Assembly: GCA_963787255.1 (NCBI GenBank)
Contig: CAWBCJ010000025.1
Span: 96,001-160,000 of the forward strand
Length of the DNA stretch: 64,000 bases
Source: Methanobacteriota archaeon
Lineage (GTDB): Archaea > Methanobacteriota > Methanobacteria > Methanobacteriales > Methanobacteriaceae
Direction: 5' to 3'
Shown: positions 1-64,000 of the stretch, in pieces
Position numbering within the stretch: position 1 is the first letter of the stretch
Layout of the letters: every line of letters begins with the position of its first letter
Notes under the pieces: generated by a model
What the model was told of the DNA's origin: nothing
Database searches by the model: none
The model's input: only the letters and a program-made list of their open reading frames with translations
Position numbers and translations under genes: made by a program

Positions 1-5
1 CTCCA

Positions 6-557
6 GTGCTTAGAGAAGAGATTTTAAACCTCAAACCGTTTAACGGAGATCATGTACTTGTTTACCAAACAAGTGATTCTAATTCCGAACTTATTGATAT
101 TCTTAAATCTTTAGATGAAAAATTTATAATATATGGCTTTGGCATTGAAAAAGAGGAGGGAAACCTTAAATTCAGGGAATTTAACGAAGATCAGTTCTTT
201 AAAGACTTTGAATCAAGCAAAGCAGTGGTTGCTAACGGTGGATTTACATTAATGGGTGAAGCAGTGTATCTTGGAAAACCTGTTTATATAATTCCTGTTA
301 AAAAGCAGTTTGAACAGACGGTAAATGCTATATATGTTAAAAAATTGGGTTATGGCGAATTCCACGAACAAATGACCAAAGAAAGTTTTGAAGAATTCTT
401 ATCTAATCTTGATTCATACCGAAAAGCACTAAGTTCATTTAAGCACGACAAAAATCAGAAAATTCTTCATGATCTAGACAAAAAAATAGCTAAATATTCT
501 AAAAAATATAAAAATGACTCTAATTACAGTCTCATTGATTCTCCAGAGATCAAATGA
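6..557 (+). CDS. Glycosyltransferase (MJ1255/GT28-like), C-terminal part; 5' end lies outside the window
   Basis: GT-B C-terminal motifs VVANGGFTLMGEAVYLGKPV and P...QFEQ..NA. Confidence 0.8.
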   Translation: MLREEILNLKPFNGDHVLVYQTSDSNSELIDILKSLDEKFIIYGFGIEKEEGNLKFREFNEDQFFKDFESSKAVVANGGFTLMGEAVYLGKPVYIIPVKKQFEQTVNAIYVKKLGYGEFHEQMTKESFEEFLSNLDSYRKALSSFKHDKNQKILHDLDKKIAKYSKKYKNDSNYSLIDSPEIK

Positions 558-831
558 GAAGACTAAATAAATTCTAATTTTAATTTTTATTATTTTCAAT
601 TTTGATATGATTAATTATATGCTATGGAATTATCATTCTTTAAATAATTTTTTTTAAATGGTTATTTTTTTATTTTATAAAGTAGTTATATGATTTTAGA
701 TGAACAGCTAAAACTTGAAGATGTGGTAAATTTTGAGGAAAAATTCATTAAACCAATAGAAGATCCAAAGAATTAGGGCTTTTTTGGACTTAAAAAAATA
801 CTAATTGAATAAAGGGATGATATGAATGGTT

Positions 832-1618
832 ATGGAAAATATAGACTTTTATTATTTTTCCGGAACAGGAAATACATATTTAGTGGTTAAGAAAATGTGT
901 GAAACCTTTGAAAAAGAGGGGATTAAAGTTAATATTAATAAAATTGAAGATTCAAATCCTGAAGAAGTCAATTTAGAGCACACAATCGGTTTAGGGTTTC
1001 CAATAGCAGAACTTTCAACTTATGAATTTGTATGGGATTTTATAAACACATTGCCTGAGGCTGAAGGTACAGAAATTTTCATGGTTGATACTTTGGCTGG
1101 GTTTTCAGGCGGTATCGTTGGACCTGTAAGAAAAATTGTAGAAAAGAAAGGATACAAGCCTATTGGAGCTTGTGAAATAATAATGCCTCCAAACGTGTGT
1201 GTTCTATATCCAAGATGAAGAAACTAATAAAAAGAAAATTAAAAAAGGATTGAAAAAAGCCGAAAAATATGCTAAAGCACTAATAAAAGGAAAATCTAAA
1301 TGGGGAAGAGTTCCTGTTATATCAGATGCGGTTTATTACACATCATTACTGGGTCTAAAGGTAACTGAAACAAATTTAAACCAGAAATTGCTCTATTTAA
1401 GCACTGATAAAGAAAAGTGCAGTAAATGCGGTATATGTTTTAAACTCTGCCCAATTGAAAATATAAGAATGGATGAGGGTGAATATCCTGAAAATTTAAT
1501 GCATTGTCAATACTGTTTAAGATGCGCATCTTTCTGCCCGAAACAAGCAATACCATGCAAGATAAACTATAAAGGAAAAACATACCGAGCTGTGAAGGCA
1601 AAAGCATTATTAGAATAA
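832..1618 (+). CDS. EFR1-family flavodoxin-ferredoxin fusion, split by a frameshift near 1195
   Basis: YYFSGTGNT flavodoxin loop in ORF 826..1218; two CxxCxxCxxxCP motifs in ORF 1199..1618; extra TGTG in a GT run at the junction. Confidence 0.8.
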
Positions 1619-1737
1619 AAAAAGTTTTTATATTTCAAAAAAAAATAATTTAGAAAGTTTTTCAAGCTTTATAACCCGAAAATAATTCTTTTCTCCATTA
1701 TTTTATTACGGTCATTCATGGTTACTGTTGGTTGCAT

Positions 1738-1895
1738 TTGATCAAAGCTTACGCTATAGATGCTATAATGAAGATTTACCCTGAAATAAAAGATAGAAAG
1801 AGGGTAATGAACTTTATTAAAGAACAACTAGCTGGTTCAAATCCTAAAAAAAACAAGGGATGCAGCGGCGTGTTTTATTGAAACATGGGGAATAA
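1738..1895 (+). pseudogene. Probable C-terminal gene remnant (LIKAYAIDAIMKIYPEIKDRKRVMNFIKEQLAGSNPK..TRDAAACFIETW)
   Basis: Protein-like helical translation with no start region and a frame change in the A-run near 1850. Confidence 0.35.
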
Positions 1896-2017
1896 CATGC
1901 TATTTTTTACTTTTTAAATTAATAGTTGGCTTAAATTATATTAATAATATCTTTCATATTTTTATAAAATTACTTTTCTATTTTACAACATATATTATCA
2001 GAAACTGGAGAAATTTA

Positions 2018-2408
2018 ATGATAAAGATTAAAAGAATCACAGAATCACCACAAAAGGAAGATGGAATTAGAATAATGGTTGAAAGCAAATGCCCTGAAGA
2101 AATGGACTCTCAGAAGATGGCAGATGTGGATTTATGGTTTAAAGAAATAGCGCCAGAGCCCGGAATGTTACGAGTGTTTGGATGAAAACCCTGCAAACTT
2201 TGATGAATTTAAAGAAAAATATCGGTCCAAGCTCAGGGGCAAAAAAACATTCCAGAAAATTATTAGAGATATGGAAAATGAAAATGGAACAGTTACATTA
2301 TTATATTGTTCTCCAGATAAAGAGCAAAATTGTGCCGCTGTTTTAAAAGAGAAACTTGAAGGATATAGAGTTATAGGTAGAAGTGTAGGCAGAATTCATG
2401 GAGGATGA
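2018..2408 (+). CDS. DUF488/YeaO-like protein, frameshifted near 2163
   Basis: GGAG RBS, then ATG 2018 MIKIKRITESPQKEDGIRIMV...VDLWFKEIAP; continues in ORF 2178..2408 with F.EFKEKY...VTLLY...N.AAVLKE. Confidence 0.75.
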
Positions 2409-2507
2409 ACTTTTTTAATTTAAGATACATTCATTTTTTTTAAACTAAAATTTTACCATTAATCCAAGTGTTTTGAGTTGGATTTATCAAATAAAATAAA
2501 GATAAAT

Positions 2508-3380
2508 CTAAAGAATCTGCGATAATGTAATTAAAGCAACGCCCAAAACCATGACTGAAGTACCGGCCAATCTTTCTTTAATTCCTTTTTCTTTAAAGAC
2601 AAAACGACCCCATAAAACGCCGAATACAACACTAACACGTTTAATGGAAATAACGTAGGCAACAAGGGTCAAACTAATGGCTATCATCTGAAATATGATG
2701 GTTAATGCACTGAAAAATCCAATGGGAAATAAAACTTTAAAATCGGTTTTAATAGAACTGAAATCATGATTTGATTTAAAAAAAATCAATGGAATTATGA
2801 CCATCATCACAAATAAATTGATTGAAAAGGCCCAGAAGATTGGAGAAGAATTTTGAACTCCAATTTTATCGATATTGGAGGTTATGCTGAATAAAAATGC
2901 CACAAACAGCATAAGTTTTGGTCCTTTTTTTCTTAAGAGTGCTTTAAAAGGGCCAAGAAGCCCATCACTAATCTTTGTAATGTTTAGCAGGTATGATCCA
3001 AAAACTATAAACAAAACTCCAACCACGCCTAAAGGAGCTGGAAATTCGCCAAGTATTAAAGGAGAAGTTATAAGGAGAAATAAAGGAGTAAAAGCTACTA
3101 ATGGAACTGTTATGGAGAGATCTGAAACTTTAATAGCCCTCATGTAAAGAATTATTGTGAAAACATTTAGCACTCCATCAATAATTAGTGCTATCCAGAA
3201 ATTGCTGCCGAGGTGGGGAATTCCGAAAATAAAGACTAGTGGAAGTAAAAATGGTAAAGCGAAAAATTTAAAGGAAAATGAGGCTATATATTCATCAACA
3301 GCATGTAAACCTCTTTTACTGAATAAATCTTTAATTGATTCGAAAAAAGCAGTTAAAAAGGCAAATATAAATGCAATCAT
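2508..3380 (-). CDS. EamA/DMT family transporter
   Basis: About 10 hydrophobic segments in two repeats; SDLSITVPL...LILGE and FKEK motifs. Confidence 0.85.
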   Translation of the reverse strand: MIAFIFAFLTAFFESIKDLFSKRGLHAVDEYIASFSFKFFALPFLLPLVFIFGIPHLGSNFWIALIIDGVLNVFTIILYMRAIKVSDLSITVPLVAFTPLFLLITSPLILGEFPAPLGVVGVLFIVFGSYLLNITKISDGLLGPFKALLRKKGPKLMLFVAFLFSITSNIDKIGVQNSSPIFWAFSINLFVMMVIIPLIFFKSNHDFSSIKTDFKVLFPIGFFSALTIIFQMIAISLTLVAYVISIKRVSVVFGVLWGRFVFKEKGIKERLAGTSVMVLGVALITLSQIL

Positions 3381-3639
3381 AGAATAAATTATGTTTTAGA
3401 CAGTTGAAATAAATAACTATTTTTAAAAAATTATTACTTATTAATCACTAACTATAGATTTTCATTTACACTAGAATTTAAATGAGATAATATAATTGTT
3501 TAAAAAGATAAAATTTTATAATCTATTTTTATTTTCAACCATATAATTAATATTAATATGAACAAAATAATTACAATACTACCAAGAATTTGTGCGTAGT
3601 GTAAATTATGGTTGTTATTAATAACTTAAATGGCTGTAA

Positions 3640-3786
3640 AAAAAAGGAATTCAAAGAATAAATACAGTGTTAAACGGATTGGATGTGATTAGAAGTAATT
3701 TCTGCAATCTGATTTAGTAACTGAACCTTATTATATCTTATTTACAGCCACTATTATTGAAAAAAGGAGCGGTTTATTTTGGATAA
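3640..3786 (+). pseudogene. Decayed MNT (minimal nucleotidyltransferase) antitoxin remnant
   Basis: KYSVKRIG (3661-3684), DLVTEP (3711-3728) and SYLQP..KK.AVYFG* ending at 3786, overlapping the HEPN start; central GS..DxD region absent. Confidence 0.55.
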
Positions 3787-4102
3787 AGATCTTTTTTTCC
3801 TGGAACATATTCTTAGAGAGATGGAATTTTTAGAGGGACAGTTTCCTAAAAATAGTAGGGAAGAACTTAAAAATGACCCTGTTCTTCAGCGGGCTACTAT
3901 AAGAAGTCTAGAAATAATTGGAAATTCTGTAAAATATTTATCTGGAAATTTCAAAGAAAATAATCCCCAAATAGAATGGAACGATATTGCAGAGATGGGA
4001 GATGACCTTATCCTTCGATATTCTGCTGTTGATTGGGATACAATATATGAAATTATCTTATATGCAATTCCTGAGCTTAAAAAAACTGTAATAAAACATT
4101 AA
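3779..4102 (+). CDS. HepT/DUF86 HEPN-family protein with degenerate active site
   Basis: QRATIRSLEIIG, P.IEW.DIA.M and VDW..I..I..IPELK motifs; RX4H replaced by GDDLIL. Confidence 0.8.
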   Translation: MDKDLFFLEHILREMEFLEGQFPKNSREELKNDPVLQRATIRSLEIIGNSVKYLSGNFKENNPQIEWNDIAEMGDDLILRYSAVDWDTIYEIILYAIPELKKTVIKH

Positions 4103-4290
4103 AACGATTCTAAAAACTACTAATTTAACTTATAGAATATCCATTTTGGAAATTTCATTTTAAAAAAATAGGAAATATAGACTTTACAAAAACACAGAAA
4201 CAACTTAATCTAATTCTTTTTGATTAGAAAAATGAATTAAATGTCTTAAAATCTTTAACAGATTCTTAAATAATCATTTAAAGATAAAGA

Positions 4291-4689
4291 TTATTCATAT
4301 ATTCTTTTATGGTGGTCGTAGTCCATAATTACAACCTGATTGTCTTGCAGATGGTAAATAAGCACAAAATCGCCAACGTGAACTCTCCTTGACCCATAAA
4401 AATCACCGCTTAATGGTTTGTAGTGTTCAGGGTTTTTCTGGATTTGATTAATCTTTTTTACAACATATGAATGCTGTTCAGGATTGTTATTATAAACTTT
4501 TTCCAGTTTCTTCCGGGCTTTATTTGAAATTAAAAGATTAGAAGGATGATCTTCCTCCCACAGCTCCTCAAAAAGCAGTAAACATTCTTTAAAAGTTGAG
4601 CAGTTGCCCTGTTTAACTTCTTCACGTATTTTTTCTATTTCTTTTTGATACCCTGGTGAGATGCGGAGATTTTTAGTTGTTTCTGTCAT
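4291..4689 (-). CDS. RelE/ParE(YafQ-like) toxin with an N-terminal antitoxin-like extension
   Basis: C-terminal NP.HYKPLSGDFYGSRRVHVGDFVLIY...DYDHHKRIY; about 48 extra helical N-terminal residues. Confidence 0.8.
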   Translation of the reverse strand: MTETTKNLRISPGYQKEIEKIREEVKQGNCSTFKECLLLFEELWEEDHPSNLLISNKARKKLEKVYNNNPEQHSYVVKKINQIQKNPEHYKPLSGDFYGSRRVHVGDFVLIYHLQDNQVVIMDYDHHKRIYE

Positions 4690-4949
4690 AATATCATTAA
4701 TTTCATTTAATATTATTATGGTAACTAAATTTAATAAATTTTTGATTTAGATAATTATCAAAAAATACAGAGTAATATGCATTATGATTATTCCAGGGTT
4801 CATAAGGCAATGAAATTTTTTCATAATATTTTGCATCTTAATTGGAATTTAATTTTTTTATAAACATTTTTTGGGCATGAATACAAGCAAAATATAATTA
4901 ATATAATAAACAAAGTTATTATTAACCTATTAATTAGATGGTGATAACT

Positions 4950-5201
4950 ATGAATGTAGATATGGTAATTCTTGCTTTTCCCGGTAAAAAAGCTGAAAGC
5001 TACGACACTAAAGACGAAGGAATAAATGAAATACTGGTAGAAAACGATAAAGTAAAAATAGATTTTGTTGATCAAGGTAAGAATTGGATTCGTGAAATTC
5101 CTATTTCAAAATTGAGATTCATAGAATACCCTACAAGAACAGTAAGAACTATTAAAGAAGAAAACATTTACAAAGGCCAGGAAGGTGGAGAAATTAAATA
5201 A
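4950..5201 (+). CDS. Small hypothetical protein, beta-rich
   Basis: GGTGA RBS before ATG 4950; typical codon usage; no family recognised. Confidence 0.6.
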   Translation: MNVDMVILAFPGKKAESYDTKDEGINEILVENDKVKIDFVDQGKNWIREIPISKLRFIEYPTRTVRTIKEENIYKGQEGGEIK

Positions 5202-5241
5202 AAACTATAAAATTTTTTTTATTTTAAATAGTATTGATAAA

Positions 5242-5772
5242 TCAAACACTCTTATCTTGTTTAGAAACGCAAAAATGGCACAAAGCGCCAGGCGTATTCA
5301 ACTGTTTTTCTTTCACGGGACATAAATATTCACCATTTTCAAATTTAATTTTAAATCCACCTGGAAATGAAGTTCCAACAGGGTGAATAGAGGCTTCTAA
5401 TATAAATGTAGTGTAGATGGAAACAATTTTTGCTAAACGCAAAAAATAAATCTCCTGTTCGGTTTTAGATTCTTTAATCTGTTTTAATAATAATTTTATA
5501 AACTCCTGAAGATTATTATTATCTATATACCCTTCATAGTTCTCTTTATCTTCTTTAATATCTTTAAAACGAGTAATAAATGCTCTGGTAAATGTTTCAA
5601 CGAATTCTTCCCTGTAACCAGCATGCATATACTTGGCATCTTCTTGAATGTATGCAGAAGCCAGCATTATATCGTGTATGTGAATTTGTGAAGCTTCCTT
5701 CTTTAAAACCCTCAGAAGTTCATTCTTTGAAATTTTACTTGAAAAGTCAAGATCTTCAATAGTTTCGGCCAT
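5242..5772 (-). CDS. DUF2115/UPF0305 family protein
   Basis: IHPVGTSFPGGF...YLCPVKEKQ...ALCHFCVSKQ. Confidence 0.85.
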   Translation of the reverse strand: MAETIEDLDFSSKISKNELLRVLKKEASQIHIHDIMLASAYIQEDAKYMHAGYREEFVETFTRAFITRFKDIKEDKENYEGYIDNNNLQEFIKLLLKQIKESKTEQEIYFLRLAKIVSIYTTFILEASIHPVGTSFPGGFKIKFENGEYLCPVKEKQLNTPGALCHFCVSKQDKSV

Positions 5773-5809
5773 GAAATCTCTCTAAGAGTAAATATAAAAC
5801 TGTATTTTT

Positions 5810-6347
5810 TTAGATGTCGTCATCCTGTTCAGCAATGCAAAACCCGCAAACTGCAGCGGGATTATCCTTCTGCTTTTCTTTTACAGGACATAAATATGTT
5901 CCATTCAAGTATTTAACTTTAAATCCGCCTGGAAACGGCGTTCCAACTACATGTATGGGTTCATCAAGAACAAATGTTGTATAAATGGACACAATCTTGT
6001 AAATCTTAAAAAAGTTGGATTCATTTGATTCTTAATTTTATAAACATTTTCTCTTGTTCATTTAGAAGTTCTAAAGCTTCTTTAAATTCATTTTTATCCA
6101 AAGTACCTTTAAATTTACTTTTATTGTCTCTAATTTCCTTTACTCTTAAGATGAATCCCTTTGAATATGCTTTTAGATATTCTTCTCTATAGTTTCCCTG
6201 AACATACTTTCCTTCATCAACTAAATAGGCATGAGCGGTCATAATATCCATTATGCTGATAGTTGAAGCTTCTTTTTTAAGAACAACTAGGAGTTCTTCT
6301 TTTTTTATTTCCCTTTTAAAATCAATTTCTTCAACTTTTTTTATCAT
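5810..6347 (-). CDS. DUF2115/UPF0305 paralog, frameshifted near 6030
   Basis: ORFs 6021..6347 and 5810..5992 together are colinear with the neighbouring paralog (PIHVVGTPFPGGF...YLCPVK...CGFC). Confidence 0.8.
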
Positions 6348-6379
6348 TTAAAATCACATAATAATGATTGATTTATAAT

Positions 6380-8470
6380 TTAAGGCTTAAATTTGGCGAA
6401 TTCTTCTTTACCAAATTTCTTCATAATTGATTCAGCAGTTTTAGGGCCAATTCCTTCTATTTTAACAAGTTCATCCTTTGAAACATATCTTAAATCAGTT
6501 CCAAACACATCTACAAGTGCACGGGCACGTTTCCGTCCAAGACGCTTAACACTAACTACCAGTGGGATTAATTCATCTTTTACTCCATAATATAGACGTG
6601 TAGACAGTTTATCTAGGTCTTCAGTGTAAGAGTAAATATTCATTACTCCACAAATATCTTTAAAGAATTTCACCATTCTTGAAGCTTCATAAGCAGCTCT
6701 TCGGGTGGTTGCAGCGTATACATTGAATGCATTTTCAATTCCATACTCACTTCTTTCCTCAATCCATTCTAAAAGAGCTGCTGCTGTGGCTTCATCATTT
6801 CCAATATCACAGGCAAAGATCCCTGATTCGTTTAATTTGTCCATAACAGCTTCTTTACTCTTCCTGCTTTTAAATGAGATTTTGGGCATATCCGGAGTTC
6901 TTGAAATTTCGTATATAAGCTGATATATGTTTATTTGGTCTCGTCTTGCATATTCTTTAAGTCTTACCGCTGTTTCCACAGAATAATTGCTCCTTGCAAT
7001 TAAATTTCCAAAATCTGTAGTTTTAAGCCCTTCTGGAGTTAACTGAATAATTCTGTTATGAACAAGAAATTCAAGTGCATTATTAATCTCATATTCCATT
7101 GTGTCAACAGAAAGAGCGCCGAAAAAGTCATTGGCGTTCATCTGGTAACCATAAAATGTCTCGCCGAAAAATTCAAGGATATCCTGCGGGCTTTTGGCAA
7201 GAGAAGATGCTATCTGGGCTATTATTTGTCTGTAGACTGCGTCTTTATTTTCTATCAGTTTGGAGCTTGTTACTTCTATATCTCCATAAATATAATGATC
7301 TTTTAAATTGTAGGCTTCATCCATAGTTTTGGCAATTAAATATGAATAACCTTCGGTATCGTATCCTGGACGACCTGCACGACCTGACATTTGCTCGTAA
7401 TCAAACACTGGAATGCTTTGAGGCCCTTGCGATGTCCAACGAGTATAATCTCTTATTAAGACATTCTTTGAGGGTAGATTTACGCCATACATAAGGCTGG
7501 GGGTAGCTGTTATCATTAAGAGGTTACCTGCACGGAATTCTTCTTCAACTATCTGGCGTTGTTTGTCAAAAAGACCAGCATGGTGAAATGCAATTCCATT
7601 TTCAACGCATTCGGCAAGTTTTAGGCAGATTGAAGTTGGTCTGGAACCTCTTTTTCTAGGCACGTCCAGTATCTTTTCTGCTACTTCCCTGAAAGCTATT
7701 TTTTTATCTCTTGGAATTTTCCTTTTTACTTTTCCAGAAATATAATTTGCTAGAGATTCAGTAAACCTTCGAGTGGATACAAAAACAAGAATCTGTGATG
7801 AATCTTCAATTGATTCGTTTAAAATTTGTAGAACCATATCGTTTTTGTTTTTTAATTCGTGTTCTTCGGTTATGAGTACATCTTTGTAAAGTGGAACTGG
7901 TCTGTAATCATGCTCTACAACTTCTGCATTTATCCAGCTTGCAAGCTCCTGCATATTTTTGAGTGTTGCAGAAAGTGCAATAATTCTAAGGGCAGGGTTT
8001 ATTATTTTTGATCTGGTGATTGCACATTCAATTGTTGGACCACGCGAATATTCACCAATCATGTGAAATTCGTCAATAATGAGGAGATCAATTTCACGGA
8101 GGGTATTCCATGAAAATCTGGTGATTGCATCAAATGATTCAAATACCATAACTGATAAGTCTGCCGACCGGGGGTGTTTTCCTACTTTAATGCCGAATTT
8201 TTCAAGCTTTTTAAACTCGGCAAGCTTTTCGTTTTGGATTGATATTAATGGAGCTGCATATACAACCTTACCTCCATTTAATATAGTATTTAATGCGGTG
8301 ATTAATCCTAGAAGTGTTTTTCCACTTGCTGTTGGAATGGCTATGATGTAATTAGAGTTATTTTTAAGCAATCCTGAATCTATAACTGCCTTTTGAGCAG
8401 GATTAAGCTCTTTAATTTGAGGATAGCAATCAGCGATTATATCTTTGACTTCCTGATTTAATGTTTCCAT
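6380..8470 (-). CDS. hel308: Ski2-like DExH helicase Hel308/Hjm
   Basis: IPTASGKT, DEFH, SAT, AFHHAGL, QMSGRAGRP and a C-terminal HhH (IEGIGPKTA). Confidence 0.9.
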   Translation of the reverse strand: METLNQEVKDIIADCYPQIKELNPAQKAVIDSGLLKNNSNYIIAIPTASGKTLLGLITALNTILNGGKVVYAAPLISIQNEKLAEFKKLEKFGIKVGKHPRSADLSVMVFESFDAITRFSWNTLREIDLLIIDEFHMIGEYSRGPTIECAITRSKIINPALRIIALSATLKNMQELASWINAEVVEHDYRPVPLYKDVLITEEHELKNKNDMVLQILNESIEDSSQILVFVSTRRFTESLANYISGKVKRKIPRDKKIAFREVAEKILDVPRKRGSRPTSICLKLAECVENGIAFHHAGLFDKQRQIVEEEFRAGNLLMITATPSLMYGVNLPSKNVLIRDYTRWTSQGPQSIPVFDYEQMSGRAGRPGYDTEGYSYLIAKTMDEAYNLKDHYIYGDIEVTSSKLIENKDAVYRQIIAQIASSLAKSPQDILEFFGETFYGYQMNANDFFGALSVDTMEYEINNALEFLVHNRIIQLTPEGLKTTDFGNLIARSNYSVETAVRLKEYARRDQINIYQLIYEISRTPDMPKISFKSRKSKEAVMDKLNESGIFACDIGNDEATAAALLEWIEERSEYGIENAFNVYAATTRRAAYEASRMVKFFKDICGVMNIYSYTEDLDKLSTRLYYGVKDELIPLVVSVKRLGRKRARALVDVFGTDLRYVSKDELVKIEGIGPKTAESIMKKFGKEEFAKFKP

Positions 8471-8604
8471 AATTTTTAGTAGTTCGCAATACTTCTTATA
8501 GTCTTATACTGATTTTCTTAATTCATCAAACTAGGGCATAATTACAAATAAAAACATTTAAAGATGGGTTTTCGATGAATATGTCATTGATAATTATTAA
8601 TTAT

Positions 8605-9129
8605 TCAAAATAGTCTATAAAATCCATTTTCAAATTTTTCCTCGTAGGAAATGAAGAATTGGATTATACCAATTACTATTAGCCAGATTCCAAGAACTAT
8701 AGCCATATAGAATAAACTATACATGTAATAATTTAAAATTAGGAAAATAACCCCCAAAAATATTCCTGTAATTCCAGTGCCCTTTTCTATGGCTTCTTTA
8801 CCAGTAATGGATATAAAACCACTTATTATTATTAATATTCCTGTTATATTAATCCAGATAGTTAAAGGAAGGCCGGGTAAAATTATGTTAAAATATAAGA
8901 ACAGCCCTGTGATTATTGATACTAAAAACAGAATGAAATATAAAGCACTTTCTATTTTATTAAAATTTTTTATATCATAGCTTAAAATAAGCATCCATAT
9001 CCCTAGAAAGGCTGTTCCTAATCCTAATGATTCGTTTATTGTGAAACTTTTTGTAAATAATATTGCAATTACAAAAATACCTACAATTATTCCAACTATT
9101 CCCCTTAAAGTATCTTCAGCCTGGGACAT
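8605..9129 (-). CDS. DUF308/HdeD-like membrane protein
   Basis: About 6 TM helices with GIWL(I)...GI motifs. Confidence 0.6.
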   Translation of the reverse strand: MSQAEDTLRGIVGIIVGIFVIAILFTKSFTINESLGLGTAFLGIWMLILSYDIKNFNKIESALYFILFLVSIITGLFLYFNIILPGLPLTIWINITGILIIISGFISITGKEAIEKGTGITGIFLGVIFLILNYYMYSLFYMAIVLGIWLIVIGIIQFFISYEEKFENGFYRLF

Positions 9130-9319
9130 ATGGATAAATATATTAATTGTTTAATAAATTTTTTACTATTAATATTACTAATTGCGTGAATCAATTTTTT
9201 AGCCCATAATATTCTGATAGGCATATTCTCTACATTCTAAAATGAATTTTCAATAAGAAAAAGAAAAATATATTAAAAAGTATTAATAAATTCTTATATA
9301 TCTAAAGGAGGTATCATAA

Positions 9320-9673
9320 ATGGTAAATTGGGTAGCAGTAATAATTGGATTTATTTTATCCGTAATATTGTCTACAGTTTTTAGTGTAGCTGGTCCAATA
9401 GGCGTTCTTTTTGGATTATTTATAGCCGGATTAATTGTAGGTTTGATGGTCGGCGATGGTGCCCTTAATGGGGCGTGGAATGCGGCTGTAGCCGGCGCAT
9501 TTGGTGGAATAGTAGCTGCTATTCTCATTGTTATTGGAGGAACATTATTCGCAGGTGCTGCAGGATTTTTAGCAGGAGTAGCAACAGGATTAGTACTAGT
9601 AATATATTTAATAATTCAATCATTAATCCTCATGGGAATCGGCGGAGCTATCGGTGGAGCAATAAAAGGTTAA
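9320..9673 (+). CDS. DUF5518-like Gly/Ala-rich membrane protein
   Basis: W.AVIIGFIL...GLIVG.MV...NGAWNAA.AG..GGI...IGGAIG; GGAGG RBS. Confidence 0.7.
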   Translation: MVNWVAVIIGFILSVILSTVFSVAGPIGVLFGLFIAGLIVGLMVGDGALNGAWNAAVAGAFGGIVAAILIVIGGTLFAGAAGFLAGVATGLVLVIYLIIQSLILMGIGGAIGGAIKG

Positions 9674-9718
9674 ATATAAAAAAAATTAGCTCTAAAATCT
9701 CATTTCTAAAAAAAAATT

Positions 9719-10186
9719 TTATTTTTTCTCTTTTTTAACTACAACTATGTCCGAAATCCTTGTTGAAGGATACTGACCATTATCATCTTTTTCAACACTT
9801 TTTACCATGTCCCAAATAGTTAATAGGGCTACACTTGCACCCGTAAGTGCTTCCATTTCGACACCTGTTTTTCCAAGAGATGTAACGCTGATTTCGACTT
9901 CAATATCATTATCATTAACATTAAAACCCACATCAACACCGGTAATTTTAAGGGAATGACATAAAGGAATAAGATGATGGGTTGATTTCACAGCACCAAT
10001 AGCTGCAATTTGAGCTGTAGTAAGCACATTACCTTTTTTTATTTCTTCATTTTCAATAAGTCTAATAGTTTCCTTTTGTAAATGTATTTTACCCTGCACT
10101 ACAGCAGTTCTTTTTACAATTGGTTTTTCAGATACTTCTACCATGTGAACACCTTTTTCTGAAAGGTGAGTGAATGATTTTTCCAT
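9719..10186 (-). CDS. moaC: Cyclic pyranopterin monophosphate synthase
   Basis: HMVEVSEK, LIPLCH, GKTGVEMEAL, IWDMVK. Confidence 0.95.
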   Translation of the reverse strand: MEKSFTHLSEKGVHMVEVSEKPIVKRTAVVQGKIHLQKETIRLIENEEIKKGNVLTTAQIAAIGAVKSTHHLIPLCHSLKITGVDVGFNVNDNDIEVEISVTSLGKTGVEMEALTGASVALLTIWDMVKSVEKDDNGQYPSTRISDIVVVKKEKK

Positions 10187-10319
10187 TATATTTTCAACTC
10201 CAATTCATCAAATAGATTAAATTTGATTGTATTAACTGTAACTATAATTAGTATAATGAAATATAAAAAATAATGCCATCAAAATTTAAATTTGAATATA
10301 ACACCCTTTAAATAAATAA

Positions 10320-11438
10320 TTACGGTTTATTAAGAATTTTACCGTCCATTCTAACAATAATAACTTCAAAATCTATTTCTGTCCTTTGCTGACATTTTTC
10401 CTTTACTGCAGCGCCTATCGTTTTAAAAACATCAAAAGTCATGTTTACACCATCTAAAATGTCTATCATGTCTTCAGTAGTTTTTGATTTAAAAATTTGC
10501 TCTATTAATTCTTTATCAGCACCTAAAAGTCCACAGTAAGCAGCTATTATTTCATGCCTTCCATCTGCAATACTGTTTTTAGTATTGAAAATTCCGGCAG
10601 CAATTTTAATGATTTTTCCAGCATGTCCAAGCAATGTAATTTTTCGAACTCCTTTTTCACGAGCTTTATCAAGCATGAACCCCACATAATTTCCCATCTG
10701 AATTATCTGGTCTTCATTAACGTCTAGAATTTCACTTGCAATACGTTCACCAATGTTTCCAGGAACAAAAACGAGATCTTCAAATCCTTCAGCAACGGCC
10801 ACATCAATCTGACATGCCAGGGACTCTTTATAAGCATATGAAGACATTGGTCGGGCAATACCGGTAGTTCCAAGAATAGATATTCCGCCTGTAATCCCCA
10901 GACGGGAGTTCATGGTTTTTTTAGCAATTTCTTCACCACGGGGCACAAAAATAGTTATTTCAGCACCTTTTCCATCAGGAAGCACTTTTTGCAGGTTAAA
11001 TTTTATCATTTCCATGGGAACAGGATTTATAGCGTGCTTGCCAACAGGAACTTGCAGGCCCGGTTTTGTTACCACACCCACACCTTTCCCACCCTTAACA
11101 ATTATCTGGTTAGAATCAGTTATTCTGACATCCGCACATATTTTAAGGTTTTTTGTAACGTCAGGGTCGTTATATGGCATTTTTATTATGCAAGCTCTTC
11201 CAGAATTAGAATTTAATTTTTTAAAACAATCAACGTTAATATCAAGCTTTCCAAAAGGAGAATCAATAGTTACAATAGATATTTCTTTTTTTCCAACAGC
11301 TAAAAATGCTGCAAGAACTGCTGTTGCTGCTGCACTTCCAGTTGTAATCCCATAAGGGGAATTTCTTTTGTTTGGATTTAATTCCCCTGAATTTTTGTTT
11401 CCTGACTCTTTAGGGAGAGGTTCACTGTGGATTTCCAT
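10320..11438 (-). CDS. cbiD: Cobalt-precorrin-5B C1-methyltransferase
   Basis: GITTGSAA, DPDVT, GGKGVGVVTKPGL, GGISILGTTG. Confidence 0.95.
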   Translation of the reverse strand: MEIHSEPLPKESGNKNSGELNPNKRNSPYGITTGSAAATAVLAAFLAVGKKEISIVTIDSPFGKLDINVDCFKKLNSNSGRACIIKMPYNDPDVTKNLKICADVRITDSNQIIVKGGKGVGVVTKPGLQVPVGKHAINPVPMEMIKFNLQKVLPDGKGAEITIFVPRGEEIAKKTMNSRLGITGGISILGTTGIARPMSSYAYKESLACQIDVAVAEGFEDLVFVPGNIGERIASEILDVNEDQIIQMGNYVGFMLDKAREKGVRKITLLGHAGKIIKIAAGIFNTKNSIADGRHEIIAAYCGLLGADKELIEQIFKSKTTEDMIDILDGVNMTFDVFKTIGAAVKEKCQQRTEIDFEVIIVRMDGKILNKP

Positions 11439-11447
11439 TTTTCCAGT

Positions 11448-11705
11448 TTAAGCGAGTTCTTCTTTAATTGCTTTTTCAAGTTCTTCCCTTTGAGGAGCCC
11501 CGACAAATTTAACAACACCGTTTATAGCAACTGCAGGAACTGCCATTAAGCCGTATTCAATTGCTTTTTCACGATCTTGCATTATATCAATTTTTTCAAC
11601 TTCGATATCATCAGGCATATCTTTTTTCACTGCTTCCACAACTTCAACGGCCATAGGACAGTATGGGCATGAAGGAGACGTAAATACTTCAACTTTAACA
11701 GCCAT
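11448..11705 (-). CDS. Thioredoxin/glutaredoxin-like protein (MJ0307 family)
   Basis: FTSPSCPYCP and YGLMAVPAVAING. Confidence 0.9.
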   Translation of the reverse strand: MAVKVEVFTSPSCPYCPMAVEVVEAVKKDMPDDIEVEKIDIMQDREKAIEYGLMAVPAVAINGVVKFVGAPQREELEKAIKEELA

Positions 11706-11827
11706 AATTTAACCTCCAAAAATATTAGGATTTTTTTATTCAAATTACTAATCAATTATATCTTTTTTTTATTATAAAATACTTATTTAGATTTATTATG
11801 ATTTAAATTTAATTATCATTTTCCTGC

Positions 11828-12730
11828 TTAATAAAATAAATTTTGAAGATTATCACTTTCCATGATGCTCCCTATTCCTTTTCCCATTGAGTATCCGATT
11901 TTAGATGATAAACTGCTTAAGATATCTTCAAATGACTGTGGTGAGGTCATGGTTACAATTTGGTATGTTCCTTCAATTCCTCCAAGTTTTGCAGCCATAT
12001 CTAGAGCCTGATCTTTTCCACCGGTTTCGTCAATTAATTTAAGTTCTTTTGCCTGAGCGCCAGTAAATACTTGTCCTTCAGCTATACTTTTCACGTAATT
12101 TTTGTCTAATTTCCTGTTTTCTGCTACTATAGAAATGAAGTTGTCGTGTTCTTGGTCAACCATCTGTTGAAGCATGTTTCTTTCTTCTGTGGTTAAATTT
12201 CTGTAGTCTGCACCCATGTCCTTGAATTTACCGCCTTTAATGGAATATTTATCAACACCAATGGTTTTGTAAAGGTCAGAAAGGTTTGTCATGCTTAATA
12301 TAACACCTATGCTTCCTACCCATGAAGATTTACTTGCAACAATCTTGTCTGATCCTGATGCTATGAGATATGCTCCTGATGCTCCTGTATCGCTTATCCA
12401 GGTTACAACTGGTTTTTTACTATTTTTAACTGCTTCCATGATTTCAGTGCTTGCAACGGGTGTTCCTCCAGGGCTGTTGATATCTAAGAGAATCGCACTT
12501 ACTGAAGAATCTTCTTCTGCTTCTTTAATCTGGCTCTTTATTATTTCAGGATTTACGACACTTCCGCTTAGTATATCTGATGATCCATAAGCGATCTCGC
12601 CTTGAATTGGTATAACTGCAACTGTTCCTCCAAATGAAGAACCTAAAATGGCTATTATGCCAATTAAAAGGATAAAAAGGACAAAAAGTCCTCCTGCTCC
12701 AATTATTAGTAATTTGATATTTTTGTCCAT
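11828..12730 (-). CDS. sppA: Signal peptide peptidase (S49)
   Basis: N-terminal TM; INSPGG, ASGAY.IAS, GSIGV, GKFKD. Confidence 0.92.
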   Translation of the reverse strand: MDKNIKLLIIGAGGLFVLFILLIGIIAILGSSFGGTVAVIPIQGEIAYGSSDILSGSVVNPEIIKSQIKEAEEDSSVSAILLDINSPGGTPVASTEIMEAVKNSKKPVVTWISDTGASGAYLIASGSDKIVASKSSWVGSIGVILSMTNLSDLYKTIGVDKYSIKGGKFKDMGADYRNLTTEERNMLQQMVDQEHDNFISIVAENRKLDKNYVKSIAEGQVFTGAQAKELKLIDETGGKDQALDMAAKLGGIEGTYQIVTMTSPQSFEDILSSLSSKIGYSMGKGIGSIMESDNLQNLFY

Positions 12731-12921
12731 AGATAATCACATTGAATCGAATTTTTTCAAATTATATTAGTATTTTTATGAGAATTATACTGAATTGAAT
12801 TATAATTTCATTCCATAAAAATAATATCATTATAGAAAAAATAATAATTGTAATAAAATAATATTATTGCTTTAATTTGATAATTTATTGAATTTTTTTA
12901 TATTAATTTAGGAGGGAATCA

Positions 12922-13011
12922 ATGGCAAAGATTGTAAATTATTATTTAAACAATGTATTTTTAGTCATGAGTAATATATTTCCTTTCTTCGCCATTACAA
13001 ACATGAGATAA
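12922..13011 (+). CDS. Putative 29-aa small ORF (MAKIVNYYLNNVFLVMSNIFPFFAITNMR)
   Basis: Strong GGAGG RBS at 12911-12915 followed by ATG; below the ORF track cutoff. Confidence 0.3.
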   Translation: MAKIVNYYLNNVFLVMSNIFPFFAITNMR

Positions 13012-13216
13012 GTCTTTTTAATATATAATACTTTCTATTTGTATCGTATTATTACTAAATAGGGCAATTTTTATAAATAAGTAATAAAAACTATTAAGTA
13101 ATACACATGACACAAATTGATAAAAAAAATAAAAAGCATTTTTTAACTGTTATTTACATAATATAAGATATAACATTGAAATAATGTTGATATGTCATCA
13201 TTTAAAGTTCAAATTG

Positions 13217-13237
13217 TTAAAAAACAGTGTTTTTTAA
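13217..13237. promoter_or_regulatory. Perfect inverted repeat upstream of aroK (candidate operator)
   Basis: TTAAAAAACA-G-TGTTTTTTAA, ending 29 nt before the aroK start. Confidence 0.35.
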
Positions 13238-13265
13238 AACAGTATACAAATTAAGGTGAATATAT

Positions 13266-14132
13266 TTGAAAACTATTGTTAAATCACCAGGTTCTGCAAC
13301 AGTAATAAATGCAATAGCAACAGGATGCGGCTCTGCATTTGGAATTGGACGCTATGTTACTGCTGAAGCTGAATTAAAATCATCAAAAATAAAGTGCAAA
13401 TCAGATAAAGACGTGGACACTACTTTAATGGAATTATGTGTTCAGAAAGTGCTCGAAAAGTTTGATATAGACACAGGAGTTAGCGTTAAGACTTATTCTG
13501 ACCTTCCAGTTGCATCTGGTCTTTCCAGCAGCAGCGCAACATCAAATGCAGTTACTATGGCCACAATATTAGCTATATCTAAAGAATTTTTCCTTGATTA
13601 CAAAATGGACGAATTTGAAGTGTTAAACATGGCAATAGATGCTTCTTTAGAGGCAGGGGTTACTATAACTGGTGCATTTGACGATGCAAGTGCTTCATTT
13701 TTCGGCGGTTTAACTATAACTGATAATATGAAAAGAAAAATTTTAAAGTCACAGGATATGGAAAAGCAAAACATATTAATATATATGCCAGATAAAAAAT
13801 CTATAACTGCACAATCAGATGTAGGGAGAATGAAACTTCTTGCTCCTTATGTCAAACTTGCATTTGATGAAGCTTTAAATGGAGATATTTTTAAAGCGCT
13901 AACTTTGAATGGACTTTTATATTGTGCGGCTCTTGAATTTAATCCTAATATTGCCCTTGATGCCTTAAGTGCAGGTGCAATTGCAGCTGGATTATCTGGT
14001 ACAGGGCCTTCATTTGTAGCAATTACTAATGATGAATCTTTAGACGCTGTTTTAAATGCATTAAATCCATATGAAGGCGAAGTAATGCATGTTGAAGTTG
14101 ATAATGAAGGTACAAAGGAAATTAATAGCTGA
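13266..14132 (+). CDS. aroK: Archaeal GHMP-type shikimate kinase
   Basis: [38 protein letters not shown]. Confidence 0.93.
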
Positions 14133-14166
14133 TTATCCTTCCTTTTTACATTGAGAAGGTGAAAAT

Positions 14167-14472
14167 GTGGATAAAGCAGAAGCTTTAAAAATTCTTCACG
14201 AATCCCGAAATAAAATAGATGGAATTGATGAAGAAATCATATCTCTTATAAAAAAAAGAACATCTCTTGCTGGGGACATTGTAAATGCAAAATTAGTTCT
14301 AGGCATGGATATAGAAGATAAAAAGAGAGAAGGTTATATTCAAGATAAAACAAAAAAAATTGCAGAGCAGAAACAAATTGACGAAAACTGCCTCAAAAAA
14401 ATAATGAAAATTTTAACTGATTTAAGCAAAAAAGAACAAGAAGAAATACTTAGGAGGGAAACTAATGGGTAA
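14167..14472 (+). CDS. Chorismate mutase (AroQ type)
   Basis: R.KID.ID.EII.LI.KR...K......IED..RE. Confidence 0.85.
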
Positions 14473-14656
14473 CATAAGAACATCATTCGTAAAAAGAACT
14501 GCAAAAGAGTTAATAGAAACATATGAGGGTAAATTCACTACAGATTTCGATGTAAACAAAAAACTAGTGGAAGAATACTCTACTGTAAGTACAAAACATC
14601 TTAGAAACAAAATTGCAGGATACGTAACCAGATTGGTTAGACAAGAACCAAGATAG
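14465..14656 (+). CDS. rps17e: 30S ribosomal protein S17e
   Basis: MGNIRT.FVKR...FTTDF..NK...[11 protein letters not shown]. Confidence 0.95.
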
Positions 14657-14675
14657 AATTCAGGTGTGACAATTA

Positions 14676-15899
14676 ATGGGAATTATAGTGGCTAAATTTG
14701 GAGGAACCTCCATTGGAAATGGGGAACGGATTAAAAAAGCCGCCCAATCAGTTGTAAATGAATACATGAAAGGTAATAAAGTAGTTGTTGTGGTATCTGC
14801 AATAAATAAAACTACTGACGAGTTTCTTAAAATCGTCGCTGATGCCATGGAAGAATCCATAACAGGTAAACAACTTGCAGAAGTCTTTTCCATGGGCGAA
14901 ATGACTAGTGTTAGAATATTTTCAGCAACAGTAGAATCATTGGGCGTTAAATCTGAATATGTTGATCCTTATAAGGACACTTGGCCCATAATAACTGATG
15001 ATAATTTTTTAAGTGCAAAAGTAGATTTTAAAGCAACAGAAGAAAGATCAAGTGAATTAAAAAAGATGATTGACGAAGGAATAATTCCCATAGTCTGTGG
15101 TTTCCTTGGAAAGGCTGAGTCAGGAACCATCACAACTTTGGGCCGTGGGGGAAGCGATATAACAGCATTCCTACTGGGGCATTGTCTTAAAGCTGAAGAA
15201 GTAATCATTGTAACCGATGTTGGTGGTGTAATGTCCACCGATCCAAACAAACTTCGAAACGCAAAAAAGCTTGATAAAATATCTGTTGAAGAAATGAGGG
15301 ATCTTGCAACCCATGGGGCGCAGGTACTACATCCTCATGCTCTTAAATATAAAGATCCTAAAATAGATGCCAAAATAATCGGGTACGACCATGGAGATTT
15401 ATCAGCTCCAGGAACAGAGATTATTGGACCATCTAATAATAGCGAATTAATTAAAAGCGCAACTTTAAACAGCGAGCCAATATCGGTTATAGCTGTTGTT
15501 GGAGAAGAAATTCTAACTAAAACTGGAATTTTGGCAAAAATAACCGATACTCTTGCTGAAAATGACATTAATATATTTGGAATTTCCACAGGCCAGAATT
15601 CTATAACGGTATTTGTAAATAAGGCCGCGTCAGAACATGCTCATGAAGTACTTCATGAGGTGGTTGTGGAAACTGATGATTTAAGTTCACTATCACTTGG
15701 AATGGAAATTGCAATGATAACTGTTATCAGTCAGGACTTTATAGATACTCCTGGAGTAATTGCAGAAATAACTGAACCTTTACAAAAAAATAAGATTAAT
15801 ATAGTTGAAATTTCTTCAAGTCAAACTTCTGTTGTTATTTTCGTTGATTGGAATGATGGAAGAAAGGCTTATGAACTTGTAAAAGGTGTCTTAAAATGA
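14676..15899 (+). CDS. lysC: Aspartate kinase
   Basis: [20 protein letters not shown]...DP, two ACT domains. Confidence 0.95.
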
Positions 15900-16789
15900 A
15901 ATTAGAAGGTACGATCGTAGCTATGGTAACGCCATACACAAAAAGTGATGAAATAGATGAGGAAGGAATCCGTGAAAATATAAATTACTTAATAGAAAAG
16001 GGCGTAGATGGGATATTGGTTGCCGGAACGACAGGAGAATCAGCCACAGTATCTCATGATGAACACCGTAAGCTAGTTGACATTCTAATCGATGAAGTTA
16101 ACGGTAGAGTTACAACTATCGCGGGAGCGGGTAGTAATTCATCCAAAGAAGCTCTTGGACTTGTGAAACATGCGGAAAATACAGGAGCAGATGCTGCACT
16201 CGTTATAACGCCATACTACAATAAACCACAACCTCACGGTCTTTATAAACATTACGAAATGCTAACAGATTCTACAGATATTCCCATTGTAGTTTACAAT
16301 GTGCCGTCAAGAACTGGAACTGATATAGACGTTGAAACTATTGGAAAAGTGGCAGAACTTGATAATATCGTTGCCATAAAAGAAGCAAACCCTGATCTAG
16401 ATAAAGTATCTAAAATAATTAAAAAAATTGACGAAGTTAATAAGACTGATAAATTCGTTGTTCTTTCTGGAAACGACGATCTCACACTTCCTATGATTGC
16501 AATGGGGGCAAAAGGAGTTATAAGTGTTGTTGGAAACGTTGATCCTGCGCGTATGAGTCGGATGGTTAATTATGCATTAGAAGGTGACTTTGAATCTGCC
16601 GCTAAAGCACATTACGAGCTCTATGATCTTATGAAGGTGCTCTTTGTGGAGACTAACCCCGTACCTGCAAAAGCTGCTTTAAACATGATGGGAAAGCCCG
16701 CAGGGCATGTTCGAATGCCTCTTGCACCTCTAAAAGAGGAAAGCGAGGCTAAAGTAAGGGAAGTACTTAAAAAGCTTGATTTAATTTAA
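15896..16789 (+). CDS. dapA: 4-hydroxy-tetrahydrodipicolinate synthase
   Basis: [24 protein letters not shown]. Confidence 0.96.
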
Positions 16790-16833
16790 ATTTAATATTA
16801 TAATTTTAAATTTTTTTTTAGGAGAAAGATAAA

Positions 16834-17655
16834 ATGATTGGAGTGGCTGTAACAGGCGCAAGTGGAAGAATGGGTTCTAAAATAATTAAAACCATACTAG
16901 AACAGGACGATATGAAAGTTGTAGCAGCAATAGAAGCACCAGAAACTCCGCTGGAAGGAAAGGATATAGGAGAAGTTATTGGTGTTGGAAAGATGGATGT
17001 AACCGTAAACGGTGCAGAAAAACTTGCTGAGGTTTTAAAGGAAAAGAAACCAGATATACTTGTTGATTTCACCATAGCCGATGCGGCAGTTAACACAATC
17101 AAAACATCTGCAAAATGCGGTGTAAATGTAGTTGTAGGCACAACTGGCATATCTGATGAACAGATGGATGAAGTTAGAGAATCCATAGAAGATAACAATA
17201 TAAAAGCGGTTATATCCCCAAATATGGCAGTTGGAGTTAATGTATTCTTTAAAGCAATTAAAGACCTTGCAAAAATCCTCAATGATTACGATATTGAAAT
17301 AATAGAAGCACACCACAAACATAAGGCCGATGCACCTTCAGGAACAGCAGTTAAAGCTTATGAAATTATAGCAGATGAGCTTGGAAGAAACAAAGAAGAA
17401 GCATGCGTATACGGCAGACAGGGACTTGTTGGAGCTCGTAGCGAAGAAGAGATAGGAATGCACGCCGTTCGTGGAGGGGATATTGTTGGAGATCACACAG
17501 TACTCTTTGCAGGGGATGGAGAACGAATCGAAATAATTCACAGGGCTCACAGCAGGCAGGCATTTGTAAGTGGCGTAATTAAAGCAATAAGATTTGTAAT
17601 TAATGCTCCTGAAGGTAAAATAAGTGACATGGGCGATGTTCTAGGTATTAAATAG
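16834..17655 (+). CDS. dapB: 4-hydroxy-tetrahydrodipicolinate reductase
   Basis: GASGRMG, VGTTG, EAHHKHKADAPSGTA. Confidence 0.96.
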   Translation: MIGVAVTGASGRMGSKIIKTILEQDDMKVVAAIEAPETPLEGKDIGEVIGVGKMDVTVNGAEKLAEVLKEKKPDILVDFTIADAAVNTIKTSAKCGVNVVVGTTGISDEQMDEVRESIEDNNIKAVISPNMAVGVNVFFKAIKDLAKILNDYDIEIIEAHHKHKADAPSGTAVKAYEIIADELGRNKEEACVYGRQGLVGARSEEEIGMHAVRGGDIVGDHTVLFAGDGERIEIIHRAHSRQAFVSGVIKAIRFVINAPEGKISDMGDVLGIK

Positions 17656-17700
17656 AAATATAATCTTAACCCATTTTTTCTATTATTATATGGGGATCAC

Positions 17701-18864
17701 ATGCTTTTTAAGAAACACGATAAAGTAACAGAGTTTGTGCCAACATTTCTAAAAGAAGATAGATCTGCTTTAAGAAAAATCCACGAAGTAATAAGCAGGG
17801 CAAAAAACCATATTTACATAGTATATCCATGGATAACGCTTGGTGAAGAATTTATAATTCCTTTTGAAAATGCTCTTTCAGTTAATGAAGATATAGAGAT
17901 ATATTTAATTACAAAACTTGAAAGAGAAGATGTATTCCGGCGATTACATCAATTAGAAGATGTTGAAAGATGGAAAAATATTTTTGAAAACAATATGTCC
18001 ATCAAATACAATAACAACATCCACGCTAAGATGATAATTGCTGACGATAAAGAAATGATTGTTGGCTCTTCAAATCTCACTGGAAGCGGCCTTGGATCAT
18101 CAAGAGAATACGAAGGACGGCCTCAAATTGAAGCAAACGTATATACCAATGATCCTGAAGCATTAAAAAATGCAGTGGGATTTTTTGTTAAATTATGGAG
18201 CCATAACACTTCTAATGAATATATAAATAATGAATACGTTTTATCCTGTAAATCCTATCAGCTTTCAGGAATATATCAAAGATTCCGAAAAGATTTTGAT
18301 AACATAGTTAAAAAGGAAAACATCCAATTTTTAGGGAATGGAACGGTAAAATTCAGGGGAATTTTATCTTATTTAGACAATGATAAAGCGTATATTATGG
18401 GTAAAAAACGTAAAGACATTGCAATAAAATTCATTGGAAATAATAAAGCTTTCAAATCAGCTAAAATTGGGGAAGAAGTGGAAATTTCAGGGAAACTGGG
18501 TAAACTGGACGGATTTAATGAATTCACCTTAAGAGGGTTTTCGGCTATAAACAGGGAAATTTCTATAAATAATTTAAAAAGTGGTTTAAGCCAGCTTACA
18601 ATTGACGCTGAAATCATAGAAATAGATAACACCCTTGAACTGGAAACTAAACATGGAACAAAAATCCTGACACTTGTAAATATTAAAGATGATACTGGGA
18701 GTGTTGTTTTAGAATTATGGGACAACATTATTCCTGAAGAAAAGATTATAAGCGGCACGAAGTTAGAAATAAAAAATGCATATACTAAAGTGTTTAATGG
18801 GGAAATCAGGTTAGGAATTCAAAAATATGATGGAAAAATTAAATTAATAAACAATATGAGATAA
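17701..18864 (+). CDS. PLD-like (single HKD) nuclease domain fused to OB-fold (SSB/RPA-like) domains
   Basis: HAKMIIAD...VGSSNLT...EAN; C-terminal DDTGSVVLELWD...G..LEIKNAY.KVFNGEIRL; probable second degenerate OB fold (IGEEVEISGKL). Confidence 0.8.
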   Translation: MLFKKHDKVTEFVPTFLKEDRSALRKIHEVISRAKNHIYIVYPWITLGEEFIIPFENALSVNEDIEIYLITKLEREDVFRRLHQLEDVERWKNIFENNMSIKYNNNIHAKMIIADDKEMIVGSSNLTGSGLGSSREYEGRPQIEANVYTNDPEALKNAVGFFVKLWSHNTSNEYINNEYVLSCKSYQLSGIYQRFRKDFDNIVKKENIQFLGNGTVKFRGILSYLDNDKAYIMGKKRKDIAIKFIGNNKAFKSAKIGEEVEISGKLGKLDGFNEFTLRGFSAINREISINNLKSGLSQLTIDAEIIEIDNTLELETKHGTKILTLVNIKDDTGSVVLELWDNIIPEEKIISGTKLEIKNAYTKVFNGEIRLGIQKYDGKIKLINNMR

Positions 18865-18932
18865 TAAGAATGAATATAAGAATAGATTTAATAATATTTA
18901 GATAAGAATTTATGAGTATATAGGTGATTAAA

Positions 18933-19976
18933 ATGGTAAATGTAGGTATTCTCGGAGCAACTGGAATGGTTGGGCAGAGATTCATAGAACTACTGGCGGA
19001 TCATCCAAAGTTCGAACTCACTGCCCTTACAGCATCTGCAAGATCAGCAGGAAAAAAATACGAAGACGCAGCAACATGGTATCTTGATACTAAAATACCA
19101 GAAAGCGTTAAAGACATAACTGTAGTAGACACAGACCCAAAAGAAACAAAAGACGTAGATATAGTATTTTCTGCACTACCTACAGACACTGCAGCTATAG
19201 TAGAGCCAAAATTTGCCAAATCATGCATCGTAGCATCAAATGCAAGCGCAATGAGAATGGAACCAGACGTACCCCTCGTAATTCCTGAAGTAAACCCAGA
19301 ACACCTGGACATGATTGAAACCCAGCAAAAAAACAGAGGATGGGACGGATTCATTGTAACTAATCCTAATTGTTCAACTATAGCACTTACAATTACCCTT
19401 AAACCGCTTTACGACCAGTTCAATATAAAAAGAGTTTATGTTTCAACCATGCAAGCTGTTTCAGGCGCTGGCTACAACGGAGTTCCTTCAATGGCAATAA
19501 TAGACAACCTTGTACCTTTTATAGGTGGTGAGGAAGAAAAGATGGAAACTGAAACCCTTCAGTTATTGGGAGATTATGATGGCGAAGCCGTAAATCCTGC
19601 ATCTTTTGGAGTTAGCGCTTCATGCCACAGAGTTGCTGTAGTGGATGGACATACAGAAGCAGTTTTCATTGAAATGGAAGATAGTTTTGAAATTGATGAA
19701 ATTAAAGAATCTATGAATTCATTTAAAGGTCTACCTCAAAAACTGAATCTTTATTCAGCACCAAAAAATCCTATAGTAATTAGGGAAGAAGATAACCGAC
19801 CGCAGCCTAGAATGGACAGAAATACTGATAATGGAATGGCTGTTACAGTTGGTAGGGTTAGAAAAGATGCAGCTTTTGCAAAAAGTCTTAGATATGTCCT
19901 TGTTGGTCATAATACTGTTAGGGGTGCTGCTGGAGCTTCAATTTTGAATGCAGAGTTAATATCTGAGATAATGTAA
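18933..19976 (+). CDS. asd: Aspartate-semialdehyde dehydrogenase
   Basis: [30 protein letters not shown]; GGTGA RBS before ATG 18933. Confidence 0.96.
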
Positions 19977-20059
19977 AAATTATCTTTTAATTTATTTTTT
20001 AAATTTAAAAATCTTTAACTATATGAGTTTTCAATCTAATTTTATCATATAAATACTGA

Positions 20060-20638
20060 ATGATAACCATGTTGGAACCGCTAATAACAACAAGCAATGT
20101 TGATATTCAAATTTTTTATTTAATTAATGTCTACATGCAAAATGCTCTTTTTGACTTTATAATGCCGCTAGTATCAGAAGTAGGGTATTTTAGCTTCTGG
20201 ATAATTATTTCAATAATAATATTTATTATTGGTGGGGAAAAAGGAAGAAGAGTTGCTATATTATCTGTCATGGCTCTTTTTGCTGGTTATTTTATTACAG
20301 AAATCCTAAAAGTAATTGTAGCTCGTCCAAGACCTTATGAAGTGCTTGAAGGTGTGCGGGTTTTGGCCCCTATTGATGGTTACTCCTGGCCATCAGGACA
20401 TTCTGTTGCCTCTTTTACTGTTGCAACAATTATTGGAAGGGAATATGGGTTAATTTATTTCTTCATATTTGCATCTTTAGTGGCGTTTTCTAGGGTTTAT
20501 AATGGAGTACATTATCCTTCTGATGTTGTTTCTGGCGCGTTAATTGGAATATTAATTGGTTTACTGGTTGTAAGGTATGAAAATAATATTTTGTCTGGAT
20601 ATTATGACTTAAAGAACTATTTGAAGAATAAAATATAG
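20060..20638 (+). CDS. PAP2-family membrane phosphatase
   Basis: K....RPRP, SWPSGH, SRVYNGVHYPSDV. Confidence 0.9.
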   Translation: MITMLEPLITTSNVDIQIFYLINVYMQNALFDFIMPLVSEVGYFSFWIIISIIIFIIGGEKGRRVAILSVMALFAGYFITEILKVIVARPRPYEVLEGVRVLAPIDGYSWPSGHSVASFTVATIIGREYGLIYFFIFASLVAFSRVYNGVHYPSDVVSGALIGILIGLLVVRYENNILSGYYDLKNYLKNKI

Positions 20639-20835
20639 TCATTTATCATTTAATTTCTTTATTAATCCTTTATGGTTTAATGTTTCTATTTTTAATTTCT
20701 ATTTTATGTTAGGATATTAAAGTGGGTTTTTTAAGTGTTTTAGGGGGTGTTTAAACTTTACATAATCATATGCTTTTGTTACTTATCGTGTTAAAATAGA
20801 AAGACTTATTAGATTTATTGGTTTTATATATTAAT

Positions 20836-20895
20836 GGCAAGGGGTATTTTCTGCTGTAATTATACCGCCTACAGTTGTTAATTTTGCTCCTTGCC
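20836..20895. ncRNA. Candidate small structured RNA (nested stem-loop)
   Basis: Outer stem GGCAAGGGGTA/TGCTCCTTGCC and inner stem CTGTA/TACAG; GC-rich island in very AT-rich intergenic DNA. Confidence 0.4.
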
Positions 20896-21011
20896 TAAAT
20901 ATAAAATGCCTAATTTAAATATATTTATTAGATTCTAAAGATAATTTCAGATTATCCTAAATAAAACATTAAATTTAAAAATAAGTTTCAATATAAAATA
21001 AAACGATAAAA

Positions 21012-21527
21012 ATGCCAATATTGAAAGATAATGAAAGGGAACAGTTACGACAACTGGTTAAGGCGTGTCTGCTGGAAATAAGTAAATTAAAAATTGAGCA
21101 TAAGAAATTTCAGAATGAATCTAAAAATTCTATCAAACTGGAAAAAGGGCATGTTAATGAAAAGAATAAGCAAATAGAAGAGCTTGAAAATCTTTTAAAG
21201 GAGAATGAAGCAGAAATTAGGAAGTTAAAGGCTGTTATTAAAGAAAAAGATGCTCAATTGGAGGAAGGTAAAAAAATTAAGCTTTATTTTGATGCGCTTA
21301 CTGCCAGGCCAAAAAAGGACCTTACTTCTTTTCAGTCGCAGATTTATCAGTTATTAAGTACAGATAAAAGCATTATTGAAGATCATTATAAACAAATAAT
21401 AGATATTGGATTTACAGAACTTTCTTTAGATAATTTTAACAGTATTTTAAGGAATTTAGAGAGAAAAGGTTATATTAAATCTGTTAAAGAAGATGGAACG
21501 GTTTTTTGGGTAAAAATTGAGAAATAA
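21012..21527 (+). CDS. Coiled-coil protein with C-terminal winged-helix-like domain
   Basis: K/E heptads at about residues 20-90; LTSFQ.QIY.LL...LRNLERKGYI...W. Confidence 0.7.
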   Translation: MPILKDNEREQLRQLVKACLLEISKLKIEHKKFQNESKNSIKLEKGHVNEKNKQIEELENLLKENEAEIRKLKAVIKEKDAQLEEGKKIKLYFDALTARPKKDLTSFQSQIYQLLSTDKSIIEDHYKQIIDIGFTELSLDNFNSILRNLERKGYIKSVKEDGTVFWVKIEK

Positions 21528-21647
21528 TAGGTTCATTTTTTCACTTTTTTAAAATGTTATTTATTTTTAAATTTTTTTTTTATTGCCTCTAAAAATGTAT
21601 TTATACATCCCGATAAAGAATTATATTAAAAAAAGGGAGGTATTTTT

Positions 21648-22436
21648 ATGGATGTTGGGGATTATTATTCTAAATCAGTTAATGATTTTAAAGAAAATCT
21701 AAATATTGCAATTCCATCTCTTGTGGGAATTGTTTTGACATTTGTAATAGTAATTGTAGCTGTTTTAATAGGTGTTTTTGGAGCTTATTTTAGTTCAATA
21801 AATGCGAATTTAGCTACTCTAAATTTAGCTTTAGTAGCTATTTTTGTTTTATTAATTGGAATAGCGGTTATACTTTCACTTTTTATAAGTTCTTTTATCT
21901 ATGCTGCTACTATTGGGATGGCTAAAAAGATAATAGAAGGAAAAAAGCCTGATTTAAATGTCGCCTGGAAATATGGAAAAAAATATTTCCTTAAAATTTT
22001 AGCAGTAGTCATCATTATATTTATTCTGTATTTGTTACTTGCTATACCTGCATTTTTAGGTTTAATCCTTTTGAATATCTCATCTACAATTGGTTTGGTT
22101 ATTCTTGTTCTTGGAATTATTATATTGATTGTGGGAGCAATTTTTATGACCTTAGCTTTAATGGTAGTAAATCAAGCAATTGTAGTGGGTGAAAAATCTA
22201 TTATTAGCGCAATAAAGGATAGTTACAAGGTATTCATGAACAATAAGTTACAGGTATTTTTAGTGGGTTTAATTAATTTTGTTATTGGATTGGCGGTAAG
22301 CTCTTTAGGATTTATTCCTTATGTAGGATGGCTTTTAAACATAATTGCAGAGATAGTACTGATTCCTTTCTTTGCATTGGTTGTTACATATCTATATATG
22401 GATCTTAAGGGTAAGTTACCACAATATGAATATTAA
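21648..22436 (+). CDS. Multi-pass membrane protein of unknown function
   Basis: About 6 TM helices; AIK.SY and IPYVG motifs; GGGAGG RBS. Confidence 0.75.
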   Translation: MDVGDYYSKSVNDFKENLNIAIPSLVGIVLTFVIVIVAVLIGVFGAYFSSINANLATLNLALVAIFVLLIGIAVILSLFISSFIYAATIGMAKKIIEGKKPDLNVAWKYGKKYFLKILAVVIIIFILYLLLAIPAFLGLILLNISSTIGLVILVLGIIILIVGAIFMTLALMVVNQAIVVGEKSIISAIKDSYKVFMNNKLQVFLVGLINFVIGLAVSSLGFIPYVGWLLNIIAEIVLIPFFALVVTYLYMDLKGKLPQYEY

Positions 22437-22458
22437 ATGTTAATTAATAGAATTTCTG

Positions 22459-22510
22459 TACATTCAATAACTATTAAAATGAGTTATTGATTGTAATTTT
22501 ATTTTTAATT
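22459..22510 (+). terminator. Hairpin plus T-rich tract after the 21648..22436 gene
   Basis: TCAATAACT-N9-AGTTATTGA (22464-22490) followed by T-rich sequence. Confidence 0.4.
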
Positions 22511-22720
22511 TCAATTATATATCATAAACAAAATTTAATCTATGATTATACTAATTCCAAACGAAATTAAGAATTAAATTTAAATAAATATGAATTTAAT
22601 AAAGAAATAAGCATTATTAAATGCTTTGATAATTAAAATTATAGAAAATTAATCATATTCATTGTATTATTTAACTCCCTACTCCCTAGTTTGCTTTTAA
22701 ATCAATAAAATTTCAAAATA

Positions 22721-22736
22721 GGAAATTATTTATATA
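22721..22736 (+). promoter_or_regulatory. BRE/TATA promoter of the thermosome gene
   Basis: GGAAA followed by TTTATATA, about 45 nt before GTG 22781; GAGGTGA RBS at 22771. Confidence 0.5.
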
Positions 22737-22780
22737 ACCTCTAACCCATTGATTAACTACAAAACAATAGAGGTGATAAT

Positions 22781-24418
22781 GTGGCACAATTAGGTGGTGG
22801 AAACCAACCGATATTAATTTTACCAGAAGGTACTAACAGATTTTTAGGTAGAGATGCTCAAAGAATGAACATTATGGCAGGGAAAGCCCTAGCAGAAACA
22901 GTAAGAACAACCCTTGGCCCAAAGGGAATGGATAAAATGCTCGTAGATGGATTAGGCGACATTGTAGTTACAAACGATGGAGTAACAATCCTTAAAGAAA
23001 TGGATATTGAACATCCAGCAGCAAAAATGCTTGTTGAAGTTGCAAAAACCCAGGAAGATGAAGTAGGGGATGGAACAACAACAGCAGTTATTATAGCTGG
23101 AGAATTACTCAAAAAAGCTGAAGATCTCCTTGATATGGATATCCATGCAACAATAATCGCTATGGGTTACAGACAAGCAGCAGAAAAAGCTCAAGAAATA
23201 TTAAACGTTATTTCAATCGACGCTGACGACAGAGACACTCTTTTAAAAGTTGCAATGACCGCAATGACAGGTAAAGGAACCGAAAAGGCTAGAAAACCAC
23301 TAGCAGAACTCATTGTAGCTGCTGTTAAACAAGTAGAAGAAGACGGCGAAATTGATAGCGATCATATTAAAATAGAGAAAAAAGACGGCGCAGTTGTAGA
23401 CGAATCAGAACTCGTTCAAGGTGTAATAATCGACAAAGAAAGAGTACACCCTGGAATGCCGGCAAAAATCGAAGACGCAAAAATAGCACTCCTAAACTCA
23501 GCAATAGAAGTTAAAGAAACAGAAGTAGACGCAGAAATCAGAATCACAGACCCAGCACAAATGCAAGCTTTCATTGAACAGGAAGAACAGATGATCAGAA
23601 ACATGATTAACAAAGTTGAAGACTCTGGTGCAAATGTTTTATTCTGCCAAAAAGGTATTGACGACCTTGCACAGCACTATCTGGCAAAAGCAGGTATAAT
23701 GGCTGTTAGAAGAGTTAAAAAATCCGACATGGAAAAACTTGCTAAAGCAACCCGTGCAAAAGTTGTAACCAACATTGAAGATCTATCTTTCAGTGACCTT
23801 GGAGAAGCTGGAAAAGTAGTAGAAAAGAAAATCTCCGGCGAAGACATGATATTTGTAGAAGGATGCAAAGATCCTAAAGCTGTAACAATATTAGTTAGAG
23901 GTTCAACAAAACACGTTGTAGATGAAATCGAAAGAGCAGTTGACGACGCAATTGGCGTAGTTGCAGCAACAGTAGAAGACAAAAAAGTTGTAGCTGGTGG
24001 AGGAGCACCTGAAATCGCAATATCCAAAGGATTAAAAGAATATGCAGACTCCATAACTGGCAGAGAACAATTAGCTGTTTCCGCATTTGCAGAAGCTCTT
24101 GAAATTGTTCCAAAAACACTCGCTGAAAACGCTGGATTAGACAGTATTGATGCTTTAGTTGATTTAAGAGCAGCACACGAAAAATCTCTTTACATGGGAT
24201 TAGATGTTTTCGAAGGTGATGTACGAGATATGTACAGAGCTGGTGTTGTCGAACCTATGAGAGTTAAAAAACAGGCTATTCAATCCGCTGCAGAAGCTGC
24301 AGAAATGATCCTCCGTATTGACGACGTTATCGCATCAACAGGTGCTGGTAGAGGCGGCGAAATGGAAGGAATGGAAGGTATGGGCGGTATGCCTGGTGGA
24401 ATGCCTCCAATGATGTAA
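22781..24418 (+). CDS. thsB: Thermosome (group II chaperonin) subunit, probably beta
   Basis: [23 protein letters not shown]-rich tail; alpha/beta assignment from recalled synteny only. Confidence 0.9.
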
Positions 24419-24467
24419 TAGAATTACATCAATCTCTTTTTTTATTTTTAAAATTAAAACTTTATAG

Positions 24468-25502
24468 TTAAATTTTGATTCTGATAATTTTATCGTCTCC
24501 AGATTGTGGAATACCTCTACCATCCTGATTGGAGGTGGAAATGTATAAATAGCCATTGTGTTCAACGACTTCCCTGATTCTTCCAAGATTAGTAAATAGT
24601 GCTTCTTCACCTGTTACTGTTTTACCATCTGATGAGAGACTAATTTTACGTAATTGGGAACCACGCAATCCAGCAACATATAGAGCACTGTTATAATATG
24701 CTATTCCTGATGGAGCAAGTGTAAAGTCTGTATAAAATGTTAATGGTTTAATATAGCCTTCAGGTGAGTTGTTTCCTTCATAATTAGGCCATCCATAATT
24801 ACCGCCTTTTACAATGATATTTATTTCATCATTTCTTGATTGTCCATGTTCTGAAGAGTACATTTCTTTTGTTATGGGGTTCCATGTGATTCCTTGAGGA
24901 TTTCTATGTCCATATGAATAAACATAGTTTCCAAAGGGGTTGTCGGATGGAATTGAACCGTCTTTATTTAATCTAAGTATTTTACCCTGGAGTGAATTAG
25001 TATTTTGTGCTTCGGGGCGGTTAGTGGCATCTCCGGTTGTTACGTATAATTTTCCATCCGGTCCAAATTTTATGCGTCCGCCGTCGTGAATTTGGGCACT
25101 GGGAATATTATCAATAATTATAGTTTCATTTTCTAATTTTTCATTTAATATGAATCTTGATACTCTATTTCCATTTTGTGCAGTGTAGTATATATATACA
25201 TATTTGTTTTCGGTGAAGTTTGGATCAACTGCAATTCCTAGCAATCCAGACTCTCCCATTTGGTCGACATTAATGTTTCCTACTGATTTAACAGTGCCAT
25301 TATCTAAGATACTTACTTCTCCCTCACGTTGGGTAAATACTATTTTATCATCTGGAAGAAAATCTAGGGCCCATGGTGTGTCTAGATTTTGTGCAAGGAT
25401 TTCTTGATTTCCTTGAGGGTTAGCGGGGTTTGAAATAGTAAAAAATAGAATTAAAATGGCAATAATAATGATTAATGGTATTAATAGGAGCTTTTTATTC
25501 AT
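24468..25502 (-). CDS. PQQ-dependent aldose sugar dehydrogenase (GSDH beta-propeller), membrane-anchored or secreted
   Basis: PWALDFLPD, GESGLLGIAVDP, HDGGRIKFGPDG.LYVTTGD, YGHRNPQG, GGNYGWP; N-terminal hydrophobic helix. Confidence 0.88.
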   Translation of the reverse strand: MNKKLLLIPLIIIIAILILFFTISNPANPQGNQEILAQNLDTPWALDFLPDDKIVFTQREGEVSILDNGTVKSVGNINVDQMGESGLLGIAVDPNFTENKYVYIYYTAQNGNRVSRFILNEKLENETIIIDNIPSAQIHDGGRIKFGPDGKLYVTTGDATNRPEAQNTNSLQGKILRLNKDGSIPSDNPFGNYVYSYGHRNPQGITWNPITKEMYSSEHGQSRNDEINIIVKGGNYGWPNYEGNNSPEGYIKPLTFYTDFTLAPSGIAYYNSALYVAGLRGSQLRKISLSSDGKTVTGEEALFTNLGRIREVVEHNGYLYISTSNQDGRGIPQSGDDKIIRIKI

Positions 25503-25538
25503 TTTCGAACACATTTTTTTTAAATCTTTTAATACTGT

Positions 25539-26012
25539 TTATTTATTTTTTATTTTTATTATAAGTTTTGAAATAATGCCTCCTATATATCCAAAAATAA
25601 ATCCAAATGCTCCTAATGGAATAAGATAAATTAAAAATACTATTATGTATCCTAATGGTCCAAGGGTAACTATTACCTCAGAAGATGTTGGTATTTTTAC
25701 CATTCCTGCTGTGTATATGAATATCATCATTATTATCACGACGATAATTCCACTTAGTCCTCCATAAATTTCATTTCTTTTTTTAGATGTTATGATGATG
25801 GTGGTGACAAATCCAGATATGATTAAGGAGATTATCCAGGCTGTAAAATTCCATGAAGAATTTGAGATGAAAAATAGGATGTTTGTGGTATTAAATTCTG
25901 AAATAATAATAAATGGGTCGATAATGTACATTTTGAATATTAAGGAGGCAATTAATCCAGTAATAACTCCAGTTATTAGAGCTATCCTTATGCTTTGCAT
26001 CGTTAAATTCAT
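25539..26012 (-). CDS. DUF5518-like membrane protein
   Basis: 4 TM helices; GFIFGYIGGII C-terminus. Confidence 0.6.
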   Translation of the reverse strand: MNLTMQSIRIALITGVITGLIASLIFKMYIIDPFIIISEFNTTNILFFISNSSWNFTAWIISLIISGFVTTIIITSKKRNEIYGGLSGIIVVIIMMIFIYTAGMVKIPTSSEVIVTLGPLGYIIVFLIYLIPLGAFGFIFGYIGGIISKLIIKIKNK

Positions 26013-26245
26013 TTTTTTTATCCTTTAAAAATTAATTAATCACTCATTTTGTTATTTAAAATATTTAAATTTTTATTACTAAATTATTTTTAAACAAGAT
26101 TTTATTCTTTAATTCGTTATTATGGTTCTAAAAAGATGTTAATTAAATGAATGCCCTTTTTTAAAATTTTGTTTTTAAATTTTCAGTAAGAAAAAAAGCA
26201 AATAATTTAATAATAATTTGAGTATAAGTAATATAATATATTTGG

Positions 26246-27742
26246 GTGGTGAAATTCTTGGATCAATACAAAATGTTCTTACAAAGAATGGGATTAATAG
26301 GAGCCTCAAACTTTCTAGTGACCATAACACCAATAATACTTCTCCCAATTTTAACCCAAAACCTTTCCATTGCAGACTACGGTGTATGGGTCCAATTTCA
26401 AATCACCATCACACTCGTCCCTTCAATTGCAATCCTTGGACTACCATATACCATGGTTAGATTTATGGCAACATCAAAAAGTAGAGAAGAAATACAAGAA
26501 TCATTTTATTCATTCTTATTTTCAGTAACAATTGCAGGTCTAATCGCTGCACTAGTACTCTTTCTTCTTGCAGAACCCATCTCTAACGCATTATTCAATG
26601 GAAATTTGATTGTAGGAATTATTTTACCTATAACTGCACTAATGACAGCACTAATGCTCCTTTTCTTTGATTTTTTCAGAGCATTTAACCAAATGACAAA
26701 ATATGCAATTTTAACAACCCTACAAGCATATATGGTAGTGATTTTTGTTGCAGCATTTGTATTTGCAGGATTTGGCATAATTGGGGCAGTAACAGGAATT
26801 TTAATTACACAAACACTAATTTCTTTAATAATGTTTGTATTAGTACTAAGACAAATTGGATTTAAGATTCCTAAATTTAAAAATTTAAGAGAATATCTAG
26901 CCTTCGGATTACCAACAGTCCCAAGTAATGCATCATTTTGGGTTTTAGACGCATCAGATCGTTATGTAATTGGATTAATCCTTGGTATAAGTGCTGTTAG
27001 TTTTTATTCTGCAGGATACACCATAAGTGCTTTAATGGCGCTTCTTACAGCTCCTCTCTATACAGTTCTGCTGCCAATTCTATCCCAATACTACGCTGAA
27101 AGAAAAATAAGAGAAACAAGATTTCTTTTAAATTACTCCATAAAACTATATCTAGTCATAGCCGTACCTACTGTGGTTGCATTATCTGTTCTTGCAAAAC
27201 CTTTACTTTACATATTGTCCACACCAGCTTTAGCAGATGTAGGATATGTAATAACTCCTATTCTTGCATTAGGAGGATTAGTATTTGGTCTTTACTGCAT
27301 CGTAACACAGATAATAGTTATGGAAAGAAGAACTAAGATTACGGGTTATATCTGGATAATTTCTACTATATTAAATATTGTTTTAGATATTGCCTTTGGA
27401 TATTTATTTGGAATTATTGGAATTGCAGTTACTACCCTTCTTATCTACCTATTCGCATTTTTAATTACTTCCTACTATTCATTTAAGTATATAAGATGTA
27501 ATTTCTATTTTGGATTTATAGCTAAAGTGACAATTGCAGCAACAATCATGGCTGTATTTTTATTTTTAATAAACCCATTCGGCGCTTTAAATGTCGTTTT
27601 AGGAGGATTAATATCATTTAGTTTATACATCTTAATTCTCTGGCTACTTAAAGGAATAAAAACAGGAGAAATCAAGTTTTTCATTGGACTTATAAAAGAA
27701 GCACTCTTAAATGCTTATAAATTATTAAGAGGTCTTAGCTGA
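26246..27742 (+). CDS. Polysaccharide flippase (Wzx/MOP family)
   Basis: DYGVW...LGLP...RF, SDRYVIG..LG...V.FYSAGY; 12-14 TM helices. Confidence 0.85.
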   Translation: MVKFLDQYKMFLQRMGLIGASNFLVTITPIILLPILTQNLSIADYGVWVQFQITITLVPSIAILGLPYTMVRFMATSKSREEIQESFYSFLFSVTIAGLIAALVLFLLAEPISNALFNGNLIVGIILPITALMTALMLLFFDFFRAFNQMTKYAILTTLQAYMVVIFVAAFVFAGFGIIGAVTGILITQTLISLIMFVLVLRQIGFKIPKFKNLREYLAFGLPTVPSNASFWVLDASDRYVIGLILGISAVSFYSAGYTISALMALLTAPLYTVLLPILSQYYAERKIRETRFLLNYSIKLYLVIAVPTVVALSVLAKPLLYILSTPALADVGYVITPILALGGLVFGLYCIVTQIIVMERRTKITGYIWIISTILNIVLDIAFGYLFGIIGIAVTTLLIYLFAFLITSYYSFKYIRCNFYFGFIAKVTIAATIMAVFLFLINPFGALNVVLGGLISFSLYILILWLLKGIKTGEIKFFIGLIKEALLNAYKLLRGLS

Positions 27743-27787
27743 AATATAAATTAAAAAAAGAACAAATAACATATGGGGATAAAAAAA

Positions 27788-28147
27788 ATGTCTATATTAA
27801 AAAGAAGTACAAAAAAAGATTTTGAAGACATAGAACCTAAAGAAGCTTTTACTATACTTGAAAAACATAGAAATGATTCTGATTATGTCCCGTTAGATGT
27901 GAGAACTCAAAAAGAATATGATGAGGGGCATATTGAGAATGCAACATTTTTAAACATTAAATCAAAGAATTTTGAGGAAGAGTTGAATAAATTAGATAAA
28001 AATAAAAAATATTTTGTTTACTGTAAAAGAGGGCCTAGAAGTGATAAAGCTGCTCGATTGATGAAAAAACATGGATTTAATGAGATATATGAGATTGTGG
28101 GCGGATTTGATAAATGGAAATCTAAAAGATTGCCTGTTGAAAAATAA
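27788..28147 (+). CDS. Rhodanese-like domain protein
   Basis: LDVRT..EY..GHI, VYCKRGPRS, GGF..W. Confidence 0.9.
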   Translation: MSILKRSTKKDFEDIEPKEAFTILEKHRNDSDYVPLDVRTQKEYDEGHIENATFLNIKSKNFEEELNKLDKNKKYFVYCKRGPRSDKAARLMKKHGFNEIYEIVGGFDKWKSKRLPVEK

Positions 28148-28270
28148 AAGCTAGAATTATCAAAAATTCAACCCATCTAATGCAATTTGGCAGTCCAGAA
28201 AAACAACTTATTCTAGGACTTTAAAAAAAGGATTGCAAATAATAGTTGAAGTAGAGTGTCTAAAAAAAAT

Positions 28271-28305
28271 AAGTAATTTTACAGCATATCCCGCTGTAGT
28301 TACTT
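28271..28305. terminator. Stem-loop between convergent rhodanese and thiolase genes
   Basis: AAGTAA..TACAGC-ATATCCC-GCTGTA.TTACTT flanked by A and T tracts. Confidence 0.5.
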
Positions 28306-28318
28306 TTATTTTATTTGT

Positions 28319-29482
<1,164 letters not shown>

Positions 29483-29553
29483 CTAATATAAAAACCTGTT
29501 TTTTTTATAAAATGATTTTTTTTTGTAAATTAAATAATTTAATTAAATTAATT

Positions 29554-30594
29554 TTATGCCATTTTCAGTTTACCTTTAAATTTGGCGTACATGGCGTAAT
29601 CAACGTAGCTTTTCTTTTCTACTAATTCTGTGACTTTAGGCGCGTGATCTCTTCTTTCTTCTATTTTATCGTTAACAGTTATGCTGAATGCATCGCTTCC
29701 TGCACCTGATCCATATGATACTGCGAGAATTCTATCTCCTGGCTGTGCAATATCTAATATAGCTGCTAATCCTAATGGAGTAGCACCAGAATAAGTGTTT
29801 CCTATAACTGGAGTTAAAAGCCCAGTTTTCGACTGTTCACTGTTAAATCCAAGCTTTTTAGCAGCTTTAAGGTAGAATTTACCATTAGGCTGGTGGAATA
29901 CTGCATGATCGTAATCTGATGCTTCAGTTCCCATTTTTTCAAACATTCCCTTTGCTGCAGACAACACATGTTTAAAGTAGGCTGGTTCTCCTGTGAACCT
30001 TCCACCATGTCTTGGGTATGGTTTTCCTTCTCTTCTGTAGAAATCTGGTGTGTCTGTAGTAAAACTGTAAGTTCCTTCAATATCAGCAATGGTGTTTTCA
30101 TTTCCAATAACGTAAGCAGCCCCTCCTGCGGATGCTGTGTATTCTAAAGCATCTCCTGGAGCGCCCTGTGCTGTATCTGCACCGACTGCTAATCCATAAT
30201 CGATAATACCTGAATCTACCATTCCCATACAAATTTGCATTCCTGCAGTACCGGCTTTACATGCAAATTCTAGATCTGCCGATGTCAGATGTGGTGATGC
30301 ACCAACTGCTTCTGCTACAATAGTTGCTGTAGGTTTCACAGCGTAAGGGTGTGATTCTGATCCAATATAAACTGCCCCAATCCTTTGAGGGTCTATCATT
30401 GATCTTTTAATTGCGTATCTTGCTGCTTCCACCGAAATGGTTGCAGTGTCTTCATCGGGAGCTGGAACAGACTTTTCCTGTACAACAAGCCCTCTAGAAA
30501 TAGCATTAGGGTCATCTCCCCATACTTTGGCTATTTCTTCAACTTTTATTCTATATGAAGGTATATAAACTCCATATCCTACTATTCCTGCCAT
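29554..30594 (-). CDS. Hydroxymethylglutaryl-CoA synthase
   Basis: [40 protein letters not shown]. Confidence 0.94.
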
Positions 30595-30879
30595 TTATTA
30601 TCACTACCTGCAAATAAACAATTTTAAGATTTATTTTATATTTTTAGTATGTAAATGTTAGTTAAATTTTTAAAGTATGTAAATGTTTTTTAAAAGTTAA
30701 ATAAAAAAAATATAACTCTATTCATAATATTTTAAAAGTTAGTTACATGATATTGCTAATAAGATGTTTATAAAGTTTACTATAAAAATAAATTAAAAAA
30801 AATAATGAACAACGCTTAATTTCAATTATTAAGGCCTTAATATTTCATTTATCAAAAAATAGATATTATATAAAGATAA

Positions 30880-31110
30880 TTAGACTTTAAGTTGAACATA
30901 CAAAATTTTAGTCCCTTTTATAAACTCTATACCTACTGCAGTTTCAATAGCAACGTTTAAGTAATTATCTATTGCTAACAGCCGCCCATCTTTGGTTTCA
31001 CTGTCTTTTTGCCGTACCTGAACATCTTTATTCTGAAATTGTCTAAGCTGTCTGTGAAGCGGATTTTCTTTCTTCTCTTCTGATTTGGCTGCTATTATTT
31101 TTCCTCTCAT
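30880..31110 (-). CDS. Sm/Lsm-like small RNA-binding protein
   Basis: Sm1 NK.V.V..K......G.L.AID.YLN and Sm2 FIKG.KI.YV. Confidence 0.75.
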   Translation of the reverse strand: MRGKIIAAKSEEKKENPLHRQLRQFQNKDVQVRQKDSETKDGRLLAIDNYLNVAIETAVGIEFIKGTKILYVQLKV

Positions 31111-31274
31111 TATATCATCTCTTGATTAAATAATTAAAAGTATCAATGCTGAAATTTATTTTTATTATTATATAATTATTTCCATCCTTTAAATAATAAT
31201 AGAAACTATTTTCAATAGCATAACAGGATTACAGTTTCTTATCCTGAAAACATCTAATTTAAATTAATAAAAAA

Positions 31275-31979
31275 TTAAATATATTGCGATTGCCAGCTGT
31301 AACGCTCTTCTTTCCAGGGATCACCCCGCATATGATATCCGTTAGACTCCCAAAATCCAGGTTTATCTTCTACCATAAATTCCACTCCAGTTACCCATTT
31401 AGCACTTTTCCAAAAATACAATCTAGGAACAACAAGTCTTACAGGTCCGCCATGGCATTTAGTTATTGGAATACCATTATGATTGGCAACGAACAAAACA
31501 TCATTTTCAAAGAAATCTTCAATAGGCAAATTAGTTGTAAAATTTCCAGACGCATGAACCATTACATATTTTGCCTCTGGTAGAATATTGACGACTTCTT
31601 TGATTTTAGAGGTACTAACACCTTCCCACAGATTATTCAATTTGGACCATGATGTTACGCAGTGAATATCTGAAAATACTCTATTCATGCCCAAAGAGAT
31701 GAATTCTTCATAATCAAGCTCTCTTTCTTCTTTTACAAGTCCAAATATCTTAAATTTCCATTTTGAAGTGTCAATTTTTTGTACCCCTCCGGCATGCAGA
31801 ACAGGCCAAGATTTAGTTTCATGTTGACCCGGAGGTATTCTATTTTCTCTTTTAGTATCCTCACTTATAATCACACTTTTATCAGATAAAATTTCATTTA
31901 TTTCCTTTTCAGTGAGGCTGTTATCAGGTTTTATTTTGTCTTTAACGCTGCTGTATAATCTTTTCATCTCCCATATCAC
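31275..31979 (-). CDS. Sulfite-oxidase-like molybdopterin oxidoreductase
   Basis: [50 protein letters not shown]. Confidence 0.9.
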
Positions 31980-34093
31980 CTGTTTTCTATTTTTTCTGCA
32001 TTTAATAATTTCATTAAAGCATTTAAATCGCTTGTTGGAGATTTACAAGTACCTTCTGAGCAAACGTAAGCTGTAGCATTATCATTCTCCATTTTTTTAG
32101 GTTCAAGAGCAGGAATAATTTTTACTAATTCAGAAGTTTCATCAACTGAACGTAAAACAAGGGTTTTGTTTGGAATAAAATTCATTCTGATAGCATCAAT
32201 TAAAGTCTCTGTTCCAGGATCTTCTTTATTTCCCGCGATTACTATTTCATATGAGGGCCCAATTCTAAAATCAAGTGCACAAAGGAAACCTGTAAAACCT
32301 GTTGGTATTTGCTGGATTGTCTGTGAAAAAGCCTTCTCGAGAAGAAGTGCTTTATTTTTAAATTCTTCATTTTCAGTTAACTGAGCGATTTTAAGTAAAT
32401 TCAGAAACATTATTGAATTTCCAGATGGAATAGCCCCGTCATAAATCTCTTTTTTCCTTACAAGCACTTCCTCACCATCATCCGGTGTAAAATAAAAACC
32501 TCCATTTTCACCATCCCAGAAATGATCAAACAGCGTTTCATTTAGTGATAAGGCAAACTTAAGGTAATTTACATTAAATGAGGCCTCAAAGAGCTCTAAA
32601 AGGCCGTAAATCATGAATGCATAATCATCAAGATGCCCATCAATTGCAGACTCTCCTTCCCTGAATCGGTGCAATAAACGCTTGTTTTCGTGCATTTTGT
32701 TATTAATGAAATCTGCTGCATCAATTGCGGCTTTTAAATATTTTCCTTCTCCAAATACCTGTGCCCCTTTTGTAAGTGAAGCAATCATCAGCCCATTCCA
32801 GTCTGTAAGTATTTTATCATCTTTATGGGGATGAATACGTTTTTCCCGGTGTTCAAATAATTTTTTTCTGATTTTTTCTAACCTTATTTCCAAATCTTCC
32901 CTTGAAAAACCAAATGTTTCTGCCATATCGTCAATGGAGTTTTCAAGATGCAATATATTCATCCTAGTTTTTTCACCAGTTGCTTCTTCTTTGAAATTAC
33001 CTTCTTCAGTTACACCAAACACTTTAGATACGAATTTACCCTCTTCTTCGCCTAGTATATCTAAAAGTTCCTTTTTTGTCCAAACATAGAATTTTCCTTC
33101 AACTCCTTCACTATCAGCATCTTCTGCAGAATAAAAACCACCTTCTGACGATTTCATATCTCGCAGGATGTATTCAAAGATTTCAAATGCAATATTTTTG
33201 TATTTTTCATCCTCAGTTGCCTGGAAAGCTTCAACATATGCTGCAGAAATCATGGCCTGATCGTAAAGCATTTTTTCGAAGTGTGGAACCAGCCATTCTT
33301 GATCCACGGAATAGCGATGAAATCCAAAGCCTAATTGATCATAAACTCCTCCGTTCCGCATTGAATCAAGGGTTTCAGTCACCATATCCAGAGCTCTTTG
33401 CTTTCCTGAACGTTTCCAGTAGCGCATTAAAAATAAAAGATTGTGCGCAGCTGGAAATTTAGGAGTACTTCCAAAACCACCGTGAATATCGTCAAAATTA
33501 TCTGAAAGACTATTGTAACATGTATCAAGTACATTCGGATTTAGCTCCTCCCCTGATGAGGTATCAGAAATCTTTTTGAGCGCATCAATAAGCGTATCAG
33601 CTGAGGCAGTAATTTCCTCTGGTTTTGTATTCCAGAGTTCTTTAACGTTTAAAATAAGATCTTTTAGTCCAGGTCTTCCGTAACCGCTTTCTTTGGCAAA
33701 GTATGTTCCTGCAAAAAAAGGTTTTTTATCAGGAGTCATAATAATTGTTAATGGCCATCCTCCGCTTCCTGTCATCAACTGACAAACAGTCATGTAAATA
33801 TTATCAAGATCTGGTCTTTCTTCGCGGTCTACCTTTATTGAAACAAATGTATCGTTCATTAATCGTCCGATTTCTGGATCTTCAAAGGATTCATGAGCCA
33901 TAACATGACACCAGTGACACGTTGAATATCCTATAGATAAAAATATGGGTTTATTTTCAAATTTTGCCTTTTTAAAGGCTTTATCGCCCCAGGGGTACCA
34001 GTCAACTGGATTATGCACGTGCTGGATTAAATAAGGGCTTTTTTCATTAACAAGGTGGTTAATATAGTTTGAATTATTATTTTCAGGACTCAT
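31976..34093 (-). CDS. YyaL/DUF255 (SPATA20-like) thioredoxin-domain protein
   Basis: [43 protein letters not shown]. Confidence 0.92.
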
Positions 34094-34560
34094 GCTAGCT
34101 GCTCCATCGAATAAACCATTAATAAAGGTTTAATCATATCTTTTAAAGCTTCATTAAGTTTTTAGACCTTGAGAATATTTTAATAGTGCAATTGGCATTT
34201 CTTTGAAGTGTGTTTAGAAGCATAATATATGATTTATAAAAAGAACTTTTTTTATGAATTTCGTGCTATGCATGTAAAATCCCTGATTTTCGAAGCTTAT
34301 CAGTTTTTTATCTTATTGAGAATTTAAATACTATTTATAATTAAAATCATATATTTCTTTTTGTCAGTGTTTATATGCACAATTAATATGAATATAAAAT
34401 AAATCTAAAATTATTTTAAAATTGAAAATAATAATTAGATAAGCACATACTTAGGATAAAATTTACCTTTAAGTATTGTTGAGGTCAAATAATCAAATAT
34501 TAAAATGATTTAAATTCCTTTTAATACTTAAATTTATTATAGAATAAAATGGTGACTTGA

Positions 34561-35490
34561 ATGAGCCTTATAATGTCATATATAGGAAGAAATGGATGTG
34601 TAATGGCTGGAGATAAGCGTAGAATTGGTTTTTTCGGTGATAAAGATAAAAGAGAAAAACTTGAAGAATATCTTTACGCTGGTGCCATTATAACCGACGA
34701 AGAACTATTTAAAGTAGCAGAAGAACAGGAAATAACACTTAAAGTAGTGGACGATGCTGAAAAAGTTCGTGTTATTGAGGATGTTGTCGTTGGAGAAGTG
34801 CGGTATAAAACTCCGTTTGAAACTAAGAGAAAAAGAATTTATGCAACTACAAACGGTTATGTCCTTACAGAACTTGTAGGATCACATATCGACAAAATTG
34901 AAAATGGAGATAGCTCTATAGTCGTGTTTGGGAATAAAATAACCAAATCGAAGGCCAATGAACTTATTAAAAAGCATTGGAAATCCAAAGCTAGTCTGGA
35001 AAATGTTTCTGAAGTTTTTAAGAAAGTTATGGGGGAAGTATCAGCTATTACACCTTCTGTAAGTGATGAATATGATATTTTCACTCAGGATGTTAAATTA
35101 GATAAAAAGGAAGCTCAAAAACTTTTAAGAGAAACTATGGTTAAGGATGTTAAAGATCTTCAAAAAATGAGGGACGGATTAAGGAAACAGCTTGACCAGA
35201 CTGCAAAATCAATTGAGATGGCATCCAAAATTGTCATTGAAGGTGAAGTAGGGATGGTTAAATCTATTGAAGGTGAAAATCTCAAAATTCTCCTTAAAGA
35301 AGGTGTTCAGGCATTGGATATGGAGTGGAATGTTATTGCAGATTCAGGTAATCTGATTGAAATGAATACTGACGATCCTTCAAGCGTTATAATTGGAGAC
35401 ATGGCAGTTATTGAAAATGAAAATTTATGCATTAAAAGAACAAAGCTAAACCTCCAATGCAACGTAATTTTATGTAAAATTGATAAATAA
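34561..35490 (+). CDS. Connectase (DUF2121/MJ0548 family, proteasome-beta-related ligase)
   Basis: N-terminal M-S-L..Y.G..G.VMAGDKRRI, LEE.LY.G, KRIYAT, FGN. Confidence 0.8.
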   Translation: MSLIMSYIGRNGCVMAGDKRRIGFFGDKDKREKLEEYLYAGAIITDEELFKVAEEQEITLKVVDDAEKVRVIEDVVVGEVRYKTPFETKRKRIYATTNGYVLTELVGSHIDKIENGDSSIVVFGNKITKSKANELIKKHWKSKASLENVSEVFKKVMGEVSAITPSVSDEYDIFTQDVKLDKKEAQKLLRETMVKDVKDLQKMRDGLRKQLDQTAKSIEMASKIVIEGEVGMVKSIEGENLKILLKEGVQALDMEWNVIADSGNLIEMNTDDPSSVIIGDMAVIENENLCIKRTKLNLQCNVILCKIDK

Positions 35491-35518
35491 AAGTATAATA
35501 ATTGAAAATGGTGAATAA

Positions 35519-36331
<813 letters not shown>

Positions 36332-36558
36332 GTTTATACTAAATTACTATTTTTATTAAAGGAAGTTTAATAAGATCTCAGAATCTTTTATAATTATTTT
36401 TAATTAAAAGCTCTTAATATGATACAGAAAAATGTTATTGCAAAACATTTACAGATTGAAAAAGAATTTATTATTTTTTTTGAAAATTTATAATATTTAA
36501 AGTTTATACTAACATTATTAAATAAGTACTACAAAACTATCTATCAAAGGAGATAGTC

Positions 36559-39500
36559 ATGTTCCACAAAACTTCAATGCGGAATATAGAAGAAATTTTG
36601 CATTTTCAGGCAGATATCCTAAATAATATTCTAGATTGTGTTATAGTCGCTGATTTAGAAGGGAAAATTATTTACTGGAATAATGGGGCTGAAAAACTTT
36701 ATGGATACTCTTCTAAAGAAGTTTTGGGTCAATCTATATCAATATTATATTTAGATCAGGATAATACTAATTTTAAAAGAGATTTTGAAAACACAGAAAA
36801 AAACATTAAAGATGGAATTGAAGTTACAGGGATTTTCAAAGGCAGAAAAAAAGATGGTTCATATGTTTGGACTGATTTTAGACGAACTGCTATGAAAGAT
36901 GAGGAAGGTAACCTCTTGGGTTTTATAAGTGTAAGTCGTGATATAACTGAGCAAAAAAAAGCTGAAAAAGCACTTAGTAAAGCAGAAGAGCGCTATCGCA
37001 CTGTTGCTGATTTTACATATGATTGGGAAGAATGGATTGATCCTAATGGTAAACTTATCTACATATCTCCAAGTTGTGAACGAATTTCAGGATATTCTAA
37101 AAATGAATTCCTTAATAATCCAGATCTATTATTAGAAATAGTGCATCCTGAAGATTATGATCGACTATTAAAGCATAAAAACGAAATCGAAGTTCACGAT
37201 AAAAAAGTAGAACTCTTCAGTTTTCGAATTACAGGCCGTGATGGAAACATTAGATGGATTGAACATGTATGCAGATCTGTTTACAGCAAGGAAGGAGCAT
37301 ATATTGGCCGGAGAATAAGCAATCGTGACATTACTGGGCGAAAAAAAGCGGAAAAAGAAATTAAAAAAGTTAATATTTATAATCGCGGACTTATTGAGTC
37401 TAGTTTGGATCCGCTGGTTACTATTGGGCCAGATGGTAAAATTACGGATGTAAACAGTGCCACTGAGATGATTACTGGTTATTCTCGAAAAAAGCTTATT
37501 GGCACTGACTTTTCAGAATATTTTACATGGCCTGAAAAGGCAAGAGAGGGTTATCAAAAAGTTTTTGAAGATGGTGTTGTTCGAAACTATGAACTGGAGA
37601 TTAAAAATAAAAATGGAAGAGTGATACCAGTTTCTTATAATGCTTCTGTTTATAAGGATGAGCAGGAGAATGTTATTGGGGTTTTTGCAGCGGCACGTGA
37701 TATTACAGAACTTAAAATTGCAGAAGAATCACTTAAAGAAGCTCATGATACTTTAGAGATTAAAGTTAAAGAGAGGACTAATGAACTTGAAAAAGCCTAT
37801 GAAGCACTTAGTGAAAGTGAAGAGAAATTCCGTGAACTGTTTAACAATGCAAATGATGTAATTACCTTAGGTGAACTTACAGAAGATGGAATGCCTGGAA
37901 AGTTTATTGAAGTAAATGATGCAGCTACACAGAAATTAGGTTATAGTAAGGATGAATTGCTAAACATGACTCCTTTAGACATTATCCAAAAAGAAATAGA
38001 AAACGCGCCAAAAAATGCGCTAAAACTTTTAGAAGAAGGTAGTAGTAAATTTGAAGCGGTTCATATAGCTAAAGATGGTTCTAAAATTCCTGTTGAAGTA
38101 AACACGCACCTTTTTAAATTAAAGGGTAAGAAGGTAATTCTTGGTATTTCTCGTGATATTAGTGAGCGTAAAAGGGCTGAAGAAGAACTTAAAAAGTCTG
38201 AAGCTTATTATAAAACCATATTTGAAAATACTGGAACTGCAAGTGTAATTGTTGAAGAAGATTCCACAGTATCTCTTGTAAATGCAGAATTTGAAAAACT
38301 TTGGGGATATTCTAAAGAGGAAGTTGAAAATGAAAAGAAATGGCAAGAATTTGTAGCTGATGATTATATCCAAAAAATGGAGGAATATCATAATCTTCGA
38401 AGAATTAATCCAGAATCAGCTCCAAGAACTTATGAATTCAAATTTATTGATAAATATGACAACGTTAAAGATGTTTCGATGACGATTGCTATGATTCCGG
38501 GAACTAAAAAAAGTTTAGCATCTATTTTAGACATCACTGATACAAAAATAGCTGAAAATGCTTTGCGCAAAAGTGAAGCACAGCTTAGGGTTGCGATGGA
38601 TCTAGCCAAAATCGTATCATGGGAATATGATGTTGAATCTGATATGTTCACATTTGATGATCATTTTTATGCTTTGTACGGTACAACTGTTAAAGAAGCA
38701 GGTGGAATGCAAATGTCCCCTGAAGAGTATGCCCGAAGGTTCATTCCTCCTGAAGAGTCTTTTCTTGTAGCAGAAGAGACGACTAAAGCGTTAAAAACAG
38801 ATGATCCTAACTTTTTCAGGCAAGTTGAACATAGCATTATACGAGCTGACGGTGAAAAACGTTTTATAACTGTTCGTTATGGAATTATCAAAGATGATAA
38901 AGGTCGAACTATTAAAACATACGGCGCAAACCAGGACATTACTGAACTTAAAAAAGCCCAAGAATCCATTATTAAATCAAGAGATTATCTAGATAAAATT
39001 ATAAATTCTATAGCGGATCCTGTTCTTGTTAAGGATAAAACACATCGATGGGTGCTTTTAAACGATGCATACTGTCAGTTTATGGGTTATTCACGTGAAG
39101 AACTATTATTTAAGTCTGATTATGATTTCTTCCCTCCAAATGAAGCAGATATTTTTTGGAATAAAGATGAAGAAGTTTTAAAAACTGGCAAGGAAAATGT
39201 AAATGAAGAAGAATTCACAGATTCAAATAATAATGTGCATACTATAGTCACTAAAAAGACATTATATGAAGATATTTCTGGAGAAAAATACATAGTAGGG
39301 ATTATTAGAGATATAACTGAGTTAAAAACTGCCGAAAAGCAAAAAATACGTCATTTGAATAAATTAAATACATTAAACAAGATTATTGTAACTGCAAACC
39401 GTTCTAATGATATTGAATCTCTTTTAAATAATGTTTTAAACCTTACATTAGAATTAATGAATTTTGATGGTGGAAGAATATATTTAATCGATGAAAATAC

Positions 39501-40542
39501 CCAAGTTGCAGAAATAATATGTTCTAAGGGATTACCGGGAGATTTCCTCAAAACTGTTGATAATATCCAAATAGATGAATATCCCTATAGTGAGGTCTTT
39601 ATTAATGGAAAATCAATGTTTATGGATAGATATGATAAGCTCCGTCCTGAGTATTCCAAATGGCATTTAAAATCAGGAGCTTCAGTTCCACTATATTCAA
39701 AGAATAAGATTATAGGAGCTTTCAATCTTGAGAACTTGAAAATGCATAATTTTACAAAAGGAGAGAAGAAGCTAATAAAAGCAATAGGTAGAGAAATAGG
39801 AAATACAATTGCCAGGTTAATTACTGATGAAGAAATGAAATCTCTTATAAAAGAATTAAAACACTCCAACGATGAATTAGAACAATTCGCATATATTACC
39901 TCTCATGATTTACAGGAGCCACTTCGTACTATTGCCAGTTTCACCCAGCTTTTACAAATGCGTTATAAAGGCCAGTTAGATAGTGATGCGGATGAATTCA
40001 TGGGATATATGGTTGATGCCAGCATCAGGATGAAGAAAATGATTCAAGGTTTACTAAATTATTCTCGAATTGGGAAAGAAGGAATGGATTTAAGACAAAT
40101 AAACTTTGAACATATAGTTGATGAAGCTTTATCTAATCTTAAATTAGTAATAGAGGAAAATAATGCGGTAATTACTTATGATAAACTACCTTCAGTAATT
40201 GGAGATCACAAATTACTTGTTCAACTTCTTCAAAACTTGATTATCAATGCAATTAAATTTAAAGGCGAAAAATCCCCCGAAATTCATATATCAGCTAGAA
40301 AAAGTGAAAAAGAAGATAAATATATTATTTCTGTAGAGGATAATGGAATAGGAATTGATCCTCAGTATGCGGACCGTATATTTAAAGTCTTTAAACGTCT
40401 GCATACTCTAGATGAATATGAAGGAGCAGGAATTGGATTATCAATCGCGAAAAGAATAGTTGAAAATCATGGTGGCAGAATTTGGGTTGAATCAGAACTA
40501 AATAAAGGATCTAAATTTTATTTCACCCTCAAATCTTACTAA
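36559..40542 (+). CDS. Cytoplasmic multi-PAS (about 7) + GAF histidine kinase
   Basis: Repeated DIT/DIS PAC ends; FAYITSHDLQEPLR H-box; NLIINAIKF, DNGIGI, GAGIGL; no TM. Confidence 0.92.
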   Translation: MFHKTSMRNIEEILHFQADILNNILDCVIVADLEGKIIYWNNGAEKLYGYSSKEVLGQSISILYLDQDNTNFKRDFENTEKNIKDGIEVTGIFKGRKKDGSYVWTDFRRTAMKDEEGNLLGFISVSRDITEQKKAEKALSKAEERYRTVADFTYDWEEWIDPNGKLIYISPSCERISGYSKNEFLNNPDLLLEIVHPEDYDRLLKHKNEIEVHDKKVELFSFRITGRDGNIRWIEHVCRSVYSKEGAYIGRRISNRDITGRKKAEKEIKKVNIYNRGLIESSLDPLVTIGPDGKITDVNSATEMITGYSRKKLIGTDFSEYFTWPEKAREGYQKVFEDGVVRNYELEIKNKNGRVIPVSYNASVYKDEQENVIGVFAAARDITELKIAEESLKEAHDTLEIKVKERTNELEKAYEALSESEEKFRELFNNANDVITLGELTEDGMPGKFIEVNDAATQKLGYSKDELLNMTPLDIIQKEIENAPKNALKLLEEGSSKFEAVHIAKDGSKIPVEVNTHLFKLKGKKVILGISRDISERKRAEEELKKSEAYYKTIFENTGTASVIVEEDSTVSLVNAEFEKLWGYSKEEVENEKKWQEFVADDYIQKMEEYHNLRRINPESAPRTYEFKFIDKYDNVKDVSMTIAMIPGTKKSLASILDITDTKIAENALRKSEAQLRVAMDLAKIVSWEYDVESDMFTFDDHFYALYGTTVKEAGGMQMSPEEYARRFIPPEESFLVAEETTKALKTDDPNFFRQVEHSIIRADGEKRFITVRYGIIKDDKGRTIKTYGANQDITELKKAQESIIKSRDYLDKIINSIADPVLVKDKTHRWVLLNDAYCQFMGYSREELLFKSDYDFFPPNEADIFWNKDEEVLKTGKENVNEEEFTDSNNNVHTIVTKKTLYEDISGEKYIVGIIRDITELKTAEKQKIRHLNKLNTLNKIIVTANRSNDIESLLNNVLNLTLELMNFDGGRIYLIDENTQVAEIICSKGLPGDFLKTVDNIQIDEYPYSEVFINGKSMFMDRYDKLRPEYSKWHLKSGASVPLYSKNKIIGAFNLENLKMHNFTKGEKKLIKAIGREIGNTIARLITDEEMKSLIKELKHSNDELEQFAYITSHDLQEPLRTIASFTQLLQMRYKGQLDSDADEFMGYMVDASIRMKKMIQGLLNYSRIGKEGMDLRQINFEHIVDEALSNLKLVIEENNAVITYDKLPSVIGDHKLLVQLLQNLIINAIKFKGEKSPEIHISARKSEKEDKYIISVEDNGIGIDPQYADRIFKVFKRLHTLDEYEGAGIGLSIAKRIVENHGGRIWVESELNKGSKFYFTLKSY

Positions 40543-40562
40543 AAAAGTCATAAATATTTTTT

Positions 40563-41657
40563 TTAAATAATTTTGTTTGGTTGAATTAAACCTGCCCTTA
40601 TAATATGATCAGCAATTATTATGGCTACAGAAGACTCAGCAACTGTTGTTACCCTTGGGCATATACAAGGATCGTGCCGTCCTTTAATTTCTATTTCAGT
40701 ATTTTTATTTTTGTTTAGATCTACTGTTTGTTGAGTTTTAGAAATTGAAGGTGTTGGTTTAACAGCCATTCTTGCAATTATGGGCATTCCATCGGATATT
40801 CCGCCAAGAATTCCACCGGCATTATTTGTTTTTGTTTTAATTTCATTGTTTTCAATGTAAAATTGGTCGTTCATTTGGGAGCCCTTTAAACTGGATGCAT
40901 GGAATCCTGCGCCAATTTCTACTCCTTTAACTGATCCAATTCCCATTAAAACCTTGGCAATATCGGCATCTAACTTATCAAATACAGGTTCTCCTAACCC
41001 TGCAGGTGCATTTAAAACAATTGCTTCAACAATTCCACCTACAGAATCTCCTTTAGATTTTAAATCCAGTATTAAATCTTCCATTTTTGCAGCAGCTTCT
41101 GTATCAGCGCATCTAACAGCATTTTCATTAATATTATTTTCTATTTCTTCTAATTTAACTTCCCTGGCTGCAATATGACCGATTTTAGTTACATGGGAAA
41201 TTACTTTAATATTCAATGTCTCAAGGAGCTTTTTAGCGACTGCACCACCTATTACATGGCCTATTGTGGTTCTTCCACTGGCTCTACCGCCTCCTCTGTA
41301 ATCATAATGCCCATACTTAGTTTTCCAGCTGAAATCCGCATGTCCGGGTCTTGGTTTACCTCTAAGAGAGGTATATGCAGATGAATCCATGTCTTTGTTG
41401 TAAACTGCTGCTGTAATGGGTGTTCCGTCAGTTTTTCCTTCAAAAATTCCTGATAAAATCTGAACTTGGTCAGTTTCTCCTCTTGAAGTTGTAATTTTAC
41501 TTGTTCCGGGTTTTCTTTTATCAAGTTCTTTTTGTATATCTTCTTGGGATAATTCCAGTCCTGCTGGACATCCGTCAACTATCGCTCCAAGTGCAGTGCC
41601 GTGGCTTGAGCCGAAAGTGGTTATTTTAAATATTTTACCTATTGAATTTCCTGACAT
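40563..41657 (-). CDS. aroC: Chorismate synthase
   Basis: [39 protein letters not shown]. Confidence 0.96.
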
Positions 41658-41829
41658 GGATACAACATCCCCCAAATAAAATTATAAATTGAATTAATTA
41701 TATTCTGCTATAAAATATCTGGGTTAACCTTTATTAATATATAATAAATCTAAAACAATATGTCCGGGCTAGTTTGATCAGATTTGAAAATATTTTTAAG
41801 AGTAATATTAAGGAATGATTTTATTAAAA

Positions 41830-42276
41830 TCACATTCTTAATATAAAACCGGTTTTTTCACCCCTATTGAATCCTGCATTTTCATAAAATCTAAATATGG
41901 ATTCATCTTTGCTGCTTGTCATTAACATTACTTTGTAACAGCTCCTTTTTCGACATATTTCAACGGCCTTATTTAAAACAGTAGTTGCATATCCTTTGTT
42001 TCTATAATCGGGATGGGTAACAACATTTTCTATTATTCCATAAGGTCTTGCTGATCTTGTTAGATTCTTAATTATGGCAAGAGTGCATGATGAAACAATT
42101 TTTCCGTCTTCTTCAATAACGATGTAAAAAAGATTAGGATCAGACAGTATTTCATTCCAATGTTTTTTTACACTATGATCTACCTCTAATTCGAGGTCAT
42201 CTGGAATTAAATATTTGTAAAGTGATAATAATTGATGTAATTCATCTTCTTTTATCAATCGTGCTTTATTTATCAT
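41830..42276 (-). CDS. GNAT N-acetyltransferase
   Basis: IENVVTHPDYRNKGYA, CYKVML, FYENAGF. Confidence 0.88.
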   Translation of the reverse strand: MINKARLIKEDELHQLLSLYKYLIPDDLELEVDHSVKKHWNEILSDPNLFYIVIEEDGKIVSSCTLAIIKNLTRSARPYGIIENVVTHPDYRNKGYATTVLNKAVEICRKRSCYKVMLMTSSKDESIFRFYENAGFNRGEKTGFILRM

Positions 42277-42313
42277 TTTTAAATTCTAATTTTTTTTCTA
42301 TAATGGTTATGGA

Positions 42314-42697
42314 TTATGTTATGTCTTCTATGGAGATTATTTTCCCATCTTTAAATTTAAAGATGGATTTACTTTGAAGTTTAATTAAATCATATTTTTT
42401 AGGTCCGTCTGGTATATCCACAGCTAAAACACCTTTAAAATCAATTTTGTTTTCTACCATATCGTCCCCAAACTTTTGTTCCAGTATTTTCATTTCTCTT
42501 TTTTTAAACAAACTAAATGCATGCTCCACCTGATTTTTAAATGCAATTTTACCATTTAATTCAAGAGTTACCTTATCTCCAACAATATTTTTAAACACAA
42601 CATCCCTGTGAAGATTTCTAATCATCCCATCCGCGTCAAATTTACTATAAGCTTCAATGTACTGATCAATGATTTTCTTCATTAATTTTTCTTTCAT
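42314..42697 (-). CDS. SnoaL/NTF2-like protein
   Basis: YIEAY..FD.DGM...H.DV.F and F.FKDGKI..I.D. Confidence 0.8.
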   Translation of the reverse strand: MKEKLMKKIIDQYIEAYSKFDADGMIRNLHRDVVFKNIVGDKVTLELNGKIAFKNQVEHAFSLFKKREMKILEQKFGDDMVENKIDFKGVLAVDIPDGPKKYDLIKLQSKSIFKFKDGKIISIEDIT

Positions 42698-42852
42698 AAT
42701 TAATCTCTCTTTTAGTTGGATAATTTACTATCCTAGGTTTTTATTAAAAAACATTATAATATTAGATTGATTTAAATTTAACCAAAACCATTTATAATTC
42801 TTTAATTGTCTTTAATTTTATGACAAATATTTTTTTTGTTTGAGTGAGAAAA

Positions 42853-43551
42853 ATGCAGAATCTGATAATTGAAATTTACCAAAAACTTTATGAACTTTAC
42901 GGTGCCCAGGGATGGTGGCCATTAATCAACTATGACGGCGTAAATCTCAATAAAACCGGTGCAATAAGAGGTTATCATCCAAAAAATTATGATCTGCCCC
43001 AAAAAAGAAATGATATTTATGAAATAATATTAGGCTCGATTTTGACACAGAATACATCCTGGCTGCAGGCTGAAAAGGCATTATTCAACTTAAATGAAAT
43101 AAATGCAATAGATCCCCAAAAATTATTGCAGTTAAATGATGAAGCATTAAAATCCATGATTAAATGTGCCGGATTTTTAAATCAAAAATCAACCTATTTA
43201 AGAGAAATAACCAAATTTTTCATAGAATTAAACGGGGAGATTCCAACAAGAAAAGAATTATTGACAATTAAAGGTGTTGGAAATGAAACTGCAGATTCAA
43301 TCTTGCTCTATGCATATAAACAGCCCGAATTTGTTGTTGATACCTACACTAAACGTATATTTATACATCTAGGACTGGTAGATGAAAATATTAAATATAT
43401 GGAATTGAAGGAATTTTTTGAATCGAATTTGCCTAAGGATGTACCAGTTTATCAGGAATATCATGCTTTAATAGTGGAGCATGCCAAAAGGTACTATGGA
43501 AAAAAGCCATATGGAGTTAATGACCCATTGATTGAATTAATTTCAATTTAA
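42853..43551 (+). CDS. Endonuclease III-related HhH-GPD protein
   Basis: [36 protein letters not shown]. Confidence 0.88.
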
Positions 43552-43580
43552 TAATAGACCAATTATTTATATAAAAAAAC

Positions 43581-44465
43581 TTGGAGATTTATAAATTGCC
43601 AAATATCAAATTTTCAGATATCAGCGTAAAATTAATTAAATTAACATTCAATTCTCGTTTTACTTTTGCAAAGGTCTGTAAAAAAGTGCCTCCATTTGCT
43701 AATGTTGTTGATAAATTATTATTTGAAGGTGACGATATACAGGTTCTTCCGCGAGATTCAGTTATTAAATCAAATAATACTGTAGTTGGTGAAGAAATTA
43801 CAATAAATATTGATGTTGAAGTACCTGAAAATGTAATGCTTCCCAGCCAGGTCCTGAAAGAAATGATAATGAAATCCAGATATCATTTTATTATGGATTC
43901 ATGTATTTGCAGAGTTTCAAATGACTGTAAAGATTATCCTCAAGAATTAGGATGTTTATTTTTAGGTAAAGGGGCTAAAAGAATTTCACCTAAATTAGGA
44001 AGACCTGTTTCAGCAGACGAAGCTATAGAATATATTGGTAAATGTCAAGAAGCAGGCTTAGTTCATATTATTGGTAGAAACAAAATTGACAGTATTTGGT
44101 TAAATACAGGACCTAAAGAAGAACTTTTATCCATCTGCAACTGCTGTTCTTGCTGTTGTTTATGGAAAATGGCGCCTGATCTTCCAGAAAATCTTGGAAA
44201 AAGCTTTTCAAAAATGGATGGTGTAGAAATAAAATTAAATGAAGCCCTTTGTGTTGGTTGCGGAAAATGTACAAAAGATATATGCTTTGTAGAAGCAATC
44301 AGTGTTGAAAATGGAAAAGCAATTATAGATATGATAAAATGTAGGTGTTGTGGGAGATGTGCTGAAATTTGTTCCAGTGGTGCTTTGACGGTTCAAATGG
44401 ATGAAGATGCTGTAAAACATTCAATTAAACGCGTTGAATCATTAGTTGATGTAAAATTAGAATGA
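43581..44465 (+). CDS. Cys-rich 4Fe-4S binding protein
   Basis: CICR...[10 protein letters not shown], two ferredoxin motifs; start possibly TTG 43596. Confidence 0.8.
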
Positions 44466-44576
44466 TTCCATAAATACGATATAAGTTTATAATCATTCTA
44501 TAACTGCCTTTTTTTGTGTATTAATATAAGGACTGTTATAATTTGGTTTTATTAGTTTCATTTAAAATTAATAATG

Positions 44577-45533
44577 TCATGTTTTCAATATTTCATTACT
44601 ATTAGGTTCTAAAAGTACTATAGCTTCGATTACGTCTGTTTCATCCATTTTTCGTTTCCATCCTGTGATAAAATCAGGTATTTGTTCTAGATTAAGCACT
44701 TCATAGAATGAAGGTTTTTTTTCTATTTTGAAATTGTCGTTTGAAAATGCAAGGATGGTGTTTATCTTTAAATGTGGAATATTCAAACCATGGGATGCTA
44801 AAAATCTGCTAAATTCAATGGTTTCTGTTTTTAACTTTCTTCCATGATTTCTATTATTTTTATTGCTTCCTTTTTCGGTTATCCATTCATTTTCATTAAT
44901 GATAATCTGTCTTCTTATCTTCTTAATTTTTATTAAAAATATTCCTGTTGGCCCAATTACAATATGATCATAATTTACTTTTTTTAAAGGAATTTTAACC
45001 TTATTTAAAATGAAATATCCTTCAGGTAACTTGCTTAAGTAATATGGGAGCTGTTTCATTCTTCCACTGCTTTTTTGGAGGTGATTGTTTTTCCGTTTAC
45101 CCCATATGTAAATAATGGAGCCTGCGGCCATGAAAACAAATGAAAGAATATAAATCAGTATTATCTGAGTGAATATGCTAAAAGTAGTGTCAATAGATGA
45201 TGTAGAGTTTAAATTATCTATATTTTGAGATATAAATATAAAAGGTGAAATATATGCAAATATAAGAACACATAAACCTAATAATGCAATTAAAAGGCCT
45301 GAAATAGCGACTAAGTTGTAATCATACGTTTTTTTATTTATTTTAGAATAGTCTTTATTTCTGTCTGTATTGTCTTTAAGGGGAGTATCATCAATTTTAT
45401 CGTAATATTCGTCTATGGTTTCATAGTATTGGAGATTTCCATTGCATTTTTCGCATACTTCAAGGTCGCGGATGTCAAAATCGGATTCAATTTCGTAATA
45501 TATCTCGCATTGGGGGCAGATTAGGTACGGCAT
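44577..45533 (-). CDS. Zn-ribbon + 2 TM + NERD-domain protein
   Basis: YLICPQC..YY...CEKC; two hydrophobic helices; LP..Y.ILN....DHIVIGPTGIF.I. Confidence 0.75.
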   Translation of the reverse strand: MPYLICPQCEIYYEIESDFDIRDLEVCEKCNGNLQYYETIDEYYDKIDDTPLKDNTDRNKDYSKINKKTYDYNLVAISGLLIALLGLCVLIFAYISPFIFISQNIDNLNSTSSIDTTFSIFTQIILIYILSFVFMAAGSIIYIWGKRKNNHLQKSSGRMKQLPYYLSKLPEGYFILNKVKIPLKKVNYDHIVIGPTGIFLIKIKKIRRQIIINENEWITEKGSNKNNRNHGRKLKTETIEFSRFLASHGLNIPHLKINTILAFSNDNFKIEKKPSFYEVLNLEQIPDFITGWKRKMDETDVIEAIVLLEPNSNEILKT

Positions 45534-45763
45534 TTTTAACACTCAACTAAATGTAATCTTATTCAATAAACATGATTCTTTTATTTATATCTCTTAAATA
45601 TTTGTGTAAATTCCCTCAAATAGTTATCAAATAACCTTCCATGATTATTTATATATTACATGACAGCATATATTTTTTAATTGATAAATCAATTTCATGA
45701 ATAATAGTTACAAAAAAATAATAATATCTTTTGAATTTACATGTTTTATGGTGTGATTATAAA

Positions 45764-46732
45764 ATGCAGTTTCCAATTACAAGAATGCGAAGATTAAGGA
45801 AGAATCCTCAAATAAGAAATATTTTAAGCGAAACAAAGCTCAACACAGAGGATTTTATTTATCCAATGTTCATTAAAGAAACATTAAAAGACGGTCAGAA
45901 GGAACATATTGACACCATGCCTGGCCAATACAGATTTTCTTTAAATGATGCTGTAGATGAGGCAAAAAAGCTTGAAGAAATGGGATTAACTTCTATTCTT
46001 TTATTTGGAATGCCAGAAAAGAAGGATGAAACAGGATCATCAGCTTACGATGACGATGGCATCGTTCAAAGGGCTGTTTATGGAATGAAAGAAGAAACAG
46101 ATCTGGTTGTAATTACAGACGTTTGCATGTGCCAGTATACTTCACATGGACACTGTGGAATAATTAAAGATGACGAAATAGTAAATGATGAAACTCTGGA
46201 ATATCTCTCCAAAATTGCATTATCTCATGCAGAAGCAGGGGCAGATATTGTAGCTCCTTCTGATATGATGGACGGCAGAGTGGGAGCTATTCGACAAATG
46301 CTTGATAATAGTAACTTTGAAGATACACTTATAATGTCTTACGCTGCTAAATTCGCATCAGCATATTATGCACCATTTAGAGAAGCTGTTTGCTCCGCTC
46401 CATGTTTTGGTGATAGAAAAACTTATCAGATGAACCCTGCAAATGCAAACGAAGCAATAAGGGAAACTGAACTGGATATATTGGAAGGAGCAGATATTGT
46501 AATGATAAAACCTGCAATAGCTTATCTTGATGTTATAAAGGCAATTAAAGACGCCTTCAAAATGCCTACAGCAGCTTATCAAGTAAGTGGCGAGTATTCA
46601 ATGATTATGGCAGGTATAGAAGCAGGATATCTAACTGAAGATGTTATATTTGAATCATTAACATCAATAAAACGTGCAGGTGCAGATCTTATCATTTCCC
46701 ATTTTGCACCTGAATTTTTAAAGCAGATATAG
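45764..46732 (+). CDS. hemB: Porphobilinogen synthase
   Basis: [42 protein letters not shown]. Confidence 0.96.
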
Positions 46733-46783
46733 TATAAATAGAATTAAAATATTGAAAATCAAAGACTAGTTGGAGAAAACAAC

Positions 46784-47689
46784 ATGAATCCAGAGTTAAT
46801 CGCCAAAATAGTACAAATAGCATCCGTTCTTGAAGTAAGCGGCCATCCAAAACCCGGTAACGTCCACCGTACACAGGACTTCGACGACATGATTTTTGAA
46901 GATTTCCTTATAAGCGGGATTGTAATAGGAGATTTAATGAAAAAAGCCGCTGAAAGAGGGAAGAAATATAAAGATGATTATTCGCTTCATAAGATCAGGC
47001 TTGGAGAAATAATAAAGGAAGCAGTCCTTGAAACTGACAGATGGATCGGAAATAACACTAATTTGGGTATAATAATTCTTTTTGCTCCGTTATCAGCTGC
47101 AGCTGGAATGAGTAGCAATGTTCAGGAATTAAGGAAAAATGTAGAAAGAATAATGAAAGCAACCACATCCAAAGACGCCATTAACCTTTATGATGCTATT
47201 AACGCTGCTGCTGCTGGTGGAATGGGTGAACAAGAAGAACTGGACGTTGCAGATGCAGAAGCAAGGGGAAGAATTATAAAAGAAAATATAAGCATGTTCA
47301 AAGTATTTGAAATGTCTGCTAAATGGGATTTATTGTCCAGTGAACTTACAACTGGAATGCCGGCAACATTTGAAACTGGTTATCCAACATTTAAAGAAAC
47401 AAAATCTACTTATGGATTAAACAAAGCAACAGTCCAGACATTTATCACAATTTTAGCACAGAATCCTGACACATTAATTTCTAGGAAATACGGGATGGAT
47501 ACAGCAAGAATAATTTCAGCTGACGCAGATTCCATATTACAGAATGGAGGAATCTTAAACTCTCAAGGAGAGCTTTTAATACGCGAATTTGATAAGCAGC
47601 TTTTACGAAATAAATTCAATCCGGGAACAACAGCAGATATAACGGCGGCCTCAATACTGGTAGCGCTTCTGGAAGAATACGGCCAGTAA
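46784..47689 (+). CDS. citG: CitG-family triphosphoribosyl-dephospho-CoA synthase homolog
   Basis: LEV..PKPGNV, NTNLG, PDTLI.RK.G, NPGTTAD. Confidence 0.88.
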   Translation: MNPELIAKIVQIASVLEVSGHPKPGNVHRTQDFDDMIFEDFLISGIVIGDLMKKAAERGKKYKDDYSLHKIRLGEIIKEAVLETDRWIGNNTNLGIIILFAPLSAAAGMSSNVQELRKNVERIMKATTSKDAINLYDAINAAAAGGMGEQEELDVADAEARGRIIKENISMFKVFEMSAKWDLLSSELTTGMPATFETGYPTFKETKSTYGLNKATVQTFITILAQNPDTLISRKYGMDTARIISADADSILQNGGILNSQGELLIREFDKQLLRNKFNPGTTADITAASILVALLEEYGQ

Positions 47690-47765
47690 TTAAAATTTAA
47701 GTTTAATATAAGTTAAATAAATAAAAAAATAAATTATCTATTATTCACTTTGGAGAGTATAAAAA

Positions 47766-49295
47766 ATGCTTCAAAATATCATCGATGAATTACACATTTA
47801 CGAAAAAAAAGTTTTAAAAGGATTAGAAGCAGCAGGTTACGAAGCAACACCAGAAGAAATTACAAAATCCCAGGAAATGGATATTAAATCCGTAATGAGT
47901 GCTTCCGGCTCTTTAGAATCTAAAGGCATCATCCACGTTCAAAAAGACATTGACGAAATCATCAGCCTAAGTGAAACTGGAAAAGAATACGCAAAAGAAG
48001 GATTACCCGAAAGAAGAACACTAGAAGTATTAAACAAAGAAGAATCCATCCCCATGAAAGATATGGCTTCCAAAGCAGGATTAGACCCTGCAGAAGTTAA
48101 AGTAGCTATCGGATGGCTACGTAAGAAAAAATGGGCCACTATTGATAAAGGAAATGTCAAAATAACCGATGAAGGAAGAAACGCAGCAACAGAAGAATAC
48201 AGCGACGAACTACTATTAGACAAAATTCTTGAAGTAAATAAACTACTATTTTTTAACCCTTCTAAATTATTTAAAGAAGGATTTGACCTTTTAAAGAAAA
48301 GAAAAGGAATATTAGAAGTAAAAAAAGAACCTAAATTTAAATTAATAGTCACTGAAAAAGGAAAAAAACTCTTAGATATGGGAATAGAAATCCGTGAAGA
48401 AGCCACTCAACTAACTCACGAACATCTAAAAACAGGATCATGGAAAGAATTAAAATTTAGAGGCTATGACGTCCGCGCAGAACATCCAGAAACATTCCCT
48501 GGAAAAATGCACCCATTACAAAGAACAATTAAAGACATAAGACAAATATTCCTCTTAATGGGCTTTACAGAAAGCAGAGGCTCAATCCTTGAATCCGCTT
48601 TCTGGAATTTCGACTGCCTCTTCCAACCTCAAGATCACGCAGCACGTGAAATGCAAGACACATTTTACATAAAAGAACCAAAAGAAGTTAACCTACCATC
48701 ATCACAACTTATAGATAAGGTTTCAGAAGCTCACGAAAACGGTGGATTAACCGGTTCTGAAGGATGGGGCTATTCATGGGATATTGATGTTGCCAAACAA
48801 TCAGTACTTAGAACTCACACAACATGCGTTTCTGCAAGATACCTTGCAGAAAATAAACCACCACTAAAAATGTTTTCTGTAGGAAGAGTATTCAGACGAG
48901 AAACAATAACCTACAAACACCTTCCCGAATTCCACCAAGTAGAAGGAATCATCGCAGCAGAAGACATCACATTCAAAAACCTTCTCGGCATCTTAAAAGA
49001 ATTCTACCATAAACTAGGATTTGAAGTGAGATTCAGACCCGCATATTTCCCTTACACATATTTATCAGTAGAATGTGAAATCTATCTCCCTGATAAAGAA
49101 ACATGGATCGAACTCGGGGGTGCAGGAATGTTTAGACCTGAAGTTTTAGAACCTCTCGGAGTTAAAACACCAGTAGCAGCATTTGGTCTTGGAATTGAAA
49201 GATTAGCCATGATGAGATTAGATATTAAAGATATCAGAAAGCTTTACAAGAGCGATATTGGCTGGCTAAGACATTTACCAGTTAAATTGGATTAA
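47766..49295 (+). CDS. pheS: Phenylalanyl-tRNA synthetase alpha subunit
   Basis: [44 protein letters not shown]. Confidence 0.96.
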
Positions 49296-49442
49296 ATGGT
49301 TAATTTAATCCTACTTTTTTTTAATAAAAACTATTTTGACTCTTCTTTTTTGAAAATGGAGAAATTATTTTTAGGTTGATACTTAATTAAGCATCTATTT
49401 CTCATTCACCATAAAAAAATGGAAAAAAAATTAATATGTATT

Positions 49443-49622
49443 CTATTCTTTTAAGGTCCAGTAGCACCTCTTAGGAGAATAAATAGTTTCATCTTTTTTA
49501 AGTTCTTTCATGATTTTATCAACTTCTTTTTTATCTACGCCAGAGATTTGACTGATTTTAGTGGCATTTAATGGTTCTTCAGAGTCTTTGAAAGCTTTAA
49601 TTACTTTTTCTGTATCATTCAT
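49443..49622 (-). CDS. 59-aa winged-helix protein missed by the ORF track
   Basis: GGTGA RBS; MNDTEKVIKAFKDSEEPLNATKISQISGVDKKEVDKIMKELKKDETIYSPKRCYWTLKE. Confidence 0.8.
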   Translation of the reverse strand: MNDTEKVIKAFKDSEEPLNATKISQISGVDKKEVDKIMKELKKDETIYSPKRCYWTLKE

Positions 49623-49888
49623 GATATCACCATACTTGAATTACATTTAAATCCATATAATTTGTTATGGTAACAGTTCAAAACTAGTATCACTAAGAAT
49701 CGCAAAAAAAATAGTAGTCCATTTAAATCGTTATTAGTTCTATTATTACAAAAAAAATAACCAACTGAAAAATTAACCCTTTTACCCTCAGTATAAAATC
49801 CAATTATAATGACTAAGATACCTATAGTTATAAAATATATGTCAACGGGAGAATTAGGCCCTAAATAACTTGCTAAAAATAGCAACAT
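49619..49888 (-). CDS. Possible small membrane protein; boundaries uncertain, may be frameshifted
   Basis: Hydrophobic segments; GGGTGA RBS and GTG near 49932 lie in another frame. Confidence 0.35.
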   Translation of the reverse strand: MLLFLASYLGPNSPVDIYFITIGILVIIIGFYTEGKRVNFSVGYFFCNNRTNNDLNGLLFFLRFLVILVLNCYHNKLYGFKCNSSMVIS

Positions 49889-50165
49889 TGTTCCAATTCC
49901 AATTAATATTGTAGGGTTTTGTTTTGGTTCACTTATTCACCCGTTTTAATTAAAATTAGATTGATTAAAGTAATATAAAAACTTAATTTAAAAATAATTA
50001 AGCATTCTAAAGTTAACTTTATTTGGGTATAATCTATTTTTAAGCGATAATTTTTCTATTTTGTTAGTTTTAAATATTGTATTAATATTATTATTAATTG
50101 TAATAAATTTTATATTGGTTAATGATCTTAAATGAAACTGTAAAAAAAAATGAGGTGATTAAAAA

Positions 50166-50375
50166 ATGGTTCAAGGAGGCTTACCACCCGCACAAATAGG
50201 ACCTTTCATAAAGGATATTACTTTTCCAGTAAATAAAAAAGAAGTCATTCAACATGCACAAAATAGTAACGCTGATCAAGAAGTAATAGACACATTAAAG
50301 AATTTACCAAACCAGAAATTTAATTCATCACAAGAATTAAAGAAAATTTTAGGCAACATTCAAAGACAATTCTAG
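50166..50375 (+). CDS. DUF2795 family protein
   Basis: I.FP..K.E.I.HA....A...VID.L..LP...F.S; GAGGTGA RBS. Confidence 0.8.
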   Translation: MVQGGLPPAQIGPFIKDITFPVNKKEVIQHAQNSNADQEVIDTLKNLPNQKFNSSQELKKILGNIQRQF

Positions 50376-50684
50376 AAAAAAAACATTTATTTTTAATAAA
50401 TTTGTAATTATACAATCCCAGATATAGACAATTTACCTGAAAATAACTTAAACTCTCTTTTAATATGTTCAAAAAGCATTTAAGAAGAAAAAAGAGGAGA
50501 ATAATAGGGAAGAAATATATAGAAAAATTTTATATACTCAAGTATCTTTTTTTTCTATTTAAAATTATTTAATTGGGATAAATGATGAATAATGTTTTAG
50601 AGATCATTAAAACAGAAAAGTATTATTAAATACCTTAAAAATCAAATTAAACATTATTTAATATCATTATTTAAAGGTGAAACT

Positions 50685-51257
50685 ATGAAAAAATCTATTG
50701 GTGCAAAAACTATCGTGTATCCTACTCCAGTATTCATAATTGGAACCTACGATAAAGAAGGAAAACCAAATGCTATGAATGCGGCATGGGGAGGAATATC
50801 TTGCTCTTCTCCACCGTGTGTTTCAATTTCTATAAGAGAAGCCACATATACACATGGCAACATTAAAGAAAAGGAAGCATTTACAGTCAATATTCCATCT
50901 GAAGAATTTATTATAGAAGCTGATTACTTTGGAATCAGTTCAGGGAGAAATGAAGATAAATTTGCTACTACAGGGTTGACTCCAGTTAAAAGTGAATTTG
51001 TAAATGCACCATATATTGAAGAATTTCCTCTAATTTTAGAGTGCAAACTGGTAAATATAACCGAATTAGGGCTTCATACTCACTTTACAGGTGAAATATT
51101 AGATGTAAAGGTTGATGATGAGGTAATGGACAATAATGACAATCCAAACATTGAAAAAATTAAACCATTTTTATATGACCCTGCATTTAGATCATACTAT
51201 GGCATTGGAAAGAACCTTGGAAAAGCATTTTCTATTGGAAGAGAAGTGATGAAATGA
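50685..51257 (+). CDS. Flavin reductase-like (flavoredoxin) protein
   Basis: YPTPV.IIG, NAM.AAW, FTVNIP, AP.I.E.P..LECK, HT.F.GEI. Confidence 0.88.
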
Positions 51258-51305
51258 ATTAAGTTTTAGAAAACTATTAAATCTTAATTAAACATCCTAA
51301 ACTTA

Positions 51306-51569
51306 TCAATTTCGGTAGCGATATATCACAATCAATGTCGCAACACCTAAAAAGACACCTACAGCGTTGGGAGTAGTAATATAAATGTTATTTATGCCTA
51401 GGCCGTATAAGACCCAGAAAAAGCAGTTAAATATCATCATGAAATAGATTAATGGAGATACTGTGTGGGATGTTTTATCTTTTATTATGTCTCTGATTTG
51501 GTCGATGGGGCTTATGAACATTAGTATTGCGAAGATGCTTGCTATTAGTCCTATGATTTCGATTGACAT
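51306..51569 (-). CDS. SemiSWEET/SWEET (MtN3/PQ-loop) family transporter
   Basis: 3 TM; MF.SP..Q...I, VSP, NC..WVLYG, PN.VG. Confidence 0.8.
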   Translation of the reverse strand: MSIEIIGLIASIFAILMFISPIDQIRDIIKDKTSHTVSPLIYFMMIFNCFFWVLYGLGINNIYITTPNAVGVFLGVATLIVIYRYRN

Positions 51570-51655
51570 TTAAAAGGTTCCTTATAGTTGGTTTTTTTAT
51601 CAACAAGTTTTTGATCATTGAAGATGCAGTTTTTTAAAAATAAAATTAATTTATT

Positions 51656-53200
51656 TTATTTAAGAATTGTTTTTTTCAGTTCTTTTCCTGATTCTGCAAT
51701 TAAATCAATTCTTTCTACAGGAATACCTTTATTATGTAAATGTGTTGCAAGATGTACAGGTGTAATTGTTTCTTCTACATCTATAAGAATGGAATTTTGT
51801 TCATAGGAGATTCCACAGATTCCATATTCACTTAAAGCAATGTAAGTGGCTTCTACATCATCAGTTTTCACCCTGTAAGTACGCAGTTTCTTCGACACTT
51901 GAGAAACATCAATTTTCAACCTTTGAAGTACTATAAGAATATGTTTTCCTAGTGCTAGTTCTAGGATTTCGGGGTCTATGATGTCTTTTTTTTGTATTAT
52001 ACGTACTGCTTGGCAGATTTGGGCTAGATCTCTTGCGTGTGCAAAACTGGGTTCTAGACCTTCTCCTTCATCGTATGTGGATGTGTATACTTTTTTGAAT
52101 CGGTCTATGGTTTCATCACTATATTTTTCTTCTAGTTCGTCCATGTTTCTTTTGAAGACTTCGGCTAGTTCGTCTAGTGGTGGGTCTTTAAGGAATATGT
52201 GTAGTGGTGCTCTTCTTAGGTGTGCTTCGTCCATTATGCTTATGTCTAGATTAGTGGAAAAAGCAGGTATGAAATGGCTGTGAACAACTACTGGAATACC
52301 TCTTACGTAAATAACATCTTTATTGTTCTCCATTGGTACAATAAGTCTGTTTAAAACTAATTCATGGTCATCTCTTTGTCTTCCAAGGTCGTCAACTAAG
52401 AGAACTCCTCCATTTGCCTTTATTATAGGTGAAGTCTCATATATTCCTTTGTTGGGATTGTAGTTGGTTTCTAACTTATTTAAACTAAGTTCTGAACCTG
52501 TAAGTACAAAAGGGGCGTAAATTTTAACCCAGCGAGGGTCTTCCGGCTGATTATCACATCTTTTATGAAAATCAGGATCATAGAGCTGGATTACCGCTCC
52601 ACCAAACTCAATAAATTTTGGAATAACCAGAGGGGGTAGAAGGTCTGACATTTTACTTACAATAAAAGTTTTACCAGTTCCAGGAGGTCCATAAACAAAA
52701 ATACCTTTTCCAATGGTACATGACTCTATTAAAACTTCTTTAGCATAATTAACTCCAACAACTTCATTGAAAGCATATTCAATAATGTCTTCAGGTATTT
52801 TAAGGGGATATCTGCCCTTCAGCTGTGCTTTCATGAGTTTGTAGTAATCATCATATGAAACTGGTGCCATTCCAATATATGGATTTTCTTCCAGGATTCT
52901 TCTGGCTTTTTCATGTCCTTTTTTTGTTACAGTGTATTCAACACTGGAAAAAAGGAATCCTCCGCCCGTAGTTGCACAAAAACCTTCTTCTTCTAACTTT
53001 CTAAGGGCTTCTTCTAAAACATCCCAGTGAATACCGGTCATTTCATTTATTAAACTAGTTTTTATGGTTCCATAGCTTGATATAATCTTTAAAATCAAAT
53101 TTTTAACAAAAGTACTTGAGAGTTTTAATTCTTCAAGATTTCGGGGTTGTTTAATGATTTCAAAAATCTTTTCCATTTTTGTATCATGGTAATAATTCAT
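51656..53200 (-). CDS. AAA+ ATPase with N-terminal wHTH-like and small C-terminal alpha/beta domain
   Basis: YGPPGTGKT, KANGGVLLVDDLGRQ, FSTNL, DEAHLRR. Confidence 0.8.
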   Translation of the reverse strand: MNYYHDTKMEKIFEIIKQPRNLEELKLSSTFVKNLILKIISSYGTIKTSLINEMTGIHWDVLEEALRKLEEEGFCATTGGGFLFSSVEYTVTKKGHEKARRILEENPYIGMAPVSYDDYYKLMKAQLKGRYPLKIPEDIIEYAFNEVVGVNYAKEVLIESCTIGKGIFVYGPPGTGKTFIVSKMSDLLPPLVIPKFIEFGGAVIQLYDPDFHKRCDNQPEDPRWVKIYAPFVLTGSELSLNKLETNYNPNKGIYETSPIIKANGGVLLVDDLGRQRDDHELVLNRLIVPMENNKDVIYVRGIPVVVHSHFIPAFSTNLDISIMDEAHLRRAPLHIFLKDPPLDELAEVFKRNMDELEEKYSDETIDRFKKVYTSTYDEGEGLEPSFAHARDLAQICQAVRIIQKKDIIDPEILELALGKHILIVLQRLKIDVSQVSKKLRTYRVKTDDVEATYIALSEYGICGISYEQNSILIDVEETITPVHLATHLHNKGIPVERIDLIAESGKELKKTILK

Positions 53201-53319
53201 AGGATCACCTGGATCACTTGAAAATCAACTGAAATTCTTTAATGGGATATTAATATACTATTTCATAAGTTTTAAGATATATAAATATTTATTAGCAAAT
53301 TTTCCTCTTTTTTTTATGA

Positions 53320-54001
53320 TTATAGTATATTTTTAAGTTCACCAATATGATTTATCACTTTAATTTCAATACCTTTTTTTTCAAGATATTCTTCATCTGA
53401 CTTACTTAATTTGGAGTTAACAAGAATTGCTGACATTCCAGAGTTCAAAGCTCCTAATATATCTTCATTGAATTTATTACCTATCATAATTGATTTTTGA
53501 GCATTGCATTCCATTTTTTCCATTGCCAGCTCGAAGATGCGTGTATCTGGCTTTTGAACTCCTGCTTCTTCAGAGGTGATTATATGGTCGAAGAAATGAT
53601 GCAGAATCCAGTCTGATTAATTTTTCCCATTGTTTAATTGTTATTCCATTTGAAATAACCCCTAGATGGTATCCTTGCTCTTTAAGATAAATAAGGGTTT
53701 TTGTTGTCTGTGGAAATAACCTTAAAAGTGCGAATTTAACGTTATGATAAGTAATCATTCCAAGAGCTATTAAAAGAGGCTTTTCCTCTCCAAAAACTCT
53801 TTTTGTTAAAATATTGAAGTGTTTATCATAATTGGATCCATGTTCATCAATTATTTCCCTTAAAAGAAGGTAAGCTTCGTCGGATTCTAGGGGTAAGCCT
53901 GCATCAATCATTACATTTAATGCTGCCTTCCTTGCAAGCTTTGCAAAACCAGAGGTATCGTAAAGCGTATCATCAATATCAAAAAAAACTGCTTTTATCA
54001 T
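53320..54001 (-). CDS. HAD-superfamily hydrolase (TIGR02253-like), frameshifted near 53605
   Basis: FFDIDDTLYD, ISNG..KQWEKL; the other frame continues FFDHIITSEEAGVQKPD into ORF 53320..53523. Confidence 0.85.
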
Positions 54002-54156
54002 TATCACACCTGAAATATTGTAAAGATCAATCTTATTCTTGTAATTAGAATAATATAAACTTACTGAAATAAATATTTGAGTGATTAATCTGTAGATATA
54101 TTTCTAAAGATTATAATACCTTTAAAATAGTAAAATAAGCTATTATAAAAATTTAT

Positions 54157-54801
54157 TTAGAAAAATGCGTCAAGGCTGCTCTGTTTTTCTTTATGAAGAA
54201 TATCCTGTTCAGAGTATCCAAGAGATTCTATGATTCTTCCAACAGCAGGGAGCACCTGATTTTCAATGTAATATTTGGGATCGTAGTTAGATATTTTTGC
54301 ATCTTCTATCGGCTCAGCACGCTTGCTTATGGGTTCTCTCCCTTTAACAACAACATATCTGATGATAGAACCCCTTTTAACATCTCTTCCCCTTTCTATG
54401 GATTTTTTTGCAGCAAGAACGTGGGGTGCCATTTGAGTATATTCATGGGGATTTTTAGTAAGCTGGGTGTGAATTACAAGGTCTTCCAACTTAACATTAC
54501 CCTTTCTGATGTCTTCAATAACTTCTTCAACGATTTTAGCTGCTTTTTCAGGTGAAGCCTCTTTTAAAATTGCGTTAAGAACTTTTCGCTGGGTATTTTT
54601 TGTTATGGGGGCCCAGTCTCTTCTTACAAGTTCTAAACCCTTAACAACAATGGTATCATCTTCAATAAGAGCGTATCTTTTCTTAGTTACAAAAAAACCC
54701 CTTTTGAAGAAACCTTCATATTCAAGCTCCATTCCGTCTGGTAATTCTTTATTCACGGCTTTAAGGAACTTTTTAGCGCTTTCTTTGATTTCCTCATTCA
54801 A
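54157..54801 (-). CDS. polB2: Split family-B DNA polymerase, small C-terminal subunit
   Basis: ELEYE, TKKRYA, KGLE.VRRDW, YYIENQ.LP, PIP box QSSLDAFF; no DTD motif or exonuclease domain. Confidence 0.9.
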
Positions 54802-54853
54802 CAGGATACACCGCTTGGAATGTATTAAAAAAAATAGAGGGTATTAATATGAT

Positions 54854-55234
54854 TTATTCAACTAATACGCCGTTTATCATACCGTGTTGACCGGGTCTGG
54901 AAGTTACTTTAACTTTTCCAGCGCTTGTTTCTACTACGGCACCTTTTGTAATTATGTTCCTACGTACAAAGTGAGTGTTAGCACTGTTTTCAACAACACT
55001 TACAATCTCTGCAACTTCAACCTTATGGGTTTTAGGGTTAACCACGTTAATTTTATTTTCATTGGTAAGTCTTATTTTATCATTACCGCCTTTTGTACGG
55101 ATCTTTTTGACTTTTCTGTCTCCAATTTTAGTTTCTGCGGCCCCTTTACCAAGCTCGGATTTTCTTTTATTTTTGTTGAGCTTAGCACGTCCTCCGCTAG
55201 GTTTTCTTAATGATTCTCCTTGCCAAATTGCCAT
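54854..55234 (-). CDS. rps8e: 30S ribosomal protein S8e
   Basis: WQG.S.RKPSGG, KRK.ELG, RRNIITKGA, VTSRPGQ.G. Confidence 0.96.
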   Translation of the reverse strand: MAIWQGESLRKPSGGRAKLNKNKRKSELGKGAAETKIGDRKVKKIRTKGGNDKIRLTNENKINVVNPKTHKVEVAEIVSVVENSANTHFVRRNIITKGAVVETSAGKVKVTSRPGQHGMINGVLVE

Positions 55235-55653
55235 TCTTTCACCTCTAATTAATTTAAATTATTGATTTTTTAATTATGAGAATTTATACTTAAATTAGGA
55301 TTATATTTGGGTTTTCAAATTTAAGGTAATCTATATTCTCAAAAAAGCACTATTATAGAATAGTTGTATATTTATATTAATTCTAACGCTTTATTTATAG
55401 CTATCCTCTAAATTATACTACTTTAAAAAATATCTCTGTGAATATTTAAAAGTTAATTCACTTAAAAATATTCTTAACTAGTTAATATATAACAATCCAT
55501 ATATATTTTATTATGCTTATTCTAGTATAATAATGAATTTAAATTTTAAAGAATTGAAATGTTTAATTTATCCAAACCGGATTTTATAATAAACTCTACC
55601 TTAAATTAATCTAAAAATAAAAGATATAAAACACAAAAACAATGGGTGAACTT

Positions 55654-56664
55654 ATGAAAATCAGCATGGCACACGGCGCTGGCGGCGAAATGATGCAGAG
55701 TCTAATATCAGATATTATACTCAATAATATTAAAAATAAAAATGTGAATGGTGGAATTGGACTTGGAGAACTGGATGATGGAGCTACAATTCCCTTTGGC
55801 GATTATGAAATTGTAATTAGTACAGACAGCCACACAATTGACCCTATATTCTTCCCTGGAGGAGACATAGGAAAATTATCAATTACTGGAACTGTTAATG
55901 ATGTGGCAGTAATGGGTGCAAAACCTCTTGCTATTGCAAATGCAATGGTCATAAGTGAAGGATTTACAAGCGATGAATTTGAAAGATTAATAAAATCTAT
56001 GGACGAAGCATGCACCGAATCTGGTGTGGCTCTTGTAACTGGAGATACCAAGGTTATGGAAAGAGATAAACTTGATAAAATTATTATTTCCACAACAGGA
56101 ATTGGAATAGCTAAAAAAGGCCAAATTACAAGCGATGCAGCTCTTGAAGTAGGTAATAAAATTATTTTATCTGGTAGCGTTGGAGATCACGGGATTGCTT
56201 TAATGTCATATCGTGAAGGATTTGGATTTGAAACTGATTTACAGTCAGACGTTGCACCTGTAGTTGAAATGACTGAAAAAGCTCTAAAAATAGGTGGAGT
56301 AAAATCAATGAAGGATCCAACAAGAGGCGGGATTGCAAATGCTTTAAACGAGCTTGCATCAAAATCAGGTGTTGGAATGATGATTTATGAGGATAAGATT
56401 CCGGTTAAAGCGCAGGTTCATGCAGCATCTGAAATGCTTGGAATTGACCCATTTGAAGTTGCAAACGAAGGAAAAGTTGTAATGGGTGTTGAAGCGGAGA
56501 AAGCAGATGAAATATTAGAAGCATTAAGAAAAACTAAGTATGGTAAGGAAGCTCAAATAATTGGGGAAGTCACAGAAGATAAACATGTGATTATGGAAAC
56601 TTTATTGGGTGGAAAAAGAATTTTAGAAGCTCCAATAGCTGATCCTGTACCACGGGTTTGTTAA
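55654..56664 (+). CDS. hypE: Hydrogenase maturation protein
   Basis: HGAGG, TDSH.IDP.FFPGGDIG, GDTKV, DPTRGG, C-terminal PRVC. Confidence 0.95.
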   Translation: MKISMAHGAGGEMMQSLISDIILNNIKNKNVNGGIGLGELDDGATIPFGDYEIVISTDSHTIDPIFFPGGDIGKLSITGTVNDVAVMGAKPLAIANAMVISEGFTSDEFERLIKSMDEACTESGVALVTGDTKVMERDKLDKIIISTTGIGIAKKGQITSDAALEVGNKIILSGSVGDHGIALMSYREGFGFETDLQSDVAPVVEMTEKALKIGGVKSMKDPTRGGIANALNELASKSGVGMMIYEDKIPVKAQVHAASEMLGIDPFEVANEGKVVMGVEAEKADEILEALRKTKYGKEAQIIGEVTEDKHVIMETLLGGKRILEAPIADPVPRVC

Positions 56665-56685
56665 AAAAAGGTTGAAGGGGTAAAA

Positions 56686-57084
56686 ATGGAGAGTTTGTGG
56701 GGAAAGAGGTTTTTAGCATTATTTATTGATGTTATAGTTGTGATGCTCATTGTATGGATTTTAAGCGCGCTTATTTATCCTTTAATTGCATCAACTGACA
56801 TATATGGTATTTTAAATTACTGGCTTATTTTATCTGCATTAATAATTATAGGGTATTTCACATATCTTGAAGGTAAATTTGGCTTAACTTTGGGAAAGTA
56901 CATAATTAAAATAAAAGTCGTAGCTGATGAAGGTAATATGAATTATGGAAAAGCTTTTAAGAGAAACTTATCCAAAATTTTATGGTTCCCATTAATCATT
57001 GATGTTTTAGCTGGATATGTAAGTGGAAATTCAAAAATTAGATATCTTGATAAGTTCGCTGGAACTAACGTAGTTCCATTGTAG
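56686..57084 (+). CDS. RDD family membrane protein
   Basis: KRF.A.FID, TLGK....IKVV, R..DK.AGT.V. Confidence 0.88.
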   Translation: MESLWGKRFLALFIDVIVVMLIVWILSALIYPLIASTDIYGILNYWLILSALIIIGYFTYLEGKFGLTLGKYIIKIKVVADEGNMNYGKAFKRNLSKILWFPLIIDVLAGYVSGNSKIRYLDKFAGTNVVPL

Positions 57085-57348
57085 ATTTTAAATGAGTTTG
57101 ATGGGTTCAACTTGAACATGAGTTTTATTTTTTTAATTTTTTTTTATATATTCTTTATTTTTCAAGTTTTTTTTTTAAAGGTTTTTTTTCGCTTATTTTT
57201 AGTATTTTATGGTTAAATTTGGTTATATGTTGGAAGATGTTTGTTATTTGGCTTTTTTTCTTTTAATTAAAAATAGTAATATATATAATATAGTATTAAT
57301 ATATTAATTATAGGTATTACTATATTAACTTAAAAAAGAGAGATCTAA

Positions 57349-57492
57349 ATGACAAAATGTCCAACATGTGAAGATACAGAAAAAATAAAGCACATATCAA
57401 AATTTCTAACCGGTTATAGTGTAGAAATTCAATGCATCTGCGGAAGTTGCGGAAATGTATTTAGAGAAATATTAGATGATGAAGCCTGGTAA
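57349..57492 (+). CDS. 47-aa one-domain zinc-finger microprotein missed by the ORF track
   Basis: MTKCPTCEDTEKIKHISKFLTGYSVEIQCICGSCGNVFREILDDEAW; purine-rich RBS before, T-tract after. Confidence 0.7.
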   Translation: MTKCPTCEDTEKIKHISKFLTGYSVEIQCICGSCGNVFREILDDEAW

Positions 57493-57726
57493 CTCAAAAA
57501 ATTTTTTTTTATTAAAAAAAGTCTAATATTATTTAAAATAATTAATTTGCATGCTAATTTTAATCCTTATTTTAACCTATAATAAAACTCTCTTTAGAAA
57601 ACAGAGTTAATAATTAGTTCAAGGCTAATAATTCAAATAAATCTATATTAATAGAAATAATAGTAAAAATAGAATATAATAGAATAATAGTTTCGAATAA
57701 TAAATCCACTTAAGTTGTGAATAATT

Positions 57727-58380
57727 ATGAGTAAAGGACAAGATTATAACAAAAATACATTCATGGGAGCTTCAACTAAACAAGGCTATGACATAGCTTC
57801 TAAAAGCAGAGAAATAGTCAGATCATTAATCAGCGATAAAATAAAGGATCTAAAAGAAGAAGAAAAATCAATTATTGAAAGAATCGTCCATTCAACAGCA
57901 GACCCTGAATATGCAGATATAACAAAAATATCACCAGATTTTATAAACGAAAGCATAAAATCTGTTAAAAACAAAAAAGATATTTTAACAGACATAAACA
58001 TGGTAAAAACAGGAATAAACAAGTACGAAGGTAAAATAAACTGTTATATAAATCACGAAGAAGCCATAAATCTTGCAAAAGAAGAACAGATAACCCGTGC
58101 AGCAGCAGCAGTAAGAGTTGCACATCAAAAAGGTTTTGATGGGATTATAGTAATCGGTAATGCACCTACAGCCCTTTTTGAAGCCATAAATCTTGCTGAA
58201 AATGAAGGAATGAAAGTTAGATCAATTATTGGAGTTCCAGTAGGATTTGTTGGGGCTGCAGAATCAAAAGAAGCGCTTCAAAGAACAAAAATCCCTAATC
58301 TTATAACAGAAGGGCCCAAAGGAGGAACTCCGGTGGCTGTTGCAGTTGCAAATTCTATTATAACGCTTGCAATGAAATAA
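57727..58380 (+). CDS. cbiC: Cobalt-precorrin-8 methylmutase
   Basis: R.VHSTAD, TD.NMV..GI, IGNAPTAL, GVPVGFVGAAESK. Confidence 0.93.
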   Translation: MSKGQDYNKNTFMGASTKQGYDIASKSREIVRSLISDKIKDLKEEEKSIIERIVHSTADPEYADITKISPDFINESIKSVKNKKDILTDINMVKTGINKYEGKINCYINHEEAINLAKEEQITRAAAAVRVAHQKGFDGIIVIGNAPTALFEAINLAENEGMKVRSIIGVPVGFVGAAESKEALQRTKIPNLITEGPKGGTPVAVAVANSIITLAMK

Positions 58381-58461
58381 CAAATTAATATAATTCCATT
58401 TAAAAAAATATTTTATATTTAATTTAAAAGAAATCAGTATTTTCAGGGGAGTTGTAATGAT

Positions 58462-59721
58462 ATGAAATCAGAAGAACTATTTAATGAAGCCAAAAATTAT
58501 CTTCCAGGTGGAGTAAATTCTCCAGTTAGAGCGTATAAACCTTATCCTTTCTTTGCAAAACACGGAAAAGGATCAAAAATCTTTGATGTTGACGGAAATA
58601 CTTATATTGATTATTGCCTTGCTTACGGACCACTGGTTCTAGGTCATGCAAACTATGGAATAATGCAAGCTGTCAAAAACCAGTTGGAGGCAGGTTCAGC
58701 TTTTGGTGTTCCAACTGAAAAGGAAATAGACCTTGCCAAACTTGTAATAAAAAAAGTACCCTGTGCTGAAATGGTCAGATTCGTAAATTCAGGTACTGAA
58801 GCTACAATGAGTGCAATAAGACTTGCAAGAGCAGCAACCGGTAAAAAAAAGATAATTAAATTTGAAGGCTCTTATCATGGTGCTCACGATTATGTACTTG
58901 TAAAATCTGGCTCTGGAGCTGTAGGATTACCTGATTCACCGGGAGTTCCAGAAGAAACTACCAAAAACACTGTTTTAATCCCATTTAATGATGAAAAAGC
59001 TTTAACTGAAATAATTGAAAAAGAAGAAAACCAGATCGCTGCGATTATTGTTGAACCAATAATGGGAAATATAGGATGTATTTTACCAAAAGATGGTTAT
59101 TTAAAATTCTTACGCGAAATCACTGCCTATAATAATATTATTTTAATATTTGATGAAGTAATCACGGGATTCAGGATAGCAGAAGGTGGAGCACAAGAAT
59201 ATTTTGGTGTTACTCCTGATCTAGTTACACTTGGAAAAATTCTCGGAGGCGGCTTCCCCATGGGTGCCATAGCCGGTAAAAAAGATTTAATGGAAATGAT
59301 AGCACCATCAGGAAGTGTATATCAAGCAGGAACATTTAATGGAAATCCTATATCAGTTACAGCAGGACTTGCCATGCTAAAACAGCTTGATAACAGTTTC
59401 TATAATGAACTGAATAAAAAAGGAGATAAAATGAGAACTGGATTAAAGAACATTCTTAATGATAATGCTATTGAATTCAATGTAGCCGGTTTAAGCTCTA
59501 TGTTCCAGATATACTTTACAGATGAAGAAGTATATGATTATAACAGTGCAAAATCGGCGGATACAGAAAAATTCAACATTTATTTCCATGAATTACTTAA
59601 AAAAGGTGTTTTTGTTCCACCTTCACAATTCGAGTGCTGTTTTATTTCTTTAATGCATGACAATGAAAGTATTGAGAAAACTCTAGAAATTGTAGATTCT
59701 GCTTTAAAATCAATTAAATAA
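58462..59721 (+). CDS. hemL: Glutamate-1-semialdehyde 2,1-aminomutase
   Basis: [40 protein letters not shown]. Confidence 0.96.
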
Positions 59722-59741
59722 AAACTATAATTTCTTTTTTT

Positions 59742-60443
59742 TTATTTTATTGCATAAATGGTAATAATGCTTAAAAAAATGATTATTAGTGTTAGAGTTC
59801 CTATTTTTGCATAAGGATTGTAAATAATACTTTTAGTGTTAAATGGTTTATTTTTACGTTTGTCTTTTACATAGGAAATCAAATGTTTTTCTTTTTCTAT
59901 GATATCATCTATGATCATTTTCTGGCTATTAAGATCATTTTTCATATCTTTTTCTTCTATCAAATCCCATAATGACCAGTCATTGTCTTTAATTTCTGTT
60001 ATTTGTTCTTCACTAATATTGTTTAGAATTATTTCTTGTTTTTGGACGTTTTCGTACAGTTTTTCCATAAATATTTTACGTTCCTGTGCCTTGACTCTTA
60101 TTACATCCACAATTTGCTGCAATTCTGCGTATTCATCATAATATTCCTCATTAAGATCATGAAGAGCGTCATATTCATAATCGGGGTTGTGGGGAGAATT
60201 GAATTTATTTGTAGAACTAGAAATTCGAGGTTTTCTTATGTATTTATTCTCCCTATATTCTAAAGGACTTCCACATTCACACTCTTTAAAATCTTCAGGA
60301 GATTCATTTTCTTTTAGTTTATAATATCCTAAACAGCTGTTACATATAAGATATCCGTTATCTATCTTTGTATCCTCATTTTTCCCGTATATTCTTTTTA
60401 TCTCTTCAAATTTATTTTTTCCTACATTTCTTTTTTGATCCAC
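59742..60443 (-). CDS. Zn-ribbon + coiled-coil protein with C-terminal membrane anchor
   Basis: [12 protein letters not shown]...DF.ECECG..LEY; helical acidic middle; terminal hydrophobic helix. Confidence 0.7.
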
Positions 60444-60944
60444 AAAAATACCACCCTTTTTTAAGGTTCTTTTCCAAAAAATCTCATAGAAAATTTAAAG
60501 GGATTAAGTTTTACTTAACAGAGGATTTTAACCTAAATGAGAATGAATTTTTTAACTTAAGTTCCCTTTATGCCTATATATGTTAATATTTACTTAATTA
60601 ATATTATAAGTATTTTATGTATTGTTTTTAAGTATGAAATGATATAAGTGGGATTATTTTTATTAAATATTAAAAATAATGTAATAAATATTAATATCCC
60701 GGTAATAAAAATATTATTCACCAATTCACATAACATAAAAGGTATACAAAATAAATTAACCTCACATAATAATCCTTAAACACCATAACTTCGAAAAATA
60801 AGAGATATATAATAAATAAATTAACAAAATTCTCATTCATGCTTTTAAAAACTATATATAAAAAGTTATTATAACCTCTATAATACACTAATAATTGTCA
60901 TTAATTTAAAGAAAAATATTAAAAAAAATATCCGGCGGAAAAAA

Positions 60945-61680
60945 ATGAAAATTGCGGCAGGCCTCGGAGAAAACGAAAATATAGTTGAAGCTTCAAAAAT
61001 GGTAAACTTCGAGGTTATTTTAACCGAATCTGAAGAAGAATTAATTGACATGCTGCTAAATAAAAAAGCTGATGCCGCTATAAGAGGCTCTTTAAGTTCT
61101 TCAAATATAATGAGTATTTTAAGAAAAAAATATGGCAATAATATATACAGGGCTTCATTTTTAGAAGTAAATGGCCATAAATTTCTTTTTGCCCCAGTTG
61201 GAATTGATGAAGGAGATAATTTAGAGGATAAAAAGAAAATAATAGAATTAGGAGCCAAATTTTTATTAAAACTTGGAATTAAACCTGAAATTGGTATTCT
61301 TTCAGGTGGAAGACCTCAAGATATAGGTAGAAGTCCTAAAATTGATAATTCTATTGAAGAAGGAGTAAGTTTAACAGAAGATCATAAAAGATAAATATTT
61401 TGTAAAACATTATTTTATATTAATAGAAGATGCTATAAAAGATAATGTAAACTTTATTTTGGCACCAGACGGAATTTCTGGAAACTTAATCTTTAGAACT
61501 CTTGTTTTTTTAGGTTCAGGAAAAAGTCACGGTGCCGTAACACTTGGAATAGACGAAATTTTCTTGGATACATCAAGATCACAGACTGTAGAAGGATATA
61601 ATAGAGCTTTAGAATTTTCATATTATCTAGCAAGACTAAAGAGTAGGAGTGAAAATGGAACCACTAAAACCACTTTATAA
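60945..61680 (+). CDS. mtxX: MtxX / methanogenesis marker protein 4, frameshifted near 61378
   Basis: [24 protein letters not shown], then ILIEDA...[16 protein letters not shown]. Confidence 0.85.
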
Positions 61681-62422
61681 AACTTACGAATGGTACATAT
61701 CAAGGAATCTTAAGCCTGAAAATATGCCAAAACATATTGCAATAATAATGGACGGTAACAGGCGTTATTCAAAATTAATGGGTAATATGCTAGCTATAGA
61801 AGGCCATAAAAGAGGAGTAAGCACTCTTGAAAAAGTTTTAGACTGGTCAATTGAACTGGGAATAGAAATAGTAACAGCATATGCATTTTCTACTGAGAAC
61901 TTTAACCGCCCCTCAGAGGAAGTTAAAGATTTGATGAAGCTTTTCCAGAAAAATTTTGAAGGAATAGCCAATAACCCCAAGATCCACAAGAACAAGGTAA
62001 GGGTTAAGGCAGTTGGTAATTTAGATTTACTTCCACAAAACGTTAGAGAGGCCATAAAGATTGCAGAAGACTCAACAGCGGCATACGATAAGAGACTAGT
62101 TAACATTGCAATTGGCTATGACGGACGTATGGAAATAATTGATGCTATAAAAAAGATATCAAAGGAAGTTAAGGAAGGAAAATTAGATTCAGATAAGATT
62201 GATGAAAAAATGGTTAGTGAAAATTTATACACAGCAGGATTAGATGATCCTAATTTAATAATAAGAACAAGCGGGGAAGAAAGACTAAGTGGCTTCCTTT
62301 TATGGCAGTCTTCATATTCGGAACTTTATTTCTGCGATAGTTTATGGCCAGAACTTCGAAAAGTAGACTTTTTAAGGGCATTAAGATCTTATCAAGAAAG
62401 AGAAAGACGTTTTGGAATTTAA
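61655..62422 (+). CDS. uppS: cis-prenyltransferase (polyprenyl diphosphate synthase)
   Basis: [35 protein letters not shown]. Confidence 0.95.
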
Positions 62423-62472
62423 AATCACTTCCATTACATTATTTTTATACTAATTTTATTGAGGTAAAATTT

Positions 62473-63231
62473 ATGATTGACGCACATTGTCATGTTGATT
62501 TTAAAGAATTTAATAAAAACAGAGAAGAAGTAATGGGTAGAGCAAAGAAAAAACTGAATGCAATTGTAAATTCAGGAGCCACTTTAGGTGGTAATAGGCG
62601 TACTTTAAAATTAATTGAAGAATACAAAGGATTTCTGCACGGAACATTGGGATTTCATCCAGTAAACGCGTCTAAGGCAGATTCATCAATAATTAAACAG
62701 GCTTTTAAGGAAATAAATGAAAATATTGATAAAGCAGTAGCTCTTGGAGAAACAGGCCTTGATTTTCACCATGTAGAAGATACTGAAAAAAGAAACAGAC
62801 AGATAAAAGTTTTCAGGTCATTTATGGATCTTGCAAATGAATATGAAATGCCATTAATAATCCATGCCAGAGATGCTGAATTGAAATCATTTGAAATGAT
62901 AAAGAAATATTCAAAGGATATTGACGTTATATTCCATTGTTACGGTGGTAATCTGGAAACGATGAATAAAATCATAGAAGAAAGTTATTACATTTCCTAT
63001 TCAACTGTAATTTGTTATTCTGATTATCACAGCGAGCTGGTTGAACAAACACCATTAGAAAATATTCTTACTGAAACTGACAGCCCCTATCTTTCACCTT
63101 TCAAGGGTCAAAAGAACGAACCTGCATTTGTAGAAGAAACAGTTAAAAAAATTGCAGAAATCAAATCAATATCTCCTTTGAAAGTGGATAAAAAAACAGA
63201 AAAAAATGCAAGAAAAGTTTTTGAAATTTAA
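62473..63231 (+). CDS. tatD: TatD family hydrolase
   Basis: GAGGT RBS then [34 protein letters not shown]. Confidence 0.92.
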
Positions 63232-63251
63232 CATAAAATAACATAAGTTAC

Positions 63252-63632
63252 TTATTCTTCATCTAATTCTTCAAAAACTTCCTTTGCAGCGTTTATTCCA
63301 TTTAACGCTGCTGGAAAACCAGCATAAACAGCCATCTGGATTAAAACTTCTACAATCTCTTCGCGGGTGCAGCCAACATTTAAAGCGCCTTTAACATGGC
63401 TTTTAAGTTGTACTGGGGCAGTTCCCAATGCAGTAATTGCCGCAATAGTTACAAGTTCCCTTGTTTTTAAATCCAAACCTGGACGAGTGTATACGTCACC
63501 ATAAGCAAATTCAGCAACAAAACGCGCTAAATCAGGGGCAATGTCCTCTAAATTATCTTCTAATTGTTTATAAGATTTTGGATTCATTATTTTAAGCATT
63601 TCTATTCCTTTTTTGTAACGATCTTCACTCAT
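63252..63632 (-). CDS. Carboxymuconolactone decarboxylase family protein
   Basis: FAYGDVY.RPGLD.KTREL, H..GALNVG, YAGFPAA. Confidence 0.9.
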
Positions 63633-63760
63633 TTTTTTCCCTCCAATTCATTTTTTTTAATGAATTTTAAAAGAAATACTATAATTAGTTAAATGGAGCA
63701 AATATTTAAATTACTCCTTAAATCACATAAGAATAATAAACATAAATTAGGTGAATCAAG

Positions 63761-64000
63761 ATGAAAATAAAGATTTTATGTACATTAGTACTTGCAATTT
63801 TTTTACTGAGTGTCCAATCTGCTAGCGCAGCTCCCCAGGACACTATAAATAATGTAACTGATACCGCACAACAAACACTTAACAATGCATCTGCAACAGC
63901 AAATCAAACAGCTCAGGAAGTGCAGCAAACATTAAATCCAATTCAAAGTATTCTAAACAGTATTAATTCAATTATACAGCAAATTCAACAAATATTCTCA
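63761..64000 (+). CDS. Secreted Q/N/T-rich protein, truncated by the window end
   Basis: GGTGA RBS; signal peptide MKIKILCTLVLAIFLLSVQSASA followed by APQDTINNVTDTAQQTLNNAS...; frame open to the end. Confidence 0.7.
   Translation, partial: MKIKILCTLVLAIFLLSVQSASAAPQDTINNVTDTAQQTLNNASATANQTAQEVQQTLNPIQSILNSINSIIQQIQQIFS

What the first reader, a model, noticed from the sequence alone, without database searches (positions are those of the whole stretch)
17701..18864. PLD nuclease fused to SSB/RPA-type OB folds, inserted inside the lysine operon
Seen: a 387-aa ORF with one intact HKD motif (HAKMIIAD at 18022, then GSSNLT and a downstream EAN), a probable degenerate OB fold, and a clear SSB/RPA-like OB fold (DDTGSVVLELWD...NAY.KVFNGEIRL). 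It sits co-oriented between dapB and asd, 45 nt after dapB, and looks more AT-rich than its neighbours. Established: single-HKD PLD domains (Nuc, BfiI, DISARM DrmC) are homodimeric metal-independent nucleases, and dapB and asd are adjacent in Methanothermobacter as I recall. Inference: a stand-alone ssDNA-sensing nuclease, for anti-virus/plasmid defence or repair, using a constitutive operon for expression. I do not recognise this architecture as a described system.
Basis: partly seen in the sequence, partly recalled or inferred. Interest (0 to 1): 0.75.

Follow-up and report, generated by a model that had tools for sequence, protein, structure and literature searches.

The report
Methanobacterium PLD nuclease fused to OB folds
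A real, conserved gene of Methanobacterium and close relatives joins a phospholipase-D-type nuclease domain to two single-strand-binding OB folds; it is an old, vertically inherited insertion in the lysine operon, uncharacterised but not a mobile defence island.

Summary
ORF 17701-18864 (+, 387 aa) has a canonical, invariant HKD motif in a Pfam PLDc_2 domain. A basic middle domain folds as an OB barrel. The C-terminal OB fold is homologous to Sulfolobus SSB and human SSB1 (E 3e-12), and its DNA-stacking aromatic positions are kept. The PLD domain is predicted to form a Nuc-like homodimer through the HKD residues.

The gene is not a recent arrival. It was found in 26 of 301 Methanobacteriales genomes, in 4 of 29 genera. 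It lies between dapB and asd in every locus that reaches far enough, apart from one paralog. Fourteen genomes without it have dapB next to asd, and two of these are nested among carriers, which implies one clean loss. dN/dS is 0.05-0.13 and GC3 equals that of the neighbours. There are no viral or plasmid relatives and no defence neighbours.

Best reading: a lineage-specific, dispensable, cytoplasmic nuclease directed at single-stranded nucleic acid. The defence role is unsupported but not excluded. It is a new domain architecture of a known enzyme kind.

The parts
17701..18864 (+). PLD-OB-OB gene, 387 aa plus stop
   Evidence: ORF. 72 homologs at 45-99% identity, all named ones from Methanobacterium. 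dN/dS 0.05-0.13 in 7 pairs.
17701..18255 (+). N-terminal single-HKD PLD domain (residues 1-185), including a nearly invariant N-terminal segment (residues 1-22)
   Evidence: Pfam PLDc_2 covers residues 29-166 at E 1.5e-10. Foldseek matches NucT 6ehi, Nuc 1byr and Zucchini 4ggj. Predicted homodimer interface includes residues 8-17, 106-111, 121-124 and 142-147.
18022..18075 (+). HKD catalytic motif, H108-x-K110-x4-D115-x6-G122-S-S-N125
   Evidence: Read from the sequence. All seven residues are invariant in 28 of 28 aligned family members.
18076..18138 (+). Family-specific conserved loop after the HKD motif (LTGSGLGSSREYEGRPQIEAN) with invariant R135, E138, Q142, E144 and N146
   Evidence: Invariant in 28 of 28. 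Low pLDDT in the monomer model for residues 124-145. E144 of one copy is predicted to touch H108 of the other.
18313..18540 (+). Middle domain OB1 (about residues 205-280): small, basic, divergent OB barrel
   Evidence: Model of residues 192-286 has pLDDT 76.6 and the order strand-strand-strand-helix-strand-strand. The listed hits are OB folds, at Z up to 6.6. pI 9.9 for residues 186-285. No Pfam match.
18559..18849 (+). C-terminal domain OB2 (residues 287-383): SSB/RPA-type OB fold
   Evidence: PDB profile search gives 1o7i at E 3e-12. NCBIfam archaeal SSB models match at E 2.6e-12, below cutoff. Foldseek TM 0.75-0.77 normalised by target length. W340 is kept in 28/28, position 361 is Y or F in 28/28, position 365 is F, Y or H in 28/28.
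16834..17655 (+). dapB, upstream neighbour
   Evidence: Pfam DapB_N and DapB_C. Upstream of the gene in 20 of 21 named loci.
18924..19976 (+). asd, downstream neighbour
   Evidence: Pfam Semialdhyde_dh and Semialdhyde_dhC. Downstream in 18 of 21 named loci; in the other three the contig ends first.
14676..16789 (+). lysC and dapA, the rest of the conserved lysC-dapA-dapB-asd cluster
   Evidence: Pfam AA_kinase with ACT domains, and DHDPS. Same gene order in all genomes examined, with or without the insert.

Best explanation
The gene encodes a cytoplasmic, metal-independent phosphodiesterase of the PLD superfamily that is aimed at single-stranded nucleic acid, most likely ssDNA.

Mechanism (inferred). 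Two copies pair through their single-HKD domains, so that the two H108/K110/N125 sets, with E144 supplied in trans, form one active site, as in Nuc, NucT and Zucchini. One histidine attacks the phosphodiester and forms a phospho-histidine intermediate. Each protomer carries two OB folds on flexible linkers: a basic divergent one and an SsoSSB/hSSB1-like one with its stacking aromatics kept. These capture single strands and hold them at the catalytic groove.

Evolution (shown). The gene was inserted once, long ago, between dapB and asd in an ancestor of Methanobacterium and three allied genera. It has since been inherited vertically under purifying selection and is dispensable, having been cleanly lost at least once.

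Biological role (inferred). A lineage-specific accessory of DNA metabolism, such as trimming or degrading ssDNA in repair, recombination or turnover, rather than a horizontally mobile defence module.

Status of each step. Shown: architecture, motif conservation, distribution, synteny, selection. Predicted: OB1 fold and the dimer. Inferred: substrate, chemistry and cellular role.
For: Architecture.
- PLDc_2 scores above the Pfam cutoff, and the HKD residues are invariant in 28 of 28 sequences.
- The PLD fold matches the single-HKD nucleases NucT, Nuc and Zucchini.
- OB2 is homologous to SsoSSB (E 3e-12) and hSSB1.
- By the numbering of the alignment, W340, Y361 and F365 fall on SsoSSB W56, W75 and F79. 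W340 is kept in 28/28, position 361 is Y or F in 28/28, and position 365 is F, Y or H in 28/28.
- OB1 models as an OB barrel and is basic, with pI 9.9.

Dimer.
- The score is 0.81 against a best control of 0.00.
- In the tool's calibration that mark was reached by 20 of 30 proteins solved as pairs and 1 of 23 solved as single chains.
- The three runs agree in at least 98% of contacts, and partner pLDDT is at least 82.
- The interface contains residues 106-111, 121-124 and 142-147, with H108 touching E144 of the other copy.
- Like complexes (Nuc, NucT, Zucchini dimers) are solved, so the pass may reflect likeness rather than independent evidence.

Precedent. NucT, a single-HKD PLD nuclease, strongly prefers single-stranded substrates (abstract of PMC5714352).

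Cytoplasmic location. There is no hydrophobic segment; the maximum Kyte-Doolittle value over 19 residues is 0.95.

Evolution.
- Full-length orthologs occur in 19 of 22 same-genus genomes, and in 26 of 301 genomes of the order, in 4 of 29 genera.
- The gene lies between dapB and asd in 11 of 11 loci (asd is 2 kb further on in one). Among the named loci, dapB is upstream in 20 of 21 and asd downstream in 18 of 21. These include members of all four genera, and the two sets of loci overlap.
- dapB and asd are contiguous in 14 of 14 genomes without the gene.
- The two same-genus genomes without it form one pair nested among carriers, with SH-aLRT 97 and 100.
- dN/dS is 0.052-0.134 for the gene, against 0.055-0.169 for dapB and 0.044-0.140 for asd.
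- GC3 is equal to that of the neighbours.
- No relatives were found in viral contigs, phage records or plasmids.
- Only 1 of 26 flanking ORFs matches PADLOC, and it is a Hel308-like helicase.
Against: - No biochemical data exist, so substrate (DNA or RNA, endo or exo, or end-adduct removal) is inferred from domain kinship only.
- OB2 is acidic overall, with pI 5.15.
- OB1 matches are only middling: Z 6.6 and best Foldseek E 6e-3. The tool notes that Z under 8 can mean only a common arrangement.
- The full-length model is mediocre: pLDDT 66, with the conserved post-HKD loop below 50.
- The dimer pass may come from the model's memory of solved Nuc-type dimers.
- Patchy presence (3 of 18 genomes in one genus), a clean loss and a divergent paralog beside an ARPP-1 gene and a PDC-S11-like gene are what an accessory defence gene could also show.
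- The best PADLOC match of the PLD domain is DrmC at E 5e-13.
- dS exceeds 1 in two of the seven pairs, so those ratios are rough.
Confidence: 0.55

Rival explanations
1. One reading: a stand-alone innate defence nuclease. It senses and destroys the ssDNA of viruses, rolling-circle plasmids or incoming conjugative or transforming DNA, and has become fixed in the chromosome within a housekeeping operon.
For: - The PLD domain is most like DrmC models in PADLOC (E 5e-13), and matches NCBIfam DrmC_I at E 6e-8.
- The gene is confined to 4 of 29 genera, patchy in one of them (3 of 18), and was lost cleanly once.
- A divergent paralog in one metagenome-assembled genome sits downstream of an ARPP-1 gene (Pfam E 2e-102) and a PDC-S11-like gene (PADLOC E 3e-15).
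Against: - There are no partner or defence genes around it: 1 of 26 flanking ORFs matches PADLOC, and that one is a Hel308-type helicase.
- Scores are far below the DrmC cutoff (32.5 against 133 bits) and the DpdK cutoff (24.7 against 100 bits).
- The position is fixed across four genera, with a vertical pattern.
- dN/dS is as low as in dapB and asd, and GC3 is equal.
- Nothing was found in viral, phage or plasmid collections.
Confidence: 0.18
2. It is an end-cleaning phosphodiesterase rather than a strand-cutting nuclease. On this view it is a functional analogue of Tdp1 (also a PLD-superfamily enzyme), removing protein or chemical adducts from the ends of single-stranded DNA, or a PLD3/PLD4-like ssDNA exonuclease.
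For: - The architecture couples PLD chemistry to ssDNA binding.
- There is a family-specific, invariant 20-residue loop beside the active site.
- That PLD-superfamily members act on ssDNA ends is recalled knowledge of Tdp1 and PLD3/4, not from any call.
Against: - Tdp1 and PLD3/4 do not appear among the sequence matches or among the listed fold matches.
- The fold matches that do appear are Nuc, NucT and Zucchini endonucleases.
Confidence: 0.1
3. It acts on RNA. It would be a single-strand RNA endonuclease (Zucchini-like) or a tRNA- or RNA-binding enzyme, with the OB folds reading RNA.
For: - Zucchini is among the fold matches.
- NucT cuts single-stranded 'nucleic acids' (abstract).
- OB1 resembles the anticodon-binding OB of LysRS, AspRS and AsnRS as well as SSBs.
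- Some homologs carry precomputed Pfam tRNA_anti-codon hits.
Against: - The best sequence matches of OB2 are DNA-binding SSB/RPA proteins.
- The aromatic positions that stack on ssDNA in SsoSSB are kept (their role in SsoSSB is recalled).
Confidence: 0.1
4. It is not a nucleic-acid enzyme. It would be a lipid-modifying PLD, or a non-catalytic TrmB-like ligand-binding regulator linked to the lysine operon.
For: - Weak Pfam Regulator_TrmB hit (E 0.028), and TrmB and TrmBL2 appear among the fold matches.
- The gene is embedded in lysC-dapA-dapB-asd, with a PAP2 lipid phosphatase downstream.
Against: - The invariant HKD residues argue for catalysis.
- There is no membrane segment.
- Two nucleic-acid-type OB folds are present.
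- The PAP2 gene and the operon are there in genomes without this gene too.
- There is no helix-turn-helix domain match.
Confidence: 0.03

Closest known systems
Nuc (Salmonella plasmid pKM101) and NucT (Helicobacter pylori): single-HKD PLD nucleases
   Same: One HKD motif in a PLD fold of about 150-180 residues. Fold matches are 6ehi (TM 0.67) and 1byr (TM 0.66), both normalised by target length. A symmetric homodimer through the HKD region is predicted. NucT prefers single strands (abstract of PMC5714352).
   Different: No secretion signal or membrane anchor. Two extra OB folds. A 20-residue invariant loop after the HKD motif. The NCBIfam NucT model scores 17.4 bits against a cutoff of 297.
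BfiI and NgoFVII-type restriction enzymes: a PLD nuclease with an appended DNA-binding domain (recalled)
   Same: The same modular logic: an N-terminal single-HKD catalytic domain that must dimerise, with a C-terminal nucleic-acid-binding module that delivers the substrate.
   Different: The binding module here is a pair of OB folds of the ssDNA-binding kind, not a sequence-specific dsDNA reader. No methylase partner lies nearby. Pfam RE_NgoFVII did not match the query.
DISARM DrmC and Dpd DpdK: PLD proteins of defence systems
   Same: Best PADLOC match is DrmC at E 5e-13. NCBIfam DrmC_I matches at E 6e-8 and DpdK at E 1.5e-5.
   Different: Scores are 32.5 against a cutoff of 133 bits, and 24.7 against 100 bits. 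No helicase or methylase partners of DISARM or Dpd flank it. DrmC and DpdK have no OB folds (recalled).
Sulfolobus solfataricus SSB and human SSB1 (SOSS-B1): single-OB ssDNA-binding proteins
   Same: OB2 is homologous, at E 3e-12 and 4e-6, with rmsd about 2 A. The aromatic positions are conserved.
   Different: The protein ends right after the OB fold and has no flexible C-terminal tail. It is fused to an enzyme. It scores 47 bits against a cutoff of 235 for the archaeal SSB equivalog.
Zucchini/PLD6, PLD3/PLD4 and Tdp1: PLD-superfamily enzymes acting on single-stranded nucleic acids
   Same: PLD chemistry applied to single strands. Zucchini 4ggj is a fold match.
   Different: None of these uses OB folds for substrate capture (recalled). 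PLD3/4 and Tdp1 have two motifs in one chain. No sequence match to any of them was seen.

Membership tests
PLD superfamily (HKD phosphodiesterases) | HxK(x)4D(x)6GSxN motif | tested here: met
   H108, K110, D115, G122, S123, S124 and N125 are present and invariant in 28 of 28.
PLD superfamily (HKD phosphodiesterases) | Pfam PLDc_2 / PLDc above gathering score | tested here: met
   41.5 bits against 27, and 22.7 against 21.9.
Nuc-like single-HKD nucleases | Homodimer that builds one active site from two HKD motifs | tested here: inconclusive
   Prediction only: score 0.81 against best control 0.00, with HKD residues in the interface. The pass may reflect likeness to solved Nuc-type dimers.
Nuc-like single-HKD nucleases | Metal-independent nuclease activity dependent on the motif histidine | not testable with these tools
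   Needs an enzyme assay with H108A and EDTA controls.
NucT (NCBIfam NF010492) | Score at or above the equivalog cutoff | tested here: not met
   17.4 bits against 297.
DISARM DrmC | Score at or above the NCBIfam DrmC_I cutoff | tested here: not met
   32.5 bits against 133.
DISARM DrmC | Encoded with DrmA, DrmB and a methylase | tested here: not met
   Of 26 ORFs within about 12 kb on either side, only a Hel308-type helicase matches any PADLOC model. The immediate neighbours are dapB and asd.
Dpd system DpdK | Score at or above the NCBIfam cutoff | tested here: not met
   24.7 bits against 100.
Archaeal single-OB SSB (NCBIfam PRK06461 models) | Full-length equivalog score | tested here: not met
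   47 bits against 235. Only the OB core (residues 288-372) aligns.
SSB/RPA-type OB fold (domain level) | Homology to ssDNA-binding OB domains, with aromatic stacking positions kept | tested here: met
   E 3e-12 to 1o7i. TM 0.75-0.77 normalised by target length. W340 in 28/28, position 361 Y or F in 28/28, position 365 F, Y or H in 28/28. Pfam Ssb-like_OB itself is below cutoff, at 19.7 against 24 bits.
OB fold (middle domain) | Five-stranded barrel with a helix between strands 3 and 4 | tested here: inconclusive
   The model has that order of elements and the listed structural matches are OB folds. Scores are middling: Z at most 6.6 and Foldseek E at least 6e-3. No sequence-family match.

The most novel reading that the evidence does not exclude
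This would be a previously undescribed type of enzyme: a self-contained nuclease that senses and cuts ssDNA, using PLD chemistry guided by tandem OB folds. Methanobacterium would keep it either as chromosomally fixed innate immunity against ssDNA or rolling-circle elements and incoming DNA, or as an archaeal stand-in for Tdp1/PLD3-type processing of ssDNA ends. The paralog beside ARPP-1 and PDC-S11-like genes would then be the ancestral, conflict-system form.
Probability: 0.2. Interest if true: 0.55.

Novelty: new variant of a known kind. Interest (0 to 1): 0.38.

Why it matters
PLD-family nucleases usually gain their specificity from partner proteins, such as restriction or defence helicases, or from the shape of the catalytic groove. 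Here the enzyme is hard-wired to two ssDNA-type OB folds. That makes a simple and testable case for how a metal-independent nuclease can be aimed at single strands.

No member has been studied. The family sits in one cluster at 50% identity among 1.84 billion representatives and is confined to a few methanogen genera. If active, it adds an unrecognised nuclease to archaeal DNA metabolism and might serve as an EDTA-resistant ssDNA-specific reagent.

The clean presence/absence polymorphism at a fixed site offers natural comparison strains.

Tried and rejected
- Expression. The one RNA run that shares words with the region (X20, share 0.05) gave a single contig over dapB only (16913-17071). Nothing can be said about transcription of the gene or its co-transcription with dapB or asd.
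- Mobile-element origin. No relative was found in IMG/VR viral contigs (63 pattern hits, 0 confirmed), in 50,697 phage records or in 72,556 plasmids.
- Wider architecture. PLD proteins of similar length from the representative search (P0097, P0104, P0158 by profile comparison; P0111 and P0090 by BLASTP) align only over the PLD domain and the segment after it, not over OB2. P0145 shares only OB2.
- P0076, which looked like an aspartokinase fragment fused to the OB, looks like a chimeric or misassembled ORF on a 1203-bp metagenome contig. P0077 and P0073-P0075 are fragments of the same family.
- The ESM Atlas returned only the family's own cluster (0.99). The next hits, at 0.78, are generic PLD clusters.
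- Earlier findings of this scan: nothing by place or by sequence.
- AT-richness as a sign of foreign origin is rejected, because GC3 equals that of the neighbours.
- The 'TAG inside' flagged for G010 is that ortholog's own stop two codons early (383 aa), not a broken gene.
- Literature. Searches found no paper on a PLD-OB fusion. PMC12839542 (passages read) concerns HKD domains in BREX proteins and an unrelated OB fold in BrxL.
Full report
OBSERVATION

The ORF at 17701-18864 (+) is real and 387 aa long.
- H108 of HAKMIIAD begins at base 18022.
- The full motif H108-x-K110-x4-D115-x6-G122-S-S-N125 is canonical for the PLD superfamily, and QIEAN follows at residues 142-146.
- dapB (Pfam DapB_N and DapB_C) ends 45 nt upstream. 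asd (Semialdhyde_dh and Semialdhyde_dhC) starts 59 nt downstream. lysC and dapA precede dapB.

DOMAINS

N-terminal PLD domain.
- Pfam gives PLDc_2 on residues 29-166 (E 1.5e-10, 41.5 bits against a cutoff of 27) and PLDc on 103-128.
- A family alignment of 28 sequences (A1, 45-87% identical to the window protein) keeps all seven motif residues in 28 of 28.
- It also keeps a family-specific loop, LTGSGLGSSR-x-EG-x-PQIE-x-N, with R135, E138, Q142, E144 and N146 invariant.
- The AlphaFold2 model of the whole protein is mediocre: pLDDT 66, with the post-HKD loop below 50.
- Even so, its N-terminal part matches the single-HKD nucleases NucT 6ehi (TM 0.67), Nuc 1byr (TM 0.66) and Zucchini 4ggj (TM 0.55), all normalised by target length. 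It also matches other PLD-fold proteins (F13, TrmB, FAM83).

C-terminal OB fold (OB2).
- The A1 profile matches Sulfolobus SSB (1o7i, 2mna, 7wcg; E 3e-12 to 4e-12) and human SSB1/SOSS-B1 (E 4e-6) over profile positions 287-376.
- NCBIfam archaeal SSB models match at E 2.6e-12, but at 47 bits against a cutoff of 235.
- Foldseek superposes it on 1o7i and 5d8f at TM 0.75-0.77 (normalised by target length), rmsd 1.8-2.3 A.
- By the numbering of the alignment, W340, Y361 and F365 fall on SsoSSB W56, W75 and F79. I recall these as the ssDNA-stacking residues; no call shows it.
- W340 is kept in 28/28, position 361 is Y or F in 28/28, and position 365 is F, Y or H in 28/28.

Middle domain (OB1).
- It has no sequence-family match.
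- I folded residues 192-286 alone, with an alignment of 19 orthologs taken from the window and from loci (A2). The model has pLDDT 76.6 and the element order strand, strand, strand, short helix, strand, strand.
- The listed Foldseek matches are OB folds as I read their titles: LysRS anticodon-binding domain, RuvA domain I, YgiW, Stn1, RPA32, RMI2. The best E-value is 6e-3.
- A Foldseek-independent scan of 48,161 chains lists 50 entries that I also read as OB folds: bacterial SSBs, PriB, editosome OB domains, AspRS/AsnRS N-domains, RPA, MCM. Z is 5.3-6.6 over about 70 residues at 2.3-3 A.
- The tool warns that Z under 8 can be a common arrangement. I therefore call OB1 an OB fold with moderate confidence.
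- It is basic, with pI 9.9.
- The OB1-OB2 linker varies in length. One family member (P0071, 506 aa) carries an insert of roughly 120 residues of low complexity there.

Dimer.
- A single HKD cannot make a PLD active site alone; this is established for Nuc-type enzymes (recalled).
- Two copies of residues 1-180, folded with the family alignment, gave a score of 0.81 in three runs. The best of three controls scored 0.00.
- In the tool's calibration that mark was reached by 20 of 30 proteins solved as pairs and 1 of 23 solved as single chains. The runs agree in at least 98% of contacts, and partner pLDDT is at least 82.
- The interface holds residues 106-111, 121-124 and 142-147 and the conserved N-terminal segment 8-17. 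H108 touches E144 of the other copy.
- Because Nuc, NucT and Zucchini dimers are solved, this pass shows likeness and may come from memory.

DISTRIBUTION AND HISTORY

Homologs.
- The word-indexed search found 72 homologs of 212-678 aa at 45-99% identity. Every source name given is Methanobacterium or an unspecific label.
- The exhaustive search of 1.84 billion representatives found one full-length cluster (P0033) plus fragments. The next hits, at E 1e-11 and weaker, cover either the PLD domain or the OB fold but never both.

Genomes.
- Full-length orthologs are in 19 of 22 same-genus genomes.
- A profile search of 301 Methanobacteriales genomes found the gene in 26 (24 of 222 high-quality ones), in 4 of 29 genera. 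The tallies by genus, own genome not counted, are 17/20, 4/5, 3/18 and 1/1. It was not found in the other 25 genera sampled, among them genera with 93, 29, 26, 23 and 20 genomes.

Synteny.
- In 11 of 11 loci from relatives, dapB lies directly upstream. asd lies directly downstream in 10 of them; in the eleventh it is 2 kb further on.
- In the 21 named loci, dapB is upstream in 20 and asd downstream in 18. The other three are cut by contig ends. The one locus without dapB is a paralog.
- These two sets overlap in genomes. By matching coordinates, they include members of all four genera.

Empty sites and loss.
- Fourteen genomes without the gene, from eleven genera, all have lysC-dapA-dapB-asd contiguous, with dapB-asd gaps up to about 135 nt (9 of 9; 5 of 5).
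- Two of these belong to the window's own genus. One is 98% complete and the other 84% complete.
- On a dapB+asd tree of 28 rows (quick IQ-TREE search, SH-aLRT only) they form one pair (100) nested in a 7-row clade (97) with the window and four other carriers.
- The label needs two changes on the tree, which fits one gain and one clean loss. The basal branches are unresolved, so a single origin is not ruled out and not shown.

Selection and composition.
- In seven ortholog pairs, dN/dS of the gene is 0.052-0.134, against 0.055-0.169 for dapB and 0.044-0.140 for asd.
- By domain: PLD 0.029-0.083, OB1 0.083-0.190, OB2 0.048-0.149. One noisy pair gives 0.54 for OB2, where dS is 0.15 over about 100 codons.
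- dS exceeds 1 in two pairs, so those ratios are rough.
- The protein diverges faster than its neighbours: 51-55% identity where dapB is 72-77% and asd about 77-78%.
- The gene's lower GC (0.308 against about 0.39-0.40) lies entirely in codon positions 1 and 2. GC3 is 0.250, against 0.255 and 0.251. That reflects amino-acid composition, not foreign DNA.

CONTEXT

- The flanks are housekeeping genes: a GHMP kinase, chorismate mutase, ribosomal protein S17e, lysC, dapA, dapB, asd, a PAP2 phosphatase, a thermosome subunit, CbiD, MoaC, thiolase and HMG-CoA synthase.
- Of 26 flanking ORFs, one matches PADLOC at E 1e-5 or better. It is a 696-aa helicase with DEAD, Helicase_C, archaeal helicase domain 4 and HhH domains. 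I read it as Hel308-type; it resembles HamB only as a Ski2-like helicase.
- No relatives were found in viral contigs, phages or plasmids.
- The protein has no hydrophobic segment.

INTERPRETATION

The most economical reading is a homodimeric PLD phosphodiesterase whose four OB folds per dimer capture single-stranded nucleic acid and feed it to a shared HKD active site. NucT shows that this enzyme class can be strongly single-strand-specific (abstract of PMC5714352).

The gene entered the dapB-asd junction once in an ancestor of a few Methanobacterium-like genera. It has since behaved as an ordinary, constrained but dispensable chromosomal gene. The junction tolerates extra DNA: M. oryzae carries a further 2 kb there. 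I therefore see no functional tie to lysine synthesis.

A defence role is not excluded. The PLD domain is closest to DrmC models, the gene is patchy, and a divergent paralog sits beside ARPP-1 and PDC-S11-like genes. Nothing at this locus supports it, however. Substrate (DNA or RNA; endo, exo or end-cleaning) and cellular role remain inferences.

NOVELTY

All parts are known kinds. Their fusion is, as far as four literature searches and the databases show, undescribed and uncharacterised. Sources name these proteins only 'phospholipase D-like domain-containing protein' or 'nucleic acid binding OB-fold'. I rate it a new variant of a known kind, of moderate interest.

Noticed in passing
L033:3573-4121 (a 4123-bp contig of a metagenome-assembled genome; also G013:C173 and G013:C229): A divergent second copy of the PLD-OB family: 59% identical over residues 11-184, the same lineage as P0072 at 46%. 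It is not next to dapB. Upstream lie an ARPP-1 domain gene (PF20208, E 2e-102), two ORFs with no family match, and a 366-aa ORF matching the PADLOC candidate system PDC-S11 (E 3e-15). It was seen in 1 of 301 genomes.
   Followed up: partly
L017:7165-9171 (Methanobacterium oryzae DSM 11106): About 2 kb of extra DNA lies between the PLD-OB gene and asd. It includes a 162-aa ORF that looks like a multi-pass membrane protein. The dapB-asd junction has therefore taken up further lineage-specific DNA, and asd presumably has its own promoter there.
   Followed up: partly
P0071 (506 aa) and L032:6001-7205: The OB1-OB2 linker is expandable. P0071 has an insert of roughly 120 residues of repetitive, low-complexity sequence. 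In L032 the two halves of the gene lie in different frames, which means a frameshift or an assembly error in that linker.
   Followed up: no
window 17674-17679: A run of six T lies 19 nt after the dapB stop and just before the gene's GGGG ribosome-binding site. Its length varies between strains in metagenome contigs (1-nt deletions at 17674, 17679 and 17685). It could be an archaeal oligo-T terminator between dapB and the insert.
   Followed up: no
window 6383-8470 (-): A 696-aa helicase, Hel308-type as I read its domains (DEAD, Helicase_C, archaeal helicase domain 4, HhH). It matches many PADLOC HamB models (best E 1e-34), which is an example of a housekeeping helicase that defence-model scans would flag.
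   Followed up: partly
window 5245-5772 (-) and 6024-6347 (-): Two adjacent ORFs both match DUF2115. The second is shorter (108 aa) and covers only the first half of the profile. It may be a duplicated or truncated copy.
   Followed up: no
window 14167-14656 (+): The chorismate mutase ORF and the ribosomal protein S17e ORF overlap by 8 nt and sit directly upstream of lysC. This order is conserved in the named loci that reach that far.
   Followed up: no
L048 (G043:C55:66000-66827): One genome of another genus has a second dapB copy (69% identical) that is not followed by asd.
   Followed up: no
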